A DNA stretch of 64,000 nt. Source: Anaerolineae bacterium (lineage in GTDB: Bacteria; Chloroflexota; Anaerolineae; S140-20). Positions within the stretch are counted from its first letter, which is position 1. Every line of letters begins with the position of its first letter. The notes under the pieces were generated by a model. That model was not told the DNA's origin. It ran no database searches and saw only the letters and a list, made by a program, of their open reading frames with translations. Shown here piece by piece: positions 1 to 64,000 of the stretch. A program made the translations under genes and the position numbers. The stretch is taken from assembly GCA_027021705.1 (NCBI GenBank), contig JALUTT010000020.1, positions 591 to 64,590 on the forward strand. The letters run 5' to 3'.

Positions 1-2121
1 CAGCAGGTGGGTGAAGACCTTGTACCGGGTCGTCACCGGGGCCTCTGCCTGCCAGTAGAGGGTCAGCCTCAGCGTCTCGCCCGGGCGCACCCGGTCCTCC
101 CCCAGGTCGTAGCCCAGGAACCGGATCGCCTCCCCCAGCCGCAGGTCGCTGGGGTGGGCGATGGCCGGCGTCGAGGCCGGCGCCTCGACCTCCTCCCCCG
201 CCCCCTTGAGCGCGATGGTGTAGACGGGCAGTCCACCGCCCTCGCCCACGGCGACGAGGACCCGATAGGTGCCCCCGGGCAGCGCCGGGCTCAGGGGGAG
301 CGTCACTTCCTGGCGGACGGGGACGCCCGGCGGAGGAGAGGGGAGCGGCTGTTCGACGGGCGGGAGGCGGGTCTCACGCCCATCGACCAGGGCCACCCGG
401 ATGGGGACGGTCGGGTGAGGGGCCGAGACCTGCCAGTAGAGGAAGAGGTGGAGCGTATCGCCGGCTCGATAGCGGCGCAGGGCCGCCTCCGCCCCCAACA
501 GGCGCACGCCCGGCACGACCTCCGCGTCCACGTTCCGAGGGGGGGAGAAGCCGGGGGCCAGCTCGTCCACTGACCGCAACCGCTCCGGGGTGCGGGGGTA
601 GAAGTAGACCTGGGCGTCGTCGAAGCGGTAGACCCGCTCCGCCGGGGCCTGCCCCCGGAGCCAGGCCCGGATCGCTCCCTGGGGATCGTTCTCCAGGGCG
701 TAGGGCGTCAGCACCAGCCAGAGGCCCTCCGCCTGCTCCCACAGCGGTGCCAGGAAGGCGGCCGCCCAGTCCGGAGTGATCGGCTGCCCGTTGGGGATGC
801 CGCGCCACCCACCTCGGTAGTAGAAGCTGAAGATGGGCCAATCCCGGTCGTTGTGCAGGACAACGACATCGCCGGGGTGGACGTAGGCTCGGAGCGTGGC
901 GGCCACGGAGCGGAAGCTATCTGTAGGCCAGCGACCGGGGTAGTAGGTGAGCAGCCCCCATCGGACCTGGACGAGGAGGACGGCGACCAGGAGCAGCCCG
1001 AAGAGGCGACGATGGCGGCGGCCCAGCGCGGCCAACCCACCGGCCATCAGCAGGTAGGGGAGAGGGGAGAGGGGGACCAGGTAGCGGGGGGCGGGGGCCG
1101 GGGTGTAGAGGAAACGGCGGGGCCGGGTCAGCAGAAAGAGGGTCAGCGGGGCCAGGAGGCTGCCCAGCAGCAGGCCCAGCCCCAAGACCGATCGGGCCAG
1201 GCCCCCTCCGGTGTCCTGCGGGGGGCCGGCGGGCCGTGCTCCTGTCCGCTGCCGGAGGAGGGCGAGGAGCCCCAGGCCCAGGACGGCCCACCAGAGCAGA
1301 GTGGGCCATCGGTAGTCCTCCAGCGGGGAGGGGATGCCCACGCTGACGAGGGTGGCGTTCAGTTGGACGATGAAGGTCCAAGGGGGAGTGGCCCAGCCTT
1401 GGACCCGCCAACTCTGCATCCGGGGGAGCGCCCAGGCCCCCCAGGCGATGAGGGGGAGGGCGAGGGCGGCTTGGGCAGCCACCCAGCGGGCCAACAGGGC
1501 CGGGCGGCGGGGCCGGCTCCAGCTCCAGGCCAGGAGGAAGGCCAGGTTGAGGGCGAGGAGAGCGACGGCGGCCAGGTAGGTGGTGAGGACGGCGGCAGCT
1601 CCGGCCAGGAGGTAGCCCAGGAGAGCGAGGGCTCGGCGACGGCCCGTCGGCCCCCGGATCAGCGTCAGGGCGGCCCAGAAGGCCAGGAGGATGAGGGTGC
1701 CGGCCAGGGCGTACATCCGCATCTGCTGGCCCCACCAGATGGAGAGGCGGGAGAGCCCCAGGAGGAGGGCGGCCAGGGGGGCTCCCCAGGGACCGGCCAG
1801 GGATCGGCCCAGCCGGGCGGCCGTGGCGACGGCGAGGAGGCTGGCGGCAGCCGAGAGGAAGCGTAGGACGAACTCTCCCTCCCCCACCACCTGCCGCCAG
1901 GCGTGGAGCAAGAGGTAGTAGAGCGGGGGGTTGTTGGCGTCGGTCACGGCCCGGTGCAAGATGCCGGACCAGGATTCCCGGGCCACGTGGACGGCGTGGC
2001 CCTCATCCCACCAGACGCTGGCCCCATCCAGCCGGTAGAGGCGCAATCCCCAGGCCAGCCCCAGGATCAGAAGGAGAGAGGCCAGGATGCGCTTCTTGCT
2101 TTGGCTATGTTGGCGGTCCAT
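1..2121 (-). CDS. Glycosyltransferase family 39 (ArnT/PMT-like) polytopic membrane protein, partial (runs off window start)
   Basis: Manual translation from ATG at 2121: MDRQHSQSKKRILASLLLILGLAWGLRLYRLDGASVWWDEGHAVHVARE...NNPPLYYLLLHAW...GEFVLRFLS, matching the GT39 WxDE and PPLYY motifs. Absent from the ORF track, consistent with no stop before the window edge. Confidence 0.8.
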   Translation of the reverse strand, partial: MDRQHSQSKKRILASLLLILGLAWGLRLYRLDGASVWWDEGHAVHVARESWSGILHRAVTDANNPPLYYLLLHAWRQVVGEGEFVLRFLSAAASLLAVATAARLGRSLAGPWGAPLAALLLGLSRLSIWWGQQMRMYALAGTLILLAFWAALTLIRGPTGRRRALALLGYLLAGAAAVLTTYLAAVALLALNLAFLLAWSWSRPRRPALLARWVAAQAALALPLIAWGAWALPRMQSWRVQGWATPPWTFIVQLNATLVSVGIPSPLEDYRWPTLLWWAVLGLGLLALLRQRTGARPAGPPQDTGGGLARSVLGLGLLLGSLLAPLTLFLLTRPRRFLYTPAPAPRYLVPLSPLPYLLMAGGLAALGRRHRRLFGLLLVAVLLVQVRWGLLTYYPGRWPTDSFRSVAATLRAYVHPGDVVVLHNDRDWPIFSFYYRGGWRGIPNGQPITPDWAAAFLAPLWEQAEGLWLVLTPYALENDPQGAIRAWLRGQAPAERVYRFDDAQVYFYPRTPERLRSVDELAPGFSPPRNVDAEVVPGVRLLGAEAALRRYRAGDTLHLFLYWQVSAPHPTVPIRVALVDGRETRLPPVEQPLPSPPPGVPVRQEVTLPLSPALPGGTYRVLVAVGEGGGLPVYTIALKGAGEEVEAPASTPAIAHPSDLRLGEAIRFLGYDLGEDRVRPGETLRLTLYWQAEAPVTTRYKVFTHLL

Positions 2122-2254
2122 ACTGCCGAGCTAGAAAGTTGAAGCATGCCTGGTAGTAGCGTCCGGCTGGATGAGTCGCGTGGACCAAGAAGCTGGCATC
2201 CCAATACAAGCGCTTGGGCAAAAGAGCATCAAAGTTAAAAACTTGAGCGCTCAT
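2105..2254 (-). pseudogene. Truncated PIN-domain (VapC-like) toxin fragment, 49 aa
   Basis: MSAQVFNFDALLPKRLYWDASFLVHATHPAGRYYQACFNFLARQYGPPT*. LYWDASFLV resembles the first PIN acidic motif. Overlaps the end of the upstream antitoxin-like ORF; region is AT-richer than its flanks. Confidence 0.5.
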
Positions 2255-2498
2255 CTATCTGCTCGTATCCGCGCTTCGTCAAATCAATGTCTACAGATTG
2301 GATGCTATTTTGCATATCTCCGCGCTCTCGCCACAGGCCCACAAAAGCATAGGACCGTAAAGGCTTCTTAGGGGCGGGAGACAGTCGTCGTGAGACACGA
2401 TAACGTTGCTCCAAGAAAGCGAGGAGATCCAATATCTGTCGTTGTGCTTCAGGAGGCAAAGCTAGAAATCGCTTTTCCAATTCCCGGATTTGACGCAT
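2235..2498 (-). CDS. DUF2281-like putative antitoxin
   Basis: MRQIRELEKRFLALPPEAQRQILDLLAFLEQRY...FVGLWRERGDM has the LPPEAQxQxLDxxxFL and FVGxW motifs typical of DUF2281 proteins. Start set at ATG 2498. Confidence 0.6.
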   Translation of the reverse strand: MRQIRELEKRFLALPPEAQRQILDLLAFLEQRYRVSRRLSPAPKKPLRSYAFVGLWRERGDMQNSIQSVDIDLTKRGYEQIDERSSF

Positions 2499-2591
2499 GA
2501 TTTTCCTCCCCTTGGGGGGTAAGTAGAATTCTTGTCTTGCAGTATATCCCCTTTCTTCTCTGCGTGGAAAGTGACGCTGAAGCATTCTAGC

Positions 2592-7535
<4,944 letters not shown>

Positions 7536-7782
7536 ACCCTCCTCGGTGCCTTCGTCCTCAGTCCTTCGTCCGCTGAAGTCCTCAATGTCGCTCCTCCGAG
7601 AGGACCTCTCTAATTGTACCACGGATTGGACACTTCCCCAACCACCAGGCCGGGCTATGGGAAGCTGCCCTACATCTGAGGCGCTGAAAGGGCGAAGACG
7701 CTGAGATTTCAGCGGCCTCATCCCCTTCGGCGTTCAGTGATTCAGAGGGCTCGCGTATGGGCTACCATCAGCCCCCTGGCGC

Positions 7783-7811
7783 TTGTCAAAATTCGCTATC
7801 GGTGGTAGAGT
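7783..7811 (+). promoter_or_regulatory. Putative sigma70 promoter for greA
   Basis: TTGTCA-17 bp-TAGAGT with TG extension. Confidence 0.45.
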
Positions 7812-7828
7812 TCTTTTCCACCGGCTTC

Positions 7829-7919
7829 ACCCTCCTGCAGGTTGAGGAACCGGTCGCTTTAACTCCGTGACGGATCAGACCGCGCACACGGACGATCAAT
7901 CGGTGAACCTGCGGGAGGG
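7829..7919. repeat. REPIN/MITE-like element, divergent-interior copy in the greA leader
   Basis: accctcctgcaggtt ... aacctgcgggaggg inverted ends as in the other copies, but a different interior. Confidence 0.6.
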
Positions 7920-7966
7920 CAGGTTGAGCGGCACGGGCCGCAAAATCCACCTAAGGGAGGAGAGCG

Positions 7967-8440
7967 GTGAAGGAATCGGACGCGGTCTACCTGACGGCTG
8001 AAGGCATCGAAAAGCTGCGCCGGGAATTGGATCACCTGATCCGGGTCAGGAAACCCCAGGTGTCGGCCCGGCTGCGCCACGCCATCCAGATGGGTGACCT
8101 CTCTGAGAACGCCGACTACATCGCCGCCAAGGAGGAGATGGGCTTCATCCAAGGCCGCATTGACCAACTGGAGCAGATGCTGAAGAACGCCGTTCTCATC
8201 GAAAACCACGGGGACGGGGACGTGGTTGCCTTGGGCTCGCGGGTCACCATCGTCGAGGAGGGGGAGGAGGAGGCGGAGACCTTCCAGATCGTGGGGGCAG
8301 CCGAGGCCGATCCGGGCAACGGTCGCGTCTCCAACGAGTCGCCCCTGGGGCGGGCGCTGCTGGGTCGGCGGGTTGGCGATCGGGTGGTGGTCCACGCTCC
8401 TGGCGGAGAGCTGGTCTTCCGCATCATCGCCATCGAGTAG
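7967..8440 (+). CDS. greA: Transcription elongation factor GreA
   Basis: YLTAEG, GDLSENADY, EADPGNGRVSNESPLGRALLG. Confidence 0.95.
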   Translation: MKESDAVYLTAEGIEKLRRELDHLIRVRKPQVSARLRHAIQMGDLSENADYIAAKEEMGFIQGRIDQLEQMLKNAVLIENHGDGDVVALGSRVTIVEEGEEEAETFQIVGAAEADPGNGRVSNESPLGRALLGRRVGDRVVVHAPGGELVFRIIAIE

Positions 8441-8448
8441 GAGGAGCG

Positions 8449-9633
8449 ATGGTCTCCCAGCCATCGAACAGGACGATCCCGGCTCAGCGGGTCCGTGGGT
8501 TCGGCACCACCATCTTCAGCGAGATGAGCGCCCTGGCCCTGGAGCACCAGGCCATCAATCTGGGCCAGGGCTTCCCCGATTTCGACGGCCCCGAGGTGGT
8601 CAAGCAGGCAGCCATTGAGGCGATCTCGCGGGGGATCAACCAGTACGCCCCTGGGATCGGCGACCGTCGGCTACGGCATGCCATTGCCGAGCACGTGGCC
8701 CGTTTCTACGGGCGGGCTGTGGACCCGGAGGGGGAGATCACGGTCACAGCCGGCGCGACGGAGGCGATCTTCGCCGTGATGCAGGGGCTTCTGGACCCGG
8801 GCGACGAGGTGGTCCTCTTCGAGCCTTTCTACGACTCCTACGTCCCTTCCATCACAATGGCCGGCGGTGTTCCCCGCTACGTCCCCCTGCACCCTCCCGA
8901 CTGGGATTTCGACCCGGAGGCGCTGCGGGCCGCCTTCGGACCGCGCACGAAGGCGGTGCTGCTGAACACGCCTCACAACCCCACAGGTAAGGTCTTCGGG
9001 CAGGAGGAGTTGGTCCTGATCGGGGAGCTCTGCCAGGAGCACGACGCCGTTATCATCTCCGACGAGGTCTACGAGCACCTGACCTACGACGGTGTGCGTC
9101 ACCTCTCGCCGGCCGACCTGCCGGGCCTGGCAGAGCGGACGATGACCGTCAGCAGCGTGGCCAAGAGCTTCAGCCTGACCGGCTGGAAGGTAGGGTGGGC
9201 CATCGCGCCGCCTCCTCTGACGACGGCGTTGCGTCGAGCGCATCAGTTTATCACCTTCTGCGCAGCAGCCCCCTTGCAACGGGCCGCCGGCGTCGCCTTG
9301 AAGCTGCCCGATGGCTACTTCCAGAATTTGGCCGCCGACTACCAGCGCAAGCGGGACTACCTGGTCCGGGCGCTGCAAGAGGCCGGCTTCCGAGTCTATC
9401 TCCCCAAAGGCACCTACTTTGTGATGGCCGACTTCCGTCCCCTGGGATTCGAGGACGATGTGACCTTCTGCCGCTACCTGACGGTCGAGGTCGGGGTGGC
9501 GGCCATCCCCCCTAGCTTCTTCTACAGCGAGGCCCACAAGGCGTTGGGCAAGCCCCTGGTTCGCTTCGCCTTCTGCAAGCGCTTGGAGACGTTGCAGGCA
9601 GCCGCAGAGCGATTGAGGCGAATCTCTCGGTAA
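8449..9633 (+). CDS. Class I/II PLP aminotransferase (YbdL/kynurenine aminotransferase-like)
   Basis: AINLGQGFPDF, LNTPHNPTG, SDEVYEH, SSVAKSFSLTGWKVGW, VRFAFCK. Confidence 0.92.
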   Translation: MVSQPSNRTIPAQRVRGFGTTIFSEMSALALEHQAINLGQGFPDFDGPEVVKQAAIEAISRGINQYAPGIGDRRLRHAIAEHVARFYGRAVDPEGEITVTAGATEAIFAVMQGLLDPGDEVVLFEPFYDSYVPSITMAGGVPRYVPLHPPDWDFDPEALRAAFGPRTKAVLLNTPHNPTGKVFGQEELVLIGELCQEHDAVIISDEVYEHLTYDGVRHLSPADLPGLAERTMTVSSVAKSFSLTGWKVGWAIAPPPLTTALRRAHQFITFCAAAPLQRAAGVALKLPDGYFQNLAADYQRKRDYLVRALQEAGFRVYLPKGTYFVMADFRPLGFEDDVTFCRYLTVEVGVAAIPPSFFYSEAHKALGKPLVRFAFCKRLETLQAAAERLRRISR

Positions 9634-9639
9634 AAGGGC

Positions 9640-9667
9640 TTGACAACGCGCCAAATCCTGCTAAAAT
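9640..9667 (+). promoter_or_regulatory. Putative sigma70 promoter
   Basis: TTGACA-16 bp-TAAAAT with TG extension. Confidence 0.6.
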
Positions 9668-9794
9668 TTAACAGAGACCTTGAGCTTTAGGGATGTTTGA
9701 AGCGCGGCCACGAGGCATCGGTGCAGGAGCGACCTAAAGGTCGCTTTTGCGTCCCCTTCCGCATGCTCCAACCACACCTGGGATTCCTGGTGCG

Positions 9795-10463
9795 ATGACC
9801 CCTCCACCCGGTGAACAAGAATGGATAAGCCTGAGCGAGGCGGCTGAGCTGTTGGGAGTGCATCCCAACACGCTCCGCCACTGGGCTGATCAGGGAGAGT
9901 TTCCCTCCGTACGGACCCCGGGAGGGCACCGGCGCTTCCGCCGGGCCGACGTGGAAGCTTACCTGAACCGTTCGCAGCGGACCAGCCACCCTCCCGCCAT
10001 CCACATCCTGGTGCAGAGTGCCTTGGGGCAGACCCGGCTGGGGATCGGGGAGGGCGACCTATACCAAGAGGACTGGTACGTCCGTCTGGATGAAGCGGGG
10101 CAGAAGGCGTATGGTGGGTTGGGCCGCGAGATCCTGAAGGCGGTGAGCGTCTACCTGGGCCAGCCCCAGAAGCGGGCCGAGGGAATCGCGAAGTTCCAGG
10201 ACCTGGGCCGCCGCCACGCCCGAGTTGCCCGGCGGTACAACCTGACGATACGCCAGACGGTAGCCGCCTACCTCTACTTCCGGGATTTCCTCCTGAACAG
10301 TACCCTTCAGATCATCGAGGCGATGACCTCGGAGAGCGTTGCCCACTGGCACGAGACCCTGCGCCAGATCAACCTCTTTCTGGACGAAATGCTCCTCGCG
10401 CTGGTAGAGTCCTTTGAGGAACAGGAGCGGAAGGACAGAGCTTCGCGAGAGGGCGTCCGATGA
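9795..10463 (+). CDS. Excisionase/MerR-like HTH regulator with C-terminal RsbR-N-like helical sensor domain
   Basis: WISLSEAAELLGVHPNTLRHWADQG..RTPGGHRRF (HTH_17 type); C-terminal LGRRHARVARRY..TIRQTVAAYLYFRD. Start set at ATG 9795. Confidence 0.8.
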   Translation: MTPPPGEQEWISLSEAAELLGVHPNTLRHWADQGEFPSVRTPGGHRRFRRADVEAYLNRSQRTSHPPAIHILVQSALGQTRLGIGEGDLYQEDWYVRLDEAGQKAYGGLGREILKAVSVYLGQPQKRAEGIAKFQDLGRRHARVARRYNLTIRQTVAAYLYFRDFLLNSTLQIIEAMTSESVAHWHETLRQINLFLDEMLLALVESFEEQERKDRASREGVR

Positions 10464-10612
10464 GCAGAAAAGGACATCCCCCCCACCGGGCCCCTGAGGG
10501 TTCCTTCCTGTACGACCGGTTGGTCCCCATCGTGCTGGTTGTGCTCTTCGCCCTGTTCCTCCTCATTTCCCTCATCGCCCTCGCCATCGGCCTCGGTCTG
10601 CTGGGCATCTGA
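10460..10612 (+). CDS. Small single-TM membrane protein (50 aa)
   Basis: MSRKGHPPHRAPEGSFLYDRLVPIVLVVLFALFLLLISLIALAIGLGLLGI*; ATGA overlap with the upstream stop. Confidence 0.6.
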   Translation: MSRKGHPPHRAPEGSFLYDRLVPIVLVVLFALFLLISLIALAIGLGLLGI

Positions 10613-10658
10613 ACGGTCGCCCCGGTGATTGTTTCGCACGCTCAAAAGGAGTTCAATT

Positions 10659-11399
10659 ATGCAGATAGATCGTTGGCTGCCCTTTGCCTCTATGCTGGTC
10701 ACCGCCATCTTTGCGGCGGCCGTGCTGCGCCGGTACGTGCGGCGGCGTCGTCCCTACCTGCTCTTCTGGGGCCTGGGGCTGGTCTTCTACGGGTTGGGGG
10801 CTTTCGCTGAGTTCTACTCCACGCTGGCCTGGAGTCCGCTCGTCTTCCGCCTCTGGTACATCGGTGGGGCGCTCCTCACAGCCGCCTGGCTGGGCCAGGG
10901 GACCGTCTTCCTGCTGGTGCGGCGGGGACGGATCGCCTTCTACCTGATGGTCCTCCTCCTGATCGGGTCGGCGCTGGCGGTGATTGTGATGTTCAACACG
11001 CCTCTCAATGCGGGGGCCTTCTCGCCCGACCGTCCGCTGAGCGTCCAGTACAAGACGGACCGGGAGGCGGGTATCGTCGGCATCCTGCCCGAAGGCGCCC
11101 TGGTGCGCAAACTGACGCCCATCTTCAACCTGTATGGGACGGTAGCCCTGGTCGGCGGGGCGATCTACTCCTCCTGGATCTTTTGGCGCAAACGCATCCT
11201 GCCCAACCGGATGATCGGCAACATCCTCATCGCCGTGGGGGCGCTCTCCCCGGCCTTTGGCGGCACGCTCAGCCGGCTGGGCATGCCGGAGTTCCTTTAC
11301 ATCAGCGAACTCCTGGGCGCGGTGTTGATGTTCATCGGCTTCCTGCAGGCTACCGCTGTGCCCGAAGCGGCTCCCTCGCCGCGCCCCTCGCGGGCCTAA
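10659..11399 (+). CDS. Multi-pass (about 7 TM) membrane protein
   Basis: Repeated TM segments and AAWLGQGT motif; AAGGAG RBS before ATG 10659. Confidence 0.8.
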   Translation: MQIDRWLPFASMLVTAIFAAAVLRRYVRRRRPYLLFWGLGLVFYGLGAFAEFYSTLAWSPLVFRLWYIGGALLTAAWLGQGTVFLLVRRGRIAFYLMVLLLIGSALAVIVMFNTPLNAGAFSPDRPLSVQYKTDREAGIVGILPEGALVRKLTPIFNLYGTVALVGGAIYSSWIFWRKRILPNRMIGNILIAVGALSPAFGGTLSRLGMPEFLYISELLGAVLMFIGFLQATAVPEAAPSPRPSRA

Positions 11400-11431
11400 C
11401 CGACGAGCGAACGGCGCTTCGGACCCACCCC

Positions 11432-11469
11432 AAGCGACGCACCAAAGACTCCATCGGTGCGTCGCTTTT
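11432..11469 (+). terminator. Intrinsic terminator / palindrome
   Basis: aagcgacgcacc-12 nt-ggtgcgtcgctt-tt downstream of the 10659-11399 gene. Confidence 0.6.
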
Positions 11470-11476
11470 CGTTAGT

Positions 11477-11597
11477 AACCGTTCACCCTCCCGCAGGTTA
11501 GGCGCGTTTCCGACGCGAAACCATGCTTCCAATAGCCCATCGGGGCTGAAAGCGCCCTCGACCGGTGACCTGCGGGAGGGTAGGCGGAATAGATACT
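11477..11597 (+). repeat. REPIN/MITE-like dispersed element, copy 1
   Basis: accctcccgcaggt...acctgcgggagggt inverted ends; interior nearly identical to the copies at 18.8, 38.8 and 58.4 kb. Confidence 0.9.
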
Positions 11598-11613
11598 TTC
11601 GTTATTCCGGGGA

Positions 11614-12693
11614 TCACTCCTCTCCGCCGGCTGTCATCAACTCGGCGAGGAGGCTCTCCAGAAGGCGTTCGGAGAGCGGCCCCACGTGGCGGGCGGTGAT
11701 GAGCCCGTCGGGGCGGAGGAAGAGGGTGGTGGGCAGCGCCCGCACCTGGTAGCGCTTCTCCCCCACCGTCGCGGTGGGGTCGAGCAGGATGGGGAAGGTC
11801 AGGTCCAGCCTCTGGACGATGGGCTGTACCGTCTCGGCCTTCTCGCGCAGGTCCACGGCCAGGACGATGAGCCCCTGAGGGGCGTAACGGCGGTAGGTCT
11901 CCTGGAGGAGGGAGAGGTCCCCTTGGCAGGCGGGACACCAGGTGGCCCAGAAGTAGAGGATGACCGGTCGCCCTCGCAGAGCGCTCAGCCGGTGGACGGA
12001 CCCATCCAGGGCCTGCAGGGAGAAGTCGGGGGCCGACGCGCCGGCCTGGGGGGCGACGGTCGGCAGGGCGGCGGGAACCGGTGTCGGAGGCGGGGCCGCT
12101 GGGGGGGCCACTGCCAGCGGGCGAAGGACGCTGACCTCCGCCTGGGCGTAGAGGCTGTTCAGCCAGGTCTCGACATCCCCATCGGGAGGCAGCGTCGCCT
12201 GGGCCTGGGCAACCAGGAGCAGCCGTCGGACCGCTGCCGTCAGTTGGTCCCGGCTCAGCCCCACCTGGGCAAGGGCTTCTTCCAGAGCGGCTTCATCCAG
12301 GTCCAGTTGGGCCAGCCAGTCGGCGATCCAGGCCTCGGCCTCCTCAGCCGGCGGGAGGGTGAGGCCGGCCTCCTGGGCTGCCCGCAGCACCAGCCGCTCG
12401 CTGACCAGGCGGTTCAGGGTCTCCTCCGGCGAGGGGGTGGGCTGCCCCGCCAGCCGGCTCATCGCGCGGTCCAGGGCTACCGCCCGGAGCCAGGCTCCCC
12501 GGGTGATGGGGTCCCCGTTGATCAGGGCCACGATCTCCTCGTCAGCCTCGCCGGCCCCAGGTGAGCGTGGTGGTGGAAGGGAGGGGGTGGGCACGGGGCG
12601 AGGCGGGCGGGCGGCCAGGCTGAAGAGCCCCACCAAGAGCAGGAGGCCGACGGCGAGGGCGCTGCCGATGAATAGGAGGCGACGGGAGACCAC
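11614..12693 (-). CDS. Membrane-anchored SurA-N-like domain + TlpA/ResA-type thiol-disulfide oxidoreductase
   Basis: N-terminal TM; IVALINGDPITR..LNRLVSERLVLRAA; APDFSLQALDG..FWATWCPAC..ALPTT. Confidence 0.82.
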   Translation of the reverse strand: MVSRRLLFIGSALAVGLLLLVGLFSLAARPPRPVPTPSLPPPRSPGAGEADEEIVALINGDPITRGAWLRAVALDRAMSRLAGQPTPSPEETLNRLVSERLVLRAAQEAGLTLPPAEEAEAWIADWLAQLDLDEAALEEALAQVGLSRDQLTAAVRRLLLVAQAQATLPPDGDVETWLNSLYAQAEVSVLRPLAVAPPAAPPPTPVPAALPTVAPQAGASAPDFSLQALDGSVHRLSALRGRPVILYFWATWCPACQGDLSLLQETYRRYAPQGLIVLAVDLREKAETVQPIVQRLDLTFPILLDPTATVGEKRYQVRALPTTLFLRPDGLITARHVGPLSERLLESLLAELMTAGGEE

Positions 12694-12699
12694 GGCGCG

Positions 12700-14034
12700 T
12701 TACCTCAAACTCACCAGCTTGTAGCCGCTGCCCCGGACGGTGACGATGGGCTGCCGCTTCCCCGAAGGGCTCAGCTTCCGGCGCAGCCGGGCCACCAGCG
12801 ACTGGAGGGCTTCGTCGCTGACTGCCCCCGGGTCGTCGTCGGGGTAGACCCGCCGGATCAGGTAGTTCCGGTCGCAGACCTTCCCCCGCCGGTCATCGAG
12901 GGCGCAGAGCAGCGCCCACTCCTTCTCCGTCAGGTCGGTGATCACCCGGCGGCCCAGGATGACTTGGTGGAGGTCCCGGTCCACGTAGAGTTCCTGGGTG
13001 ATCCCCTGCTGGGCCACGTAGTCGGCGAAGAGCCGGCAGAAGGGCTTTCTCTTGCACAGTACCTTCTTGCGCTCCAGGAGGGCGAGGGCCGGTTGGAGGT
13101 CCGCCGGAAAGGGAACGTCCTCCACGACGTAGGCCAGCGCCCGCTGTTCGTCTTCCTTGAGGCCCTCCCAGATTTTGCGACACTCCTCCCGGACGCCGGC
13201 GGTCTTCAGCAGGATCACCCGCAGGTCGTCGGCGAGAGGGTTCACCTTGCCGTCCAGCACGGCCCAGGTGGCAGCCCGCAGGAGGCCCGGATGCCCCCCG
13301 GTGGCTTCGATGAGGCGGCCGGCCTGGTTGGCCGGGACGTGGGCCTGGCGGCGGGCGGCCAGCCGGTTGATCATCCAGCGGGCGTCGGCTTGGGAGTAGG
13401 GGCCCAGCCCGAAACTGTTCAGCGAGAGGAGTTCGTAGAAAGCCTCGCTGGGGCCATCCAGGGGGCGGATGCGGCTCAGGTCGTCCCGGCTGGCGGCGAC
13501 GTAGACGAGGGCGTACTTGTGATCGTCCCGCAGGGCCCGCAGGCCGGCGAAGAGCCGGCTATCCACCTGGACGAAGACGCTGTCGAACTCGTCCAGCAGG
13601 AAGACGAGCCGGTAGCCGTAGCGCCCACGCAGGGTGCTCACCGCCCGCTCCACGTAACGCTGGGCCAGGAGCTCCCGCTCCGAGGTGATCACCTGTTGGT
13701 AGAGATCGGCGAAGTAGGTGGTGGCCTCCTGGTCCAGCCCCAGCGCCTCCACGGTCTGGACCAGACGGTGGAGGAGCAGTTCGTAGAAAGCCCAGGGAGT
13801 GAACTCTACCAGGGCGTAGGCGTCCAGGTGCAGGAAGAGGTAACGGTCCCACTCCTCGCCCAGGTAGTGGCGTCGGACATCCTCGCGCATCAGGAAGCGG
13901 AGCAGGTTGGACTTGCCAACGCTTCCCACGCCGATGAGGGCGCAGCTCTCGCCACCGGCGATGGCCCGCATCAGCGGTCCCACGATCTCCCGCCGGTAGG
14001 TGAGGGGGTGGGGATCGCGTCCCAGGTGAGCCAT
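12700..14034 (-). CDS. STAND-like P-loop NTPase with C-terminal OmpR/PhoB-type winged helix
   Basis: Walker A GVGSVGKS, Walker B LVFLLDEFD, TGGHPGLL (GxP motif), C-terminal LTEKEWALL..LVARLRRKL..IVTVRGSGY. Confidence 0.85.
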   Translation of the reverse strand: MAHLGRDPHPLTYRREIVGPLMRAIAGGESCALIGVGSVGKSNLLRFLMREDVRRHYLGEEWDRYLFLHLDAYALVEFTPWAFYELLLHRLVQTVEALGLDQEATTYFADLYQQVITSERELLAQRYVERAVSTLRGRYGYRLVFLLDEFDSVFVQVDSRLFAGLRALRDDHKYALVYVAASRDDLSRIRPLDGPSEAFYELLSLNSFGLGPYSQADARWMINRLAARRQAHVPANQAGRLIEATGGHPGLLRAATWAVLDGKVNPLADDLRVILLKTAGVREECRKIWEGLKEDEQRALAYVVEDVPFPADLQPALALLERKKVLCKRKPFCRLFADYVAQQGITQELYVDRDLHQVILGRRVITDLTEKEWALLCALDDRRGKVCDRNYLIRRVYPDDDPGAVSDEALQSLVARLRRKLSPSGKRQPIVTVRGSGYKLVSLR

Positions 14035-14050
14035 TGTGCCTCCTTGGTCG

Positions 14051-14220
14051 GGTGAAGTCCGGTGAAGTCCTCAGTCCTCAGTCCTCGGTCCTTGCCCCTT
14101 GTCGCGTGGTCGCGTGGTCGCGTGGTCGCGTGGTCGCTTGGTCGCTTGGTCGGGTGGTCGGCGGTCGGCGGTCGGCGGTCAGCGGTCCACCAGCGGTCGG
14201 CGGTCCGCGGTCAGCGGTCG
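14051..14220. repeat. Composite short tandem repeats: GTCCTCA, (GTCGCGTG)x4 plus variants, (GCGGTCG)n
   Basis: Read directly; fills the gap between the 14211-16760 and 12700-14034 genes. Confidence 0.9.
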
Positions 14221-16760
14221 TTCAAACAGCCCAGGGTCTGGGCGATCAGGTGGAGAATGGCCTCCACGGAGGTGGTGGCGCGGATGGGAACGGCGGTCTG
14301 CAGGCGGGTCTCGGTGCACCGGGGTCGGCTCAGGTTCAGTGGATCGTCCAGCCGATCGGGCGGGCAGGCCAGCAGGAGAACGGGCCGGGGGGATTTGCCG
14401 TCCAGGACGGCGAAAGGGGCGGCACCGTCCCCTCGGAAGTAACGGACGACCTGCCCAGAGCGATCCAGATGGTGGTCTATCCCCGGGGCTATGGTCAGGA
14501 TTCCCTCGTGAATCGCGTAGAGATACCGCTTCTCCTCGGGCCAGTGGGGCTGGTCCCCTGCCGGTGGGCGCGGCTGGGCGACGCCCGGCGGGTGCCGTCC
14601 GGGGAAGGGGAGGTCGTCCAAGGGAAGCTGGTCCTCCAGATGGCCGATCAGGGCGTCGAGGAGCTTCATCGCCTCGGCATAGAGGACCGCCGCCTGGGAG
14701 AAAGCGCCGGGGTCCTGGCTGGTGGCCAGCCTCAACAAGGCTGTCGCGGAGGCCAGCCAGAGGCGGGCCTTCCAGGTCTCGTCTTCCATTTCCTGGGCAA
14801 AGGCGGCCAGGTGCCCCAACATCAGCCGCTGGAAGCGCAGGGAGAGTTCGCTGCCCAGGGGGTCATAGGAGAAGCCACGCCCCAGGGCCTTGTCCTCCGC
14901 TTCCAAAGGCTGAAGCGAGACCTCCTGCTCCCGCAGGAAGCGGTAGATGCAGACATCCTCCAGCAGCAGGCCGAAGTCCTGGACGTAATCCCCGTGGGAC
15001 TCGAGGCTGTCCAGGTCAATGAGCCGGACCTGCTTGCCATCGGGGGTGAGCATGATGTTGCGGCTGTGGGCGTCCCCGTGGACCATCATCAGCGTCCGCA
15101 CCTCCAGGCCGGCCTGGTAGGCCCGCAACTTGTTCAGGTAGTGGCCGATGGCAGGGTAGCGCCTGGCCCCCAGGTAGAAGCCGCGTAGCCAGGGTTTGAG
15201 GGCCGGAAAGCGCCTGACCAGGCGGTTCAGCGCCGTCTCGATGGGGGCCACGTAGAGGCGGGCGATCTGGGACCCGAAGAACTCCTGGAGGCGGGTGTGT
15301 CGGTGCAGCGTGGTCAGGGCGTGGCAGACCTGGCGACATATGGGCCGCAGGTGGCGCTCTTGGAGATCGGGGTCCCCCTGGTACTCCAGTTCCTGGAGCA
15401 GGCTGTAGAGCGTCCGCATCCGCGTCAGGTCCTCCATCAGCAGGTAGCCCCGCTCCTCGCCCGATGCGGAGGGCCAGAAGGAGGACTCATCGTGGCGGGC
15501 GAAGAAGGGGCGGGCCGCTTCAGGCAGGTCCCGGTAGCGCCGGATCGCCCGGCGCAGCCCTTCGCGGTCGGCCCGCTTGATGACCAGCGAATCGGGGGCA
15601 GGATGGAACTGGAGGGCCGGGCTTTCCAGCCCGCCCGGCGGGGAGAAGCGGAGGTGAAAGGAGACCCGATAGAGCTGGGTCCCTCTTCGTCCGCCGGCCA
15701 GTTGCTCCAAGTCGTTGATTTGGACCTGGAGGCGTTCTTTGATGAGGCCGGCCAACGCAGTCCGTTGCTCCTGCTCCAGCGCTTGCCGTCGAAGGGTCCA
15801 GTCCTCCCGCTCTCGGTCGAAGAGGAGGTGGACGAGCGCCTCGTGGAGTTCGGTCCCATGACGGGTGGCCAGAAGCCGGAGCATCAAGGCGTGGAAGAAG
15901 TTGGCCTCCCGGCGGAAGGCTGCCCGCTCGTAGCGAGCACGGCACTCCTGGATCAGGCTCTCCACGGCCTGGATGGCCTGGGGGGAGTCGGACATATGGG
16001 TGGAGAGCTGGATGCCGCAGTAGAGGCGGTCGGAGAGCTTGAGGCCCTCAGGGGGGGAGACGACCGCCTGCACCAGCGCCGCTTCCAGCGCTTTCAGGGT
16101 GGCCGGGTCGTCCAGGCGGCCGGCCCGCCGCAGGATCGCCATGGCGTAGCTCAGCTCGCCCGGCCCCAGGTAGGCGCTGGGGCTGCGGGGATCGGTCTGC
16201 CAGCGGTGCAGGTGCTCTTCGATGGCGGCAAGGGCGCGCCGGTAGCCTGCATGCCAGCTTTCCTGGATGGGGGCTCTTTTCGCCTCCAGGTGGAGGAGGG
16301 TGTCGGCGTAGATCATCGTGGCCAGCAGGGGGTTGGGCAGCACCCGTTGGATCAGGCCCTGCTCGTCCAGCCGCTCGTGCAGGGCTTGGAAATCACGGCG
16401 CAACGGGGGCGCATCGAAGGAGCCGATCCAGGCCAGCGTCTTGAAGCGGCTGGGGAAGAGGCGGGCTGTTTCTTCGTCCACCTGGGGCAGGTCCTGGATG
16501 CCCGGCAGCCGGACGAGCCAGGAGCAGGCGGCCTGGACGGCATCGCGGCTGTAGGTGCCCAGCCGGATCAGGTGGAGGGCCTCGGCGGCGTGACAGGTGT
16601 AGCGGATGGTGGCCACGGAGACCCTCTCCCCCCAGGCCCCGGTGCCGGCGCAGCGGGTGGTGCTGAGGAAGATAGTCAGGTAGAGGGCCAAGCGGGCATC
16701 TTTCTCCAGTTCCGTCGCCCCTTCAGCGCGAAAGGGGTTCTCGTAGAAATAGGGGTGCAT
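14211..16760 (-). CDS. Multidomain protein: alpha/alpha-toroid-like N-terminus + APH-fold kinase + small C-terminal domain
   Basis: GAWG..YTCHAAEAL..AVQAACSWL resembles a prenyltransferase repeat; kinase motifs LVIK, LLMEDL, HGDAHSRN, LIDLD. Confidence 0.75.
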   Translation of the reverse strand: MHPYFYENPFRAEGATELEKDARLALYLTIFLSTTRCAGTGAWGERVSVATIRYTCHAAEALHLIRLGTYSRDAVQAACSWLVRLPGIQDLPQVDEETARLFPSRFKTLAWIGSFDAPPLRRDFQALHERLDEQGLIQRVLPNPLLATMIYADTLLHLEAKRAPIQESWHAGYRRALAAIEEHLHRWQTDPRSPSAYLGPGELSYAMAILRRAGRLDDPATLKALEAALVQAVVSPPEGLKLSDRLYCGIQLSTHMSDSPQAIQAVESLIQECRARYERAAFRREANFFHALMLRLLATRHGTELHEALVHLLFDREREDWTLRRQALEQEQRTALAGLIKERLQVQINDLEQLAGGRRGTQLYRVSFHLRFSPPGGLESPALQFHPAPDSLVIKRADREGLRRAIRRYRDLPEAARPFFARHDESSFWPSASGEERGYLLMEDLTRMRTLYSLLQELEYQGDPDLQERHLRPICRQVCHALTTLHRHTRLQEFFGSQIARLYVAPIETALNRLVRRFPALKPWLRGFYLGARRYPAIGHYLNKLRAYQAGLEVRTLMMVHGDAHSRNIMLTPDGKQVRLIDLDSLESHGDYVQDFGLLLEDVCIYRFLREQEVSLQPLEAEDKALGRGFSYDPLGSELSLRFQRLMLGHLAAFAQEMEDETWKARLWLASATALLRLATSQDPGAFSQAAVLYAEAMKLLDALIGHLEDQLPLDDLPFPGRHPPGVAQPRPPAGDQPHWPEEKRYLYAIHEGILTIAPGIDHHLDRSGQVVRYFRGDGAAPFAVLDGKSPRPVLLLACPPDRLDDPLNLSRPRCTETRLQTAVPIRATTSVEAILHLIAQTLGCLNDR

Positions 16761-16763
16761 GGC

Positions 16764-18803
16764 TCAACCTCCCAGCTTCTCACAGATCAGGGCCGCTGAG
16801 AGGAGGGCGTGACGGGCCCGTATCGGGGCCAAGAGGTCTCGATCCCGCAGGACAGCCCAGACCATCACCTTCAGGGCGTAGTAGAGGAGTCCCACTTCGT
16901 ACTCCGCCGTCTCCCAGGTGTCGGTCCAGTGGTGCACCTGTTGTCGGAGGGTTTGGATGGCCGCGTAAGCCCGCTGGATGGGAGGCGGCACGCTGGCCGG
17001 AAGGTCGAGGGCCTGGTCAAAGCGGCGGGGGATGAGCAGGGCCTGTTCCAGGGCGTACCGCTCGACCAGATCGGGCAGGTCCAGCAGGTTGAACTTGATG
17101 ACCGATTCCAGCTCGGCGAAGTCCCGGATGAGGGGGCCCCAGCCGGTGTGGAAGAAGTCAATGAGCCAGGCCCGTCCATCTTCGTCCACAAAGAGGTTGC
17201 GTCCGTGCAGGTCGCCGTGGGTGATCGCCTGGTAGGAAGGCAGGGGAAAACGATCTCGCCGGTAGCGGATGAAGTAGGCCGGGTTGGGCAGCTCCCGGTG
17301 CCACCCTCTCCAGTGGACTTCAAGGCTCTTGGCCCCGGCCGGCTTCAGGGCCAAGCCGCTGTGGGGGCGACCGTCGAGGAGGCAGGCCACGACCTCGGCA
17401 AGGGTCCGCTGCTTGGAGGGCTGGTCCAGGCCCAGACGGCGCTCCAGGTCGCAGGCCAGGGCGTCGGGCTTCCGGGCCACCCAGCGCTGCTTCCCCCGAT
17501 ACCAGCGACCGCACGTCTCCTCGAAGAGGTCCTGGATGGTCCGGCAGACCTGTTCGGAGGAGACACAGGGGTCTCGGTAGTAGGCCAGGAAGTCCCTCGG
17601 GGTGCCCGGTGCCTGCCCGATGAAGGAGAAGAGCAGCCCACCCAGCCGCAGCGTGCGGGCCATCTCCCCCCGTAGTTGGGTCGCCCGAAGGCCGGCGAAG
17701 GGGGCGACGTAGCGGAAGTAGTTGCGCCGCTCCCGCTCGATGTTGTTCCGCCGGCCAAACTTGATGACCACAGGCTCCCCTTCCAGGTCGCGGTCATAAA
17801 AGGGGCGGGCCAGCACCACCCCTGACCCGCCCCGTCCGGGAGCCATGTACTCGATGCGCAATCGGCGCACATCGTTGGGGAAGAGCCGCCGGAAGAGCTC
17901 CTCCAGTTCCTCGGCGGCTCGACGCCGTTCCTCCCACGGGGCGGTACGGAAATCCTTCAACGATGCCACCAGCCCCACCAGCGAGGTCCCCGTCCCCCAC
18001 TCGATCTGCATCCGCTGGTTGATGCGAACCCGCTCGGCGAAGGCGGTGTTGATCGCCCTCAGCAACTCCTCCGTCTCGCCCTTGGCCTTGATCAGGTAGT
18101 CTACAGCACCGACCTCTCGCAGCGCCCGGCGCACGCCCTCAATGGAAGGGTAGCTGGTGAGGATGATGCAGGGAACGACCGGGTCCATCCGCTGGGCCAG
18201 GTCCAGGCCGCTGACGTCCTCCTCGTCTCCGCCTTCCAGGCGAACGTCAATGACGGCCAGGTGCACCCGCTCCTGCTGGTAGAGGGTCTCCGCCAGGGCC
18301 GGGGAGGCGGCGGTGAAGACCTGATACCCCTCGTTCTCCAGGATAGAGGCCAGGGAGGTCAGGATCTCGGGGCTGTCGTCCACAATGAGAATGCGCCCTT
18401 TGGGAGGGATCACCCCGCTCTGGCGCAACAGCCTCTCCAGGACCGACCATCCCTCTTGCAGCGCTTGAGGGGTCTCCTCGGCCAGGGGGATGTAATCGGC
18501 GGCACCGAGGGTGTAGGCCCGGCGGGCCCGCTCCACGCTGGGCTCCAAGTCCACCACCACCACCGGCGGCCGGCGAGCCTCCTGAGCTGAGGGGCGGAGT
18601 TGGCTGGGAAGCGTCCTGGGCAGCACCTCTCCCCCCACCAGCACCAGGTGGGGATGTCGCTGGAGGAGCCAGGTCCGAGCCGCCTCCCAGTTCTCGACCG
18701 CCTCCAAGCGGTAACCCATCAGCCCCTCGTCCAGGAGACGACGAGAGCGGGCAGTCACCTCCGGGTCTTGGGTCACCAGAAGGACGATAAGGGAGCCACG
18801 CAT
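16764..18803 (-). CDS. Tandem receiver domains + APH/TCAD9-like kinase
   Basis: REC1 degenerate (HLVLVGGE, no Asp); REC2 RILIVDD..LAVIDVRL..ILTSY..YLIK; kinase VVIKFG, ERERRNY, HGDLHGRN, LIDF, DFAELE. Start set at ATG 18803. Confidence 0.82.
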   Translation of the reverse strand: MRGSLIVLLVTQDPEVTARSRRLLDEGLMGYRLEAVENWEAARTWLLQRHPHLVLVGGEVLPRTLPSQLRPSAQEARRPPVVVVDLEPSVERARRAYTLGAADYIPLAEETPQALQEGWSVLERLLRQSGVIPPKGRILIVDDSPEILTSLASILENEGYQVFTAASPALAETLYQQERVHLAVIDVRLEGGDEEDVSGLDLAQRMDPVVPCIILTSYPSIEGVRRALREVGAVDYLIKAKGETEELLRAINTAFAERVRINQRMQIEWGTGTSLVGLVASLKDFRTAPWEERRRAAEELEELFRRLFPNDVRRLRIEYMAPGRGGSGVVLARPFYDRDLEGEPVVIKFGRRNNIERERRNYFRYVAPFAGLRATQLRGEMARTLRLGGLLFSFIGQAPGTPRDFLAYYRDPCVSSEQVCRTIQDLFEETCGRWYRGKQRWVARKPDALACDLERRLGLDQPSKQRTLAEVVACLLDGRPHSGLALKPAGAKSLEVHWRGWHRELPNPAYFIRYRRDRFPLPSYQAITHGDLHGRNLFVDEDGRAWLIDFFHTGWGPLIRDFAELESVIKFNLLDLPDLVERYALEQALLIPRRFDQALDLPASVPPPIQRAYAAIQTLRQQVHHWTDTWETAEYEVGLLYYALKVMVWAVLRDRDLLAPIRARHALLSAALICEKLGG

Positions 18804-18825
18804 CGTGGGCAACAGCTTTGAGAGT

Positions 18826-18945
18826 GTATCTATTCCGCCTACCCTCCCGCAGGTCACCGGTCGAGGGCGCTTTCAGCCCCGATGGGCTATTGGAAGCACG
18901 GTTTCGCGTCGGAAACGCGCCTAACCTGCGGGAGGGTGAACGGTT
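18826..18945 (-). repeat. REPIN/MITE-like dispersed element, copy 2 (inverted)
   Basis: Near-exact reverse complement of 11477-11596. Confidence 0.9.
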
Positions 18946-18961
18946 GTGAGAGTTGAACTGC

Positions 18962-20122
18962 TCATCCATACCGGCGCACGAAGCGGTGCATCCGCTCCAG
19001 CGCCTCCTCGATCTTCTCGTAAGCGGTGGCGTAGGAGCAGCGGACGTAGCCCTTGCCGGCCTCACCGAAGGCGCTACCCGGCACGACGGCCACCCGCTCC
19101 TCCTGCAACAGCCGCTCGGCGAACTCGTTATCGTCCATCCCTGAGACGGCGATGGAGGGGAAGGCATAGAAAGCGCCTTGAGGCTCGAAGCAGTCCAGCC
19201 CGATGCTGTTGAGGCCGTCCACAATGAGGCGACGGCGGCGGTCGTACTCGGCCACCATCCGCTGGACGTCCTCTTCGGCTTCCAGGACGGCGGCCAGAGC
19301 TGCCATCTGACCGACGGTGGGGGCAGACATAATGGTGTACTGGTGGACTTTGCGCATAGCCGCCAGCAGTTCCGCCGGAGCCAGGGCGTAGCCGATGCGG
19401 AAGCCCGTCATAGCATAGGCTTTGGAGAAGCCTTGGAGGACGATGGTTCGCTCCCACATCCCCGGCAATGCGCTGAAGCAGACGTGCTCCACCCCGTAGA
19501 CCAGTCGGTCGTAGATCTCGTCGGAGATGACCAGCAGGTCGTGCTTCTCCGCCAGGGCGGCGATCTCCATCAGCCGCTCTCGGGTCATCACCGCGCCGGT
19601 GGGGTTGTTGGGATAGCCGATGAGCAGGGCCTTGGTCTGAGGGGTGATGGCCTCTTCGATCTGGGCGGCGGTGATCTGGAAGTCGTGCTCGCGGGTGGCG
19701 TTGACGATGATGGGCTTTCCGCCGGCGAAGATCACCTCGGGGGCGTAGGAGACGAAGCAGGGATGAGGAACGATGACCTCGTCGCCGGGGTTCAGGGTGG
19801 CCGTCAGGGCCAGGTAGAGGGCTTCGGAGACGCCGACGGTGACCAGCACCTCGCGCTCCGGATCGTAGCGGACGCCGTAGAGCCGTTCCACGTGGTCGGC
19901 GATGGCCTGGCGCAGTTCGATGGTGCCGGAGTTGGAGGTGTAGTGGGTCTCGCCCCGCTCCAGGGAGGCGATGGCGGCACGGAGGGCGGCCGGCGGGGAG
20001 ACGAAGTCGGGCTCACCGATGCCCAGGCTGATCACATCGTCCATCGTCGCCGCGATGTCGAAGAAGCGGCGGATCCCTGAGGGAGGAACCGTGGCTACCC
20101 TGTGGGAGATAAAGTCACGCAT
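18962..20122 (-). CDS. Class I/II PLP aminotransferase (aspartate/aromatic type)
   Basis: ISLGIGEPDF, YPNNPTG, SDEIYD, GFSKAYAMTGFRIGY, YVRCSYA. Confidence 0.93.
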   Translation of the reverse strand: MRDFISHRVATVPPSGIRRFFDIAATMDDVISLGIGEPDFVSPPAALRAAIASLERGETHYTSNSGTIELRQAIADHVERLYGVRYDPEREVLVTVGVSEALYLALTATLNPGDEVIVPHPCFVSYAPEVIFAGGKPIIVNATREHDFQITAAQIEEAITPQTKALLIGYPNNPTGAVMTRERLMEIAALAEKHDLLVISDEIYDRLVYGVEHVCFSALPGMWERTIVLQGFSKAYAMTGFRIGYALAPAELLAAMRKVHQYTIMSAPTVGQMAALAAVLEAEEDVQRMVAEYDRRRRLIVDGLNSIGLDCFEPQGAFYAFPSIAVSGMDDNEFAERLLQEERVAVVPGSAFGEAGKGYVRCSYATAYEKIEEALERMHRFVRRYG

Positions 20123-20147
20123 CAGGTTGCCTCCTGATCGAGTCCAT

Positions 20148-20819
20148 CTATGAAGTCTTCTCCTTTGCGTCCTTCTTGCCCCGCTCGGCCTCCCGGATCA
20201 TATCCCGCAGCAGGGCCGGGCTGCCGTGGTCCAGGATGGTGAGGACGAGGAGCAGTTCCTTGCTCTCTTCGTCCATCTCGCTGTTCAAGATCTTCTGCAC
20301 GTAGTTGCGGGGATCGGCAGGGCCGGTGGCCAGCAGGGCGGCCAGCACCAGGTGGGCTCGGCGGGCCAGCTCCTCCAGGTCCAGCATGGTGAGGGCCTGT
20401 TCGATGAGACGGACCCGCTCGCTCACCAGCGTGCGGTCTATCTGACGACGGCAGAAGGCCTGGAGGCGGGTGTACATCTCGTCGAGGCGGAAGCCCACGG
20501 CCTCACTGCTGCCCTCTCCCGGCAGCGGCTGGATGAAGTTGATGCGGGTTCGGATCAACATCTGCCAGGCCAGCCCCACCCCCACCGCCGTCCACAGGGA
20601 GGGGGCCAGGCCCGTGGCCAGGGCCGCGCCCAGGACGAGGCAGGCAAAGGCGGCGTTGAGGCCAACCAGCAAGAGGGCTCCTGAGGTGCGGAGGGCACGG
20701 ACGGGCTGGGCGGCGAAGGTGGAGACGATCTCGCTGACGGCCCACAGGGCGGCGACCAGGGCCGTAGCCAGGTAGAGCCCAACGTGGTGGCCAGCAAGCC
20801 AGGTCAAGAGGGTCGTCAC
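20148..20819 (-). CDS. Hypothetical membrane protein (about 3 N-terminal TM + helical C-terminus)
   Basis: ORF track; hydrophobic N-half; 3-nt gap to the upstream gene. Confidence 0.7.
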   Translation of the reverse strand: MTTLLTWLAGHHVGLYLATALVAALWAVSEIVSTFAAQPVRALRTSGALLLVGLNAAFACLVLGAALATGLAPSLWTAVGVGLAWQMLIRTRINFIQPLPGEGSSEAVGFRLDEMYTRLQAFCRRQIDRTLVSERVRLIEQALTMLDLEELARRAHLVLAALLATGPADPRNYVQKILNSEMDEESKELLLVLTILDHGSPALLRDMIREAERGKKDAKEKTS

Positions 20820-20822
20820 CGC

Positions 20823-21056
20823 TTAGCTCCTCACGATCTCTTGGCCCAGCTTGGTCAAGACGAGCATCTCGCCTCCCTTGAAGGCGTGGCGCTCGACGAG
20901 GCCGGCCTTCTCCAGCTCCTGGAGGGGCTGTTGGATCTCGTCGGGGAGCATAAAGGTGCGCACGGCCAGTTCGAGGGGCATTGCCGGCCCCTTTTCCCAC
21001 AGCGCCTGGAGCAGTTGCCGCTGTGTCTCGTCAATCTGCGCGTTGAACAGTTTCAT
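20823..21056 (-). CDS. Small winged-helix protein
   Basis: QRQLLQALWEKGPA..LELA..LQELEKAGLVER...LTKLG; GGAGG RBS before ATG 21056. Confidence 0.7.
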   Translation of the reverse strand: MKLFNAQIDETQRQLLQALWEKGPAMPLELAVRTFMLPDEIQQPLQELEKAGLVERHAFKGGEMLVLTKLGQEIVRS

Positions 21057-21081
21057 CCTTCCTCCTCCTCTGGAGACCCCT

Positions 21082-22068
21082 CTACACAAAGCCCACGATA
21101 GAGGAATCCCCCACGTTGAACTGGCGGTACCGGCCGGTGACGACCGCACCCTTGCCCACCAGGGACTGATCCAGCATCGCATCGCGGATCTCTGCTCCCT
21201 GGTCAATGATGCTGTTGCGGATGATGCTGTTCTCCACGTGGCAGTGGGCTGCGATGGTCGCGTAGGGGCCGATGATGGAGTTGATGATGGTGGCGGTGGG
21301 GTCCACGTGGACCGGCGGGATGAAGACGCTGTTCTCCCCCCGCACCTGGTCGCTGTTGTCGTGGCCGTTGTCCAGGAGGTAACGGTTGGTCTGCAGCACC
21401 GTCTCCGGCTTGCCGCAGTCCTCCCAGACCTCCACCGTCTCCACCCGCAGCCGGGCTCCTTCGTCCACCATCAGTTGGAGGGCGTCGGCCAGGTAGTACT
21501 CGCCCTTCGTCTTGATCCCCCGGTCCATCAGCGTCTGGATGGCCCGCATCAGCCAGGGGCCATCTTTGAGGTAGTAGAGGCCGATGACCGCCAGCCGGTT
21601 TTCCAGCGTATCGGGTTTTTCGATGAAGCGGGTGATGAAGCCCTCGGCGTCGGGGACGACGACGCCGAAGCGTCGGGGGTCCTCGACCTCCTTGACGTAG
21701 ACGATGCCGTCGGCCGGCTCGTCGGCCAGGCCGCTCAGGTCCGCCTCGAAAAGGGTGTCCACGAAGAGGATGAGGACCGGGCCGTCCACATACTCGCGGG
21801 CCAGCCAGAGGGCATGGGCTTGGCCCAGCAGCTCCTTCTGTTCGACGAAGTGGGCGGGGAAGTCGTAGGTCTCCCGGACGTAGGCTTCAATCTGCTCGCC
21901 CAGGTAGCCGACGATGAAGAGGAACTCTTCGATCTCCAGGCCGACGAGCTTGTCCAGGATGTGCCCCAGGACAGGCTTGCCGGCCACGTTGATAAGGGGC
22001 TTGGGTTTGGTGTAGGTGTGAGGGCGCAAACGGGTCCCGAATCCGGCCATCGGGATGATCGCTTTCAT
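21082..22068 (-). CDS. Sugar-1-phosphate nucleotidyltransferase (long-form G1P thymidylyltransferase-like)
   Basis: MKAIIPMAGFGTRLRPHT..KPKPL, FIEKP, GEYYLADA, C-terminal hexapeptide repeats. Confidence 0.9.
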   Translation of the reverse strand: MKAIIPMAGFGTRLRPHTYTKPKPLINVAGKPVLGHILDKLVGLEIEEFLFIVGYLGEQIEAYVRETYDFPAHFVEQKELLGQAHALWLAREYVDGPVLILFVDTLFEADLSGLADEPADGIVYVKEVEDPRRFGVVVPDAEGFITRFIEKPDTLENRLAVIGLYYLKDGPWLMRAIQTLMDRGIKTKGEYYLADALQLMVDEGARLRVETVEVWEDCGKPETVLQTNRYLLDNGHDNSDQVRGENSVFIPPVHVDPTATIINSIIGPYATIAAHCHVENSIIRNSIIDQGAEIRDAMLDQSLVGKGAVVTGRYRQFNVGDSSIVGFV

Positions 22069-22217
22069 AGGGGGATTGCTCCTCGCTGGCGATTTCCATT
22101 ATTTGTTCCCGGCATGCACCGCCTCTCACAACAAGGCCCGGCCTCAGGTTGGCCGGGTGGCGAGCCTGAAAATTCGACAATCCTGCTTTGCCGGGCGGTG
22201 ATCTCCCGGCCAACAGG

Positions 22218-22291
22218 TGGGCGGTGCAGGACTCGAACCTGCGACCTCTTCCTTGTAAGGGAAGCGCTCTGACCAACTGAGCTAACCGCCC
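22218..22291 (-). tRNA. tRNA-Val(TAC)
   Basis: GGGCGGTTAGCTCAGTTGGTCAGAGCG-CTTCC-CTTACAA-GGAAG-AGGTCGCAGGTTCGAGTCCTGCACCGCCCA; CCA not fully encoded. Confidence 0.97.
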
Positions 22292-22300
22292 TCCCTTGTT

Positions 22301-22328
22301 ATTATACCCATCCCTTGCGTTTCGTCAA
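22301..22328 (-). promoter_or_regulatory. Putative sigma70 promoter of tRNA-Val
   Basis: TTGACG-16 bp-TATAAT on the minus strand just upstream of the tRNA. Confidence 0.65.
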
Positions 22329-22478
22329 CGCCAGCTTCCCGGTAATCAGCAATCACCCACAAGGGAGCGAGGGAGCGGGCTGTGGTAGGCCATCCACGAA
22401 CTTCTCACGAATGCACGAATGAGGCAATCACCAATTCGTGTATTCATACCCCATTCGTGGACGGCCGATCTCAGCAGA

Positions 22479-24185
22479 TCAGTAGGCCGCGTAGTAGTAG
22501 TAGTCCAGGCGATCCAAAAGCCGCATCGCGCTGCGGATGGTGAGGAGGGCGAAGGTGAAGGAACCGGCCATCAGACCGACGACGCTCCAGGGATAGGCCA
22601 CCCCACGGCTCAATCCATACCCGATAGTCCCGTTGACCGCCATCGCGATGACGATCGCCCGGAGCACCGGTCCGGGGCGGGAGAGGGAGAAGAAGAACAC
22701 GCTGTTGAAGAGACCTACGACCAGGAGGTTATACCCCAACGCCGCTCCCCAGAAGGTGAAAAAGGTGATGGGGCTGCTGAAGAAATCCCGGATTAAGGGG
22801 ACTTCCTGGAACAAGCGTAGGGCGACGACCGCCTTGTAGGTCCCCACAATGCTCAGGCAGGCAGCAACGAGGAGGAGGATGAGCTGACGCCCGTAGAAGC
22901 GCTTGAAGTAGCGGTTGTGGTCCTCCAGGTTGAAGGCGCTGAAGAGCTTCTGGACGGGGATGATCATCGCCGAGAATTCGTTGATGGTGTACTCCAGCAG
23001 CGCGATGGTAAGGATGAGGGAGATCAAGGCCCAATCCACTCCCAGTTCGTAGGAGGTGTGGAACCAGAAGGGGTAGGGGAATGACCCCTCCGACACCGAC
23101 CAACCGATCACCCGATCCAGGTAGAGGTAGCCGAAGTAGAGCACACCATACGCGAAGTAGGGAGCGGTGGTGTACAGAAGGATGCTCAGGCGAGGCGGAC
23201 GGGCCCGCTTCTGCTCCTCGGAGAGCCGGCGAGCCCGCCGGCTTAGCAGGCCGTAGCCGTAACCCACGATCACCAGGTTGGTCAGCGTCAGCCCCAGGGC
23301 ATGGGCCGCGTAGATGCCCCAGTCGGTCCGGGTCATCACCAGGTGGACGACGCCGACGCCCAACAGGGTGCTGAGCAGGATGGCCGCCCGTTGGGTCAGC
23401 ATGTAGAGGACCGAGCTGTTCAGCCAGAGCTCTGCCAGCAGGACATAGTAGAGGAGGCTGACCAGGATGACCTGCTGGTCGTAGAAGGAGAAGAGCAGGT
23501 TGAGGCCGTAGACGAGCAGGCCCACCACCGCGATGAGCAAGTTGCCCAGCCCGATGAAACGGAGGGAGACCTGTCCGGCCAGACCGTAGTGCTTCTGCGC
23601 GACGTAGAACATCCCCCGGCGGCTGATGGCCTGAGTGAAGCCGCCGGTGACGATCAGGCTTAGGATGGTGCCAATAGCCACGACGGTTGCCTGCTCCTCG
23701 GAGAAGGCCAGGTAAGCCCAGAGGGAGTAGTTAAGGGCCAGGACCGCAGCGATCTGACCGGCCATGGGGAGGGCGAAGAGGACCCCCTGCAAGTAGAACC
23801 TCAGGAAGCGGACCAAACGCCGCCAGGACCGCACTTCTGGCGGACGCTCCCGGACGGAAGGCCGCGCCGCCAGCCTCCACCGGGCCCTCTCGTAGAGGTC
23901 CTGGGCCAGATCGAAGAGGTCTTGAGCGCCATACCGCTCGACAGCATCTACGTCCCGCAGCCCCATGCTCTCCAAGGTGGCCGCAATCGCCCAGGAGTCT
24001 ACCGGGTTGCCGATGGTCGCCAACACCTCTTCCAGCAGGTGTTCCCGCTCGGCACCCGAGGGAGAGGCGAGGAACAGCCCCACGCCGGCTCCTCTCACCC
24101 TGGTGAGCGTCTGGCCTGGAGCCGGAGATCCCCTGCTACCGTGCCCTCCCTCGGCGATCCCTTCCCCATTCATCTTCCCGTTCAC
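22479..24185 (-). CDS. PelG-like polysaccharide exporter (MOP/flippase-type membrane protein)
   Basis: About 12 TM segments; SLIVTGGFTQAISRR and YLDRVIGW resemble PelG; lies in an operon with two PelF-like GTs. Confidence 0.65.
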   Translation of the reverse strand: MNGKMNGEGIAEGGHGSRGSPAPGQTLTRVRGAGVGLFLASPSGAEREHLLEEVLATIGNPVDSWAIAATLESMGLRDVDAVERYGAQDLFDLAQDLYERARWRLAARPSVRERPPEVRSWRRLVRFLRFYLQGVLFALPMAGQIAAVLALNYSLWAYLAFSEEQATVVAIGTILSLIVTGGFTQAISRRGMFYVAQKHYGLAGQVSLRFIGLGNLLIAVVGLLVYGLNLLFSFYDQQVILVSLLYYVLLAELWLNSSVLYMLTQRAAILLSTLLGVGVVHLVMTRTDWGIYAAHALGLTLTNLVIVGYGYGLLSRRARRLSEEQKRARPPRLSILLYTTAPYFAYGVLYFGYLYLDRVIGWSVSEGSFPYPFWFHTSYELGVDWALISLILTIALLEYTINEFSAMIIPVQKLFSAFNLEDHNRYFKRFYGRQLILLLVAACLSIVGTYKAVVALRLFQEVPLIRDFFSSPITFFTFWGAALGYNLLVVGLFNSVFFFSLSRPGPVLRAIVIAMAVNGTIGYGLSRGVAYPWSVVGLMAGSFTFALLTIRSAMRLLDRLDYYYYAAY

Positions 24186-26260
24186 CGGGGTTTTCCCACA
24201 GGCAACCAGAGGGTAAAAGTGCTTCCTTTCCCAACCTCGCTTTCCACCGTAATGTCGCCGCTGTGCTGGTGCAGGATCTCCCGAACCACCGTCAGCCCTA
24301 GGCCCGCCCCCGGCACCTGGGAGGCCCGAGCCACTCCGCCCCGGTAAAAACGCTCGAAGATGTAGGGGAGTTCATGGGAAGGGATCCCATGGCCGGTATC
24401 CTCTACCGCGACGGTGACCCAGGTTTTGCCCTCCCGCTCCACGGTCGCCGTGCGCAGGGTGATCCGTCCACCTTGAGGCGTGTACTGCAACGCATTGGTC
24501 AGCAGCCGGTGCAACGCCTGCTCGATCTGATCCCTATCGGCCTCGACCAGCGGGAGAGAGGTGGACAGCACCTCTTCCAGAGTGATCCCTGCTTTCTCAG
24601 CCGTATACCGGTGCTGGTCGGCCATCTGCATGACCACCTCGTTGAGATCCAGCGGCTCCATGCGCAGGCGATCCGCGCCCCGTTCGAGCTGGGCGACGGT
24701 CAGCAGGTCCTCAATGAGGTACTCCAGCCGTCTCGTCTCCCGTTCCAAGACCTCCAGGTAGCGCCTCTGGTTCTCCGTCGCCTCCCGCTGCAGAAGCGTC
24801 TGGTAGAGCTTCAGGTTGGTCAGGGGGCTCCGCAGTTCGTGGGAGACCCGGGCGATGAAGCGTTGCTTGAGCTCTTCGACCTCCTTGAGGTGCGTGATGT
24901 CCCGCTGCACCCCCACGAAGCCCGTCACCTTCCCCATAGCATCGGTCACCGGCGCGATGGTGAGGTCCACGTAGTAGAGGGAGCCGTCCTTCCGCCGGTT
25001 GCGCAGTTCTCCTTGCCAGACCTGGCCCTGGGAGATGGTTGTCCACATCTGGTGGTAGAGGACCAGAGGGGTCTCGCCGCTCTGTTGGATCCGGGGGGTG
25101 CGTCCCAGCACCTCCTCGGCCGAGTAGCCGGTCATACGCTCCCAGGCCCGGTTGACGTAGAGGATCGTGCCTTCGGCGTCGGTGAGAAGGATGCCGTCGG
25201 CCGCGTGAGCCAGGATGGCCTCCAGGCGCTCCTTCTCCTGACGCAGTTGGGCGGTGCGCTGGGCGATCAACTCTTCCAACTGTCGGTTGTGGCGTCGGAT
25301 CTCTTCGTAAAGCTGGGCGTTCTCCAGAGCAGCTGCAACCTGGTCGGCGAAGAGGGTCATCGCCGCCAGGTCCCGCTCATGGAGGGTTGACCCGGAGACC
25401 TCGAGGAAGCCGATCACCCGGTCCCGCACCACCAGAGGGGCCGCGATCGCCTGGCGGGTTCCCAGAATCCGAGCCACGTGGGGGGCCAGCGGGCGGAGGT
25501 AGGTGGGCAGGATATTGGCGAGGACTCGCCCGCCATCGGCCACAAAGCAGGCCCGCTGCTCCTCGAAGACCGTCTTGTAGAGGGGGAAGGCCCGCTTGGG
25601 AAAGGTGTAGCCGACGGCCTGGAGCCCCAGGAGACGCTCCGCCGTGCGCAGACGCTTCTGCGAGGTCGAAGTGTAGCGGATGACCAGGTTGTCCCCCTCC
25701 TCGTCCAGCAGGATGATGGCACTGTTGAGACCCAGCCGGCCCAGGTGCTCCTTGACGATCCGGTAGACCGCCTCAGGGGTCCTGGCCATCCGTTGAATGG
25801 CCAGGGTGGCCTGGCTGAGGGCTTGCAGGAAGGCCTCCTGCCGGCGCGCACCGCTCAGATCGCGGAGGTACAAGAAGAAGCACGGCTTCCCTTCTTCCCT
25901 CTGGAAGCAGGAGAGAAGCAGTTCCACGGGCAGGCGCTTCTGCTGGCGGGTCAGGAGCAGTCCAGCGGCGATGATGGGCTCCGGGCAGCTCGTCGTCTCA
26001 TCTTGCAGGAGGCAGCGGCATGCCTCGGCCAGCGTCTTCATCTCTCTTAGCGAGATCAGGTGGCTGACCTCCATACCCATCAGCTCTTCCGGTGAGTAAC
26101 CGCTGAGCTCTGCCATCCGCCGGTTGGCGAAGCAGATGCGCAACTCCTCGTCAACGGCGAGGATAGCTTCACCGGCCTCCTCTACCAGAGCACGGTATAG
26201 GTCGCCCCGGCCACTCTCCAGGGGCTCAGCTTCTCGGTAAAGCATCGTAGGAACCTGCAA
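24182..26260 (-). CDS. PAS-GAF-PAS sensor histidine kinase
   Basis: SHELRSPL, LLTNALQYT, VEDTGHGI, IFERFYR, GAGLGL, GKGSTF. Confidence 0.92.
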   Translation of the reverse strand: MQVPTMLYREAEPLESGRGDLYRALVEEAGEAILAVDEELRICFANRRMAELSGYSPEELMGMEVSHLISLREMKTLAEACRCLLQDETTSCPEPIIAAGLLLTRQQKRLPVELLLSCFQREEGKPCFFLYLRDLSGARRQEAFLQALSQATLAIQRMARTPEAVYRIVKEHLGRLGLNSAIILLDEEGDNLVIRYTSTSQKRLRTAERLLGLQAVGYTFPKRAFPLYKTVFEEQRACFVADGGRVLANILPTYLRPLAPHVARILGTRQAIAAPLVVRDRVIGFLEVSGSTLHERDLAAMTLFADQVAAALENAQLYEEIRRHNRQLEELIAQRTAQLRQEKERLEAILAHAADGILLTDAEGTILYVNRAWERMTGYSAEEVLGRTPRIQQSGETPLVLYHQMWTTISQGQVWQGELRNRRKDGSLYYVDLTIAPVTDAMGKVTGFVGVQRDITHLKEVEELKQRFIARVSHELRSPLTNLKLYQTLLQREATENQRRYLEVLERETRRLEYLIEDLLTVAQLERGADRLRMEPLDLNEVVMQMADQHRYTAEKAGITLEEVLSTSLPLVEADRDQIEQALHRLLTNALQYTPQGGRITLRTATVEREGKTWVTVAVEDTGHGIPSHELPYIFERFYRGGVARASQVPGAGLGLTVVREILHQHSGDITVESEVGKGSTFTLWLPVGKPR

Positions 26261-26270
26261 TCTACTCTCC

Positions 26271-27779
26271 TCAGCCTGTTGTCTGCTGCCTGCCGTTCGC
26301 CATCTGCCGGTAGGCCGTCCGATAGCCTTCCACCGTGGCGGAGATGCGAAATCGAGCCAGGACCGTCTCCCGGCCCCGCCGGCCCAGCGTCAGCCGCAGG
26401 TTGTGGTCGGTCAGCAGGCGCACCATCCCCGCCGCGAAGGCCTCAGGATCCTTGGGGGGGACAATGATGCCCACCCCTTCCAGCGCCTCCCGCACGCCGC
26501 CCACATCGGTGGCGACGACGGGAACCCCACAGGCCATGCTCTCCAGCACCGTGTAAGGAAAACCCTCGGAGATGCTGGAGAGCAGGCTGATGTCGCCCTC
26601 GGTGTAGATGCGATGGGGTTCGCTATGGAAGCCCCCGAACTCAAAGCGCTCTTCCAAGCCCAGCTCAGCCACCAGGTCCCGACACTCCTGGACGTAGAGA
26701 GGGTCGGCCCGGAGCGAACCGTAGACGATCACCTTCAGGTCAGGGACCTCGCGCCGGGCAAGAGCCGTGGCCCGGATCATCGTCTTGATGTCCTTGATGG
26801 GTGTGACGCGGGCGGCGGCCACGGCGACGGGAAGGTCCCGGTGCTTCGCCGGCTTGGGGGCCGGGCGGAAGCGTCCGGGGTCCACACCGTTGTGGATGGT
26901 GACCACCCGCCGGGGGTCCGCCCCCAGAGGGACCTCCCAACGGCGGTTGAAGTTGGCCACGGGCGAGACCTGGTCGGCGAAGGCGTAGTTGAGCCGGGAG
27001 AAGAAGAGGGCCAGGTTGATGAGAAAGCGCTTGGCGAAGAAGGTGAAGTCCGTGGCGGAGACGGCGATGTACCGCTCTCGGGCGTAGACCCCGTGATCGG
27101 TGACAATGAAGGGCGTGCCGTACTCGAACTTGGCGATGATGCCCGCCAGGCCGCAGGAAGCGGCGACGGTGGTGTGCACGATGTCGGTCCTCGGCACCGG
27201 CGCGTTGAGGGGCATCAGCATGTTGTAGAGCCAGCGCAGGGCCGTCGTCAGGTCGAAAGCGTTGGGCACTTCATCCCCTCGAAAGGCCCCCGGATGCTCT
27301 CGGTAAGATCGCAGCGTTTCTTCCTTGAAGACCTCCCACGTCTGCTGAGACTTGAAGGTGAGGTTGTAGTCGTACTCTTGGAAGTAGCGGTAGAGACCGT
27401 GGATAACCAGCCCGTAGTCAGTGACGCTCGTCTCCCGCACTTCTACCCCCTCCAGGAAGCGGCGGAAGAGGGGGATGAAGCGTTGGGCGATTACTTCCTC
27501 GGTCGTCGCTCGCTTGCGGCGGTAGATCTGCGCGAAAGGCAAGTCGGCCAGGATGTATTCGGCCGGCCCCTCGGTCCCCCACAGGGGGATGTGGATGACC
27601 CGCCGCACATTGGCCGGCAGGTCGTACCGATAGGCGACGTTGGGAGTGCCGGTGACGGCGTAGAGGGTGAAGTCCACCTCGGGCAACCCCCGGATCAGGA
27701 TGTCGCACCAGGTGGAAACGCCACCACCGGCGAACGGATACGTTCCTTCTGTAGCCAGAAGCACCGAAAGCTGGCTCAT
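26271..27779 (-). CDS. pelF: PelF-type GT4 glycosyltransferase (DUF3492 + GT-B)
   Basis: LLATEGTYPFAGGGVSTW, VTDHGVYARER, ARVTPIKDIKTMI, SISEGFPYTVLESM. Start set at ATG 27779. Confidence 0.85.
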   Translation of the reverse strand: MSQLSVLLATEGTYPFAGGGVSTWCDILIRGLPEVDFTLYAVTGTPNVAYRYDLPANVRRVIHIPLWGTEGPAEYILADLPFAQIYRRKRATTEEVIAQRFIPLFRRFLEGVEVRETSVTDYGLVIHGLYRYFQEYDYNLTFKSQQTWEVFKEETLRSYREHPGAFRGDEVPNAFDLTTALRWLYNMLMPLNAPVPRTDIVHTTVAASCGLAGIIAKFEYGTPFIVTDHGVYARERYIAVSATDFTFFAKRFLINLALFFSRLNYAFADQVSPVANFNRRWEVPLGADPRRVVTIHNGVDPGRFRPAPKPAKHRDLPVAVAAARVTPIKDIKTMIRATALARREVPDLKVIVYGSLRADPLYVQECRDLVAELGLEERFEFGGFHSEPHRIYTEGDISLLSSISEGFPYTVLESMACGVPVVATDVGGVREALEGVGIIVPPKDPEAFAAGMVRLLTDHNLRLTLGRRGRETVLARFRISATVEGYRTAYRQMANGRQQTTG

Positions 27780-27790
27780 CCTACCCCCCC

Positions 27791-27849
27791 TGCAATTTGC
27801 AATTTGCAATTTGCAATTTGCAATTTGCGATTTGCAACTTGCAACTTGC
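27791..27849. repeat. Heptamer tandem repeat (TGCAATT)x5, TGCGATT, (TGCAACT)x2
   Basis: Read directly; lies between the stop at 27850 and the pelF RBS. Confidence 0.92.
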
Positions 27850-30800
27850 TCACTCTCGGGCCACAACCGGCAGATAGACATCCCAGATGCGAGGTGGTTC
27901 CTGCAAGTCGGTCGCTACCAGAGCGAAGATGGTGAAGTGGTCTATGCTCAGGGTCACAATCCGGCGATAGGTGTCTACCGCGTAGCGCTCTGGGTAGGTC
28001 CAGGCGTTGTTGGTGGTGGAGAAGTAGGCAGGCCGCAGCCGGCGCGTCGAGAACCGCTTCCCCAGCCACCTCTCCTCGTAGCGGAAGCGCAGGAGAACGT
28101 TGCGCCGGAAGGGGCCGGTGATCTGCCGTCCCTGCTCGTCAAAGGCGAAGAGAGCGTAGGCGAAGCCCACGGGGTGGCTGTTCATCGTTTCGGCCAGGCC
28201 AGCCGCCATCGGCGTGATCATCAGCGTCACCGATCCTTCCGTGGAGAGTGCCCCCGGCGGTACGATCACCTGAGAACCATCCTCCAGCGTCACCACCGCC
28301 ATCTCGTCGGGCTCGATCACGACGGTCACCGGGTCGGGCAGACTCTCCGTCTCTAGGAAGAGCTCCATATCCTGGGTCACCACGTCCGTCTCACCCACCC
28401 GGACGACGTAGTCCTCGGTGGTGCGGTAGACGAGCCGACCGCTTCCCGCCGCCCCCAGGTCGTGGTACTCGTAGACCGCCCCCAGCCGCCAGGTGCTCCC
28501 CCGGGTGACGGGCAGGGAGAAGGTGCCGTCGTAGCGAGCCGCCGTCACGGCGTAGGTGCCCTCATCCGACCAGCCCCAGACGCTGGCGTTGTAGAAGGCG
28601 GGCTGTCCGCTCACCCCGTTGAGGCTCAGCCGCCCGACGATGGTGGCATCAGCCTGGCGGAAGGTGAGGGTCACGAAGGCCGACGCCCCTGCCGTCGCCG
28701 TCACCGTCTGGAAGGCGGGCTGGATGTAGCCATAGTCGGCCGGGAGGCTGGCCCCCGTGACGTAGGTGCCCTCGGGGACAGGGATGGAGAAGCGACCGTC
28801 GTCCCCGCTGGCCGCCCCTGTGTGGAGGCGGTCCGTCGTCCCCTCGGCCCAGGCCCAAGCTCCCGGCAGCGGCGAACTCATCGGATCGTAGACGATCCCC
28901 TCAATGCTGGTCTCGGCCGGCACCAGCGTCCAGTCCAGTTGGTAGACCTGCCGCTCCTCCAGGCAGACCCGGGTGTCCGGGTAGGGATTGCTCACGTAGT
29001 CGTCCCCCTCCAACTGGTAGCCCACGTTCCAGCACCCGGCGGCCACCGGCAGGACGTAGGAGCCATCGTGCCGGATGCGGGTGGACTGCCAGGCCCCGTT
29101 CTGACCGCTGGTGGCGTAGACGATGCCCTGCACCTGCCCCCCCGCGCCCCCGCTGCCGGCCTGGAGGTTGGCCGGCTTCTGGAAGCGCCCGACGATGAGG
29201 GTTCTGAGGGGACGGACGGTGATGGTGATCGTCCGCTCCTCGCCCGGACTCAGCGTCACCTGCTGCTCCCCTTCAACGGTGTAGGGCATACCGGGGGGCA
29301 ACCAGACGCCGGCCCAGTAGGGAGTGCCCGAGGGGACCGACAAAGAGAAGCGGCCCCGCCGCACCGGTGCCCCCAGCGTGGGGTTCTCCGACGTCCCCTC
29401 CCGGATGTAGGCCCAGCCGTGGATCCGGGTGAACGGCTTCCCCTCCTCGTCCACCAGCCGCCCCACCAGCCGCGCATCCGTCTCCACCAGAACGAAGTCC
29501 ACGCCGGTGACCACCTGGCCGGCCTGGAGGGCGGCCACCCGCCGGGAGGGTACCTGGGCGGTGAAGGCCGTGCCCTGGACGGCCGGCCCCACGTTCCACC
29601 GCCCCGGCGTCACCGCCAGGTCATACTGGCCGTCGGGCGTCGTCGTCGTGCTCCACCAGGAGCGTCCGTTGCGGGCCCAGGCGTGGACGGGGATGCCGCC
29701 GATCCCTTCTCCCGTGTCGAGGCGGGTCACCCGCCCCCGGATGTGGACGGTCCGCTGGACGAGGGTGAGGGTGCCCAGGTCTCGCACCCTGCCCGTCTTG
29801 ACGGTGATGTGCGGGAGAGGCGGGCTGCCCCATTCCGGGTCGCTGCTGTAGAGGTGGACCTGGTAGGTGCCGGCGACGAGGGGGACGTCGAAGCTGCCAT
29901 CCCCGTTGACGACGACGCCGTTGCCGAAACCGGCGCTGTTCCGTACCTCCACGTAGACGCTCCCCGGCGTCGGCAGGCGGCCATCGGCTCGACGCACTTG
30001 ACCGACAACGTGGGCGGTCGCCGTCGTCACCGTGAAGGGCAGCGTGACGGTGACCTCCGTGGTATCGGTGAGGGGGGTGAAGTCCAGCAGGTGGGGGGGA
30101 TAGCCGTAGAGCCAGTCGGCCACCGTTCCCTCCGACGCAGCGAGGCTCACCTCCCAGCGGCCCGGCCGCAGGTCCAGGCGGTAGGTCCCGTCGCCAGCCG
30201 TCGTCGTCGCCACCCAGGCCGTCTCCCCTTGAGCCACGGCGTTGACCCGAACGTTGGGCAGGGGGGAACCATCCTCCCGGCGCACGGTGCCCACGACGTG
30301 CTTGGGCGCGGCCAGGAACTGGACGTTCACGGTGATGGGGCTGCTGCCCGTGAGGGTGACCGGCACCGGCCCGGGCGCGAGCATCCCACCGCTACCCCAA
30401 GGGGCGAAGACCTCCAGTTGGTAGCTGCCGTCGGGGATGCCACCGCCCAGCCGATAGAGACCGTTCTGATCGGTGCCCCCGCTCCAGCGGGTTGAGCCAT
30501 CGGTCGTGCGCAACTCCACGCCCGCCCCCCTCACCGGCTGCCCCTGGGGATCGGTCACCGTCCCCTGTACCCGCACCCGGGTGAGCTGGAAGTGACGGAC
30601 CAGGGGGATCCCGTCGTTCACGGTGACCGTCTGGGGGGCCGAAGTCGCCCAGCCGGAGCCGGTGGGCGGGTAGGCGGTGAGGGTGTAGGTGCCGTCCGGC
30701 AGCCCCCCGACGCGGTATTGGCCGGAAGCGTCGGTCACCCCTCCCCGCCGAAAGGTGCCATCGCTGCGGACCGCCTCAACGAAGGCCCCCGCCACCATTT

Positions 30801-32172
30801 GGCCGTCGGGGTCCATCACCGTCCCCTGAATCTGCGGGAAGGTCAGGCGGACGACGCCGATGTCGTTGGTCGAGCCGTCGGCGTAGACTTCCACCGTCCG
30901 GCGGAGGGAGGGGGTGTCGGTGGAGCCGGCCGGAGGGAAGGCTTCCAGCGTGTAGAGGCCGGCCGGGAGCCCGCCGATGTAGAAGGACCCGTCGGCGTTG
31001 GTCGTCACCCCCTGGGAGAGGTTGCTGCCCTGCTGGAAGACCATCACGTATCCGCCCCGGACGGGGTTGCCGTTGCTGTCCTGCAACCGGCCTTGGACCT
31101 GGGCGTAGCGGAGGGTCAGGTCGCCGGCGTTCAGCGTCGTCCCCGGCGTCAGCAAGACGGTCTGGGGCTCGGAGCCGGCATAGGGGGCCCCGGTCGGGGG
31201 GAAGGCTTCCAGGATGTAGGCCCCGGCGGGGAGCCGATCTATGCGGAAGACGCCCTCGTCGTTGGCCAGGGCCACCTCGCTCACCGTCCAGTCGGCGTTG
31301 TGGACCCAGACGGCGGCCCCGGGGGCCAGGCCGTTGGTCGTCGGGTAGCGAACGGTTCCCGTGACCTCCGGGATGGTCAGCGAGAGAGTGCCCACGTCCA
31401 CCGGCACCGTCACGTCGGTGATGGTGAAGGTCTGGGTGTAGGAGCGGGCGTAGGGGGCATCGCCGGGCAGGGCTTCGATGGTGTAGGTCCCCGTCACCAG
31501 CCCCCCGACGCGGAAGGAGGCATCGCCCTTGTCCACGCCGGCCGTGCGCAGGACGCTCTGGTCGGCGTTGTAGATGAGCACGCCGGTGGTGGTGATCACC
31601 TCACCGGCAGGCCCCCGCACCAGCCCCTGCACGTTGATGGTCGTGACGGTCAGGTCCCGGGTCACCGGGTTGGTGCCGTCCACGGTGACGCTGAGGGGGA
31701 CAGAGGCGGCCAGGGTGGTGGTCGGTGGGTAGGCGATGAGGGTGTAGGTGCCGGCCGCCACGTTGGGGATCTGGTACGCACCACTCCCATCAGCCGTGTC
31801 GCTGGCCACCGGGTCGTTCCGGTCGTCGTAGAGTTCGACGAAGGCCCCGCCCAGCGGTGTCGTCCCGTCGGGCTCGTAGACGGTGCCTTGGATGGTACTG
31901 CCGCCGTTCATCGCCGTCAGGTTGCTCGGGAGCGGGACCGCCTGGTAGAGGGGAACCTCCCTCCAGCCAGGGGGCGGGGAGAGGTCCCGATACCAGGCCC
32001 CGGGGCCGGACCGAGGCGTCGTCTTCAGCGCCACGTGAGGTGTCCTAGGCCCTTCCCCCGCCGCCCCGGAGAGGAAGAGGGCCGATGCGAAGGGGAAGGC
32101 CTGTCCTGCCGGTACCCCGATGAGCGAACCCAACAGCAGTGCGGTCAACACCCCCCACCATAGCCTTCTCAT
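27850..32172 (-). CDS. Large secreted protein with many carboxypeptidase-regulatory-like beta-sandwich repeats and a C-terminal VYLPVVAR tail (adhesin/surface protein)
   Basis: Signal peptide; recurring I/VxGxVxDxxGxPVxGAxV...TDxxGxY..LPxGxYTL; ZU5-like VIVPPGAL near the C-terminus. Confidence 0.85.
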   Translation of the reverse strand: MRRLWWGVLTALLLGSLIGVPAGQAFPFASALFLSGAAGEGPRTPHVALKTTPRSGPGAWYRDLSPPPGWREVPLYQAVPLPSNLTAMNGGSTIQGTVYEPDGTTPLGGAFVELYDDRNDPVASDTADGSGAYQIPNVAAGTYTLIAYPPTTTLAASVPLSVTVDGTNPVTRDLTVTTINVQGLVRGPAGEVITTTGVLIYNADQSVLRTAGVDKGDASFRVGGLVTGTYTIEALPGDAPYARSYTQTFTITDVTVPVDVGTLSLTIPEVTGTVRYPTTNGLAPGAAVWVHNADWTVSEVALANDEGVFRIDRLPAGAYILEAFPPTGAPYAGSEPQTVLLTPGTTLNAGDLTLRYAQVQGRLQDSNGNPVRGGYVMVFQQGSNLSQGVTTNADGSFYIGGLPAGLYTLEAFPPAGSTDTPSLRRTVEVYADGSTNDIGVVRLTFPQIQGTVMDPDGQMVAGAFVEAVRSDGTFRRGGVTDASGQYRVGGLPDGTYTLTAYPPTGSGWATSAPQTVTVNDGIPLVRHFQLTRVRVQGTVTDPQGQPVRGAGVELRTTDGSTRWSGGTDQNGLYRLGGGIPDGSYQLEVFAPWGSGGMLAPGPVPVTLTGSSPITVNVQFLAAPKHVVGTVRREDGSPLPNVRVNAVAQGETAWVATTTAGDGTYRLDLRPGRWEVSLAASEGTVADWLYGYPPHLLDFTPLTDTTEVTVTLPFTVTTATAHVVGQVRRADGRLPTPGSVYVEVRNSAGFGNGVVVNGDGSFDVPLVAGTYQVHLYSSDPEWGSPPLPHITVKTGRVRDLGTLTLVQRTVHIRGRVTRLDTGEGIGGIPVHAWARNGRSWWSTTTTPDGQYDLAVTPGRWNVGPAVQGTAFTAQVPSRRVAALQAGQVVTGVDFVLVETDARLVGRLVDEEGKPFTRIHGWAYIREGTSENPTLGAPVRRGRFSLSVPSGTPYWAGVWLPPGMPYTVEGEQQVTLSPGEERTITITVRPLRTLIVGRFQKPANLQAGSGGAGGQVQGIVYATSGQNGAWQSTRIRHDGSYVLPVAAGCWNVGYQLEGDDYVSNPYPDTRVCLEERQVYQLDWTLVPAETSIEGIVYDPMSSPLPGAWAWAEGTTDRLHTGAASGDDGRFSIPVPEGTYVTGASLPADYGYIQPAFQTVTATAGASAFVTLTFRQADATIVGRLSLNGVSGQPAFYNASVWGWSDEGTYAVTAARYDGTFSLPVTRGSTWRLGAVYEYHDLGAAGSGRLVYRTTEDYVVRVGETDVVTQDMELFLETESLPDPVTVVIEPDEMAVVTLEDGSQVIVPPGALSTEGSVTLMITPMAAGLAETMNSHPVGFAYALFAFDEQGRQITGPFRRNVLLRFRYEERWLGKRFSTRRLRPAYFSTTNNAWTYPERYAVDTYRRIVTLSIDHFTIFALVATDLQEPPRIWDVYLPVVARE

Positions 32173-32244
32173 CCCACCTTCTCCTCGTCTATGTCACGCA
32201 CCATCCTGCCTTCTCCCTCCCCGTCTTGGCTGCGGTTCCCCATC

Positions 32245-33054
32245 CTACCTTGTCCCTCTTGCCCGTGTCATCGCCAAGGTAGCGTCAATCAGTTCGTAGA
32301 GGCTTTCGGCGTACTCGATGTGCTTCAGCACTTCGGCAAAGCGCAGGTGGTCTGGATCGTTGATCCCCAGCGTCTCCTCCAGCGTCTCCGCGACCACCGT
32401 TTCCACCCGTCCGCCGTTCTGCACGATCTCCTCGATCACGTCGGTCAGGTAATACTCTCCCTGGGCGTTGTCGTTGCGCAGGCGCTCCAAGGCCCCCAGC
32501 AACGCTTGATTGTCGAAACAGTACATCCCCACGTTGACCTCACGGATCGCCCGCTCCTCGGGCGTGGCATCCCGAACCTCGACGACACGGAGGACCTGCC
32601 CCGATTCATCGCGGACGATGCGCCCGAAGTCGGGAGGGTTGTCCAGGACGATGGTCAGCAGGACCGCCTTGACCTCGCCCTGGCAGGTCTCGATCAGCCG
32701 CCGGATGGTGCGGGGGTTGATGAGGGGCATATCCCCGTAGAGGACGAGCACTCGGCCCCGAAAGCCCTGGAGGTAGGGGCGGGCCATCATCACGGCGTGG
32801 CCGGTGCCCAACTGCTTCTCTTGGATGGTGTAGCGAAGGCGCAGCTCCGGCACCACCTGCCGGAGATGGTCTATCACCATCTCCCGCTTGTAACCCACGA
32901 CGACGATGATCTCTCCGATGCCCAAGGCGTGGACCCGCTCGACCACGTGTTGGATCATCGTCTTGCCGTCCACCGTGTGGAGCACCTTGGGCAGTTCTGA
33001 CCGCATCCGGGTGCCTTTGCCCGCTGCCAGGATAACGGCCTTGACATTCTTCAT
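32245..33054 (-). CDS. GlmU-like N-acetylhexosamine-1-P uridyltransferase (pyrophosphorylase domain only)
   Basis: VILAAGKGTRMRSELPKVLH, QLGTGHAV, LYGDMPL, NAQGEYYLTD; no hexapeptide acetyltransferase domain. Confidence 0.88.
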   Translation of the reverse strand: MKNVKAVILAAGKGTRMRSELPKVLHTVDGKTMIQHVVERVHALGIGEIIVVVGYKREMVIDHLRQVVPELRLRYTIQEKQLGTGHAVMMARPYLQGFRGRVLVLYGDMPLINPRTIRRLIETCQGEVKAVLLTIVLDNPPDFGRIVRDESGQVLRVVEVRDATPEERAIREVNVGMYCFDNQALLGALERLRNDNAQGEYYLTDVIEEIVQNGGRVETVVAETLEETLGINDPDHLRFAEVLKHIEYAESLYELIDATLAMTRARGTR

Positions 33055-33899
33055 CGTGCTTCTCCCAACATCGCCAGAGCAAAGGGTTGTCTGCCGTTGG
33101 ACGACATTGTCCTTGAGCTCTCCGCCCTAGGTGGGGCGTCCCCCATCAAGGCCACAGGGCTCCCCCGCTCCTCCACGACCCCCTGGTAGAGCCGCTCGAT
33201 CCGCCCGATCACCCGCTGCCAGTCGTACCGCTCGGCGATACGCCGGCAGCGGTCGGAGAGCCAGACCCGCTGAGACGGATCGGTAACATAGTCCAGCAGG
33301 AAGACGATCCGCTCCACCATCTCCAGGCCCATCCGCTCCGGCGAGGGGTCCAGGCGGGCCAGCATACCGATGGGGCCCAACTCGAGGGCGATCCGGTCCA
33401 AGATGGGGCGCAGGCCGCCGGCGTAGGGGGCAACGGGGAGCAGGCCGCTGGCCAGGGCTTCGACGCTCACCAGGGGGAAGGCTTCCTTGACCAAGGAGGG
33501 GACAACGTTCAGGTCGGCCAGCCGGAGCAGTTGGGCCACATCCTGGGGGGCCTGACCGCCGAGGAAGAGAACACGCCGGGTCAGACCCACCTGCCGGGCC
33601 CGCTGCCGGTAGAGGTCTAGGTTCAGGCTGGCCCAGAACTCGGACAGGTAGCGGATGTAGCGATTCGGGTAGGGCACCCCCCCACTGATGGCGATGGCCC
33701 TCGCCGCACCATCCAGGTCGCCTTGATCGAGGGCAGCGACCATCCGTTCCATATGGGGTCGGACCACACCGTCCCCGATGAGCAACAGATGCGCGGACGG
33801 CATCTGTGCGGCAATCTCAGGCATTGCCGCGATCAGCAGGTGAACGCCTTTGTCCAGCGAGATTTTACCCACGTATGCAATCCAGTGCGCTCTCACCAT
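33051..33899 (-). CDS. GT4 glycosyltransferase, C-terminal half
   Basis: YVGKISLDKGV, VVPSLVKEAFPLVSVEALASG; own GAGGAGG RBS before ATG 33899. Confidence 0.82.
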   Translation of the reverse strand: MVRAHWIAYVGKISLDKGVHLLIAAMPEIAAQMPSAHLLLIGDGVVRPHMERMVAALDQGDLDGAARAIAISGGVPYPNRYIRYLSEFWASLNLDLYRQRARQVGLTRRVLFLGGQAPQDVAQLLRLADLNVVPSLVKEAFPLVSVEALASGLLPVAPYAGGLRPILDRIALELGPIGMLARLDPSPERMGLEMVERIVFLLDYVTDPSQRVWLSDRCRRIAERYDWQRVIGRIERLYQGVVEERGSPVALMGDAPPRAESSRTMSSNGRQPFALAMLGEAR

Positions 33900-33959
33900 C
33901 ACACCTCCTCACGATCTACTGCGCACACGCAACCCACAACAGAGAACACAAGACACGCT

Positions 33960-34616
33960 TTACGCCGGCCTGAAGAGCCGGGTATCCACCCCCACCGGCA
34001 CCTCCACGATGCGGGCCTGGGGGCAGAGGGCCAGCGTTCGCTCTCGCACATCCTCGTTGAGGACGATCACCCGATCGGCCTTTCGCAGTCCCCGTTCGGC
34101 GTAGGGACGGTAGCGCGGGTCGGGCACCACGACGTATTCGATGGTGCTCCCGTGCACCGTGACCACGTAGGGGATCCCTGTCTGCTCCTTCACTAGCCAG
34201 GCCACGTAGGGCATCAGGATCACGTGGTTGGCGTGCAGGATCTCCAGCCGATGGCGCAGGACGACGTCGGTCACCTGGTCGGCCAGGTCGGCCACGTAGG
34301 CTTCGATCTCCTCATCGCTCAATTGGGTGAAGAGCGGGCGCTCCGGAGCCTCGGCCCGAGGGTAGGCGACCGGAGCCTGCCCCTCCAGCAGGTGGAGCCA
34401 GCAGCGGGGGGAGGGCCGGCGCTGGAAAAGGGTCTGCACCCGACTGCCTCGTCCCCGATAGGCGGCCTCGACGAAGCTGTGTCGCTCCGGCTCGGGTTCC
34501 CAGCAAAGGATCCCCACGTTGTGCCCCAGGGCACAGAGCCCCTGGGCCAGTCGGGTGACGTAGATACCGCTCCCCGAACCCAGGAGACTGTACTGGTACA
34601 GGATGCCGATGCGCAT
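33960..34616 (-). CDS. GT4 glycosyltransferase, N-terminal half
   Basis: MRIGIL..GSGSGIYV, ILHANH, VVTVHGS; ends at the linker VPVGVDTRLFRPA*. Confidence 0.82.
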   Translation of the reverse strand: MRIGILYQYSLLGSGSGIYVTRLAQGLCALGHNVGILCWEPEPERHSFVEAAYRGRGSRVQTLFQRRPSPRCWLHLLEGQAPVAYPRAEAPERPLFTQLSDEEIEAYVADLADQVTDVVLRHRLEILHANHVILMPYVAWLVKEQTGIPYVVTVHGSTIEYVVVPDPRYRPYAERGLRKADRVIVLNEDVRERTLALCPQARIVEVPVGVDTRLFRPA

Positions 34617-34631
34617 AGAAGTACCCTCTCC

Positions 34632-35957
34632 TCAGCGCAGAAATGCCGAGGTGAGCAGGGACAAACTGTTCCCCAGCAGAACTCGACGGGGATGAATCCG
34701 GTCCCTCACCTCCGGCGATCGGGGATCGGCCAGGAACCGCTGGTACAGGGCCTGATAGGCCGCCCAGACCGGCTCCTGACGGTAGAAACGGCGGATCCGC
34801 TCTCGAGCCGTCCGAGAGGCGTGCCGATAGAGTCGTTTATCGTCGAGCAGCCGCAGGATGGCGCGGGCGATGGCCTGGTGGTCGCCCGGCGGGGCCAGCA
34901 CGCCGGCTGTCCCCAACCGATCCCCCGCCTCCCACCGGCCGTAGACCAGAGCAGGCAGATCGCCCACGTGGGTAGCCACCACCGGCAGCCCACCCGCCAT
35001 CCCCTCGAGCAGCGCCAAGGGCAGGCTCTCGCTCCGGCTGGTCAGGGTCAGCAGGTGGAATTGACGGTACCAGCCGGCCGGGTCCATCTCCCCCACCAAG
35101 GTGAGCCGATCGGAGAGCCCCAGGCGCTGGACGAGCTCCTGACAGCGGGCGGCGTAGTCGGGAGTGTGGTTGGTCGGGCCGACCACCCAGAAATAGACAT
35201 CGTCCCGGTGGATGGTGACGTGATAGGCCGCCCGGATGAAGGTCACCACGTCCTTGAGCGGGACCACCCGCCCCACCAGCCCCACGTGGTAAGGCCCTTG
35301 GGGAGGCAGGCGACGCGCAGGACCGCCGAAGCGGTTCAAGTCCACCCCGTTGGGGATCACCTGAGTCCGCTGGGGCGGTGCACCCAGGCGAAGCTGAAGC
35401 CGACGCCCGGACTCACTGACCGTGGTCACCCAGTCCGCCTCGGCGTAGATCCGTCGGGCCAGCTCCTGGAAGGCGATGGCCCAGTGAGGCCGGCGGGCTT
35501 GGAGGGCAGGCTGGCCTGCCCCATCGCGGATGACTTGGAAGCCGCACTCCAGCTCTCCAGCGCCGGCCTCGATCTCCCGCCAGTAGATGCCATGCTCGGT
35601 TAGCAGGAACGGGCGTCCCGTCTGCTGTTTCAACTGGAGGCCCAGCAGGCCGGCGAAACCCGTGGAGAGGGCGTGGTAGAGTCGGGCGCGGGGGAGGGTG
35701 AGCCTTTGAGGAAGCGCCTCTTCTACCTGTTCAGGGTGGTCAAAGCGGTTCAGAGGGACGTAGACCAGTTCATGCAGGTTCACCGGGGGGGTGTAGGCCC
35801 AGGACCCAGTCGGTGCATCACCGACCCCCAGGTGGACGAGGGCAAAATCCAGCGACGACAAGTGGTGCAGAAGCCCTGCCACCCAGTGGCCGACGCCGCC
35901 AGTGCGGTAGGGATATGTGCCCTCGAGGATCAGACAGACATCGTGAACCATCGTCAA
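34632..35957 (-). CDS. Second PelF-type GT4 glycosyltransferase
   Basis: DVCLILEGTYPYRTGGVGHW, HALSTGFAG, LLTEHGIYWRE, GRVVPLKDVVTFIRA, SRSESLPLALLEGM. Confidence 0.85.
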   Translation of the reverse strand: MTMVHDVCLILEGTYPYRTGGVGHWVAGLLHHLSSLDFALVHLGVGDAPTGSWAYTPPVNLHELVYVPLNRFDHPEQVEEALPQRLTLPRARLYHALSTGFAGLLGLQLKQQTGRPFLLTEHGIYWREIEAGAGELECGFQVIRDGAGQPALQARRPHWAIAFQELARRIYAEADWVTTVSESGRRLQLRLGAPPQRTQVIPNGVDLNRFGGPARRLPPQGPYHVGLVGRVVPLKDVVTFIRAAYHVTIHRDDVYFWVVGPTNHTPDYAARCQELVQRLGLSDRLTLVGEMDPAGWYRQFHLLTLTSRSESLPLALLEGMAGGLPVVATHVGDLPALVYGRWEAGDRLGTAGVLAPPGDHQAIARAILRLLDDKRLYRHASRTARERIRRFYRQEPVWAAYQALYQRFLADPRSPEVRDRIHPRRVLLGNSLSLLTSAFLR

Positions 35958-35958
35958 C

Positions 35959-36384
35959 TCACTTTCGTTTGCGCAGGATCAGTTCGGTGCCCTGGTCGTG
36001 GTCGGTGATGTAGTGCACCTCGTCCATCACCTGCTGGATCAGGAAGAGTCCGTAGCCCCCCTCGTGCAAGGCGTCCAGATTGGGCGGACGGTAGGCTGCG
36101 GGATCGAACTTGCGGCCGAAGTCTCGCAGGCGAAGGGTCAGCCACCGGCCGTCGTCGGCAACGGTCAGGATGATGCGAGCTTCGGGCCGCTCGGCGTAAG
36201 CGTGACGCACAATGTTGGTGCAGGCTTCGCTCACGGCCAGCGCGATCTCCGCGATCGCTTCGCCGGAGAGCCCTGCCCGGCGAGCCTGAGCCGTCGCCCA
36301 CTCCCGCGCCTGGCGGATGATCTCCGGCCCGCCGCGCAACTCCAGCCGCTCTTCGCTCCCGCCCTGCATCCCCACTCTCAGCAC
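35959..36384 (-). CDS. RsbW/SpoIIAB-type anti-sigma serine kinase
   Basis: IALAVSEACTNIVRHAY, LRDFG, GGYGLFLIQQVMD. Confidence 0.9.
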   Translation of the reverse strand: MLRVGMQGGSEERLELRGGPEIIRQAREWATAQARRAGLSGEAIAEIALAVSEACTNIVRHAYAERPEARIILTVADDGRWLTLRLRDFGRKFDPAAYRPPNLDALHEGGYGLFLIQQVMDEVHYITDHDQGTELILRKRK

Positions 36385-36468
36385 GCTTCCTTAAATCAGC
36401 AGCCAGGGGACCGACCCCGCACCTCAGGATGGTCCCCCCGGCTTCTGTTGAGGCAGTTGCTGCCTGTA

Positions 36469-36840
36469 TCACCCCTGTTCACGGTAACTTGCCACGGCCA
36501 AGGTCCGGTCCTCGTAGATCTCGAAGACCCGATCCAGGCGGGTCAATTCCAAGATCTTGCGGATTTCGGGCCGGACACGGCAGAGCCGCACGTCCCCGTG
36601 TCCAATGCGGATGCGCTTGAAGAGCTTGACCAGAGCTGCCAGGCCGGAACTGTCCATAAAGGGCACACCGGCCAGGTCAATCACGTAGTTCTGCTCTCCG
36701 GCAGCCACCAGTCGGTCGAAAGTCTCGTGAAGCTGAGGCACCGTCAGGGTGTCAATCTCGCCCTCGACCACGACCACGGTGACGTTGTCCACCTTCTGCG
36801 CCTCGATCTTCATCGTCTGTGCTTCCTTCATCGTTCTCAA
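36469..36840 (-). CDS. STAS anti-anti-sigma factor (RsbV/SpoIIAA type)
   Basis: GEIDT, IDLAGVPFMDSSGL (phospho-Ser motif), ILELTRLDRVF. Confidence 0.92.
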   Translation of the reverse strand: MRTMKEAQTMKIEAQKVDNVTVVVVEGEIDTLTVPQLHETFDRLVAAGEQNYVIDLAGVPFMDSSGLAALVKLFKRIRIGHGDVRLCRVRPEIRKILELTRLDRVFEIYEDRTLAVASYREQG

Positions 36841-36846
36841 GACCTC

Positions 36847-38433
36847 TCAGGGTCCAGCTGTTCCCTTCTCTTCCATCGCTCCGATAATCCTCAGATAGGC
36901 ATCCACAACCTGGGGGTCGAACTGGGTTCCCCGGCGCTGCCGCAGCGCGTTGGCCAGCCGATCGGAGGAAAGGCCGGGACGTACCGGGTCATCGGTGATC
37001 GTCTCCACGACGAATTCGGCCAGGGCCAGGATACGCCCGGTCAGAGGGATCTCCTCGCCCTTGAGGCCCTGAGGGAACCCCCATCCATCATACCACTCGT
37101 GATGGCTGGCGATGGTCGCCCCGATCGCAGGGTCCAAGGGGAGCGCATCGAAGATCTGGGCACCAATGGTGGGATGGTGGAAATCGGCGCGGAAGCCCCG
37201 CTCCGCCTCGACGATGCCACACATCCCCACGTCGTGTCCGAGCGCCGCAATGCGCAGGTGCTCTTGCTGCTCCGGGTCCAGATCCAGCTCCCGGGCGACG
37301 GCCATGGCGACCTGAGCAACACGCCGATGGTGGTTCTCGGTGTAGGGATAGCGAGCATCCAGGGCCTGAGCCAGGGCATGAAGGGTAGCGATGTAGCGCT
37401 TCTTGAGGTCCTCGAGCAGGGTGCTGTTGGCCAGCATCAGCCGAATTTGGTCGGCGAAGATCTCCAGGAAACGGAGGGTGTGGGCATCGAAGCGGGCTGG
37501 CCGCTGGAGGTTGAGCAGGGCGAAGACCCCCAACACCCGCTCCCCCTCTACCAGGGGGACTGCGACGATGGCTCGCACACCCATCGCCTGGATGGACACG
37601 ACGTCGTGGACCACCAGGGAGCGGGTCTCCGGCAACCAGGCGAAGAGCCCCTCATCGGGTGTCAGGTCCACCTCTTCCAGGAACCCTTCGGGCAGCCCCT
37701 GAGCGGCCCGCACAGTCAGGGACTCCTCGTGGGTGCCGATGGCGACGAAGCCGGCCTCGCTCCGGGTCGCCTTGATGGCCAGATCCAGAAGCAAGGCGAT
37801 GAAATCTTCCAGATCGAGGGTAGAGCGAAGCATCTGCTGGCTGATCTCCATCCGCGTTTGCAGCTCACCCAGTTCCTCGGCCAAGGCATTCCACGCCCGA
37901 AGCAGGGCAAAGGCGTGGGCGAGAGGCAGGGCGAGGGCCTCCAGTCGGCGCTGCTGGGCACGACTGAGGCTCCCTTCGGTAGGTCCCACCTGGAGCAGCC
38001 CGACTACCTCGCCCACCCGATCGCGCAGCGGCAGGGAGAAGAGAGAGCCGGCCGTCGTCGAGACCCATCGGGCCTCGGCCCACCCCTCGTCAAAGGGGAT
38101 GATCAAAGGAAGGGCGCTCTCTTCCTCCAGCGAGGAGGCTGTGGCGATGGGCAGGGGAGCCGCTGCCATCTCCCCTGAGGAGCGCTCGGCCGACGAGGCC
38201 CCCGTTCGCCGGTCCCGCAGGGTTTCCAGGACGAAGTGGCCTCGTTCCCGGTCGAGCCAGTAGAGGCCCGTCAGGGGCCACCCTGAGAGCGCCAGCAACC
38301 GATCGGCGCTCTCAGCGTAGGGCTGGCCTGGAGCGAGGCGGGAGAAGACAGCAGACCAGGGCTCTTCGTTTCCGTGCTTCCAGAAGGACATTGCTGTTGC
38401 CTGGAAAGTAGCGTCAGAAGACACCGGCACCAT
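36847..38433 (-). CDS. GAF + degenerate HD-GYP domain protein
   Basis: ALDARYPYTENH, GHDVGM, HHEWYDGWGFP, GRILALAE, GTQFDP. Start uncertain (38433 or 38391). Confidence 0.85.
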   Translation of the reverse strand: MVPVSSDATFQATAMSFWKHGNEEPWSAVFSRLAPGQPYAESADRLLALSGWPLTGLYWLDRERGHFVLETLRDRRTGASSAERSSGEMAAAPLPIATASSLEEESALPLIIPFDEGWAEARWVSTTAGSLFSLPLRDRVGEVVGLLQVGPTEGSLSRAQQRRLEALALPLAHAFALLRAWNALAEELGELQTRMEISQQMLRSTLDLEDFIALLLDLAIKATRSEAGFVAIGTHEESLTVRAAQGLPEGFLEEVDLTPDEGLFAWLPETRSLVVHDVVSIQAMGVRAIVAVPLVEGERVLGVFALLNLQRPARFDAHTLRFLEIFADQIRLMLANSTLLEDLKKRYIATLHALAQALDARYPYTENHHRRVAQVAMAVARELDLDPEQQEHLRIAALGHDVGMCGIVEAERGFRADFHHPTIGAQIFDALPLDPAIGATIASHHEWYDGWGFPQGLKGEEIPLTGRILALAEFVVETITDDPVRPGLSSDRLANALRQRRGTQFDPQVVDAYLRIIGAMEEKGTAGP

Positions 38434-38444
38434 TCGCTGCCTAT

Positions 38445-38516
38445 ACCATAGCACAAGAGGAGCCCGCTGTCCGTAAAGGGGTGATAAAGGGGACGTAAAA
38501 GAGGCGTAAAAAGGGG
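38445..38516 (-). promoter_or_regulatory. Putative operon promoter (TGnTATGGT) with four 11-bp-period direct repeats upstream
   Basis: On the + strand GTAAAGGGGTG/ATAAAGGGGAC/GTAAAAGAGGC/GTAAAAAGGGG at 38473, 38484, 38495, 38506; -10 box at 38445-38450. Confidence 0.6.
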
Positions 38517-38772
38517 ATTGCGCTGGTTTCTGGAGGAACTCACCACCTCCGTCTCCCCGGTTCGAACCGCCAGCCCGCCCTGGGGCGCGTTCCCCATCCC
38601 TCCGACCAGCACCCCCTCGGCCAACGGGATCCCGTTGCCGTCGGAGCGCCGGCCGTACAGGCCCCCCGACCGCTCCCGAAAAGGTACCACAGCCCTATTG
38701 AGCCTCCCGCCAGCCTGTGTTACCATGCCAACATCGGGGATGTGAAGACGGGCACATGGCTGCGGCGGCTGT

Positions 38773-38877
38773 AACTGTTCACCCTCCCGCAGGTTAGGCG
38801 CGTTTCCGACGCGAAACCGTGCTTCCAATAGCCCATCGAGGCTGAAAGCGCCCTCGACCGGCGACCTGCGGGAGGGC
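38773..38877 (+). repeat. REPIN/MITE-like dispersed element, copy 3
   Basis: Same inverted ends and interior as 11477-11581 with a few substitutions. Confidence 0.9.
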
Positions 38878-38940
38878 AGACTGATGGATACCGGCGGCTT
38901 TGTCTTCGATCGGATCCTGGTTGTCGTGAGGAGGGACACA

Positions 38941-41900
38941 ATGGCACGTTTTATCCGCTTCTCCCTGGTCTTCGTCCTTGGCGTCGGGGCGCTCCTGGTC
39001 CTGATAGCCCTGATGCCCTCGGCGCTGTGGGCCGGTTCCGGCGCGGGGCCCACAGCCCTCTCGTCTCCCCACACCGCTTCAGGCCCCGCCCTGGGGGCGA
39101 TGCAGGTCGCCTTCCCCCCCGGCACCCGGCTCACGCCGATGGGGGCCGGACAGACCGACGCCACCCAGCGGCGAGAGGCCTACCGAGCCCTCTTCCAGGC
39201 CATCTACGAGCGGGAAGACCTGGCCTGGATGGCGACGCCCCTCCAGGGCACCCTCAGCTTCCCCGCCGGTTCGGTGCTGGGCGACCTGAGCGGCCCCTTC
39301 ACCACCTACAACCTGGCCGGTGGGGCTACCATCTCCCGCGCCTTCGCCCTGCACCCCATCCGCATCGCTCTTTTCGACAGCGGACTGCGGGACGAGTTCG
39401 ACCAGACCGTCGTCTGGGAGCGGGGCGACTTCGAGCAGCTCTTCCGCGTCTACCTCTGGAGCAACCGCTTCACCGTCGTCACGGAGACGGCCATCCTCAA
39501 CGGAGCCCTGACCGACTACGACCTGCTCATCATCCCCGCCTTCCGGCTGGGCTGGGCCGAGGAGGTGGCCGCCTCCCTGGGTGACGACGGTCTGGAGGCG
39601 TTGCGGCGCTTCGTCGAGCAGGGCGGCTGGCTCTACGCCCAGTCCGACGGGGCCTGGCTGGCCCAGGCGGCCGGCCTTGTGCCCACCGGCACGGTGGACC
39701 TGACCAGTCGGGTCACCGACCTGGACAACCGGGCCGCCCTCGCCCTCGACCTGCCCGACCATCCCCTCACCTTCTCCTGGCTGGAGCTGACGACCTACGT
39801 CCTCAACGAACCCCGCCTCAGCGCCACGGCCGGCGTCAGCGTCGTCGCCCACTACGACGGCGACACCACCGCTCCCGGCGCGCCGGCCCTCTTGACCGCC
39901 ACCTACGGCAAGGGGCGGGTCATCCTGATGAACGGCCACCCCTCGGACCAGGTGGAGGACTACCCCCAGGTCATAGACGTGCTGCTGTGGGCGATGGGCC
40001 GCCGGGCCGGCTTCCACGGCACCCTCTGCCAGACCTACACCGACGCCGTCGGCTGCCGCGTCATCCCCGCCTACGAAGCCGGCGTCCCCATCCGCATCAC
40101 CAGCACCTTCAAGAACCTGTGGGACGGCCCGCTGAGCGACGTGATCGTCACCGAGACGCTGCAGCCCGGCTTCACCACCACCTGGGCCAGCATCCAGCCG
40201 GCGCCCACGGCCCTCTACACCAACCCCGACGGCAGCACCACCATCGTCTGGGCCTCCAACCCGCCCTCGGGCACCGCGTCGCTGCCCAACCAGGTACCGC
40301 CGGGGGAGACGGTCTTCGCCTACACCGCCTGGACCGAGGAGGACACCTTGGCCGCCGGGTCGGCACGGGTCAGCCGGGCCGAGGCCAGCTACTACGACCC
40401 CTACGAGGGCCGGCGCTACACCCTGCGGCGCAACGACCTCTGGATCTCGGCCAAGATGGCCGCCCGGCTGGTGGGCGACCGGGACATCGAGCTGGACGCC
40501 ATCTACCCGCTGCCGGCGGGCGGGGCCTACTTCGACATCGCCCTGCCGCTGGAGAACAAGGAGGAGACGGACGCCCACCACGTCGTCATCACCGACCTGG
40601 TGGCCCTCGTCTCGCCCATCGTGGACGCCGACGACCAGCGGCGCATCCCCCAGGTGGTGAGCGACACGGTGAGCGGCGGGGCTGCCCTCTCCAGCACCCT
40701 CTGGGCGGTCAACAGCGTCTTCTTCTACAGCACGCCGGTCTCCCTCTACCCCCTGCCGACCATCAACGGCGTGGCCGCCTCGGTGGGCGTCACCTACGGG
40801 CTGGCCTACGCCAACGCCGTCTACACCTTCACCGGCTCCTTCACCACCACGCCCGGCTACAGCAACTCCATCACCATCCCGCCCTCGCTGAGCGGCGTCG
40901 TCACGCTGACCGACGAGGGGCTGGTGCTGCCGGCACTGCGGATGGTGTGGGACCTAGGCACCTTCCCCGCCTACGACTACCAGGAACCGGCCATCCGCTA
41001 CGGCCTCTTCAGCCGGGAGAGCGAGGGGCGGACCGTCAGCGTCGTCGGTGACCCCATCTCTCCCTCCTTGGTGCTGGAGGCCAGCGGCGCGTCCATCTTC
41101 ACCAACCTGGGCGGCCACCCCATCCCCTACCACGAGTACCTGCGCAGCGGGATCGTCCACGTGCCGGTGCCGGAGGAGATGCCCCGCGTCACCTACGCCG
41201 ACCTCTGGGAGCGGCCCCAGACGATGACGCTGCGCACCACCTTCTACGACCTGGCCCCCTTCCCCGGGCCGGAGCGGCACGCCGTCGTCAATACCACCTT
41301 TGAGATGCGGGCCGACCGGGACGGCGACGGGGTGGGGGAGACGCGGGTGCTGGAGTTCCCGGCCCGCGAGGGCGCCGACCTGATCCTCTACCTCAAGTCC
41401 TGGTCCAACGTCAGCCCTTCGGACCCGCCCCTGCAGAAGGACGAGACACTGATCCGCCAGGGGATGTTCCGGGGGCTGGGCTTCAGCCTGGAGCCCTGGA
41501 CGGGGAGCTGGTGGGACTCCTGGTGGACGCCCAACCTGCAGGGGGTGGTGACGGCGACGGACCTGGTGACGGTGGTGCGGCTGCCAGCCTACGACTTCCT
41601 CTACTTCCAGCAATATCTAGAAAGCCAGCAGCGGGAGGCCATCGTCATCAGCGCGACGCTGGGGACCTACCCCGGCTTCCACCGGGAGGGGGTGATGAAG
41701 GTGGACGACGGGGCCCGCTTCGTCTACCACCAAAAAGCGGCCGGCCCCAGCCGCTACGAGGTCTTCGACACCCACGTCCAGGCCGTCTTCGGCCTCTCCG
41801 CCGACCCCCTGCTCCAGAAGTGGGTGGCCCCCGTCCTCATCGCCACCTACGAGGACCAGGTCTACCACTTCATCCGCATCCAGGATCCGTGGGACCCCCG

Positions 41901-43338
41901 CGAGTTCGGCTGGGAGCCCTTCATCAAGAGCTACGGCTTCGGCGAGCTGGCGGCGACGGTCTACGTGGGTGGGCGGCACGGCTCTGAACTCCTCTTCCCG
42001 CGCCTGCGCCCCGGCGGCCGCACCCAGGTGCGGTTGGAGATTCGGAACAACCAGACGGGCATCACGCTGACCAACTTGGTGATCACGCCGGTGGCCCCGG
42101 CCGGCATCACCGTCACGCCCCGCAGCGTGACCGAGACCCAGGCCGTCGAGCCGATCTTCTACGACTTCCCCTTCCTGCACCAGACGACGGTGCCGGAGGG
42201 CTGGCGGACGGTCTGGTACTTCGACGTGGAGGTCTCACCCACCTTCACCGACACGGGCCGCACCCAGGAGATCCGCTTCCAGGTGACGGCCGACGGGCTG
42301 CCGGCCGACTTCCAGGTGCCTGCGGCGCTCATCGGCGTCGAGGACAACGCGGGGCGGGTGCGCACCGTCTACGGCCAGGCGACGGACCTGCTGCTGGAGG
42401 ACCTGCTGCCGCCCGACGTCTCCCCCCTGGAGGCCCGCATCGGCAACACCGACGAGATCACGGCCCTCCAGGCGGCCCTGGCCCTGGGCCAGCCGACGAC
42501 GGCGACGGCCCTCTTCCAGGGGCTGCGCAGCGCCGGCCTGACGACCCGCACCGTCGCCGGCGGCACCCAGGTCACCTTCACCCTGCCGGTCAGCGGCGAC
42601 GACGACGCCACCCAGATGCCCTGGCTGAACGGCGGTGAGCGGGATGGGACGCTCTGGGTGGTGCTCAAGTCGGAGACGACCATCCCCCGCAGCGGCACCA
42701 ACCTGGTCAACGACGGCCCCACCCTCACCTTCACCGACGACTTCAGCCAGACCTACACGGCGGAGGGGAACGAGGAGACGGTGGAGGTCCACGGCGCGGC
42801 GATGGTTGTCACCTACACCGTCAACGGCATCACGCTGACAAAGAACGGGAAGCCGCTCAAGGGCTTCCTGCCGGGGAAAGAGCACCTGCTGGACCTGACG
42901 CTCCTGGCCACCAACGAGGGCGACTACATCGCCAGCAGCGTGCGGCTGACGGCGGTGCTGACCTCCGGCGGCGTCCTCTCCAGCACCAGCGTGCCGACGG
43001 TGGCGCAGGGGACGAACTACGCCGCCTGGGCCCTGGGCGACGTGGCCCCTGGCGAGACGAAGGCGATCCGGGTCACCCTCGTCGTCACCCCGCCGGTGAC
43101 GGGCACGGTGACGCTGGGGGTGACCGCCTTGCCGGAGAGCTGGGTGGTCATCGAGCGGACCGATGGACACTTCGTCAACGAGTTCACCCACAGCCTGATG
43201 CCCCACAAGGTGGTGGTGGATCGGACGCTGGCGGGTGCGTTGAGGATCGGATCGGCCACCCGGTTCGCCCGCCTCTTCCTGCCCATCGTCACGCGCAACT
43301 ACCAAAACACCTGGTGGCCCAAAGGGCAAGATCGGTGA
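38941..43338 (+). CDS. Large secreted multidomain protein (class I GATase-like domain, Ig/DUF11-like domains, C-terminal LFLPIVTR tail)
   Basis: Signal peptide MARFIRFSLVFVLG; YDLLIIP..LRRFVEQGGWL..GKGRVIL..HP; Thr/Val-rich beta domains. Confidence 0.8.
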   Translation: MARFIRFSLVFVLGVGALLVLIALMPSALWAGSGAGPTALSSPHTASGPALGAMQVAFPPGTRLTPMGAGQTDATQRREAYRALFQAIYEREDLAWMATPLQGTLSFPAGSVLGDLSGPFTTYNLAGGATISRAFALHPIRIALFDSGLRDEFDQTVVWERGDFEQLFRVYLWSNRFTVVTETAILNGALTDYDLLIIPAFRLGWAEEVAASLGDDGLEALRRFVEQGGWLYAQSDGAWLAQAAGLVPTGTVDLTSRVTDLDNRAALALDLPDHPLTFSWLELTTYVLNEPRLSATAGVSVVAHYDGDTTAPGAPALLTATYGKGRVILMNGHPSDQVEDYPQVIDVLLWAMGRRAGFHGTLCQTYTDAVGCRVIPAYEAGVPIRITSTFKNLWDGPLSDVIVTETLQPGFTTTWASIQPAPTALYTNPDGSTTIVWASNPPSGTASLPNQVPPGETVFAYTAWTEEDTLAAGSARVSRAEASYYDPYEGRRYTLRRNDLWISAKMAARLVGDRDIELDAIYPLPAGGAYFDIALPLENKEETDAHHVVITDLVALVSPIVDADDQRRIPQVVSDTVSGGAALSSTLWAVNSVFFYSTPVSLYPLPTINGVAASVGVTYGLAYANAVYTFTGSFTTTPGYSNSITIPPSLSGVVTLTDEGLVLPALRMVWDLGTFPAYDYQEPAIRYGLFSRESEGRTVSVVGDPISPSLVLEASGASIFTNLGGHPIPYHEYLRSGIVHVPVPEEMPRVTYADLWERPQTMTLRTTFYDLAPFPGPERHAVVNTTFEMRADRDGDGVGETRVLEFPAREGADLILYLKSWSNVSPSDPPLQKDETLIRQGMFRGLGFSLEPWTGSWWDSWWTPNLQGVVTATDLVTVVRLPAYDFLYFQQYLESQQREAIVISATLGTYPGFHREGVMKVDDGARFVYHQKAAGPSRYEVFDTHVQAVFGLSADPLLQKWVAPVLIATYEDQVYHFIRIQDPWDPREFGWEPFIKSYGFGELAATVYVGGRHGSELLFPRLRPGGRTQVRLEIRNNQTGITLTNLVITPVAPAGITVTPRSVTETQAVEPIFYDFPFLHQTTVPEGWRTVWYFDVEVSPTFTDTGRTQEIRFQVTADGLPADFQVPAALIGVEDNAGRVRTVYGQATDLLLEDLLPPDVSPLEARIGNTDEITALQAALALGQPTTATALFQGLRSAGLTTRTVAGGTQVTFTLPVSGDDDATQMPWLNGGERDGTLWVVLKSETTIPRSGTNLVNDGPTLTFTDDFSQTYTAEGNEETVEVHGAAMVVTYTVNGITLTKNGKPLKGFLPGKEHLLDLTLLATNEGDYIASSVRLTAVLTSGGVLSSTSVPTVAQGTNYAAWALGDVAPGETKAIRVTLVVTPPVTGTVTLGVTALPESWVVIERTDGHFVNEFTHSLMPHKVVVDRTLAGALRIGSATRFARLFLPIVTRNYQNTWWPKGQDR

Positions 43339-43352
43339 GGGGCAACACAACA

Positions 43353-43387
43353 CAGCCGGGGGCCATACGGCCCCCGGCTGCTTTTAT
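43353..43387 (+). terminator. Intrinsic terminator
   Basis: cagccgggggcc-atac-ggcccccggctg-cttttat. Confidence 0.85.
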
Positions 43388-43406
43388 GGGGTCCTGGGCC
43401 GTCAAT

Positions 43407-43433
43407 GTAGCGCAGGATGCCATCTTGCGCAAC
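43407..43433. repeat. GTAG-type REP-like palindrome
   Basis: GTAGCGCAGGATGCCATCTTGCGCAAC; only copy seen in the window. Confidence 0.45.
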
Positions 43434-43526
43434 GTGGGGACTTGAGGTACAATCTTTGCGGATCTGGGGGGCCGGGGGAGCGCCGCCCTCGGCGCGGGGG
43501 TTCCGCCTCCGTGGCCGGGGGCCTGC

Positions 43527-44651
43527 TCACGAACGGGCCACCAACTCCTCGTACAGGCGCAGGTAGCCCTCCAGCTCGCGCCGGGTCGTGTACCGCTGGA
43601 GCACCCGCCGGCGGGCCGCCTCGCCCACGGCCACCCGCCGCTCCGGCGCGTCCAGCAGGGCGAGGATGCGCCGGGCCAGCGCCTCGTCGTCGCCCGGCGG
43701 GACCAGGAAGCCGGTCACGCCCTCCTCGACGACGTCGGCGATGCCGCCGACAGGGGTGGTGACCACGGGCCGTCCGCAGGCCATCGCCTCCAGCAGGGCG
43801 TTGGGCAGCCCATCCCGGAGCGAGGGGAGCAGCACCAGGTCCAGGGCGTTGTAGTAGGCGGGCAGCCGGTCTTGCTCCAGGTAGGGGACCACGTGGATGG
43901 AGAGGTGGGGGTGCCGGCGGCGGAAGAGGTCGAGCACGGGCCGGTCCTTCTCCCGCACCCCCCCGACGAGGAAGAGGTGAGCCGGGCGGTGGGCGGCCAC
44001 CCGGGCGAAGGCGGAGAGCAGGACGGTGAGCCCCTTCTTGAGGCGGGCCTCGCCGACGAAGCCCAGGAGCGCACCGGGGCCGACCTCCTCCTGCAGCGGG
44101 GCCGGTGGTCCCGGGCGGAACTGCTCCCCATCCACGCCGTTGGGCACGTAGTGGACGGCAGCCTGGGGGGCGAAGACCCGGACCTTGCGGGCCAGGTCGT
44201 GGGAGACGACCGCCACCGCGTCGGCCAGCCGCAGCGCTTCCAGCATGTAGGGGCCTCGGGCGGGGTCGAAGAGGAGGCGGTCCATATCGTTGCCCCGGGC
44301 GCTGATGAGGGCCGGCCGGCCCAGGTAGTGGGCGGCGAAGGCGGCCAAGAAACCGGCGTAGGACAGGAAGTGGCCGTGGTAGAGATCGCTCTCGCCCTCT
44401 CGGCCCAGCCGGACCGCCAGTTCAAACCAGTCGGTCAGCGTATCCCGTCCGTGGCGGTGGGGCCCCAGCCGGTGGACGACGACGCCGGCCTCCTCCGTTG
44501 TGGTCACCTGGCCGGGGGGGAGGTCCCGCCCCAGCGTGCAGAGGTGGACGGTGTGGCCGGCCTCGACCAGCCCCTGGGCCAGCCGCTGGGCGGAACGGGC
44601 CACCCCGCCCACCTCCGGCGGGTAGGTCTCACTGAGGAAGCAGAGGTTCAT
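43527..44651 (-). CDS. GT4 glycosyltransferase
   Basis: ETYPPEVGGV, VPNGVD, LLPSLRDGLPNALLEAMACG. Confidence 0.9.
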   Translation of the reverse strand: MNLCFLSETYPPEVGGVARSAQRLAQGLVEAGHTVHLCTLGRDLPPGQVTTTEEAGVVVHRLGPHRHGRDTLTDWFELAVRLGREGESDLYHGHFLSYAGFLAAFAAHYLGRPALISARGNDMDRLLFDPARGPYMLEALRLADAVAVVSHDLARKVRVFAPQAAVHYVPNGVDGEQFRPGPPAPLQEEVGPGALLGFVGEARLKKGLTVLLSAFARVAAHRPAHLFLVGGVREKDRPVLDLFRRRHPHLSIHVVPYLEQDRLPAYYNALDLVLLPSLRDGLPNALLEAMACGRPVVTTPVGGIADVVEEGVTGFLVPPGDDEALARRILALLDAPERRVAVGEAARRRVLQRYTTRRELEGYLRLYEELVARS

Positions 44652-44682
44652 AGAGATTCATCGCGATCACGAGGTGCTAACG

Positions 44683-44967
44683 ATGGCCAAACAGTGCGAG
44701 ATGATGATCGGTTTCCTCATCCCCCGCCGCTGCAACCAGAAAGCCCGCTCCACCTGCATTCGCTGCGGCAAGGCGATATGCGACGAGCACGCGGTGATCA
44801 CCTCGGCCGGCATCCTCTGCGAGGCCTGTCACCTGGGCGTCGAGATGCTGGCCGCCGAGCCTCCCCGGCCGGAGGTCTACACCCACCTGCCCGGATACGG
44901 TCCTGAGGACACGATCTACTTCGAGACGGAGGACACAGGCGAGGACCTTTTCAGCGACCTCTCCTGA
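44683..44967 (+). CDS. Small B-box/AN1-like zinc-finger protein
   Basis: C..C..CIRCGKAICDEH..LCEACH, acidic tail; GAGGTG RBS. Confidence 0.7.
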   Translation: MAKQCEMMIGFLIPRRCNQKARSTCIRCGKAICDEHAVITSAGILCEACHLGVEMLAAEPPRPEVYTHLPGYGPEDTIYFETEDTGEDLFSDLS

Positions 44968-46048
44968 CGTCGAACGCTTCCCCTCGCCCGTCGGCCAGCC
45001 GGTGTAGGAACCGGTTGGCCTGGAGGAAGTCATCGCAGCGGTGGCAGGCGGGGTAGAGGTGCCCGTCGCGCATCGCCACGCGGAGGGCCCGGTAGCTCGT
45101 CCCCTTCCAAACCTCCCGGAAGCTCTGCACCCGCAGGTCCCCCAGGGGCCTCGCCCCCCGGGTCATGCAGCAGGCGTGGACCCGACCACGCGGCGTGATG
45201 AAGGCGTGGGTCCAGGGGGCGTAGCAGGGCTGACGCCGGTAGAGCCCCCGCGCGTACTCCCCCAGCTTGCTGTACTCCAACTCCCGCCCCGTCCGACCGA
45301 AGGGGTAGGCTTCCTCCGGGGTCTGGAAGAGCCCCCAAGCCACCCCCTCCTCGGCCAGCACCGGTGCAACCCGCCCGTTGAAGTCCCGGATGCGTGTCTT
45401 GTTCAGCCGGAGTTGCCCCGTCGGATCGTCCACCGGGATCAGCGTCAGGCGGTCCACCCCCTCCTCGTGGGCAAAGGCCGCCAGCCGGTTCAGGCTGGTG
45501 TAGTTCCGCCGGGTGATGACGGTGTTGATGCGGAGGCGTACCTTGGCTCGGTGACGGTCAACGACCCGCCGCAGCGCCCGAATCCCCCGGACCGTCCGCT
45601 TCCACGCCCCGGCGACCCCTCGGATCCGGTCGTGCACCTTGCGGTCGGGCGAGTCCACGGAGATGCTGACGCCCCGCACGCCGGCCTCGACCAGCCGTTC
45701 CGCCCGCTCCGGGGTGAGCAGCGTCCCGTTGGTCGTCAGGTTGACCCGCATCCCCTTGTCGCTCAGGTAGGCGACCAGGTCGAAGAGGTCGGGGCGCAGC
45801 AGCGTCTCTCCGCCGGAGAGGTGGACCTTGCGGGTGCCTAGGTCGGCCAGTTCGTCGGCCAGGGCGCGGAGCCGGTCGAGGGAGAGCAGCTCGTGCCGCT
45901 GCTGCCGCCAGATGTTGCACATCACGCAGCGGAGGTTGCAGCGCCAGGTCAGCTTGATCTTGACCAGGAGGGGCGCGTAGGGCTGCGCTTCGGCGACGCA
46001 ACGGGCGAACCGGGCTTGGTCTTCGGCGATCCGTTCCAGGTCGTACAT
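44951..46048 (-). CDS. Radical SAM/SPASM domain protein
   Basis: CNLRCVMC, SGGETL, LTTNG, SPASM CYAPW..GRVHACC..GDL..CHRC. Confidence 0.92.
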   Translation of the reverse strand: MYDLERIAEDQARFARCVAEAQPYAPLLVKIKLTWRCNLRCVMCNIWRQQRHELLSLDRLRALADELADLGTRKVHLSGGETLLRPDLFDLVAYLSDKGMRVNLTTNGTLLTPERAERLVEAGVRGVSISVDSPDRKVHDRIRGVAGAWKRTVRGIRALRRVVDRHRAKVRLRINTVITRRNYTSLNRLAAFAHEEGVDRLTLIPVDDPTGQLRLNKTRIRDFNGRVAPVLAEEGVAWGLFQTPEEAYPFGRTGRELEYSKLGEYARGLYRRQPCYAPWTHAFITPRGRVHACCMTRGARPLGDLRVQSFREVWKGTSYRALRVAMRDGHLYPACHRCDDFLQANRFLHRLADGRGEAFDVRRGR

Positions 46049-46051
46049 AGG

Positions 46052-46270
46052 TGGTCGCTTGGTCCTCGGTCCTCAGTCCTCAGTCCTGGGTGCCTCCCCT
46101 GGCCGGCGGTCGGCGGTCGGTTGTCGGCGGTCATATCCGGTCCTCAGTCCTCAGCTCTTGCAACTTGCCCCTTGCAACTTGCCCCTTGCAACTTGCCCCC
46201 TTGCAACTTGCCCCTTGCAACTTGCCCCCTTGCAACTTGCCCCTTGCCCCCTGCCCCTCGCCCTCACTCC
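46052..46270. repeat. Composite heptamer repeats GTCCTCA, GCGGTCG and alternating TTGCAAC/TTGCCCC
   Basis: Read directly; lies between the kinase stop and the radical SAM start. Confidence 0.9.
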
Positions 46271-46286
46271 TCGGTGCCTCGTCGCC

Positions 46287-48413
46287 TCATCCGTCCTCCA
46301 GCCGCTTTCCGGGGAGGAAGAAGGAAAAGGTGGCTCCTTGCCCCGGCTGGCTCTCCACCCAGATACGCCCGCCGTGGGCCTCGACGGCCAGCTTGCAGAA
46401 GGCCAGCCCCAGCCCGCTGCCTGGGATGGCCTCCTGATCCGAAGTCCGCAGGCGGGCGAACTTGTCGAAGATGCGGCGGTGGTAGACGGCGGGGATGCCG
46501 GGACCGCTATCCCGCACCCGCACGACGACCCCGTCCGGCTGCTCCTCCACCATCACCGTTACCTCCCCATGCCGGGGCGTGAACTTGATGGCGTTGTCCA
46601 ACAGGTTGACCACCACCCGGGTCAGCAGGTCGGGATCGGCCCAGAGGGTGAGGGGGTAGGGAGGCAGGGGGGCGTGGACCCGAACCCCCTTGCGATGGGC
46701 CAGGAAGCCCATCTGTTCCAGCGCATCCTGGATGAAGGCCCTCACGTCGGTGGGCTGTTTGGCCAAGAAGGTGGCGCCCGACTCCAGGCGGTGGATGTCG
46801 AGAAGGGTGGAGATCATCGAGGCCATCCGACCCGTGGCCCGGTGGGCGATCTCCAGGAGCTGGTTGGGGTCCCCTTGAGGCAGCCGGCCCTCCAGGGCGT
46901 CCTGGAGCAGGATCAGGCTGTTGCGCAGCGTTCCCACCGGGCTTCGTAGGTCGTGGACGACCATGTGGACCAGCTCCTCCCGCAATCGCTCCAGGGCCCG
47001 TTGCTCCGAGATGTCGCGGGCGATCACTTCGTAGGTGCCGTCGTCCAGAACCGCACCGCTCACCTCGACGGCAATGCGGTGGCCGTCGGCGTGCAGGACC
47101 TCGATCTCCAGCCCTTCGGCCCGCCCCCGACGCCGGAGGCGGGCGGCGAAGCGGAGCGCCGGCCAGAGGCTTTCAGGAGGCAGAAGGGCCGTCACAGGCA
47201 GACGGTACATCTCCTCCCGGGAACGGCCCACCATCGCGGCCGCCCGCTCATTGCAGATGACCCACCGGCCCTCAGGATCGAAGACGGCGATGGCGTCGTT
47301 GGCCCGCTCCACCAGTTGACGATACCGGGCCTCAGAGCGCTGGACCTGGTGGTGGAGCAGGGCATTCTGCACGGCGACGGCGATCTGGTTGGCTACCGCC
47401 TCCATCAGGGAGACCAGTTCCTCGTCCACCGGACCGTCGGCGATGCTGAGCAGGCCGACGACTTGCTCCCGGACGTGGAGCACCGTGCTGAGGGTGTGGA
47501 TTCGGTAGCGCCGTTGCGCCTCTCCCCATTCGGGCACGTGGCGGTGAAGCGCCCGGCTGAGCATCGGCTCTGCCCCGGCCTGGAGCAGGGACTGAAGGGT
47601 GGGGAAGGGCCAGGGCAGGGAGCGGACCGCTTCGACGTACTCGGGAGGAAGCCCGTGGTGGGCTTGCAGGATGAGGCGGTGGTGCTCCCGATCGTACAGG
47701 TAGATGCACCCCAAGGGTCGCCCCACCATCTCCAGCGTGCGCTCCAACGCTCTCTGGAGCACCGTGGTCGGATCCAGGGAGCTGTTCACCGCTTGGGCGA
47801 TCAGCATCACGGCGCTCAGTTGACGGGTGCGCCGCTGCTCCGCCTCGTAGAGCCGGGCATTCTCGATGGCCAGGGCCACCTGGTCGGCCAGGAACTCCAG
47901 CACCGGGATGTCGTCCGGGTCGAAGGCGTTGGGGCGGGGGTCCTGCAGGTCCAGAACCCCCAGCAGCCGCTCCCCCACCTTCAGCGGGATGTCCAGTTCT
48001 GATCCCGTGTCCACAGCCGGGCAGGCTGCGTAGCGGGAATCGTGCTGGACGTCGTTGGAGAGGATGGTCTGGCCGGTCTGCGCGGCCAGGCCGATCAGGC
48101 CGTAGCCGAGAGGAGGGCGGTAGTCCGAGGGAAAGCGATCGGCGTACCCACCGGCGGCACAACGGAAGAGGAGCCGTTGCTGACGGGAGTCCACCGTCAG
48201 GATGGCGACGTGGAAGTAGCCGAAGGTCTCGTGGATCAGCCGGACGGTCAGGGGGAGCAGGACCTCCAGCGGGTAGACGGTCAGGATCTCCCGGCCCAGG
48301 CGAAGCACCGCTTCCAACTGCTCGGCCCGCCGCTGCAAGCGGCTGCCCTCCCGGCGTTGGGGAGGGTCCTGGCCGACCGGGGAACGGGGAGTAGAGGACA
48401 GCGAGCCGTCCAA
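46287..48413 (-). CDS. GAF-GAF-PAS sensor histidine kinase
   Basis: VHDLRSP, NLLDNAIKFT, DSGPGI, GSGLGLAFC. Start approximate. Confidence 0.92.
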   Translation of the reverse strand: MDGSLSSTPRSPVGQDPPQRREGSRLQRRAEQLEAVLRLGREILTVYPLEVLLPLTVRLIHETFGYFHVAILTVDSRQQRLLFRCAAGGYADRFPSDYRPPLGYGLIGLAAQTGQTILSNDVQHDSRYAACPAVDTGSELDIPLKVGERLLGVLDLQDPRPNAFDPDDIPVLEFLADQVALAIENARLYEAEQRRTRQLSAVMLIAQAVNSSLDPTTVLQRALERTLEMVGRPLGCIYLYDREHHRLILQAHHGLPPEYVEAVRSLPWPFPTLQSLLQAGAEPMLSRALHRHVPEWGEAQRRYRIHTLSTVLHVREQVVGLLSIADGPVDEELVSLMEAVANQIAVAVQNALLHHQVQRSEARYRQLVERANDAIAVFDPEGRWVICNERAAAMVGRSREEMYRLPVTALLPPESLWPALRFAARLRRRGRAEGLEIEVLHADGHRIAVEVSGAVLDDGTYEVIARDISEQRALERLREELVHMVVHDLRSPVGTLRNSLILLQDALEGRLPQGDPNQLLEIAHRATGRMASMISTLLDIHRLESGATFLAKQPTDVRAFIQDALEQMGFLAHRKGVRVHAPLPPYPLTLWADPDLLTRVVVNLLDNAIKFTPRHGEVTVMVEEQPDGVVVRVRDSGPGIPAVYHRRIFDKFARLRTSDQEAIPGSGLGLAFCKLAVEAHGGRIWVESQPGQGATFSFFLPGKRLEDG

Positions 48414-48453
48414 GGCGGGACCCCCTTCTCACCACGAGGCTTGAGATTGGCCG

Positions 48454-49620
48454 TTACTCCAGGAGGTGAGCGTACTTCAGGCCGCTCCCGGTGTTCAGCA
48501 GGACCACGCGCTCGTGCGGGGCGATCCAGCCCTCCTGGAGAAGCTGGTGCAGGGCTGCCAGAGTAGCCGCCCCTTCCGGGCAGGCCAGGAGGCCCTCCCG
48601 TTCCGCCAGCTCCCGTTGGGCATTCAGGATCGCATCATCGGAGACCGCCACCGCCGTTCCGTTGCTCTCCCGCAGCGTCCGCAGGATCAGCCGATCCCCC
48701 AGCGCCTTGGGGACGCGCAGGCCGGCGGCCAGGGTGCGGGCGTCGGGCCAGGGCTGGGAGACCTCCGCGCCCTCGTGGAAGGCTTTGACGATGGGGGCAC
48801 ATCCGGCAGCCTGGACCGCCACCATCCGGGGCCGGGCGTCGTCAATCCACCCTAGGGCGGCCATCTCCTCCACCGCCTTCCAGATGCCGATGAGGCCCGT
48901 GCCGCCGCCGGTGGGGTAGAGGACGACGTCGGGCACCCGCCACCCTAGCTGCTCGACGATCTCATACCCCATCGTCTTCTTGCCCTCCAGCCGGTAGGGC
49001 TCCTTCAACGTGCTGACGTCCATCCCGCCCTCGGTGGCGACCATCGCTGTGGCCTCCCGACCGGCATCGGAGATTAGCCCCTCGACCAGGTGGAGGGTCG
49101 CGCCGGCCAGCCGGACCTCGATCTGGTTGATGGGGGGGGCGTCGGCGGGCATGAAGACGTGGGCGGTGAGGCCGGCGCGGGCGGCGTAGGCGGCCAGGGC
49201 ACCGCCGGCGTTGCCGGCCGTTGGGATGACGAAGGAGCGGACACCCAACTCCCGGGCCCGAGAGACGGCCATCGCCAACCCCCGGGCTTTGAAGCTCCCG
49301 GTGGGGTTGCCGCTTTCATCCTTGATGTAGAGGTGGCTCATCCCCAGCGCCTCGGCCAGCCGGTCGGCCCGCAGGAGCGGCGTCCCGCCCTCCCCCAGCG
49401 TGACGATCTGGCCCGGGTCCTGCACCGGGAGCAGTTCGGCGTAGCGCCAGAGGTCCGCGGGCCGGTCGGCCAAGAGGTCCGGGGAGAGGGTTGTCCGGGC
49501 CCGTTCTAGGTCGTACCGGGCCAGGAGAGGCGAGCCACAACGGCAGACCGTCTGCAGTTGATGGGCGTCGTAGCGCTCTCGACACTCCGGGCATTCCAGG
49601 AAGGCAAGGAAACTCTCCAT
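48454..49620 (-). CDS. thrC: Threonine synthase
   Basis: LGEGGTPL, KDESGNPTGSFKARG, PTAGNAG, EGKKTMG, YPTGGGTG, NTGSGLKY. Confidence 0.88.
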   Translation of the reverse strand: MESFLAFLECPECRERYDAHQLQTVCRCGSPLLARYDLERARTTLSPDLLADRPADLWRYAELLPVQDPGQIVTLGEGGTPLLRADRLAEALGMSHLYIKDESGNPTGSFKARGLAMAVSRARELGVRSFVIPTAGNAGGALAAYAARAGLTAHVFMPADAPPINQIEVRLAGATLHLVEGLISDAGREATAMVATEGGMDVSTLKEPYRLEGKKTMGYEIVEQLGWRVPDVVLYPTGGGTGLIGIWKAVEEMAALGWIDDARPRMVAVQAAGCAPIVKAFHEGAEVSQPWPDARTLAAGLRVPKALGDRLILRTLRESNGTAVAVSDDAILNAQRELAEREGLLACPEGAATLAALHQLLQEGWIAPHERVVLLNTGSGLKYAHLLE

Positions 49621-49625
49621 AACAG

Positions 49626-50102
49626 CTACCCCCCGTAGCTCCAACCGGTGCTCCGCAGGTCGAGGGGGGCTGCCTCGAAGTTGATGCCGGCGTTCACCAC
49701 CTCGGCGACGGCCAGGTGATGGTCACCCTGTTCCACCCACTCCAGGACCTGGCATTCCACGTAGGCGGGGGTCTCCGTGAGGAGCGGCGCTCCGGTGGAT
49801 CCGGTGGTGAAGGGATGGCCGCCGACGGTCTCTCCCTCCACGGGGGCGTGGCGGAAGAAGGCCGAGGCCAGCGCCTTCTGCCCCTCTCCCAGGATGTTCA
49901 AGGCGAAGGCTCCTGCCTCGCGCACCACCCGATAGGTCTGGGATGCCTGTTTGATGGCCACGGCGATCAGCGGGGGCTGAAACGAGGTCTGGGTGACCCA
50001 GGAAACGGTGGAAGCCACCACGTCCTCGCCGTGACGGGCTGTGAGCACGTAAAGGCCATAGGTGAACATCTGGAGGGCTTTCTTCCGGGCTTGCGGGTCC
50101 AT
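49626..50102 (-). CDS. Flavin reductase family protein
   Basis: FTYGLYVLT, WVTQTSFQPP, GDHHL. Confidence 0.9.
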   Translation of the reverse strand: MDPQARKKALQMFTYGLYVLTARHGEDVVASTVSWVTQTSFQPPLIAVAIKQASQTYRVVREAGAFALNILGEGQKALASAFFRHAPVEGETVGGHPFTTGSTGAPLLTETPAYVECQVLEWVEQGDHHLAVAEVVNAGINFEAAPLDLRSTGWSYGG

Positions 50103-50113
50103 AAGGATGCCTC

Positions 50114-50731
50114 CTACTGAGCCTCGAACTTGTTCAACACCATCTCCAACGCGCTGCCGGCGATGTACCCCATCACCATCAGCAGGTCCTGGTCGGCTTG
50201 GGTGAACTCCCGACCGGAGAACTTGTTAAGCACTTCGATGGCCCCGACGATCTTCCCCTCAGAACCCATCATTGGTACACAGAGGAGCGAGCGGGTCTTG
50301 AAGCCGAACTGCTCGTCCACCTGCCGGGAGAAGCGGCGATCCAGATGGGGGCGGTTCACGATGAGGGGACTGCCGTGGGTCACCACCCATCCTGCGATCC
50401 CTGTCTCCTTGGGAATCCGGTAGCCCACCAACTGCTCCCGGATGAGGCCGTGCACGACGGCGAAGACCAGCTCGTCGGTCTCCGGGTCCAGAAGCAGGAC
50501 AGAGCCGTCGGCTGCGTCGGTGACGGTGAGGGCCGCGTAGAGGATCTTGTCCAGCAAGGGCATCAGGTCGGCTTCCTCCGTCATCCGACGGGCTTCCTGC
50601 TGGAGCAACCGCAGCCCGTCCAGGTAGTCCCGCAGGGCTGCCAGTTCCTCGCGCAACTGTTTGTTCTCCTCCTGGAGGCGGGCGTTTTCCTCTTGAAGAA
50701 AGCGGAGCAGGGTTGTCGAGGATCTACTCAT
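50114..50731 (-). CDS. Coiled-coil + GAF domain protein
   Basis: LQEENARLQEENKQL; GIAGWV..FKTRSLLCVPM..GAIEVLNK. Confidence 0.85.
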   Translation of the reverse strand: MSRSSTTLLRFLQEENARLQEENKQLREELAALRDYLDGLRLLQQEARRMTEEADLMPLLDKILYAALTVTDAADGSVLLLDPETDELVFAVVHGLIREQLVGYRIPKETGIAGWVVTHGSPLIVNRPHLDRRFSRQVDEQFGFKTRSLLCVPMMGSEGKIVGAIEVLNKFSGREFTQADQDLLMVMGYIAGSALEMVLNKFEAQ

Positions 50732-50762
50732 CGGGCCTCCTTGTTGGATGCGTTGGGCATCT

Positions 50763-51140
50763 TCAGTGGATCGGATCGAGCCTCCGCCGCTCCAAGGCCA
50801 TGTGGATGCAGGCCATCAACTCTTCCGGGCGGAAGGGCTTGCGGATGAAATCGGTGGCCCCCATCCGCCTGGCGCGTTCCAGATTGGCTCGGTTATCGTA
50901 GGCGGAGACGAAGATGATGGGGACGGAGAACTGTCGCCGAAGCTGCTCAAAGACCTGCCAACCGTTCAGGTCCGGCATCATAATGTCCAACAGCACCACG
51001 TCCGGCGGGGTTTCTGCAGCCTTGCGCAGCCCTTCCTGGCCTTCCAGGGCGATGTAAGTCTCAAATCCACTGGCAGTGAGCAAGAGCCTGAGCATCTCGG
51101 CGATTTCTTGGTCGTCGTCAATGACCAGCACGACAGCCAT
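50763..51140 (-). CDS. Single-domain response regulator
   Basis: VLVIDDD, DVVLLDIMMP, FVSA, FIRKPF. Start set at ATG 51140. Confidence 0.9.
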   Translation of the reverse strand: MAVVLVIDDDQEIAEMLRLLLTASGFETYIALEGQEGLRKAAETPPDVVLLDIMMPDLNGWQVFEQLRRQFSVPIIFVSAYDNRANLERARRMGATDFIRKPFRPEELMACIHMALERRRLDPIH

Positions 51141-51219
51141 ACCGCGCCTCCTTCTAGGGCTCTCAGAACATTGTCTGGGTATCCGCGCAATCCGATGCCC
51201 GGCGCACAAGGGTGGCAGG

Positions 51220-52305
51220 TTAAGGGAGCGCAGACCGTAGGATGCGCAGCCAGTTCTCCCCCATGATCGCTTCGACATCGGCGGGCTGATAGCCATACTC
51301 GCCCAGAGCCTCGGCGATGCGGGGCAGGTCGGCCACCGTGTCCAGGCCGGCCGGCGTGCTCTCCGCACCGAACCCCCCATCGAGGTCGGTGCCCAGCCCC
51401 ACATGCCGGGCGTCGCCCACCAACTGACAGACGGTGTCTATCGCCCCTACCACGTCCATCACCGTCACCCGATCGGGGGGATCGGTTCGGCTCCAGTCCC
51501 GACGTAGGAAGGCGTTGTAGAGAGCAATGCCGACGACGCCATCCCGCTCGGCCAGGTAGCGGATCATCACGTCCGAGAGCTGACGATCACCGGGTACCCG
51601 CCGACGAGGATTGGCGTGGCTGGCGATCACAGGACCCTCGTAGCGATCCAAGGCTTCGAAGAAGCTTTCCTCGGCAGCATGGCTCAGGTCCAGGATGAGC
51701 CCCTGGTCCGCCATCGCGTCTAGGAGCTCCCGCCCCAAGTCGGTCAGAGGGCCAGGCTCGCCTGTGCCCCCGGCGTACCGGGTCGCCCCCCAGGAAAGGC
51801 CGATGATGCGCACCCCCCGGTCCACCCACTCCGGCAGTTCGGCCGGAGTGCGGATGGGATCAGCGCCTTCCATCAAGATGACAAACCCCACCTGACGTCG
51901 GTCATCTCCCTCGGTCCCCGCCTGGGACCCGTTCTGCCAGGTGGAGAGAACCTGATCTAGGTCGGTCTGGGACCGAATGAGAGCGATCCGCTCATCCTCG
52001 TCGGCCCAGCGGTGGTACCAGTCCAGTTGGGCCATCGCCTGCCGATGGGCCTCGTCTGGGTCACGGTAGCTCTGCAAGGCGGGGTGCCAGGAGCGGCGGG
52101 CCGGCAACGTCCAGAGGGTGCTGAAGATGACGGCGACACCGGCGTCCAGCCATTCAGGGATCCCCAGGGTGCACTGTCCCGTGACCTCAGGCACCCAGCT
52201 CCCCACCTCCTGCTTCCGAATTTCCAGGGCGGAACGCCGGTAGTCACGACCGAAGGTGAGCGCGTTGTAGGCCAGGTCTTCGTGGGCGTCTACGATGAGC
52301 ATCAT
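51220..52305 (-). CDS. Membrane dipeptidase (peptidase M19)
   Basis: IVDAHED, ILMEGA, LDLSH, ASHAN, GLGTDLDG, IMGENW. Confidence 0.92.
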   Translation of the reverse strand: MMLIVDAHEDLAYNALTFGRDYRRSALEIRKQEVGSWVPEVTGQCTLGIPEWLDAGVAVIFSTLWTLPARRSWHPALQSYRDPDEAHRQAMAQLDWYHRWADEDERIALIRSQTDLDQVLSTWQNGSQAGTEGDDRRQVGFVILMEGADPIRTPAELPEWVDRGVRIIGLSWGATRYAGGTGEPGPLTDLGRELLDAMADQGLILDLSHAAEESFFEALDRYEGPVIASHANPRRRVPGDRQLSDVMIRYLAERDGVVGIALYNAFLRRDWSRTDPPDRVTVMDVVGAIDTVCQLVGDARHVGLGTDLDGGFGAESTPAGLDTVADLPRIAEALGEYGYQPADVEAIMGENWLRILRSALP

Positions 52306-52361
52306 CCCCCCAGAGACGAGGCGACGTTGGGTTGGGAGAAGAACAACCCCAGTATAACACG

Positions 52362-52500
52362 CTGTTCTCCGGGGCTTACGGAGAACTCCTGCCCGGTTCC
52401 TGCTTCGTCGAGGCTGCCGGCGTCGTGGCCGGTCTTACCGCCTCTCCACAGGCGTTCGGGGCTGCGCCCCCGGTTCCGGCGGAACCCGCCGTACCGCTGA
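52362..52500 (-). ncRNA. Putative TnpB omega-RNA / element right end (overlapping tnpB 3' end)
   Basis: Typical TnpB tail (NACGE..TKQEP), then ...gtaagccccggagaacag, which resembles IS607-type right ends. Boundaries approximate. Confidence 0.45.
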
Positions 52501-53608
52501 GGTTCCTGAGGTTGATGGCGGCGTTGAGATCCCGGTCCAACACCGCTCCGCAATGGGGACAGGTCCACTCTCGGTCGGACGGCCCCAACCCTTCGTGGAC
52601 CGCTCCGCAGCGATGGCAGGTCTTGCTGGAGGGGAAGAAGCGGTCGGCGACGCGGAGTTGGCTGCCCGACCAGGCGGCCTTGTACGTCAACTGTCGGCGG
52701 AACTCGTAGAAGCCCACGTCGGAGATGGCCCGGGCCAGGCGGCGGTTCTTCAACATCCCGCCCACGTTCAGGTCCTCGATGACGATCTCGCGCGGCCTCT
52801 CGCCATCGGGCTTGGTTCTCGCCACGATGGCGGCGGTGGCCTTGTGGAGGGCGTCCTGTCGGATATTATACAGGCGATGGTACAAACGGGCAAGCTTCCG
52901 GCGGGTCTTCTCGTAGTTCCTGCCGCCGCGCTTGCGCCGGGCCAGTTGGCGCTGAAGCCGGCGCAGCTTCCTCCGGGCCTTCTCCAGGGGGCGGGGGGCC
53001 TCGAAGCGCCGGCCGTCGCTCAACACGGCCATCGCCCGGACGCCCAGGTCAACGCCGAGGGGCTCGCCGGTGGCCGGCCTAACCTCCACCTCTTCGCGCA
53101 CCTGGACGCTGACGAACCAGCGTCCTGCCCGCTCCGACACGGTGGCCGAGAGGATGTGGGCGTCGGTCGGGATGTAGCCGTGCTCCTTGAGGCGGAGCCA
53201 GCCGATGCGTGGCAGCCGGATGCGGTCGTGCTCCACGCGGATGGCCCCATCAACGCGGAAGCGGAGCGGGCTGCGCTTGCGGGATTTGAACCGGGGGAAG
53301 CCCGGCTTCTCCCCGCGTCGGAGGCGGCGGAAGAAGGCCCGGAAGGCCCGGTCCAGGTCTCGGAGGGCGTTCTGGGGGATGCTCTTGGAGTAGTTGTACA
53401 GCCAGGGGTAGTCGGTCTTCTTGAGGGCGACGAGTTGGCGGTGTTGCTCGAAGGCGTTGCTGGAGCGACCGGTGGCCCGGTACTCGGCGATGCGGCGTTC
53501 GAGGCCCCAGTTCCAGGCCCAGCGGGCGACGCCGGCGCAGGCCACCAGCAGGGAGCGCTCCCGGTTGTTCAGCTTGAGTTCGACCTTGTAGGCTCTGAAG
53601 ATCTCCAT
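52376..53608 (-). CDS. tnpB: TnpB RNA-guided endonuclease (IS200/IS605/IS607 superfamily), no adjacent transposase
   Basis: AYKVEL, KPGFPRFK, RuvC GVDLG / VIEDL / DRDLNAA all intact, Zn finger CHRCG..CPHCG. Confidence 0.95.
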   Translation of the reverse strand: MEIFRAYKVELKLNNRERSLLVACAGVARWAWNWGLERRIAEYRATGRSSNAFEQHRQLVALKKTDYPWLYNYSKSIPQNALRDLDRAFRAFFRRLRRGEKPGFPRFKSRKRSPLRFRVDGAIRVEHDRIRLPRIGWLRLKEHGYIPTDAHILSATVSERAGRWFVSVQVREEVEVRPATGEPLGVDLGVRAMAVLSDGRRFEAPRPLEKARRKLRRLQRQLARRKRGGRNYEKTRRKLARLYHRLYNIRQDALHKATAAIVARTKPDGERPREIVIEDLNVGGMLKNRRLARAISDVGFYEFRRQLTYKAAWSGSQLRVADRFFPSSKTCHRCGAVHEGLGPSDREWTCPHCGAVLDRDLNAAINLRNLSGTAGSAGTGGAAPNACGEAVRPATTPAASTKQEPGRSSP

Positions 53609-53610
53609 AC

Positions 53611-53700
53611 CGGTTCTCCGTCCTCAGTGCCTCGGCGTCTCGGTCCTCATTGTCTCGGCCCTCGGTCTTTGCCTCCTGCCCCCTACCCCTTGCCCCCTGC
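53611..53700. repeat. Degenerate 7-8-mer repeats (CGGTCCT-like, TGCCCCC-like)
   Basis: Read directly upstream of tnpB. Confidence 0.7.
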
Positions 53701-54441
53701 CTTCCTCCGGGCCGTGCCGGGGTGGGTTTCGGTGAGGATGGCGGCCAGGATCTCGTCGGGGGGGGCGGTCAGCTCCCAGCCCAGGGAGGGTTTGGCGGGG
53801 TCTCGCCAGCGGGCCCACCCCAGGCGGAGGAGGACATCGCGGAAGCGGAGGTAGCGCTCCCGGCTCAGGTGGCGCTGCCAGAGGGCCCAGGCGGTGCCGA
53901 CGGCGGCGCAGCGGCGGACGAAGGTGCGGAAGTCGTCGGCCAGGCCGGGGCGGGGGGTGGGGAGGTCGTCGGAGCGGGCGCCGACCTGGTGGGCGGGGCG
54001 GGCGCCGACGAGGACGATCCGCTCGGCGGGGGGGCCGGCGGGAGGGGGCTTCTCTCCCGCCGCTTCGGGGCCGTTGGTTTCGAGGGACCACTCTTCAACG
54101 GCGCGGAGGAGGCGGGCGTGGTCGTGGATGCGCCACCAGAGGAGGGCGGTCCAGGCGGGGGGGGCGACGAGGCGGGCGACGGGGCCTGGGGAGAGGCCGG
54201 CCAGGGGGGCGAGGGAGGCGGCGGTGGCGGTGAGGCCGACGGCGAGGAGGGTGGCCTGGAGGAAGGGGACGGCGACGTGGGCGGCGAGGGAGGGGATGGC
54301 GACGGGGTGTTCGGCGTAGTGGTCGGCCTCGGTCGGTTCCTGGGGGTGGGGGGGCAGGGGGGGGCCGCCCCCGGCCCGGAAGGTGCGGGCGAGGCGGGGG
54401 CGGGCCGGCCCCTGGTAGCGGTAGTAGCGGTAGGTGTACAT
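53683..54441 (-). CDS. Hypothetical membrane protein (2 TM, Pro-rich linker, C-terminal wHTH-like domain)
   Basis: VAVPFLQATLLAVGL; ERYLRFRDVLLRLGWARW..GWELT; co-directional with tnpB. Confidence 0.6.
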   Translation of the reverse strand: MYTYRYYRYQGPARPRLARTFRAGGGPPLPPHPQEPTEADHYAEHPVAIPSLAAHVAVPFLQATLLAVGLTATAASLAPLAGLSPGPVARLVAPPAWTALLWWRIHDHARLLRAVEEWSLETNGPEAAGEKPPPAGPPAERIVLVGARPAHQVGARSDDLPTPRPGLADDFRTFVRRCAAVGTAWALWQRHLSRERYLRFRDVLLRLGWARWRDPAKPSLGWELTAPPDEILAAILTETHPGTARRKAGGKG

Positions 54442-54560
54442 CTCAGTCCTCAGTCTTCGGTCCTCAGTCCTCAGTCCTCGGTCCTCGGTCCTCCGTTCTT
54501 GGTCCTCGGTCCGCCGCCGGGCCGCCGGCCGCTAAGCCGCTCGGTCGGCGGTCGGTTGCC
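54442..54560. repeat. Heptamer repeats (GTCCTCA/GTCCTCG, GCGGTCG)
   Basis: Read directly; a closely similar block recurs at 54815-54910. Confidence 0.85.
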
Positions 54561-54777
54561 GGCAGAGCCGGGCGGCCTCTTGGTAGAAGCGGCGGAAGTC
54601 GTCGGGAGTGGTGGCGTCGCTGAGGGTGCCGACGAGGGGGATGCCGCCGGGGAGGCGGGGGCCCTCCTCGCCGGCCCGGTCGAGGCCGAGGCCCAGGAAG
54701 CGCTCCAGGCGGGCCAGGAGCCGGTCGCCGGCCTCGGTCTCGAAGAGAAACCAGGTGATGGGGTTGGTGAAGGACAT
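54532..54777 (-). CDS. Small hypothetical protein (81 aa)
   Basis: MSFTNPITWFLFETEAGDRLLARLERFLGL...; strong GGAGGAG RBS. Confidence 0.65.
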   Translation of the reverse strand: MSFTNPITWFLFETEAGDRLLARLERFLGLGLDRAGEEGPRLPGGIPLVGTLSDATTPDDFRRFYQEAARLCRQPTADRAA

Positions 54778-54794
54778 CGTGCTGCTCCTCCCTT

Positions 54795-55052
54795 TCCGTC
54801 CACGGTCCGTAGTCCGCAGTCCTCGGTCCTCAGTCCTTGGTCCTCAGTCCTTGGTCCTCGGTCCGCCGCCGGGCCGCCGGCCGCCAGGCCGCTCGGTCGG
54901 CGGTCGGCGGCCGTCCGTCGGCGGTCGGCCGTCGGTCGTCGGCGGTCGGTTGGAAAACGGCACCGCCGGTCCCGGTGGGGGCACGGGGCCGGCGGTGGAG
55001 TCGGGGGCCCTCTGTCGGCGGTCCGCCGTCGGTCGTCGGCGGTCGGCGGTCG
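54795..55052. repeat. Heptamer repeats flanking a hairpin
   Basis: GTCCTCA/GTCCTTG and GCGGTCG/GTCGGCG runs. Confidence 0.8.
54953..54997 (-). terminator. Putative intrinsic terminator/attenuator in the leader of the 54777-tnpB unit
   Basis: Minus strand caccgccggccccg-loop-cgggaccggcggtg-ccgttttcc. Confidence 0.55.
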
Positions 55053-55055
55053 GGT

Positions 55056-55170
55056 TTGACAGGAGGCCCATCCGCTGGTATACTGATACCAGCCTGCCGC
55101 CGGTGGCGATGGCACCGGGGGTGGGTTAGGGCGGCGTCGGTGGTGCGACACCGGCGTCGCCCGCTTTCTA
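55056..55170 (+). ncRNA. Putative ~80-nt small RNA A with its own promoter and terminator hairpin
   Basis: TTGACA(55056)-17 bp-TATACT(55079); 5' AGCCTGCCGCCGGTGG; 14-bp stem 55129-55162 with two G.U pairs valid only on the + strand, then gctttct. Confidence 0.6.
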
Positions 55171-55534
55171 TTCGGTTGTCATCGTCCTCGGTCCGCAGTT
55201 CTCGGTCCTCGATCCTCCGTCCGTCTTAATCCGTGGCCCCTCCTTTTTGCCGGCGGCAGTCGGGTCGAAGGGGCCAGGTGACCCCCGCGCCGGCGGCTGC
55301 CCCCTAGCGTCGCGCTCGTCGGCCCCGGCCCCTGAGGAGCGCGAAGGGCGGCCCCCCGCCGGTGGCGTGCCGGGAGCCGCCCTTTCGGAGACGAAACGAA
55401 GAGGGCGGCCCCCACCACCGGGGACCGCCCCTTGTTGGCCTTGGCCGAAAAGATTCCCACTTTCCCCCTCGCCCCCGCCGGGCCGGGCGTCGGTCGGGCC
55501 GCCTCCGGCCCGGGTGGGCGACGACGGGGGGGCG

Positions 55535-55627
55535 TGGTATAATCCTCTCAGCCCCTGCCGCCGGTGGGTGCGGTGGCGGGGGTCAGCGGCCGTCGGGAGT
55601 CTCCCCCTCCCGGCGGTCGCGCCATTT
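55535..55627 (+). ncRNA. Putative ~80-nt small RNA B, paralog of A
   Basis: TGG-TATAAT(55538); 5' AGCCCCTGCCGCCGGTGG; GGTCAG then a 14-bp stem 55586-55620 with two G.U pairs, then gccattt. Confidence 0.55.
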
Positions 55628-55634
55628 GGGGGCC

Positions 55635-55663
55635 ATTATCGCACAACCGTTTCAGTTCGTCAA
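55635..55663 (-). promoter_or_regulatory. Putative sigma70 promoter driving the long leader and the 54777/54441/tnpB genes
   Basis: Minus strand TTGACG-17 bp-GATAAT with TG extension. Confidence 0.6.
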
Positions 55664-55735
55664 GGGGGTTTTCATCCCTCCCCGACCAACCGACCAACCG
55701 GCCAATGCAACATTCAGACCGGGGTCTGGGAGGTC

Positions 55736-57940
55736 TCACTCTTCTGCCAGGCGAAGGCTCAGCCCCGAGTGGCGCTCGGCGACCTTGTTGTTGCGCACGG
55801 CGATGCGCAGGGCTTTCCAGCTCCCCACCAGCACCACCAGCTTCTTCGCCCGCGTCACCGCCGTGTAGAGCAGGTTCCGCTGCAACATCAGGTAGTGCTG
55901 GGTCAGCACCGGCATCACCACCACCGGGTACTCGCTCCCCTGGCTGCGATGGACGGAGATGGCGTAGGCGTGGGTCAGCTCATCGGCCTCCCCCCAGTCG
56001 TAGACCACCCGCCGCTCGTCCATCTGGACGGTGATCGTCTGGTTCACGCCGTCTATGGCCACGATCCGCCCGATGTCGCCGTTGAAGACCTCTTTATCAT
56101 AGTCGTTCCGCACCTGCATCACCCGGTCCCCCACCCGGAAGACCCGTCCGCCCAGCCGGCGCTCCGTCCGGGCCAGGGAGGGCGGGTTGAGGGCCTCCTG
56201 CAAGCGGGCGTTCAGGCTGGCGACGCCGCAGGCCCCCCGGTACATCGGGGCCAGGACCTGGATCTCGGTCAGCGGGTCGTAGCCGAACTTGCGGGGGATG
56301 CGCCGCTGCACCAGGTCCACGATGAGGGCCGCTGCCTCCTCTGGGTCCTCCTGGGTGAACAGGAAGAAGTCCTCCCCCTGGTTGACGATGGGCATCTCCC
56401 CTCGGTTGATGCGATGGGCGTTGACGACGATGAAGCTGTCAACCGCCTGGCGGAAGATTTGGGTCAGGTGGACGACGGCCACCCGCCCCGAGGCGATGAT
56501 GTCCCGCAGGACATCGCCGGCCCCCACGCTGGGCAACTGGTCCACGTCACCCACCAAGAGCAGGTGGGCCGCCGGGTCCAGCGCTTTCAGCAGGTGGTTG
56601 GTCAGCAGGAGGTCCAACATGCTCGCCTCGTCCACGATGAGCATGTCCACGGGCAGCGGCCTCTCCTCGTTGAACTGAAAGCCCTCGGTGGGGCGGTAGC
56701 CCAGCAGCCGGTGGACGGTCTTCGCCGGCCGCCCCGTCGCCTCGGCGAGCCGCTTGGCAGCCCGGCCCGTGGGGGCGCAGAGGGCGTAGCGGTAGCCGAA
56801 GGTCTCCAGTGCCCCGATGACCGCCTGCACCGTGACCGTCTTCCCGGTGCCCGGTCCGCCGGTCAGGACGGTGACCTTGTGGGTGAGGGCGGTGCGGACG
56901 GCCCGGCGCTGCTCCTCAGAGAGGCGCACGGGGCTTCTGGCCTCCAGCCGGGCCAGAAGCCCCGCCCAGTCCACGGTGCGGAAGCGGGCCAGCCGGTCGG
57001 TCGGCCCCTCCACCATCGCCCGCAGCCGGTTGCTGACCCCCACCTCGCCGTAGTAGAAGGGGGCCAGGTAGACGGCCCGCTCCTCCCGCAGGGAGGTGGC
57101 CCTACCTTGCCGCTCCTCGGCGGTGGGATAGGCCAGTGTCTCCCGCTTCACCTGCTCCTCGGCGTCCAGATCGGCCAGGGCCTGGGCGACGGCCTCCGGG
57201 GCGACCTCCAGCAGCTCTGCGGCCGTGGTGATCAACGTCTCTTCGGGGACGTAGACGTGCCCCTGGTCGGCCATCTGGCTGAGGGCGTAAGCGATGCCGG
57301 CCTGGAGGCGGGAGGGGGCATCGAGGGGGATGCCCAGGTGGCGGGCGATCTTGTCGGCCGTCTTGAAGCCGATCCCCCACACATCCCGCGCCAGGCGGTA
57401 GGGGTCCTGCTGCACCACGGCGATGGCCTCGTCGCCGTAGGTCTTGTAGATGCGGACGGCCAGGTTGGTGCTGACGCCATGGCTCTGGAGGAAGAGCATC
57501 ACGTCCTTGATGGCCTTCTGCTCCTCCCAGGCCCGAGCGATAGCGGCGGCCCGCTTGGGACCGACGCCCAGCACTTCCCGCAGCCGGTGGGGTTCCTCAT
57601 CCAGGATCCGCAGCGTCTCCAGGCCGAAGCGCTTGACGATGCGGCTGGCCGTCACCGGCCCCACGCCCTTGACGAGGCCGGAGCCCAGGTAGCGGCGGAT
57701 GCCCTCGACGGTGGCGGGGAGGAGTTGCTGACACCGTTCCGCCTTGAACTGACGCCCGTAGCGCGGGTGGGTGATCCAGACCCCCTCCAGGCGCAGGCGT
57801 TCGCCGGGGGTAACCTGGGGGAGCTCCCCCACTACCGTGACCAACTCCCGCTGCCCGGGGACGTGGAGCCGGAGCACGGTGTAGCCGTTCTCTTCGTTGT
57901 AGTAGGTGATCCGTTCGACGGAGCCTTCGATCTGCTCCAC
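55736..57940 (-). CDS. recD2: ATP-dependent RecD-like (RecD2) helicase
   Basis: GSVERITY, YLGSGLVKGVG, WGIGFKTAD, TGGPGTGKT, IVDEASM, VGDVDQLPSVG, AISVHRSQGSEY, YTAVTRAK. Start set at GTG 57940. Confidence 0.93.
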   Translation of the reverse strand: MEQIEGSVERITYYNEENGYTVLRLHVPGQRELVTVVGELPQVTPGERLRLEGVWITHPRYGRQFKAERCQQLLPATVEGIRRYLGSGLVKGVGPVTASRIVKRFGLETLRILDEEPHRLREVLGVGPKRAAAIARAWEEQKAIKDVMLFLQSHGVSTNLAVRIYKTYGDEAIAVVQQDPYRLARDVWGIGFKTADKIARHLGIPLDAPSRLQAGIAYALSQMADQGHVYVPEETLITTAAELLEVAPEAVAQALADLDAEEQVKRETLAYPTAEERQGRATSLREERAVYLAPFYYGEVGVSNRLRAMVEGPTDRLARFRTVDWAGLLARLEARSPVRLSEEQRRAVRTALTHKVTVLTGGPGTGKTVTVQAVIGALETFGYRYALCAPTGRAAKRLAEATGRPAKTVHRLLGYRPTEGFQFNEERPLPVDMLIVDEASMLDLLLTNHLLKALDPAAHLLLVGDVDQLPSVGAGDVLRDIIASGRVAVVHLTQIFRQAVDSFIVVNAHRINRGEMPIVNQGEDFFLFTQEDPEEAAALIVDLVQRRIPRKFGYDPLTEIQVLAPMYRGACGVASLNARLQEALNPPSLARTERRLGGRVFRVGDRVMQVRNDYDKEVFNGDIGRIVAIDGVNQTITVQMDERRVVYDWGEADELTHAYAISVHRSQGSEYPVVVMPVLTQHYLMLQRNLLYTAVTRAKKLVVLVGSWKALRIAVRNNKVAERHSGLSLRLAEE

Positions 57941-57957
57941 GGTGCCATCCGTTGAGG

Positions 57958-58381
57958 GTCGCCCTCCCGCAGGCCACGCGGTGCCCGGCGACCGCCATCG
58001 CTCATCGGAGGCTGCCCACGGCGTGCTTCTGGCCGTGGGGAGGACCTGCGGGAGGGTCCTCGCAGTCGCCCTCCCGCAGGCCACGCGGTGCCCGGCGACC
58101 GCCATCGCTCATCGGAGGCTGCCCACGGCGTGCTTCTGGCCGTGGGGAGGACCTGCGGGAGGGTCCTCGCAGTCACCCTCCCGCAGGCCACGCGGTGCCC
58201 GGCGACCGCCATCGCTCATTGGAGGCTGCCCACGGCGTGCTTCTGGCCGTGGGGAGGACCTGCGGGAGGGTCCTCGCAGTCGCCCTCCCGCAGGCCACGC
58301 GGTGCCCGGCGACGGCGATGGCGCATCGGAGGCTGCCTATGACGCGCTTCAGGCCGTAGGGGAGACCTGCGGGAAGGTCTC
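57958..58381. repeat. Four tandem 107-bp units, each bounded by CCCTCCCGCAGG...CCTGCGGGAGGG inverted ends
   Basis: Unit starts at 57958, 58065, 58172, 58279; units 1-3 near-identical, unit 4 diverged. Confidence 0.92.
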
Positions 58382-58444
58382 GGAAATGAGTCAGGTAGCT
58401 CAGTTTCCAGAGCCAGTATACAACGGGCCGGCCCCTCCGTCAAA

Positions 58445-58549
58445 CCCCTCCCGCAGGTCACCGGTCGAGGGCGCTTTCAGCCCCGATGGGCTATTGGAAG
58501 CACGGTTTCGCGTCGGAAACGCGCCTAACCTGCGGGAGGGTGAACGGTT
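58445..58549 (-). repeat. REPIN/MITE-like dispersed element, copy 4 (inverted)
   Basis: Core matches 18842-18945. Confidence 0.9.
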
Positions 58550-58608
58550 GGTCAAACGTCCGTTTTCCCTGCGCCCATTGTAGTTTTGCTCAAAATGTGC
58601 TATCATCC

Positions 58609-58650
58609 CCACGCAACACGTAACACGCAACACGCAACACGCAACACGCG
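58609..58650. repeat. Heptamer repeat (ACGCAAC)x5
   Basis: acgcaac acgtaac acgcaac acgcaac acgcaac, just upstream of the coaBC start. Confidence 0.88.
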
Positions 58651-58660
58651 AGATGACACT

Positions 58661-59896
58661 ATGAGCCCCGAACCCATCACCCTTCTGCGCGACCGACGGA
58701 TCATCCTGGGCGTCTGTGGGGGCATCGCCGCCTACAAGGTGGCCGACCTGGCCAGCAAGCTGACCCAGGCCGGCGCTCGGGTGGAGGCGATCCTCACCGA
58801 AGCGGCCACCCGCTTTATCACGCCCCTCACCTTCTCCGCCCTCACCGGTCAGCCCGCCTACACCGACGCCGACCTCTGGCGTCACGACCGCCCCCTCCTT
58901 CACATCCGGCTCTCCACCGAGGCCCACCTGCTGGTGATCGCCCCCGCTACGGCCGACACCCTGGCCCGGCTGGCCCACGGTCGGGCCGACAACCTGCTGA
59001 CGTTGACCGCCCTCGCCTTCCGAGGTCCCCTGCTGGTGGCTCCGGCGATGGACGTGGCGATGTGGGAGCACCCGGCCACCCAGGCCAACGTAGCCCTCCT
59101 CAAGGAGCGAGGACTCACCTTCGCCGGCCCCGCCTACGGACGGATGGCCTCGGGGTTGGTCGGTCAGGGCCGGCTGCTGGAGGCCACGGAGCTCCTGGGC
59201 CACATCCGCTACCAGATGGGACGGGACGGTCCCCTCTCCAACCGTCACGTCGTCGTCACCGCCGGCCCCACCCGCGAGCACCTGGACCCGATCCGCTTCA
59301 TCAGCAACCCTTCCTCCGGACGGCAGGGCTTCGCCCTGGCCCAGGCAGCTCTCGATCTGGGCGCTCAAGTGACGCTGATCACCGGCCCCGTCACCCTCCC
59401 CACCCCCATTGGCGCAGAGCGGGTGGACGTGACGACGGCCCAGGAGATGCTGGAGGCGGTGCTGGCGGTCGCCCCTCAGGCCGACGCTCTGCTGATGGCC
59501 GCCGCTGTGGCCGACTTCCGCCCCACCGTCCAGGCCACCCGGAAGATCAAGAAGGCTGGTGATGAGACGCTCTCCCTTCCCCTGGAGCGCACGCCCGACA
59601 TCCTGCAGGCGGTGGCCGAGCAGCGGATGGTGACGGGGCGTCCCCAGATCGTCGTCGGATTCGCCGCCGAGACGGAGGAGGTGGTGGACCGGGCGCGGGA
59701 GAAGCTGGAACGGAAGCGGCTGGACCTCATCGCCGCCAACGACGTCAGCGCCCCCGACGCCGGCTTCGCCGTGGAGACCAACCGGGTCATCCTAGTGGAC
59801 CGCAACCAGGGCGTCCAGACGCTGCCCCTTCTCAGCAAGGGCCAGGTGGCCGAGATCATCCTGGGGCGGGTGGTGGAGATGTTGCGGGAAGGGTAG
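58661..59896 (+). CDS. coaBC: Bifunctional PPC decarboxylase / PPC synthetase
   Basis: [59 protein letters not shown]. Confidence 0.95.
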
Positions 59897-62452
59897 ATGG
59901 CGGACGAGGCGGTCAGCCGGCTCCTGGCAGCGCTGCGGGCCGATCCCCGCTTTATGCGCAACGTGACGGCCTGGAAGCGGTTGCCGGCCCGTCCTGCCCG
60001 CACGGCCCCCTGGCCCTCGGCCCTGGACCGTCGGTTGGTGGCCGCCCTCCAGGCCCAGGGGATCGAGGCCCTCTACACCCACCAGGCCCAGGCGGTGGAA
60101 GCCGCCCTGGAGGGGGAGCACGTCATCATCGTCACCGGCACGGCCTCGGGCAAGACCCTCTGCTACAACCTGCCGGTGCTCCAGGCCCTCCTGAACGACC
60201 CCACGGCCCGTGCCCTCTACCTCTTCCCCACCAAGGCGCTGGCTCAGGACCAGGTGGTGGCCCTGGAGCGGCTGACCCGCCACCTGGGGGCCGAGTTGCC
60301 CGCCCTCACCTACGACGGCGACACGCCTCGCTCCCGGCGGGCCGCCATCCGCCGCCGAGCCCGCATCCTCGTCACCAACCCCGACATGCTCCACGTGGGC
60401 ATCCTGCCCCACCACACCCGCTGGGCCGGCTTCTTCGGCGGGCTGCGCTACGTCGTCCTGGACGAGGTCCATACCTATCGGGGCGTCTTCGGCAGCCACG
60501 TGGCCAACCTGCTCCGCCGCCTGCGCCGCATCGCCGCCTTCTACGGCAGCGCCCCCCGCTTCCTCCTCACCTCGGCGACCATCGCCAACCCCCAAGACCT
60601 GGCCGAGCGGCTGGTCGAGGCCCCGGTGACGCTGGTGGACGAGGACGGCTCGCCCCAGGGCGAGAAGGCGTTCATCTTCTACAACCCGCCCCTGGTGGAC
60701 CGGGCGACGGGGATGCGCCGCAGCCTTCTTCTGGAGGCGCGGGAGATCGCCCTTCGCTTCCTCCAGGCCGACCTCCAGACGGTCCTCTTCGCCCGCGCCC
60801 GGCTCAGCGTCGAGGTCCTGTTGGGCTACCTGCGGGACGGCCTGGTCGCGGCGGGCGGCCAGGCGGAGCGGGTACGGGGTTACCGGGGGGGCTACCTGCC
60901 GGCGGAGCGCCGGGCCATCGAGCGGGGGCTGCGGGAGGGAACGGTGCGGGGTGTGGTCGCCACCAACGCCCTGGAGCTGGGGGTGGACATCGGGGAGCTG
61001 AGCGCCGCCCTCCTGGTCGGCTATCCGGGCACCATCGCCAGCACCTGGCAGCAGGCGGGGCGGGCCGGGCGGCGGGCGGGGCGCTCCGTCGCCGTCCTCA
61101 TCGCCGGCCCCTCCGCCCTGGACCAGTACCTGATCACCCACCCCGACTACTTCTTCGGACGCTCCCCGGAGCACGCCCTGATCCAGCCCGACAACCTGGT
61201 GATCCTGGTCAACCACCTGCGCTGTGCGGCCTTCGAACTCCCCTTCGAGGCCGGCGAGCCCTTCGGAGGGGTAGGGGAGGTGGACCGGCTCCTGCACCTC
61301 CTGGCCGAGGAGGGGGAAGCCTTCCACGCCAGCGGTGGGGTCGTCCGCTGGGTGGGCGAGGGCTACCCGGCGGCCCAGGTCTCGCTGCGGGCCGGGAGCG
61401 CCGACCCGGTGCTGATCATTGACCTGACCGACGGGCGGGGGCAGGTCATCGGCCAGGTGGACCGGCCCAGCGCCCCCCTCCTGGTCCACGAAGGGGCCGT
61501 CTACCTGCACGAGGGCAACGCCTACCTGGTGGAACGGCTGGACTGGGAGGCGGGGCAGGCGTTCGTCCGGGAGGCCGGCGTGGACTACTACACCGAGGCC
61601 AGTGCCGCCACGACGGTTCAGGTGCTGGAGGTGCACGAGACCCAGGAGACGGCGTGGACGGGGCAGGCCCATGGCGTGGTCCGGGTCGTCACCGAACCCC
61701 TGGGCTACCGGCAGGTGAAGCGCTACAGCCACGAGACGCTGGGGTGGCACGACATCCTGTTGCCGCCCCAGGAGATGACGACGACGGCCTTCTGGCTCTG
61801 GCTGACCCCGGCGGCCGTCCGGCGGCTGGAGCGGGAGGGGGTGCTGCTGCCGCCCCTGGACTACGGCCCCAACTGGGCGGAGCAGCGGGAGAGGGCGCGG
61901 GCGCGGGACGGCTATCGCTGTCGGCGTTGTGGGGCCCCCGAGCCGCCCGACCGGCAGCACCACGTCCACCACATCCGGCCCTTTCGGGAGTTCGGCTACG
62001 TGCCGGGGGAGAACGAGGCCTATCGGGAGGCGAACGCGCTGGAGAACCTGATCACCCTCTGCCCCCGCTGTCACCGCCGGGCCGAGGTGATCCAGCGCCG
62101 GCGGGGGGCGTTGAGCGGGCTGGCCCATGCGCTGCACCAGATGGCCCCCCTGCACCTGATGTGTGATCCTCGGGACCTGACGGTGGTCGTGGAGGCCCGC
62201 TCCGGTCAGACGGGCCTGCCGACGATCACCCTCTACGAGCGGGTGCCCGGCGGGATCGGGCTGAGCGCCGGGCTCTACGAGATGGCGGAGATGTTGCTGA
62301 GGGCGGCCTACGACCTGGTCCGCCGCTGCCCCTGTGCCGAGGGCTGCCCGGCCTGCGTCGGCCCGACGGGGGAGCTGGCCTCGAGGGCCAAGGTCCACAC
62401 GCGCCGTCTGTTAGAGATGCTGTGCTCCGTTGCGGACCCCACTTTGGTATAA
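59897..62452 (+). CDS. DEAD/DEAH helicase with DUF1998 Zn domain (MrfA/YprA/Hrq1 family) and an inserted HNH nuclease domain
   Basis: GTASGKT, PTKALAQDQ, DEVH, SATIAN, ATNALELGVD, QQAGRAGR; HNH RDGYRCRRCG..HVHHIRP..NLITLCPRCH; MCD..GGIG..CPCAEGCPAC. Confidence 0.92.
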   Translation: MADEAVSRLLAALRADPRFMRNVTAWKRLPARPARTAPWPSALDRRLVAALQAQGIEALYTHQAQAVEAALEGEHVIIVTGTASGKTLCYNLPVLQALLNDPTARALYLFPTKALAQDQVVALERLTRHLGAELPALTYDGDTPRSRRAAIRRRARILVTNPDMLHVGILPHHTRWAGFFGGLRYVVLDEVHTYRGVFGSHVANLLRRLRRIAAFYGSAPRFLLTSATIANPQDLAERLVEAPVTLVDEDGSPQGEKAFIFYNPPLVDRATGMRRSLLLEAREIALRFLQADLQTVLFARARLSVEVLLGYLRDGLVAAGGQAERVRGYRGGYLPAERRAIERGLREGTVRGVVATNALELGVDIGELSAALLVGYPGTIASTWQQAGRAGRRAGRSVAVLIAGPSALDQYLITHPDYFFGRSPEHALIQPDNLVILVNHLRCAAFELPFEAGEPFGGVGEVDRLLHLLAEEGEAFHASGGVVRWVGEGYPAAQVSLRAGSADPVLIIDLTDGRGQVIGQVDRPSAPLLVHEGAVYLHEGNAYLVERLDWEAGQAFVREAGVDYYTEASAATTVQVLEVHETQETAWTGQAHGVVRVVTEPLGYRQVKRYSHETLGWHDILLPPQEMTTTAFWLWLTPAAVRRLEREGVLLPPLDYGPNWAEQRERARARDGYRCRRCGAPEPPDRQHHVHHIRPFREFGYVPGENEAYREANALENLITLCPRCHRRAEVIQRRRGALSGLAHALHQMAPLHLMCDPRDLTVVVEARSGQTGLPTITLYERVPGGIGLSAGLYEMAEMLLRAAYDLVRRCPCAEGCPACVGPTGELASRAKVHTRRLLEMLCSVADPTLV

Positions 62453-62462
62453 GGTGAGAGCG

Positions 62463-62891
62463 ATGAGAGACCTAGAGTTTACTTTCAACTGGCCCGGTCT
62501 TATCGAAGCGGTTGCCTTCGAGCCCGGTGATGAGCCGGAAGCGCTGTTCACCGAAGGATACCGCTCAGTGTGGGTAAGCGACCTGATGATTGACTATGAC
62601 CCTCGCACAGGTCGTCCCTACTGTTTTATGAGCCTGAACTTTGACAAGTCCTACCCACTGGTCATCTGGGCTCTGAAAATGCATGTGCACGAGCGGTTCA
62701 ACGTGCCCCAAGCTGGCCTGACCAACGTTCCGCTGCACGTGGCCTTTAGCTGGGCATACTACCATTTCATCCTGGAAGATGGTGCCCGGCTACCTCAGCC
62801 TTTCACTGTTGTTCAGATTGATCCGCAGGACTACACTCAGGTAGCGCTGGGATATGCGCTGACCACAACCGCCGAAAAGCCCCCTCAGTAG
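62463..62891 (+). CDS. Hypothetical protein (lower GC than flanks)
   Basis: ORF with AAGGTGAG RBS; no motif recognised. Confidence 0.55.
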   Translation: MRDLEFTFNWPGLIEAVAFEPGDEPEALFTEGYRSVWVSDLMIDYDPRTGRPYCFMSLNFDKSYPLVIWALKMHVHERFNVPQAGLTNVPLHVAFSWAYYHFILEDGARLPQPFTVVQIDPQDYTQVALGYALTTTAEKPPQ

Positions 62892-64000
62892 ACGAACTCT
62901 CGGATGTCGTAGGTGGAGATGCGCGGCCGGCCGTCGGTGAAGCGCAGGCCGGCCACGATCGCCGCCCGTTGGGCCTCCATCTCCTCCTCGGTCAGCGGGA
63001 CGATGCCTGCCTCCTGAGCCAGTCGGTGGTAGGGGAGCGTGGGGTGGTCCACGAACTCGCTGAAGTAGAGGAGGTCCCCCGGCCCCAGTTCCATCGCGTT
63101 GACGACGCGGATTGTGTCCTCCACGTGGCCCCGGCTGAATTGCTGCCCCCCCACCCCCAGCATCACGATGACGCTGACGGCGACACCGCCGGCCTTGATG
63201 TGGCGCACCGCCTCCAGCGCGTCCTCGGCGCTGCCCGGCTTGCGCAGCCAGGCGAGCAGCGGGTCGTGCCCGCTCTCCAGCCCGATGTAGACCCGCCGCA
63301 GCCCCATCGCTGCCAGCCGGGCGTAGTCCTGGGGCCGCTTCTTGCGACCGGAGAAGCCATCCAGAAAGGCGTAGATCCCCTGGAAGCGGTGAGAGGCCAC
63401 AGCGTGGGGCAACTCCCCTCGCTGGTGGGAGGCCACGGCGCGGGGCAACTCCCCTCGCCGATGGGACCCCGCCAGGGGGAGCATCTCGCCGACGATCTGG
63501 AACAGTTCCACCAGGCGCGGCTGGGGGATCACCAGGGCGTTGGCGTCGGCCAGGAAGATGGTGCGGCGCAGGGGAAGGCCCTCTCCCAGGAAGTCGAGGG
63601 CGGCCCGGATGTGGTCCCGCACTTCGCCGGGGCCCTTGATGCGAAAGGGGCGCTCCTTGTAGAAGCCGCAGAAAGTACAGGTGTTGAAGGAGCAGCCCTC
63701 GGTGATCTGGACGACGAAGGCCAGGTACTGGTCAGGGGGGAGGATGCCCACCGGCTTGTAGATCCGGTGGTAGCGTTGCGCGTCTTCTTGGGCGGCTTGG
63801 GCACCGAAAGCGATGGCCCGGGCCAGTTGACGGCGCAGGTCTGTCTCCTCGTCGGAAGAGGCCTCCAGGGAGAGGTCGGCGGTGCGCCGGCGGAGCAGGG
63901 CGGCGATCCTGTCGAGCAGGCCATCGCGCTCGGCCGGGGGGAGCCAGCGGCGCCGGCGCCGCCCTCCCTCCCGCCGCTTCTCCAGCACCCGGTTGTCCAG
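62885..64000 (-). CDS. Radical SAM protein (coproporphyrinogen oxidase-like family), 5'-partial
   Basis: GCSFNTCTFC, IFLADANAL, VYIGLESG; start probably lies beyond the window. Confidence 0.85.
   Translation of the reverse strand: MDNRVLEKRREGGRRRRRWLPPAERDGLLDRIAALLRRRTADLSLEASSDEETDLRRQLARAIAFGAQAAQEDAQRYHRIYKPVGILPPDQYLAFVVQITEGCSFNTCTFCGFYKERPFRIKGPGEVRDHIRAALDFLGEGLPLRRTIFLADANALVIPQPRLVELFQIVGEMLPLAGSHRRGELPRAVASHQRGELPHAVASHRFQGIYAFLDGFSGRKKRPQDYARLAAMGLRRVYIGLESGHDPLLAWLRKPGSAEDALEAVRHIKAGGVAVSVIVMLGVGGQQFSRGHVEDTIRVVNAMELGPGDLLYFSEFVDHPTLPYHRLAQEAGIVPLTEEEMEAQRAAIVAGLRFTDGRPRISTYDIREFVY

Follow-up and report, generated by a model that had tools for sequence, protein, structure and literature searches.

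Small antisense RNAs control leader transcripts in several plasmids, phages and mobile elements. Countertranscript-driven attenuation is known from the plasmids pT181, pIP501 and pAMbeta1 and from the Anti-Q/prgQ system of pCF10, in which the promoters are also convergent. The CI RNA of phage P4 and the c4 RNAs of P1 and P7 are small phage or element RNAs that block downstream genes through complementary leader segments; they are processed out of a transcript of the same sense, and their targets are short repeated boxes. Face-to-face promoters are found in coliphages 186 (pR/pL) and P2 (Pe/Pc), and sar of phage P22 is a short antisense RNA.

The described RNA nearest to those reported here is SymR. 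In E. coli, SymR (Rfam family RF01809) is the antitoxin RNA of symE/symR, a type I toxin-antitoxin locus, according to the original report (Kawano et al. 2007, PMC1891008) and a review (PMC4147584).

In this report, we analyze a locus within a 64,000-nucleotide stretch of DNA from an Anaerolineae bacterium (the window). By sequence comparison, we establish two small-RNA genes, their structure and conservation, the layout of their promoters and terminators, and their kinship to SymR. Taken as a whole, the locus is best explained by paralogous, SymR-like cis-antisense RNAs of about 80 nt that silence leader-dependent genes, an explanation we hold to be probable, although well short of certain.

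Two small-RNA genes and a facing promoter

The features of the leader region are as follows.

55056-55084, + strand: promoter P1 of unit A, TTGACA-17-TATACT with TG before the -10 box; 11 of 12 matches to consensus, score 11.5
55091-55170, + strand: predicted small RNA A, with hairpin 1, linker GGGUUAG, 14-bp terminator hairpin 2 and a U-rich tail
55535-55543, + strand: extended -10 promoter P1 of unit B, TGGTATAAT; score 9.5, weak -35 box
55550-55627, + strand: predicted small RNA B, sharing the two-hairpin plan of A
55635-55663, - strand: convergent promoter P2, TTGACG-17-GATAAT with TG; score 10.5
55392-55431, - strand: terminator-like hairpin of 13 pairs with U-rich tail CTTCGTTTCG, 114 nt past the antisense-B segment
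55343-55385, no strand assigned: hairpin with a CCGCCGGTGGCG box (55356-55367), like the 5' arm of unit A hairpin 1
55236-55278, - strand: hairpin with CTGCCGCCGG (55250-55259), of which 16 nt are 88% complementary to 55088-55103
54952-54997, - strand: intrinsic terminator, stem 12, tail TGCCGTTTT; inverted repeat of 14 nt, 93%

Both + strand units have the sequence characteristics of real, paralogous small-RNA genes, with predicted RNAs of about 80 nt. RNA A would start at approximately 55091, at the A of AGCC, 7 nt downstream of the end of its -10 box. The P1 of unit B lies at the same distance from the AGCC start as in relatives, and RNA B would start at approximately 55550. Unit A folds at -57.9 kcal/mol (z -6.6) and unit B at -58.7 kcal/mol (z -3.2), and the opposite strands fold much more weakly (-35.4 and -40.5, respectively).

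Searching the organism's own genome with a BLAST-type method revealed a third copy, C (C2:50058-50157), which is 86% identical to unit B over 100 nt, and nothing further. Among A, B and C, the 14-bp helix 2 differs in sequence but retains its pairing, with 8 of the 14 pairs changed on both sides. In hairpin 1, A and B share 14 identical nt in the 5' arm, and their 3' arms differ. A covariance model made from B and C recovered unit A (31.6 bits, E 1.5e-5), and R3, our model of the wider family, scores units A and B at 69.1 and 68.3 bits. The first-pass annotation had described two + strand units of one plan, with stems that diverge in sequence but preserve their pairing; the promoters, the two-hairpin folds, the weaker opposite strands and the paired changes in helix 2 all agree with that description.

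The promoters that flank copy C are weak (8.0 and 7.0). A candidate facing promoter for this copy, TTGAAA/CATAAT, was dropped because its spacer is 12 nt and its score 7.0, leaving no convincing P2. We also rejected C107:22469-22554 (30.9 bits) as a member of the family, because its resemblance is confined to hairpin 2 and it serves as a gene terminator.

On the opposite strand, 4 nt separate the -10 box of P2 from the end of the RNA B model. The predicted P2 transcript starts within the 3' tail of RNA B and is antisense to this RNA throughout its length. Unit A lacks a convergent promoter of its own (best score 6.0), and a scan of the minus strand from 55400 to 54780 found no promoter. Approximately 858 nt downstream of P2 and 312 nt beyond unit A, at 54777, is the start of the first ORF that has a good Shine-Dalgarno sequence. 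This arrangement matches the earlier proposal of a minus-strand promoter about 850 nt ahead of the first clear ORF. A minus-strand terminator ahead of that gene had been proposed as well, and it is borne out by the hairpin at 54961-54997 and the U run that follows it, located 93 nt past the antisense-A segment. Because at least three terminator-like hairpins separate P2 from unit A, transcription from P2 may never extend as far as A or the genes. Folding the entire 689-nt leader gave local hairpins and nothing further that was informative.

Proposed mechanism

Expression, repression, the termination step and the attenuation mechanism are what we infer from this layout. Each RNA would be made from its own P1 and ended by its own terminator hairpin. 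RNA B faces the strong P2, and the first 80 nt or so of the predicted P2 transcript would be fully complementary to it. About 460 nt further into the same leader lies the segment to which RNA A would be complementary, provided that the transcript passes the intervening terminator-like hairpins. Pairing of each RNA with the nascent leader, together with head-on transcription, would be the routes of control. The outcome could be that transcription stops at the terminators at 55431-55402 and 54997-54961, which follow the antisense segments, or that the paired RNA is degraded. In either event, the RNAs would hold silent the leader-dependent genes for proteins of 81 and 252 amino acids, which are probably remnants of an integrative mobile element. 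The core of the initial description, namely two predicted, independently promoted and structured + strand RNAs antisense to a P2 leader with terminators, is thus retained.

Conservation and covariation in Chloroflexota

Full-length matches to the R2 covariance model were found in 23 of 151 genomes of the class Anaerolineae (E <= 0.05). R3, which was built from 23 sequences drawn exclusively from Chloroflexota, matched 10 of 151 genomes in a phylum-wide sample (E <= 0.001), with at most 12 copies per genome, and relatives were also present in other classes of Chloroflexota. By contrast with these models, BLAST searches of 60 relatives with A and B gave only short chance matches within coding sequence, as did nhmmer.

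In the 23 sequences, 96.5% of cells are paired, and sliding the partner lowers this figure to 38-43%. Changes on both sides are seen in 23 of 27 base pairs; the alignments (A5, A7 and A9) were fitted to the model, which biases such pair counts in its favor. The segment of hairpin 1 that had been called a seed is variable in the wider family and covaries. G.U cells outnumber A-C cells by 101 to 5, an excess implying that the structured RNA is the P1 strand. The search for homologues with covarying stems that the first-pass annotation had proposed thus yielded them.

The layout is conserved along with the structure. Of 45 family matches, 43 were kept; three on one contig carried a common label. 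In nearly all relatives, a -10 box lies 4-5 nt ahead of the model start. A convergent P2 scoring at least 9.5 is present in 17 of 24 relatives, compared with 2% of 960 control windows, and the face-to-face distance between P1 and P2 in these 17 is approximately 100-130 bp. A strong terminator on the P2 strand lies no more than 130 nt past the overlap in 24 of 43 relatives. None of the 43 Chloroflexota members has its RNA over a start codon (none begins with AGCCAT).

We also assessed whether the 5' arm of the terminator can pair with the antisense segment. Across 24 loci, which are not independent, the mean predicted pairing probability was 0.49 versus 0.35 for shuffled arms (Wilcoxon p 0.004), and the mean duplex z for the family was -0.95 versus -0.28 for a 3' arm control. 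For the two units in the window, pairing was 0.61-0.62 versus 0.44-0.48 in shuffles and was reached by 25-37% of them, and duplex z values were -0.67 and -0.89; neither result is significant.

Genes behind the module in relatives encode an HTH_17 protein, large serine recombinase, tyrosine integrase, ParA, an FtsK-like protein, primase and terminase. The two copies of the unit in the complete genome G119 differ in sequence along with the adjoining element genes.

Kinship to SymR and comparison with other antisense systems

The first-pass annotation had regarded the RNAs as an undescribed kind. This status is withdrawn, because reciprocal covariance-model matches identify the units as distant relatives of SymR. 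In one direction, the Rfam symR model matches unit A at 35.2 bits (E 1.6e-4 in 1.6 kb), and it matches the loci of 2 of 20 relatives at 44.1 bits (L028) and 33.7 bits (L032), all below its gathering cut-off of 61; unit B is not among the symR matches at E <= 10 in 54400-56000. In the other direction, R3 was run with filters off on 10 kb containing the E. coli symR locus. It picked the annotated symR (5836-5912) at L351 5834-5919 with 38.8 bits and E 3.2e-8, and its next match scored 11.6 bits. An Rfam scan of the window at gathering thresholds reported only tRNA. The suggested Rfam check therefore came out in two ways: no family reaches threshold at the locus, yet symR matches unit A and two relatives' loci below the cut-off of 61.

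SymR and the units have in common an RNA of approximately 77-83 nt with two hairpins, the start AG(U/C)C, the linker G(A/G)U(U/C)AG, a GUG...CAC apex in hairpin 2, CGC after the stem, and a constitutive-looking promoter of their own. Like SymR, unit B is fully antisense to the 5' end of a predicted mRNA from a facing promoter; unit A has the RNA part of this plan but no facing promoter of its own. Unlike SymR, the RNAs of the window cover neither a Shine-Dalgarno sequence nor a start codon, as is true throughout the 43-member Chloroflexota set, and the window genes lack the SymE_toxin domain (PF08845) of the SymR target. The Chloroflexota branch further differs in usually facing a near-consensus convergent promoter (17 of 24) and in having an opposite-strand intrinsic terminator after the overlap (24 of 43), and the window in carrying two units in series.

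The resemblance to countertranscript-driven attenuation lies in a structured antisense RNA that would pair with the nascent leader and in an intrinsic terminator just downstream (55431-55402 and 54997-54961). However, neither sequence nor model searches match Rfam ctRNA families, anti-terminator pairing is weakly indicated in the family and not in the window units, and the Chloroflexota units accompany recombinase-side element genes rather than replication genes. The switches of coliphages 186 and P2 likewise have convergent promoters approximately 60-200 bp apart at a mobile-element decision point; these depend mainly on repressor proteins and polymerase interference, and the likeness is one of description only. 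In contrast to the P4 CI and c4 RNAs, the units have their own opposite-strand promoters and are complementary over their whole length. Rfam c4 is absent among the seven matches at E <= 10 in 54400-56000, and the likeness to P1 c4 drawn at the outset found no backing, as neither c4 nor another curated RNA family matched at threshold.

Downstream genes and the TnpB insertion sequence

Three features follow the leader.

54532-54777, - strand: 81-aa ORF with a GGGAGGAG Shine-Dalgarno sequence
53683-54441, - strand: 252-aa ORF of unknown function, with possible membrane segments and a weakly indicated C-terminal winged-helix-like part
52362-53704, - strand: TnpB insertion sequence, with tnpB at 52376-53608 (Pfam OrfB_IS605, Cas12f1-like_TNB and HTH_OrfB_IS605)

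Both the 81-aa and the 252-aa ORFs are intact. The 81-aa product matches no Pfam or PHROG family, and 8 of 300 other genomes contain weak relatives of it. At two of these eight loci, the small RNA lies upstream in antisense orientation, and in one the order is RNA, terminator, small ORFs and serine recombinase. The 252-aa product matches no Pfam family, and a protein-atlas comparison gave only weak structural leads. Its relatives occur in 7 of 300 other genomes, and one of them (L105) follows the same RNA, the promoter complement and a terminator.

The TnpB insertion sequence adjoins the 252-aa gene and is a separate element outside the system. Contig C81 carries a partial copy of the TnpB element that is 98% identical and stops at position 52362 of the window, and four other contigs have short matches to the left end of the element, at 53616-53704. 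The operon first proposed, two unknown proteins and an RNA-guided nuclease, is therefore kept for the former, whose relatives elsewhere lie behind the same RNA-plus-terminator module, and given up for the latter. We also considered whether the units might be TnpB guide (omega) RNAs and rejected this identity because of their position, which is not the 3' end of tnpB or the right end of the element: on the strand opposite tnpB, they are 1.5-2 kb upstream of this gene, and the limits of the insertion sequence are at approximately 53704 and 52362.

The locus lacks the recombinase that relatives have, and it may therefore be a decaying remnant. In a search for element borders and an empty site, the related genome G001 showed no synteny beyond RecD2 and no RNA within 10 kb downstream of RecD2, the G002 copy was at a contig end, and G003 had no match.

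Alternative explanations

If decay has gone far, the region could be the relic control region of an integrative element in which nothing is regulated, and the 81-aa and 252-aa genes would be silent or independent. Besides the missing recombinase, the TnpB insertion abutting the 252-aa gene, the absence of a P2 at unit A, the weak promoters of copy C and the findings in G001 are all as expected of a relic. So is the 55343-55385 hairpin, which contains a repeat 88% identical to 55092-55108 and may be a decayed partial copy of the unit. A relic would not readily account for a unit A promoter still so near consensus, for perfect two-hairpin folds in both RNAs with compensatory changes between them, or for two intact ORFs, the first with a strong Shine-Dalgarno sequence, and we consider this explanation unlikely. 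The view that only transcriptional interference matters, with head-on promoters acting by polymerase collision or occlusion and the small RNA as a by-product, draws on the facing P1 and P2 of the 17 relatives. But a by-product would not keep 27 pairs by compensatory changes with a strong G.U strand bias, and unit A has no facing promoter; we think it highly improbable. That the units are recombinase attachment or protein-binding sites in DNA, not RNA genes, might be supposed from the recombinase genes adjoining them in several relatives. The G119 copies, differing together with their element genes, the conserved promoter and terminator signals and the strand-specific G.U bias make this exceedingly improbable.

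The first-pass annotation favored a seed that acts in trans, in the manner of P4 CI or P1 c4 immunity, by recognizing complementary boxes repeated along the leader. The word in question, CCGCCGGTGG, belongs to the 14-nt segment of the hairpin 1 5' arm that is identical in A and B despite their differing 3' arms. Within the leader, the word or its complement is present again at 55356-55365 and 55250-55259, and once more in the terminator at 54961-54997, where it falls in the 3' arm. These boxes are present as claimed, but their significance is modest: CCGCCGGTGG has six copies in the window versus 0.71 expected (six were reached by 1 of 100 shuffles), and three of the six are far from the leader locus; CTGCCGCCGG has four copies versus 0.95 expected (four were reached by none of 100 shuffles), two of them being the units themselves. 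The RNA-like word at 55250-55259 could pair with the antisense-A or antisense-B segment. However, the proposed seed is base-paired in both predicted RNAs, where it forms the 5' arm of hairpin 1, and it varies in the wider family. Moreover, no c4-related Rfam family matches, and full complementarity of each RNA to the leader at its own locus already explains targeting and makes seed-and-box logic in trans unnecessary. We therefore regard a trans-acting seed as improbable and retain cis-antisense silencing of the leader as the preferred explanation.

Related cassettes outside the phylum

Scans of further sequence collections each gave at least 120 matching stretches, of which 80 were scored as loci. 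Among the matches listed, 61 of 76 on viral contigs begin with AGCCAT, versus none of the 43 Chloroflexota members. The corresponding figure of 74 of 75 in alignment A9 is biased, because its loci were picked for an opposing ORF. In other phyla, Pfam identifies SymE_toxin opposite the RNA among the matches listed; the Pfam tally covers 56 of 61 opposing ORFs, the remainder being four of less than 60 aa and one duplicate. Searches by blastn with an Enterobacter member against E. coli genomes and with a viral member against a phage collection found no match. In the literature outside subscription journals and supplements, we found no account of SymR-like RNAs opposite nuclease genes or in Chloroflexota.

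We put forward a wider reading tentatively, as somewhat less than an even prospect: SymR would be the one characterized member of a very wide family, the Chloroflexota branch a leader switch, and the locus in the window a two-checkpoint attenuator. The family would consist of cassettes of a promoter and an antisense RNA that phages and mobile elements carry across many bacterial phyla. Outside Chloroflexota, genes with a potential for harm would have the cassette over their start codon (AUGGCU); on phage contigs, these genes would encode mostly homing-type nucleases (HNH, endonuclease VII and GIY-YIG) and also Bro-N and SymE. In Chloroflexota, it would face a consensus promoter, leave the start codon free, be followed by a terminator and precede recombinase-side operons.

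For annotation, the model detects many small-RNA genes that escape the curated library at the present cut-off. If the wider reading is true, a type I antitoxin RNA that is known chiefly in enterobacteria would extend to a distant phylum and to phages generally, and one RNA scaffold would serve two uses: blocking translation at a start codon and controlling a leader with a terminator. The locus would also offer a testable case for small-RNA control of recombinase-side genes in the mobile elements of Chloroflexota.

Two small-RNA units in a noncoding leader

A RecD2-type helicase gene, with its stop at 55736, and an 81-aa ORF starting at 54777 are separated by a 958-nt noncoding stretch, and the genes flanking it lie on the minus strand throughout. 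Within it are two units, A and B, that follow a common plan on the plus strand. In the predicted fold of each RNA, hairpin 1 at the 5' end is joined by a brief linker, GGGUUAG or GGGUCAG, to hairpin 2, which is G+C-rich, has 14 bp and precedes a U-rich tail. RNA A is predicted to start with AGCC at 55091, 7 bases past its promoter, and RNA B with AGCC at 55550. Predicted features of the locus are as follows.

55056-55084, plus strand: unit A promoter, TTGACA-17-TATACT, near-perfect (11 of 12 consensus matches)
55535-55543, plus strand: unit B extended -10 box, TGGTATAAT
55663-55635, minus strand: facing promoter P2, TTGACG-17-GATAAT with TG (promoter scan)
55431-55402, minus strand: intrinsic terminator after unit B
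54997-54961, minus strand: intrinsic terminator hairpin and U run after unit A
52376-53608: tnpB gene (Pfam), in an insertion sequence spanning 52362-53704

The minus-strand promoter and the minus-strand terminator claimed in the first-pass annotation are both among these features. P2 and the unit A promoter are the only promoter-like sites that the promoter scan found in 54400-56000, where 0.0 are expected; the promoter scan detected no facing promoter belonging to unit A itself (best score, 6.0). The predicted folds of RNA A (-57.9 kcal/mol, z -6.6) and RNA B (-58.7 kcal/mol, z -3.2) are much stronger than those of the complementary strands (-35.4 and -40.5 kcal/mol).

Arrays of 7-nt repeats (GGTCCTC, GGTCGGC, CTTGCCC, TGCAATT, CACGCAA and others) occupy many intergenic stretches of this genome, and in the window are found at 14066-14220, 27791-27849, 46061-46263, 53611-53701, 54442-54512, 54798-54949, 55014-55053, 55184-55222 and 58610-58649. 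Those ahead of the 81-aa ORF and a 252-aa ORF are iterated GAGGACY on the minus strand. A 119-nt duplication (86% identity; 54443-54561 and 54795-54913, spacing 352 nt) has one copy before the 81-aa ORF and the other over the 3' end of that ORF and the start region of the 252-aa ORF. A 107-nt tandem unit repeated 3.9 times (94% matches; 57958-58379) crosses the annotated 5' end of the RecD2-type ORF and gives iterated MAVAGHRVACGR... reading frames.

A structured RNA family

Units A and B are more than a chance occurrence. A third copy, C, lies on another contig of the same genome (C2:50058-50157) and is 86% identical to B across 100 nt. A covariance model built from B and copy C alone found unit A with 31.6 bits (E 1.5e-5 in 67 kb), the next match (17.6 bits) being the reverse strand of B itself. 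When 151 genomes of the class were sampled, a model from all three copies (R2) matched over its full length in 23 of them, the window's own genome included (E <= 0.05). A model from the 23 best sequences, all of this phylum (R3), was applied to a phylum-wide sample of 151 genomes and matched in 10, other classes among them (E <= 0.001). The first-pass annotation had proposed such a search of Chloroflexota, and the relatives that it returned have covarying stems.

In the 23-sequence alignment, which was fitted to the model and so favours its structure, 96.5% of cells are paired, versus 38-43% when partners are slid by 1-3 columns, and both-side changes occur in 23 of 27 pairs. G.U cells number 101 and A-C cells 5, which indicates that the structured molecule is the RNA read from the small RNA's own promoter (P1). 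The slide control and this strand bias are independent of the fitting. Promoters, folds, the third copy and covarying relatives all bear out the earlier description of two plus-strand units with one plan.

Copy C (L010 1501-1600, minus strand) sits between galT-like and cinA-like genes, antisense to both, with weak promoters on both sides (scores 8.0 and 7.0), and may be decaying or domesticated. Two genomes from other classes of the phylum (G164 and G273; loci L073-L096) carry 8 and 12 RNA copies, several of them on short contigs, as repeated mobile elements would give. Elsewhere in the window's genome, a gene terminator (G000:C107:22469-22554) has the hairpin 2 sequence of units B and C (GGCCGUCGGG...CCCGGCGGUC) without hairpin 1.

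Relationship to SymR RNAs

The only notable Rfam match is symR, which scores 35.2 bits for unit A; for two relatives it gives 44.1 and 33.7 bits. None of these scores reaches the Rfam cut-off of 61 bits. In a 10-kb stretch searched with filters off, R3 identifies the annotated E. coli symR with 38.8 bits (E 3.2e-8); the runner-up reaches 11.6 bits. For a wider scan, a pattern from the family alignment was run over viral contigs and named genomes, followed by R3 scoring. Matches of 33-66 bits were obtained in 73 of the 80 viral loci listed (L111-L190), and of 35-66 bits in 46 of the 80 named-genome loci listed (L231-L310).

Outside the window's phylum, the RNA starts with (Y)AGCCAU, complementary to an AUGGCU start codon of the opposite strand, and the complement of AGGAG follows a few bases later. 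AGCCAU begins 61 of the 76 viral matches among those listed, and E. coli SymR begins with AGUCAU opposite the symE start. Aligned together, 75 such sequences, including E. coli SymR, are 93.3% paired versus 35-44% when slid, with covariation in 22 of 27 pairs. On the strength of the below-cut-off Rfam matches, the detection of E. coli symR by R3 and this joint alignment, we conclude that the window's RNAs are distant members of a SymR-like family. The system that the first-pass annotation took to be undescribed is instead of the SymR type.

SymR-like RNAs are also present in many bacterial phyla (R3, 33-66 bits, among the loci listed); the named-genome matches come from Enterobacter, Buttiauxella, Paraburkholderia, Streptomyces, cyanobacteria, Acidobacteriota, Planctomycetes and Anaerolineae, among others. 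Kawano et al. (PMC1891008) inferred, because upstream sequence is conserved, that some SymE genes are controlled by a small RNA; in the literature that we searched, we found no account of the wider distribution of SymR-like RNAs.

Conserved surroundings and associated genes

Nearly all relatives have a -10 box, TGnTAnAAT in most cases, whose end lies 4-5 nt ahead of the model start; the A of AGCC would thus be the first base of the RNA. Just past the RNA terminator, on the opposite strand, a near-consensus facing promoter (score >= 9.5 of 12.5) is found at 17 of 24 loci versus 2% of 960 control windows, and P2 is its counterpart in unit B. Because the -10 box of the facing promoter ends 4-35 nt from the RNA 3' end, the facing transcript would open with a segment wholly complementary to the small RNA. 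At 24 of 43 loci, the facing strand carries, at most 130 nt after the overlap, a strong intrinsic terminator with a U-rich tail and a stem of 9-14 pairs.

Behind the module in relatives, the facing strand carries small ORFs, beyond which lies either a large serine recombinase (Resolvase, Recombinase, Zn_ribbon_recom) or a tyrosine integrase; an HTH_17 protein of 65-80 aa is often upstream, and ParA, an FtsK-like protein, primases and a terminase large subunit are nearby. In the one complete genome, the two RNA copies diverge in step with the adjoining element genes; the RNA is therefore part of the elements and no target site of the host. Of 300 other genomes, 7 encode relatives of the 252-aa protein, and in one of them (L105) the relative is preceded by antisense RNA, P1 complement, terminator and Shine-Dalgarno sequence with ATG, in that order. 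The relatives of the 81-aa protein, in 8 of 300 other genomes, are all weak; at two of these eight loci the RNA lies upstream and antisense (62.7 bits), and one locus has the RNA, a terminator, small ORFs including the relative, and a serine recombinase. Since relatives of both proteins occur behind the RNA module, the window resembles the control region on the recombinase side of an integrative element whose recombinase is gone.

TnpB, which the first-pass annotation had included in the regulated operon, is a bystander: a separate insertion sequence abutting the end of the 252-aa gene. A partial copy, 98% identical, on another contig (G000:C81:25399-26353) ends at window position 52362, and the 90 nt before the tnpB start (53616-53704; left end) have short matches on four contigs (C92, C47, C181 and C99).

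Possible mechanism

An attenuation switch built on a seed and target boxes had been proposed. The words are present above expectation: CCGCCGGTGG occurs 6 times in the window (0.71 expected; 1 of 100 shuffles reaches 6) and CTGCCGCCGG 4 times (0.95 expected; 0 of 100 shuffles reach 4), two of the latter being units A and B and one the minus-strand copy at 55250-55259. In the predicted fold, CCGCCGGTGG is the 5' arm of hairpin 1, base-paired and not free, and three of its six copies are elsewhere in the window. The box at 55356-55367 is part of a hairpin that is 88% identical over 17 nt to the first arm of unit A and may be a decayed partial copy. The first arm is identical over 14 nt in A and B and the second arms differ, an arrangement that might let each RNA pair with both antisense segments.

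[quoted passage not shown] Such a block is ruled out here, as 0 of 43 members from the window's phylum overlap a start codon. These members also differ in usually having a consensus facing promoter, present in only 9 of 73 other members listed, and in being followed by a terminator. Countertranscript-driven attenuation is known from plasmids, and the layout of the module in this phylum matches it. We examined anti-terminator pairing by cutting leaders just ahead of the terminator 3' arm at 24 loci, which are related to each other. The mean predicted probability that the terminator 5' arm pairs with the antisense segment is 0.49, versus 0.35 for shuffled arms (Wilcoxon p 0.004), and duplex energies have a mean z of -0.95, versus -0.28 for the 3' arm control. 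These models lend weak support to anti-terminator pairing across the family; for units A and B themselves, the pairing is not significant. The terminator 3' arm (54997-54961) and the antisense-A segment share 8 nt, as an anti-terminator would require, a match that does not exceed chance for DNA of such high G+C content.

The original observation was largely right, and antisense attenuation was a fair reading of it; from the layout, we infer that RNAs A and B would repress the leader. The system is a novel variant of the SymR type, with two units in series. More broadly, SymR-like cassettes are common on phage contigs, mostly opposite homing-type nuclease genes: Pfam assignments of opposing ORFs (n = 56, from the matches listed) include HNH_3 (12), HNH (7), HNH_5 (7), Endonuclease_7 (5), GIY-YIG (4), Bro-N (2) and SymE_toxin (1). 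The cassettes opposite phage nuclease genes are worth separate study.
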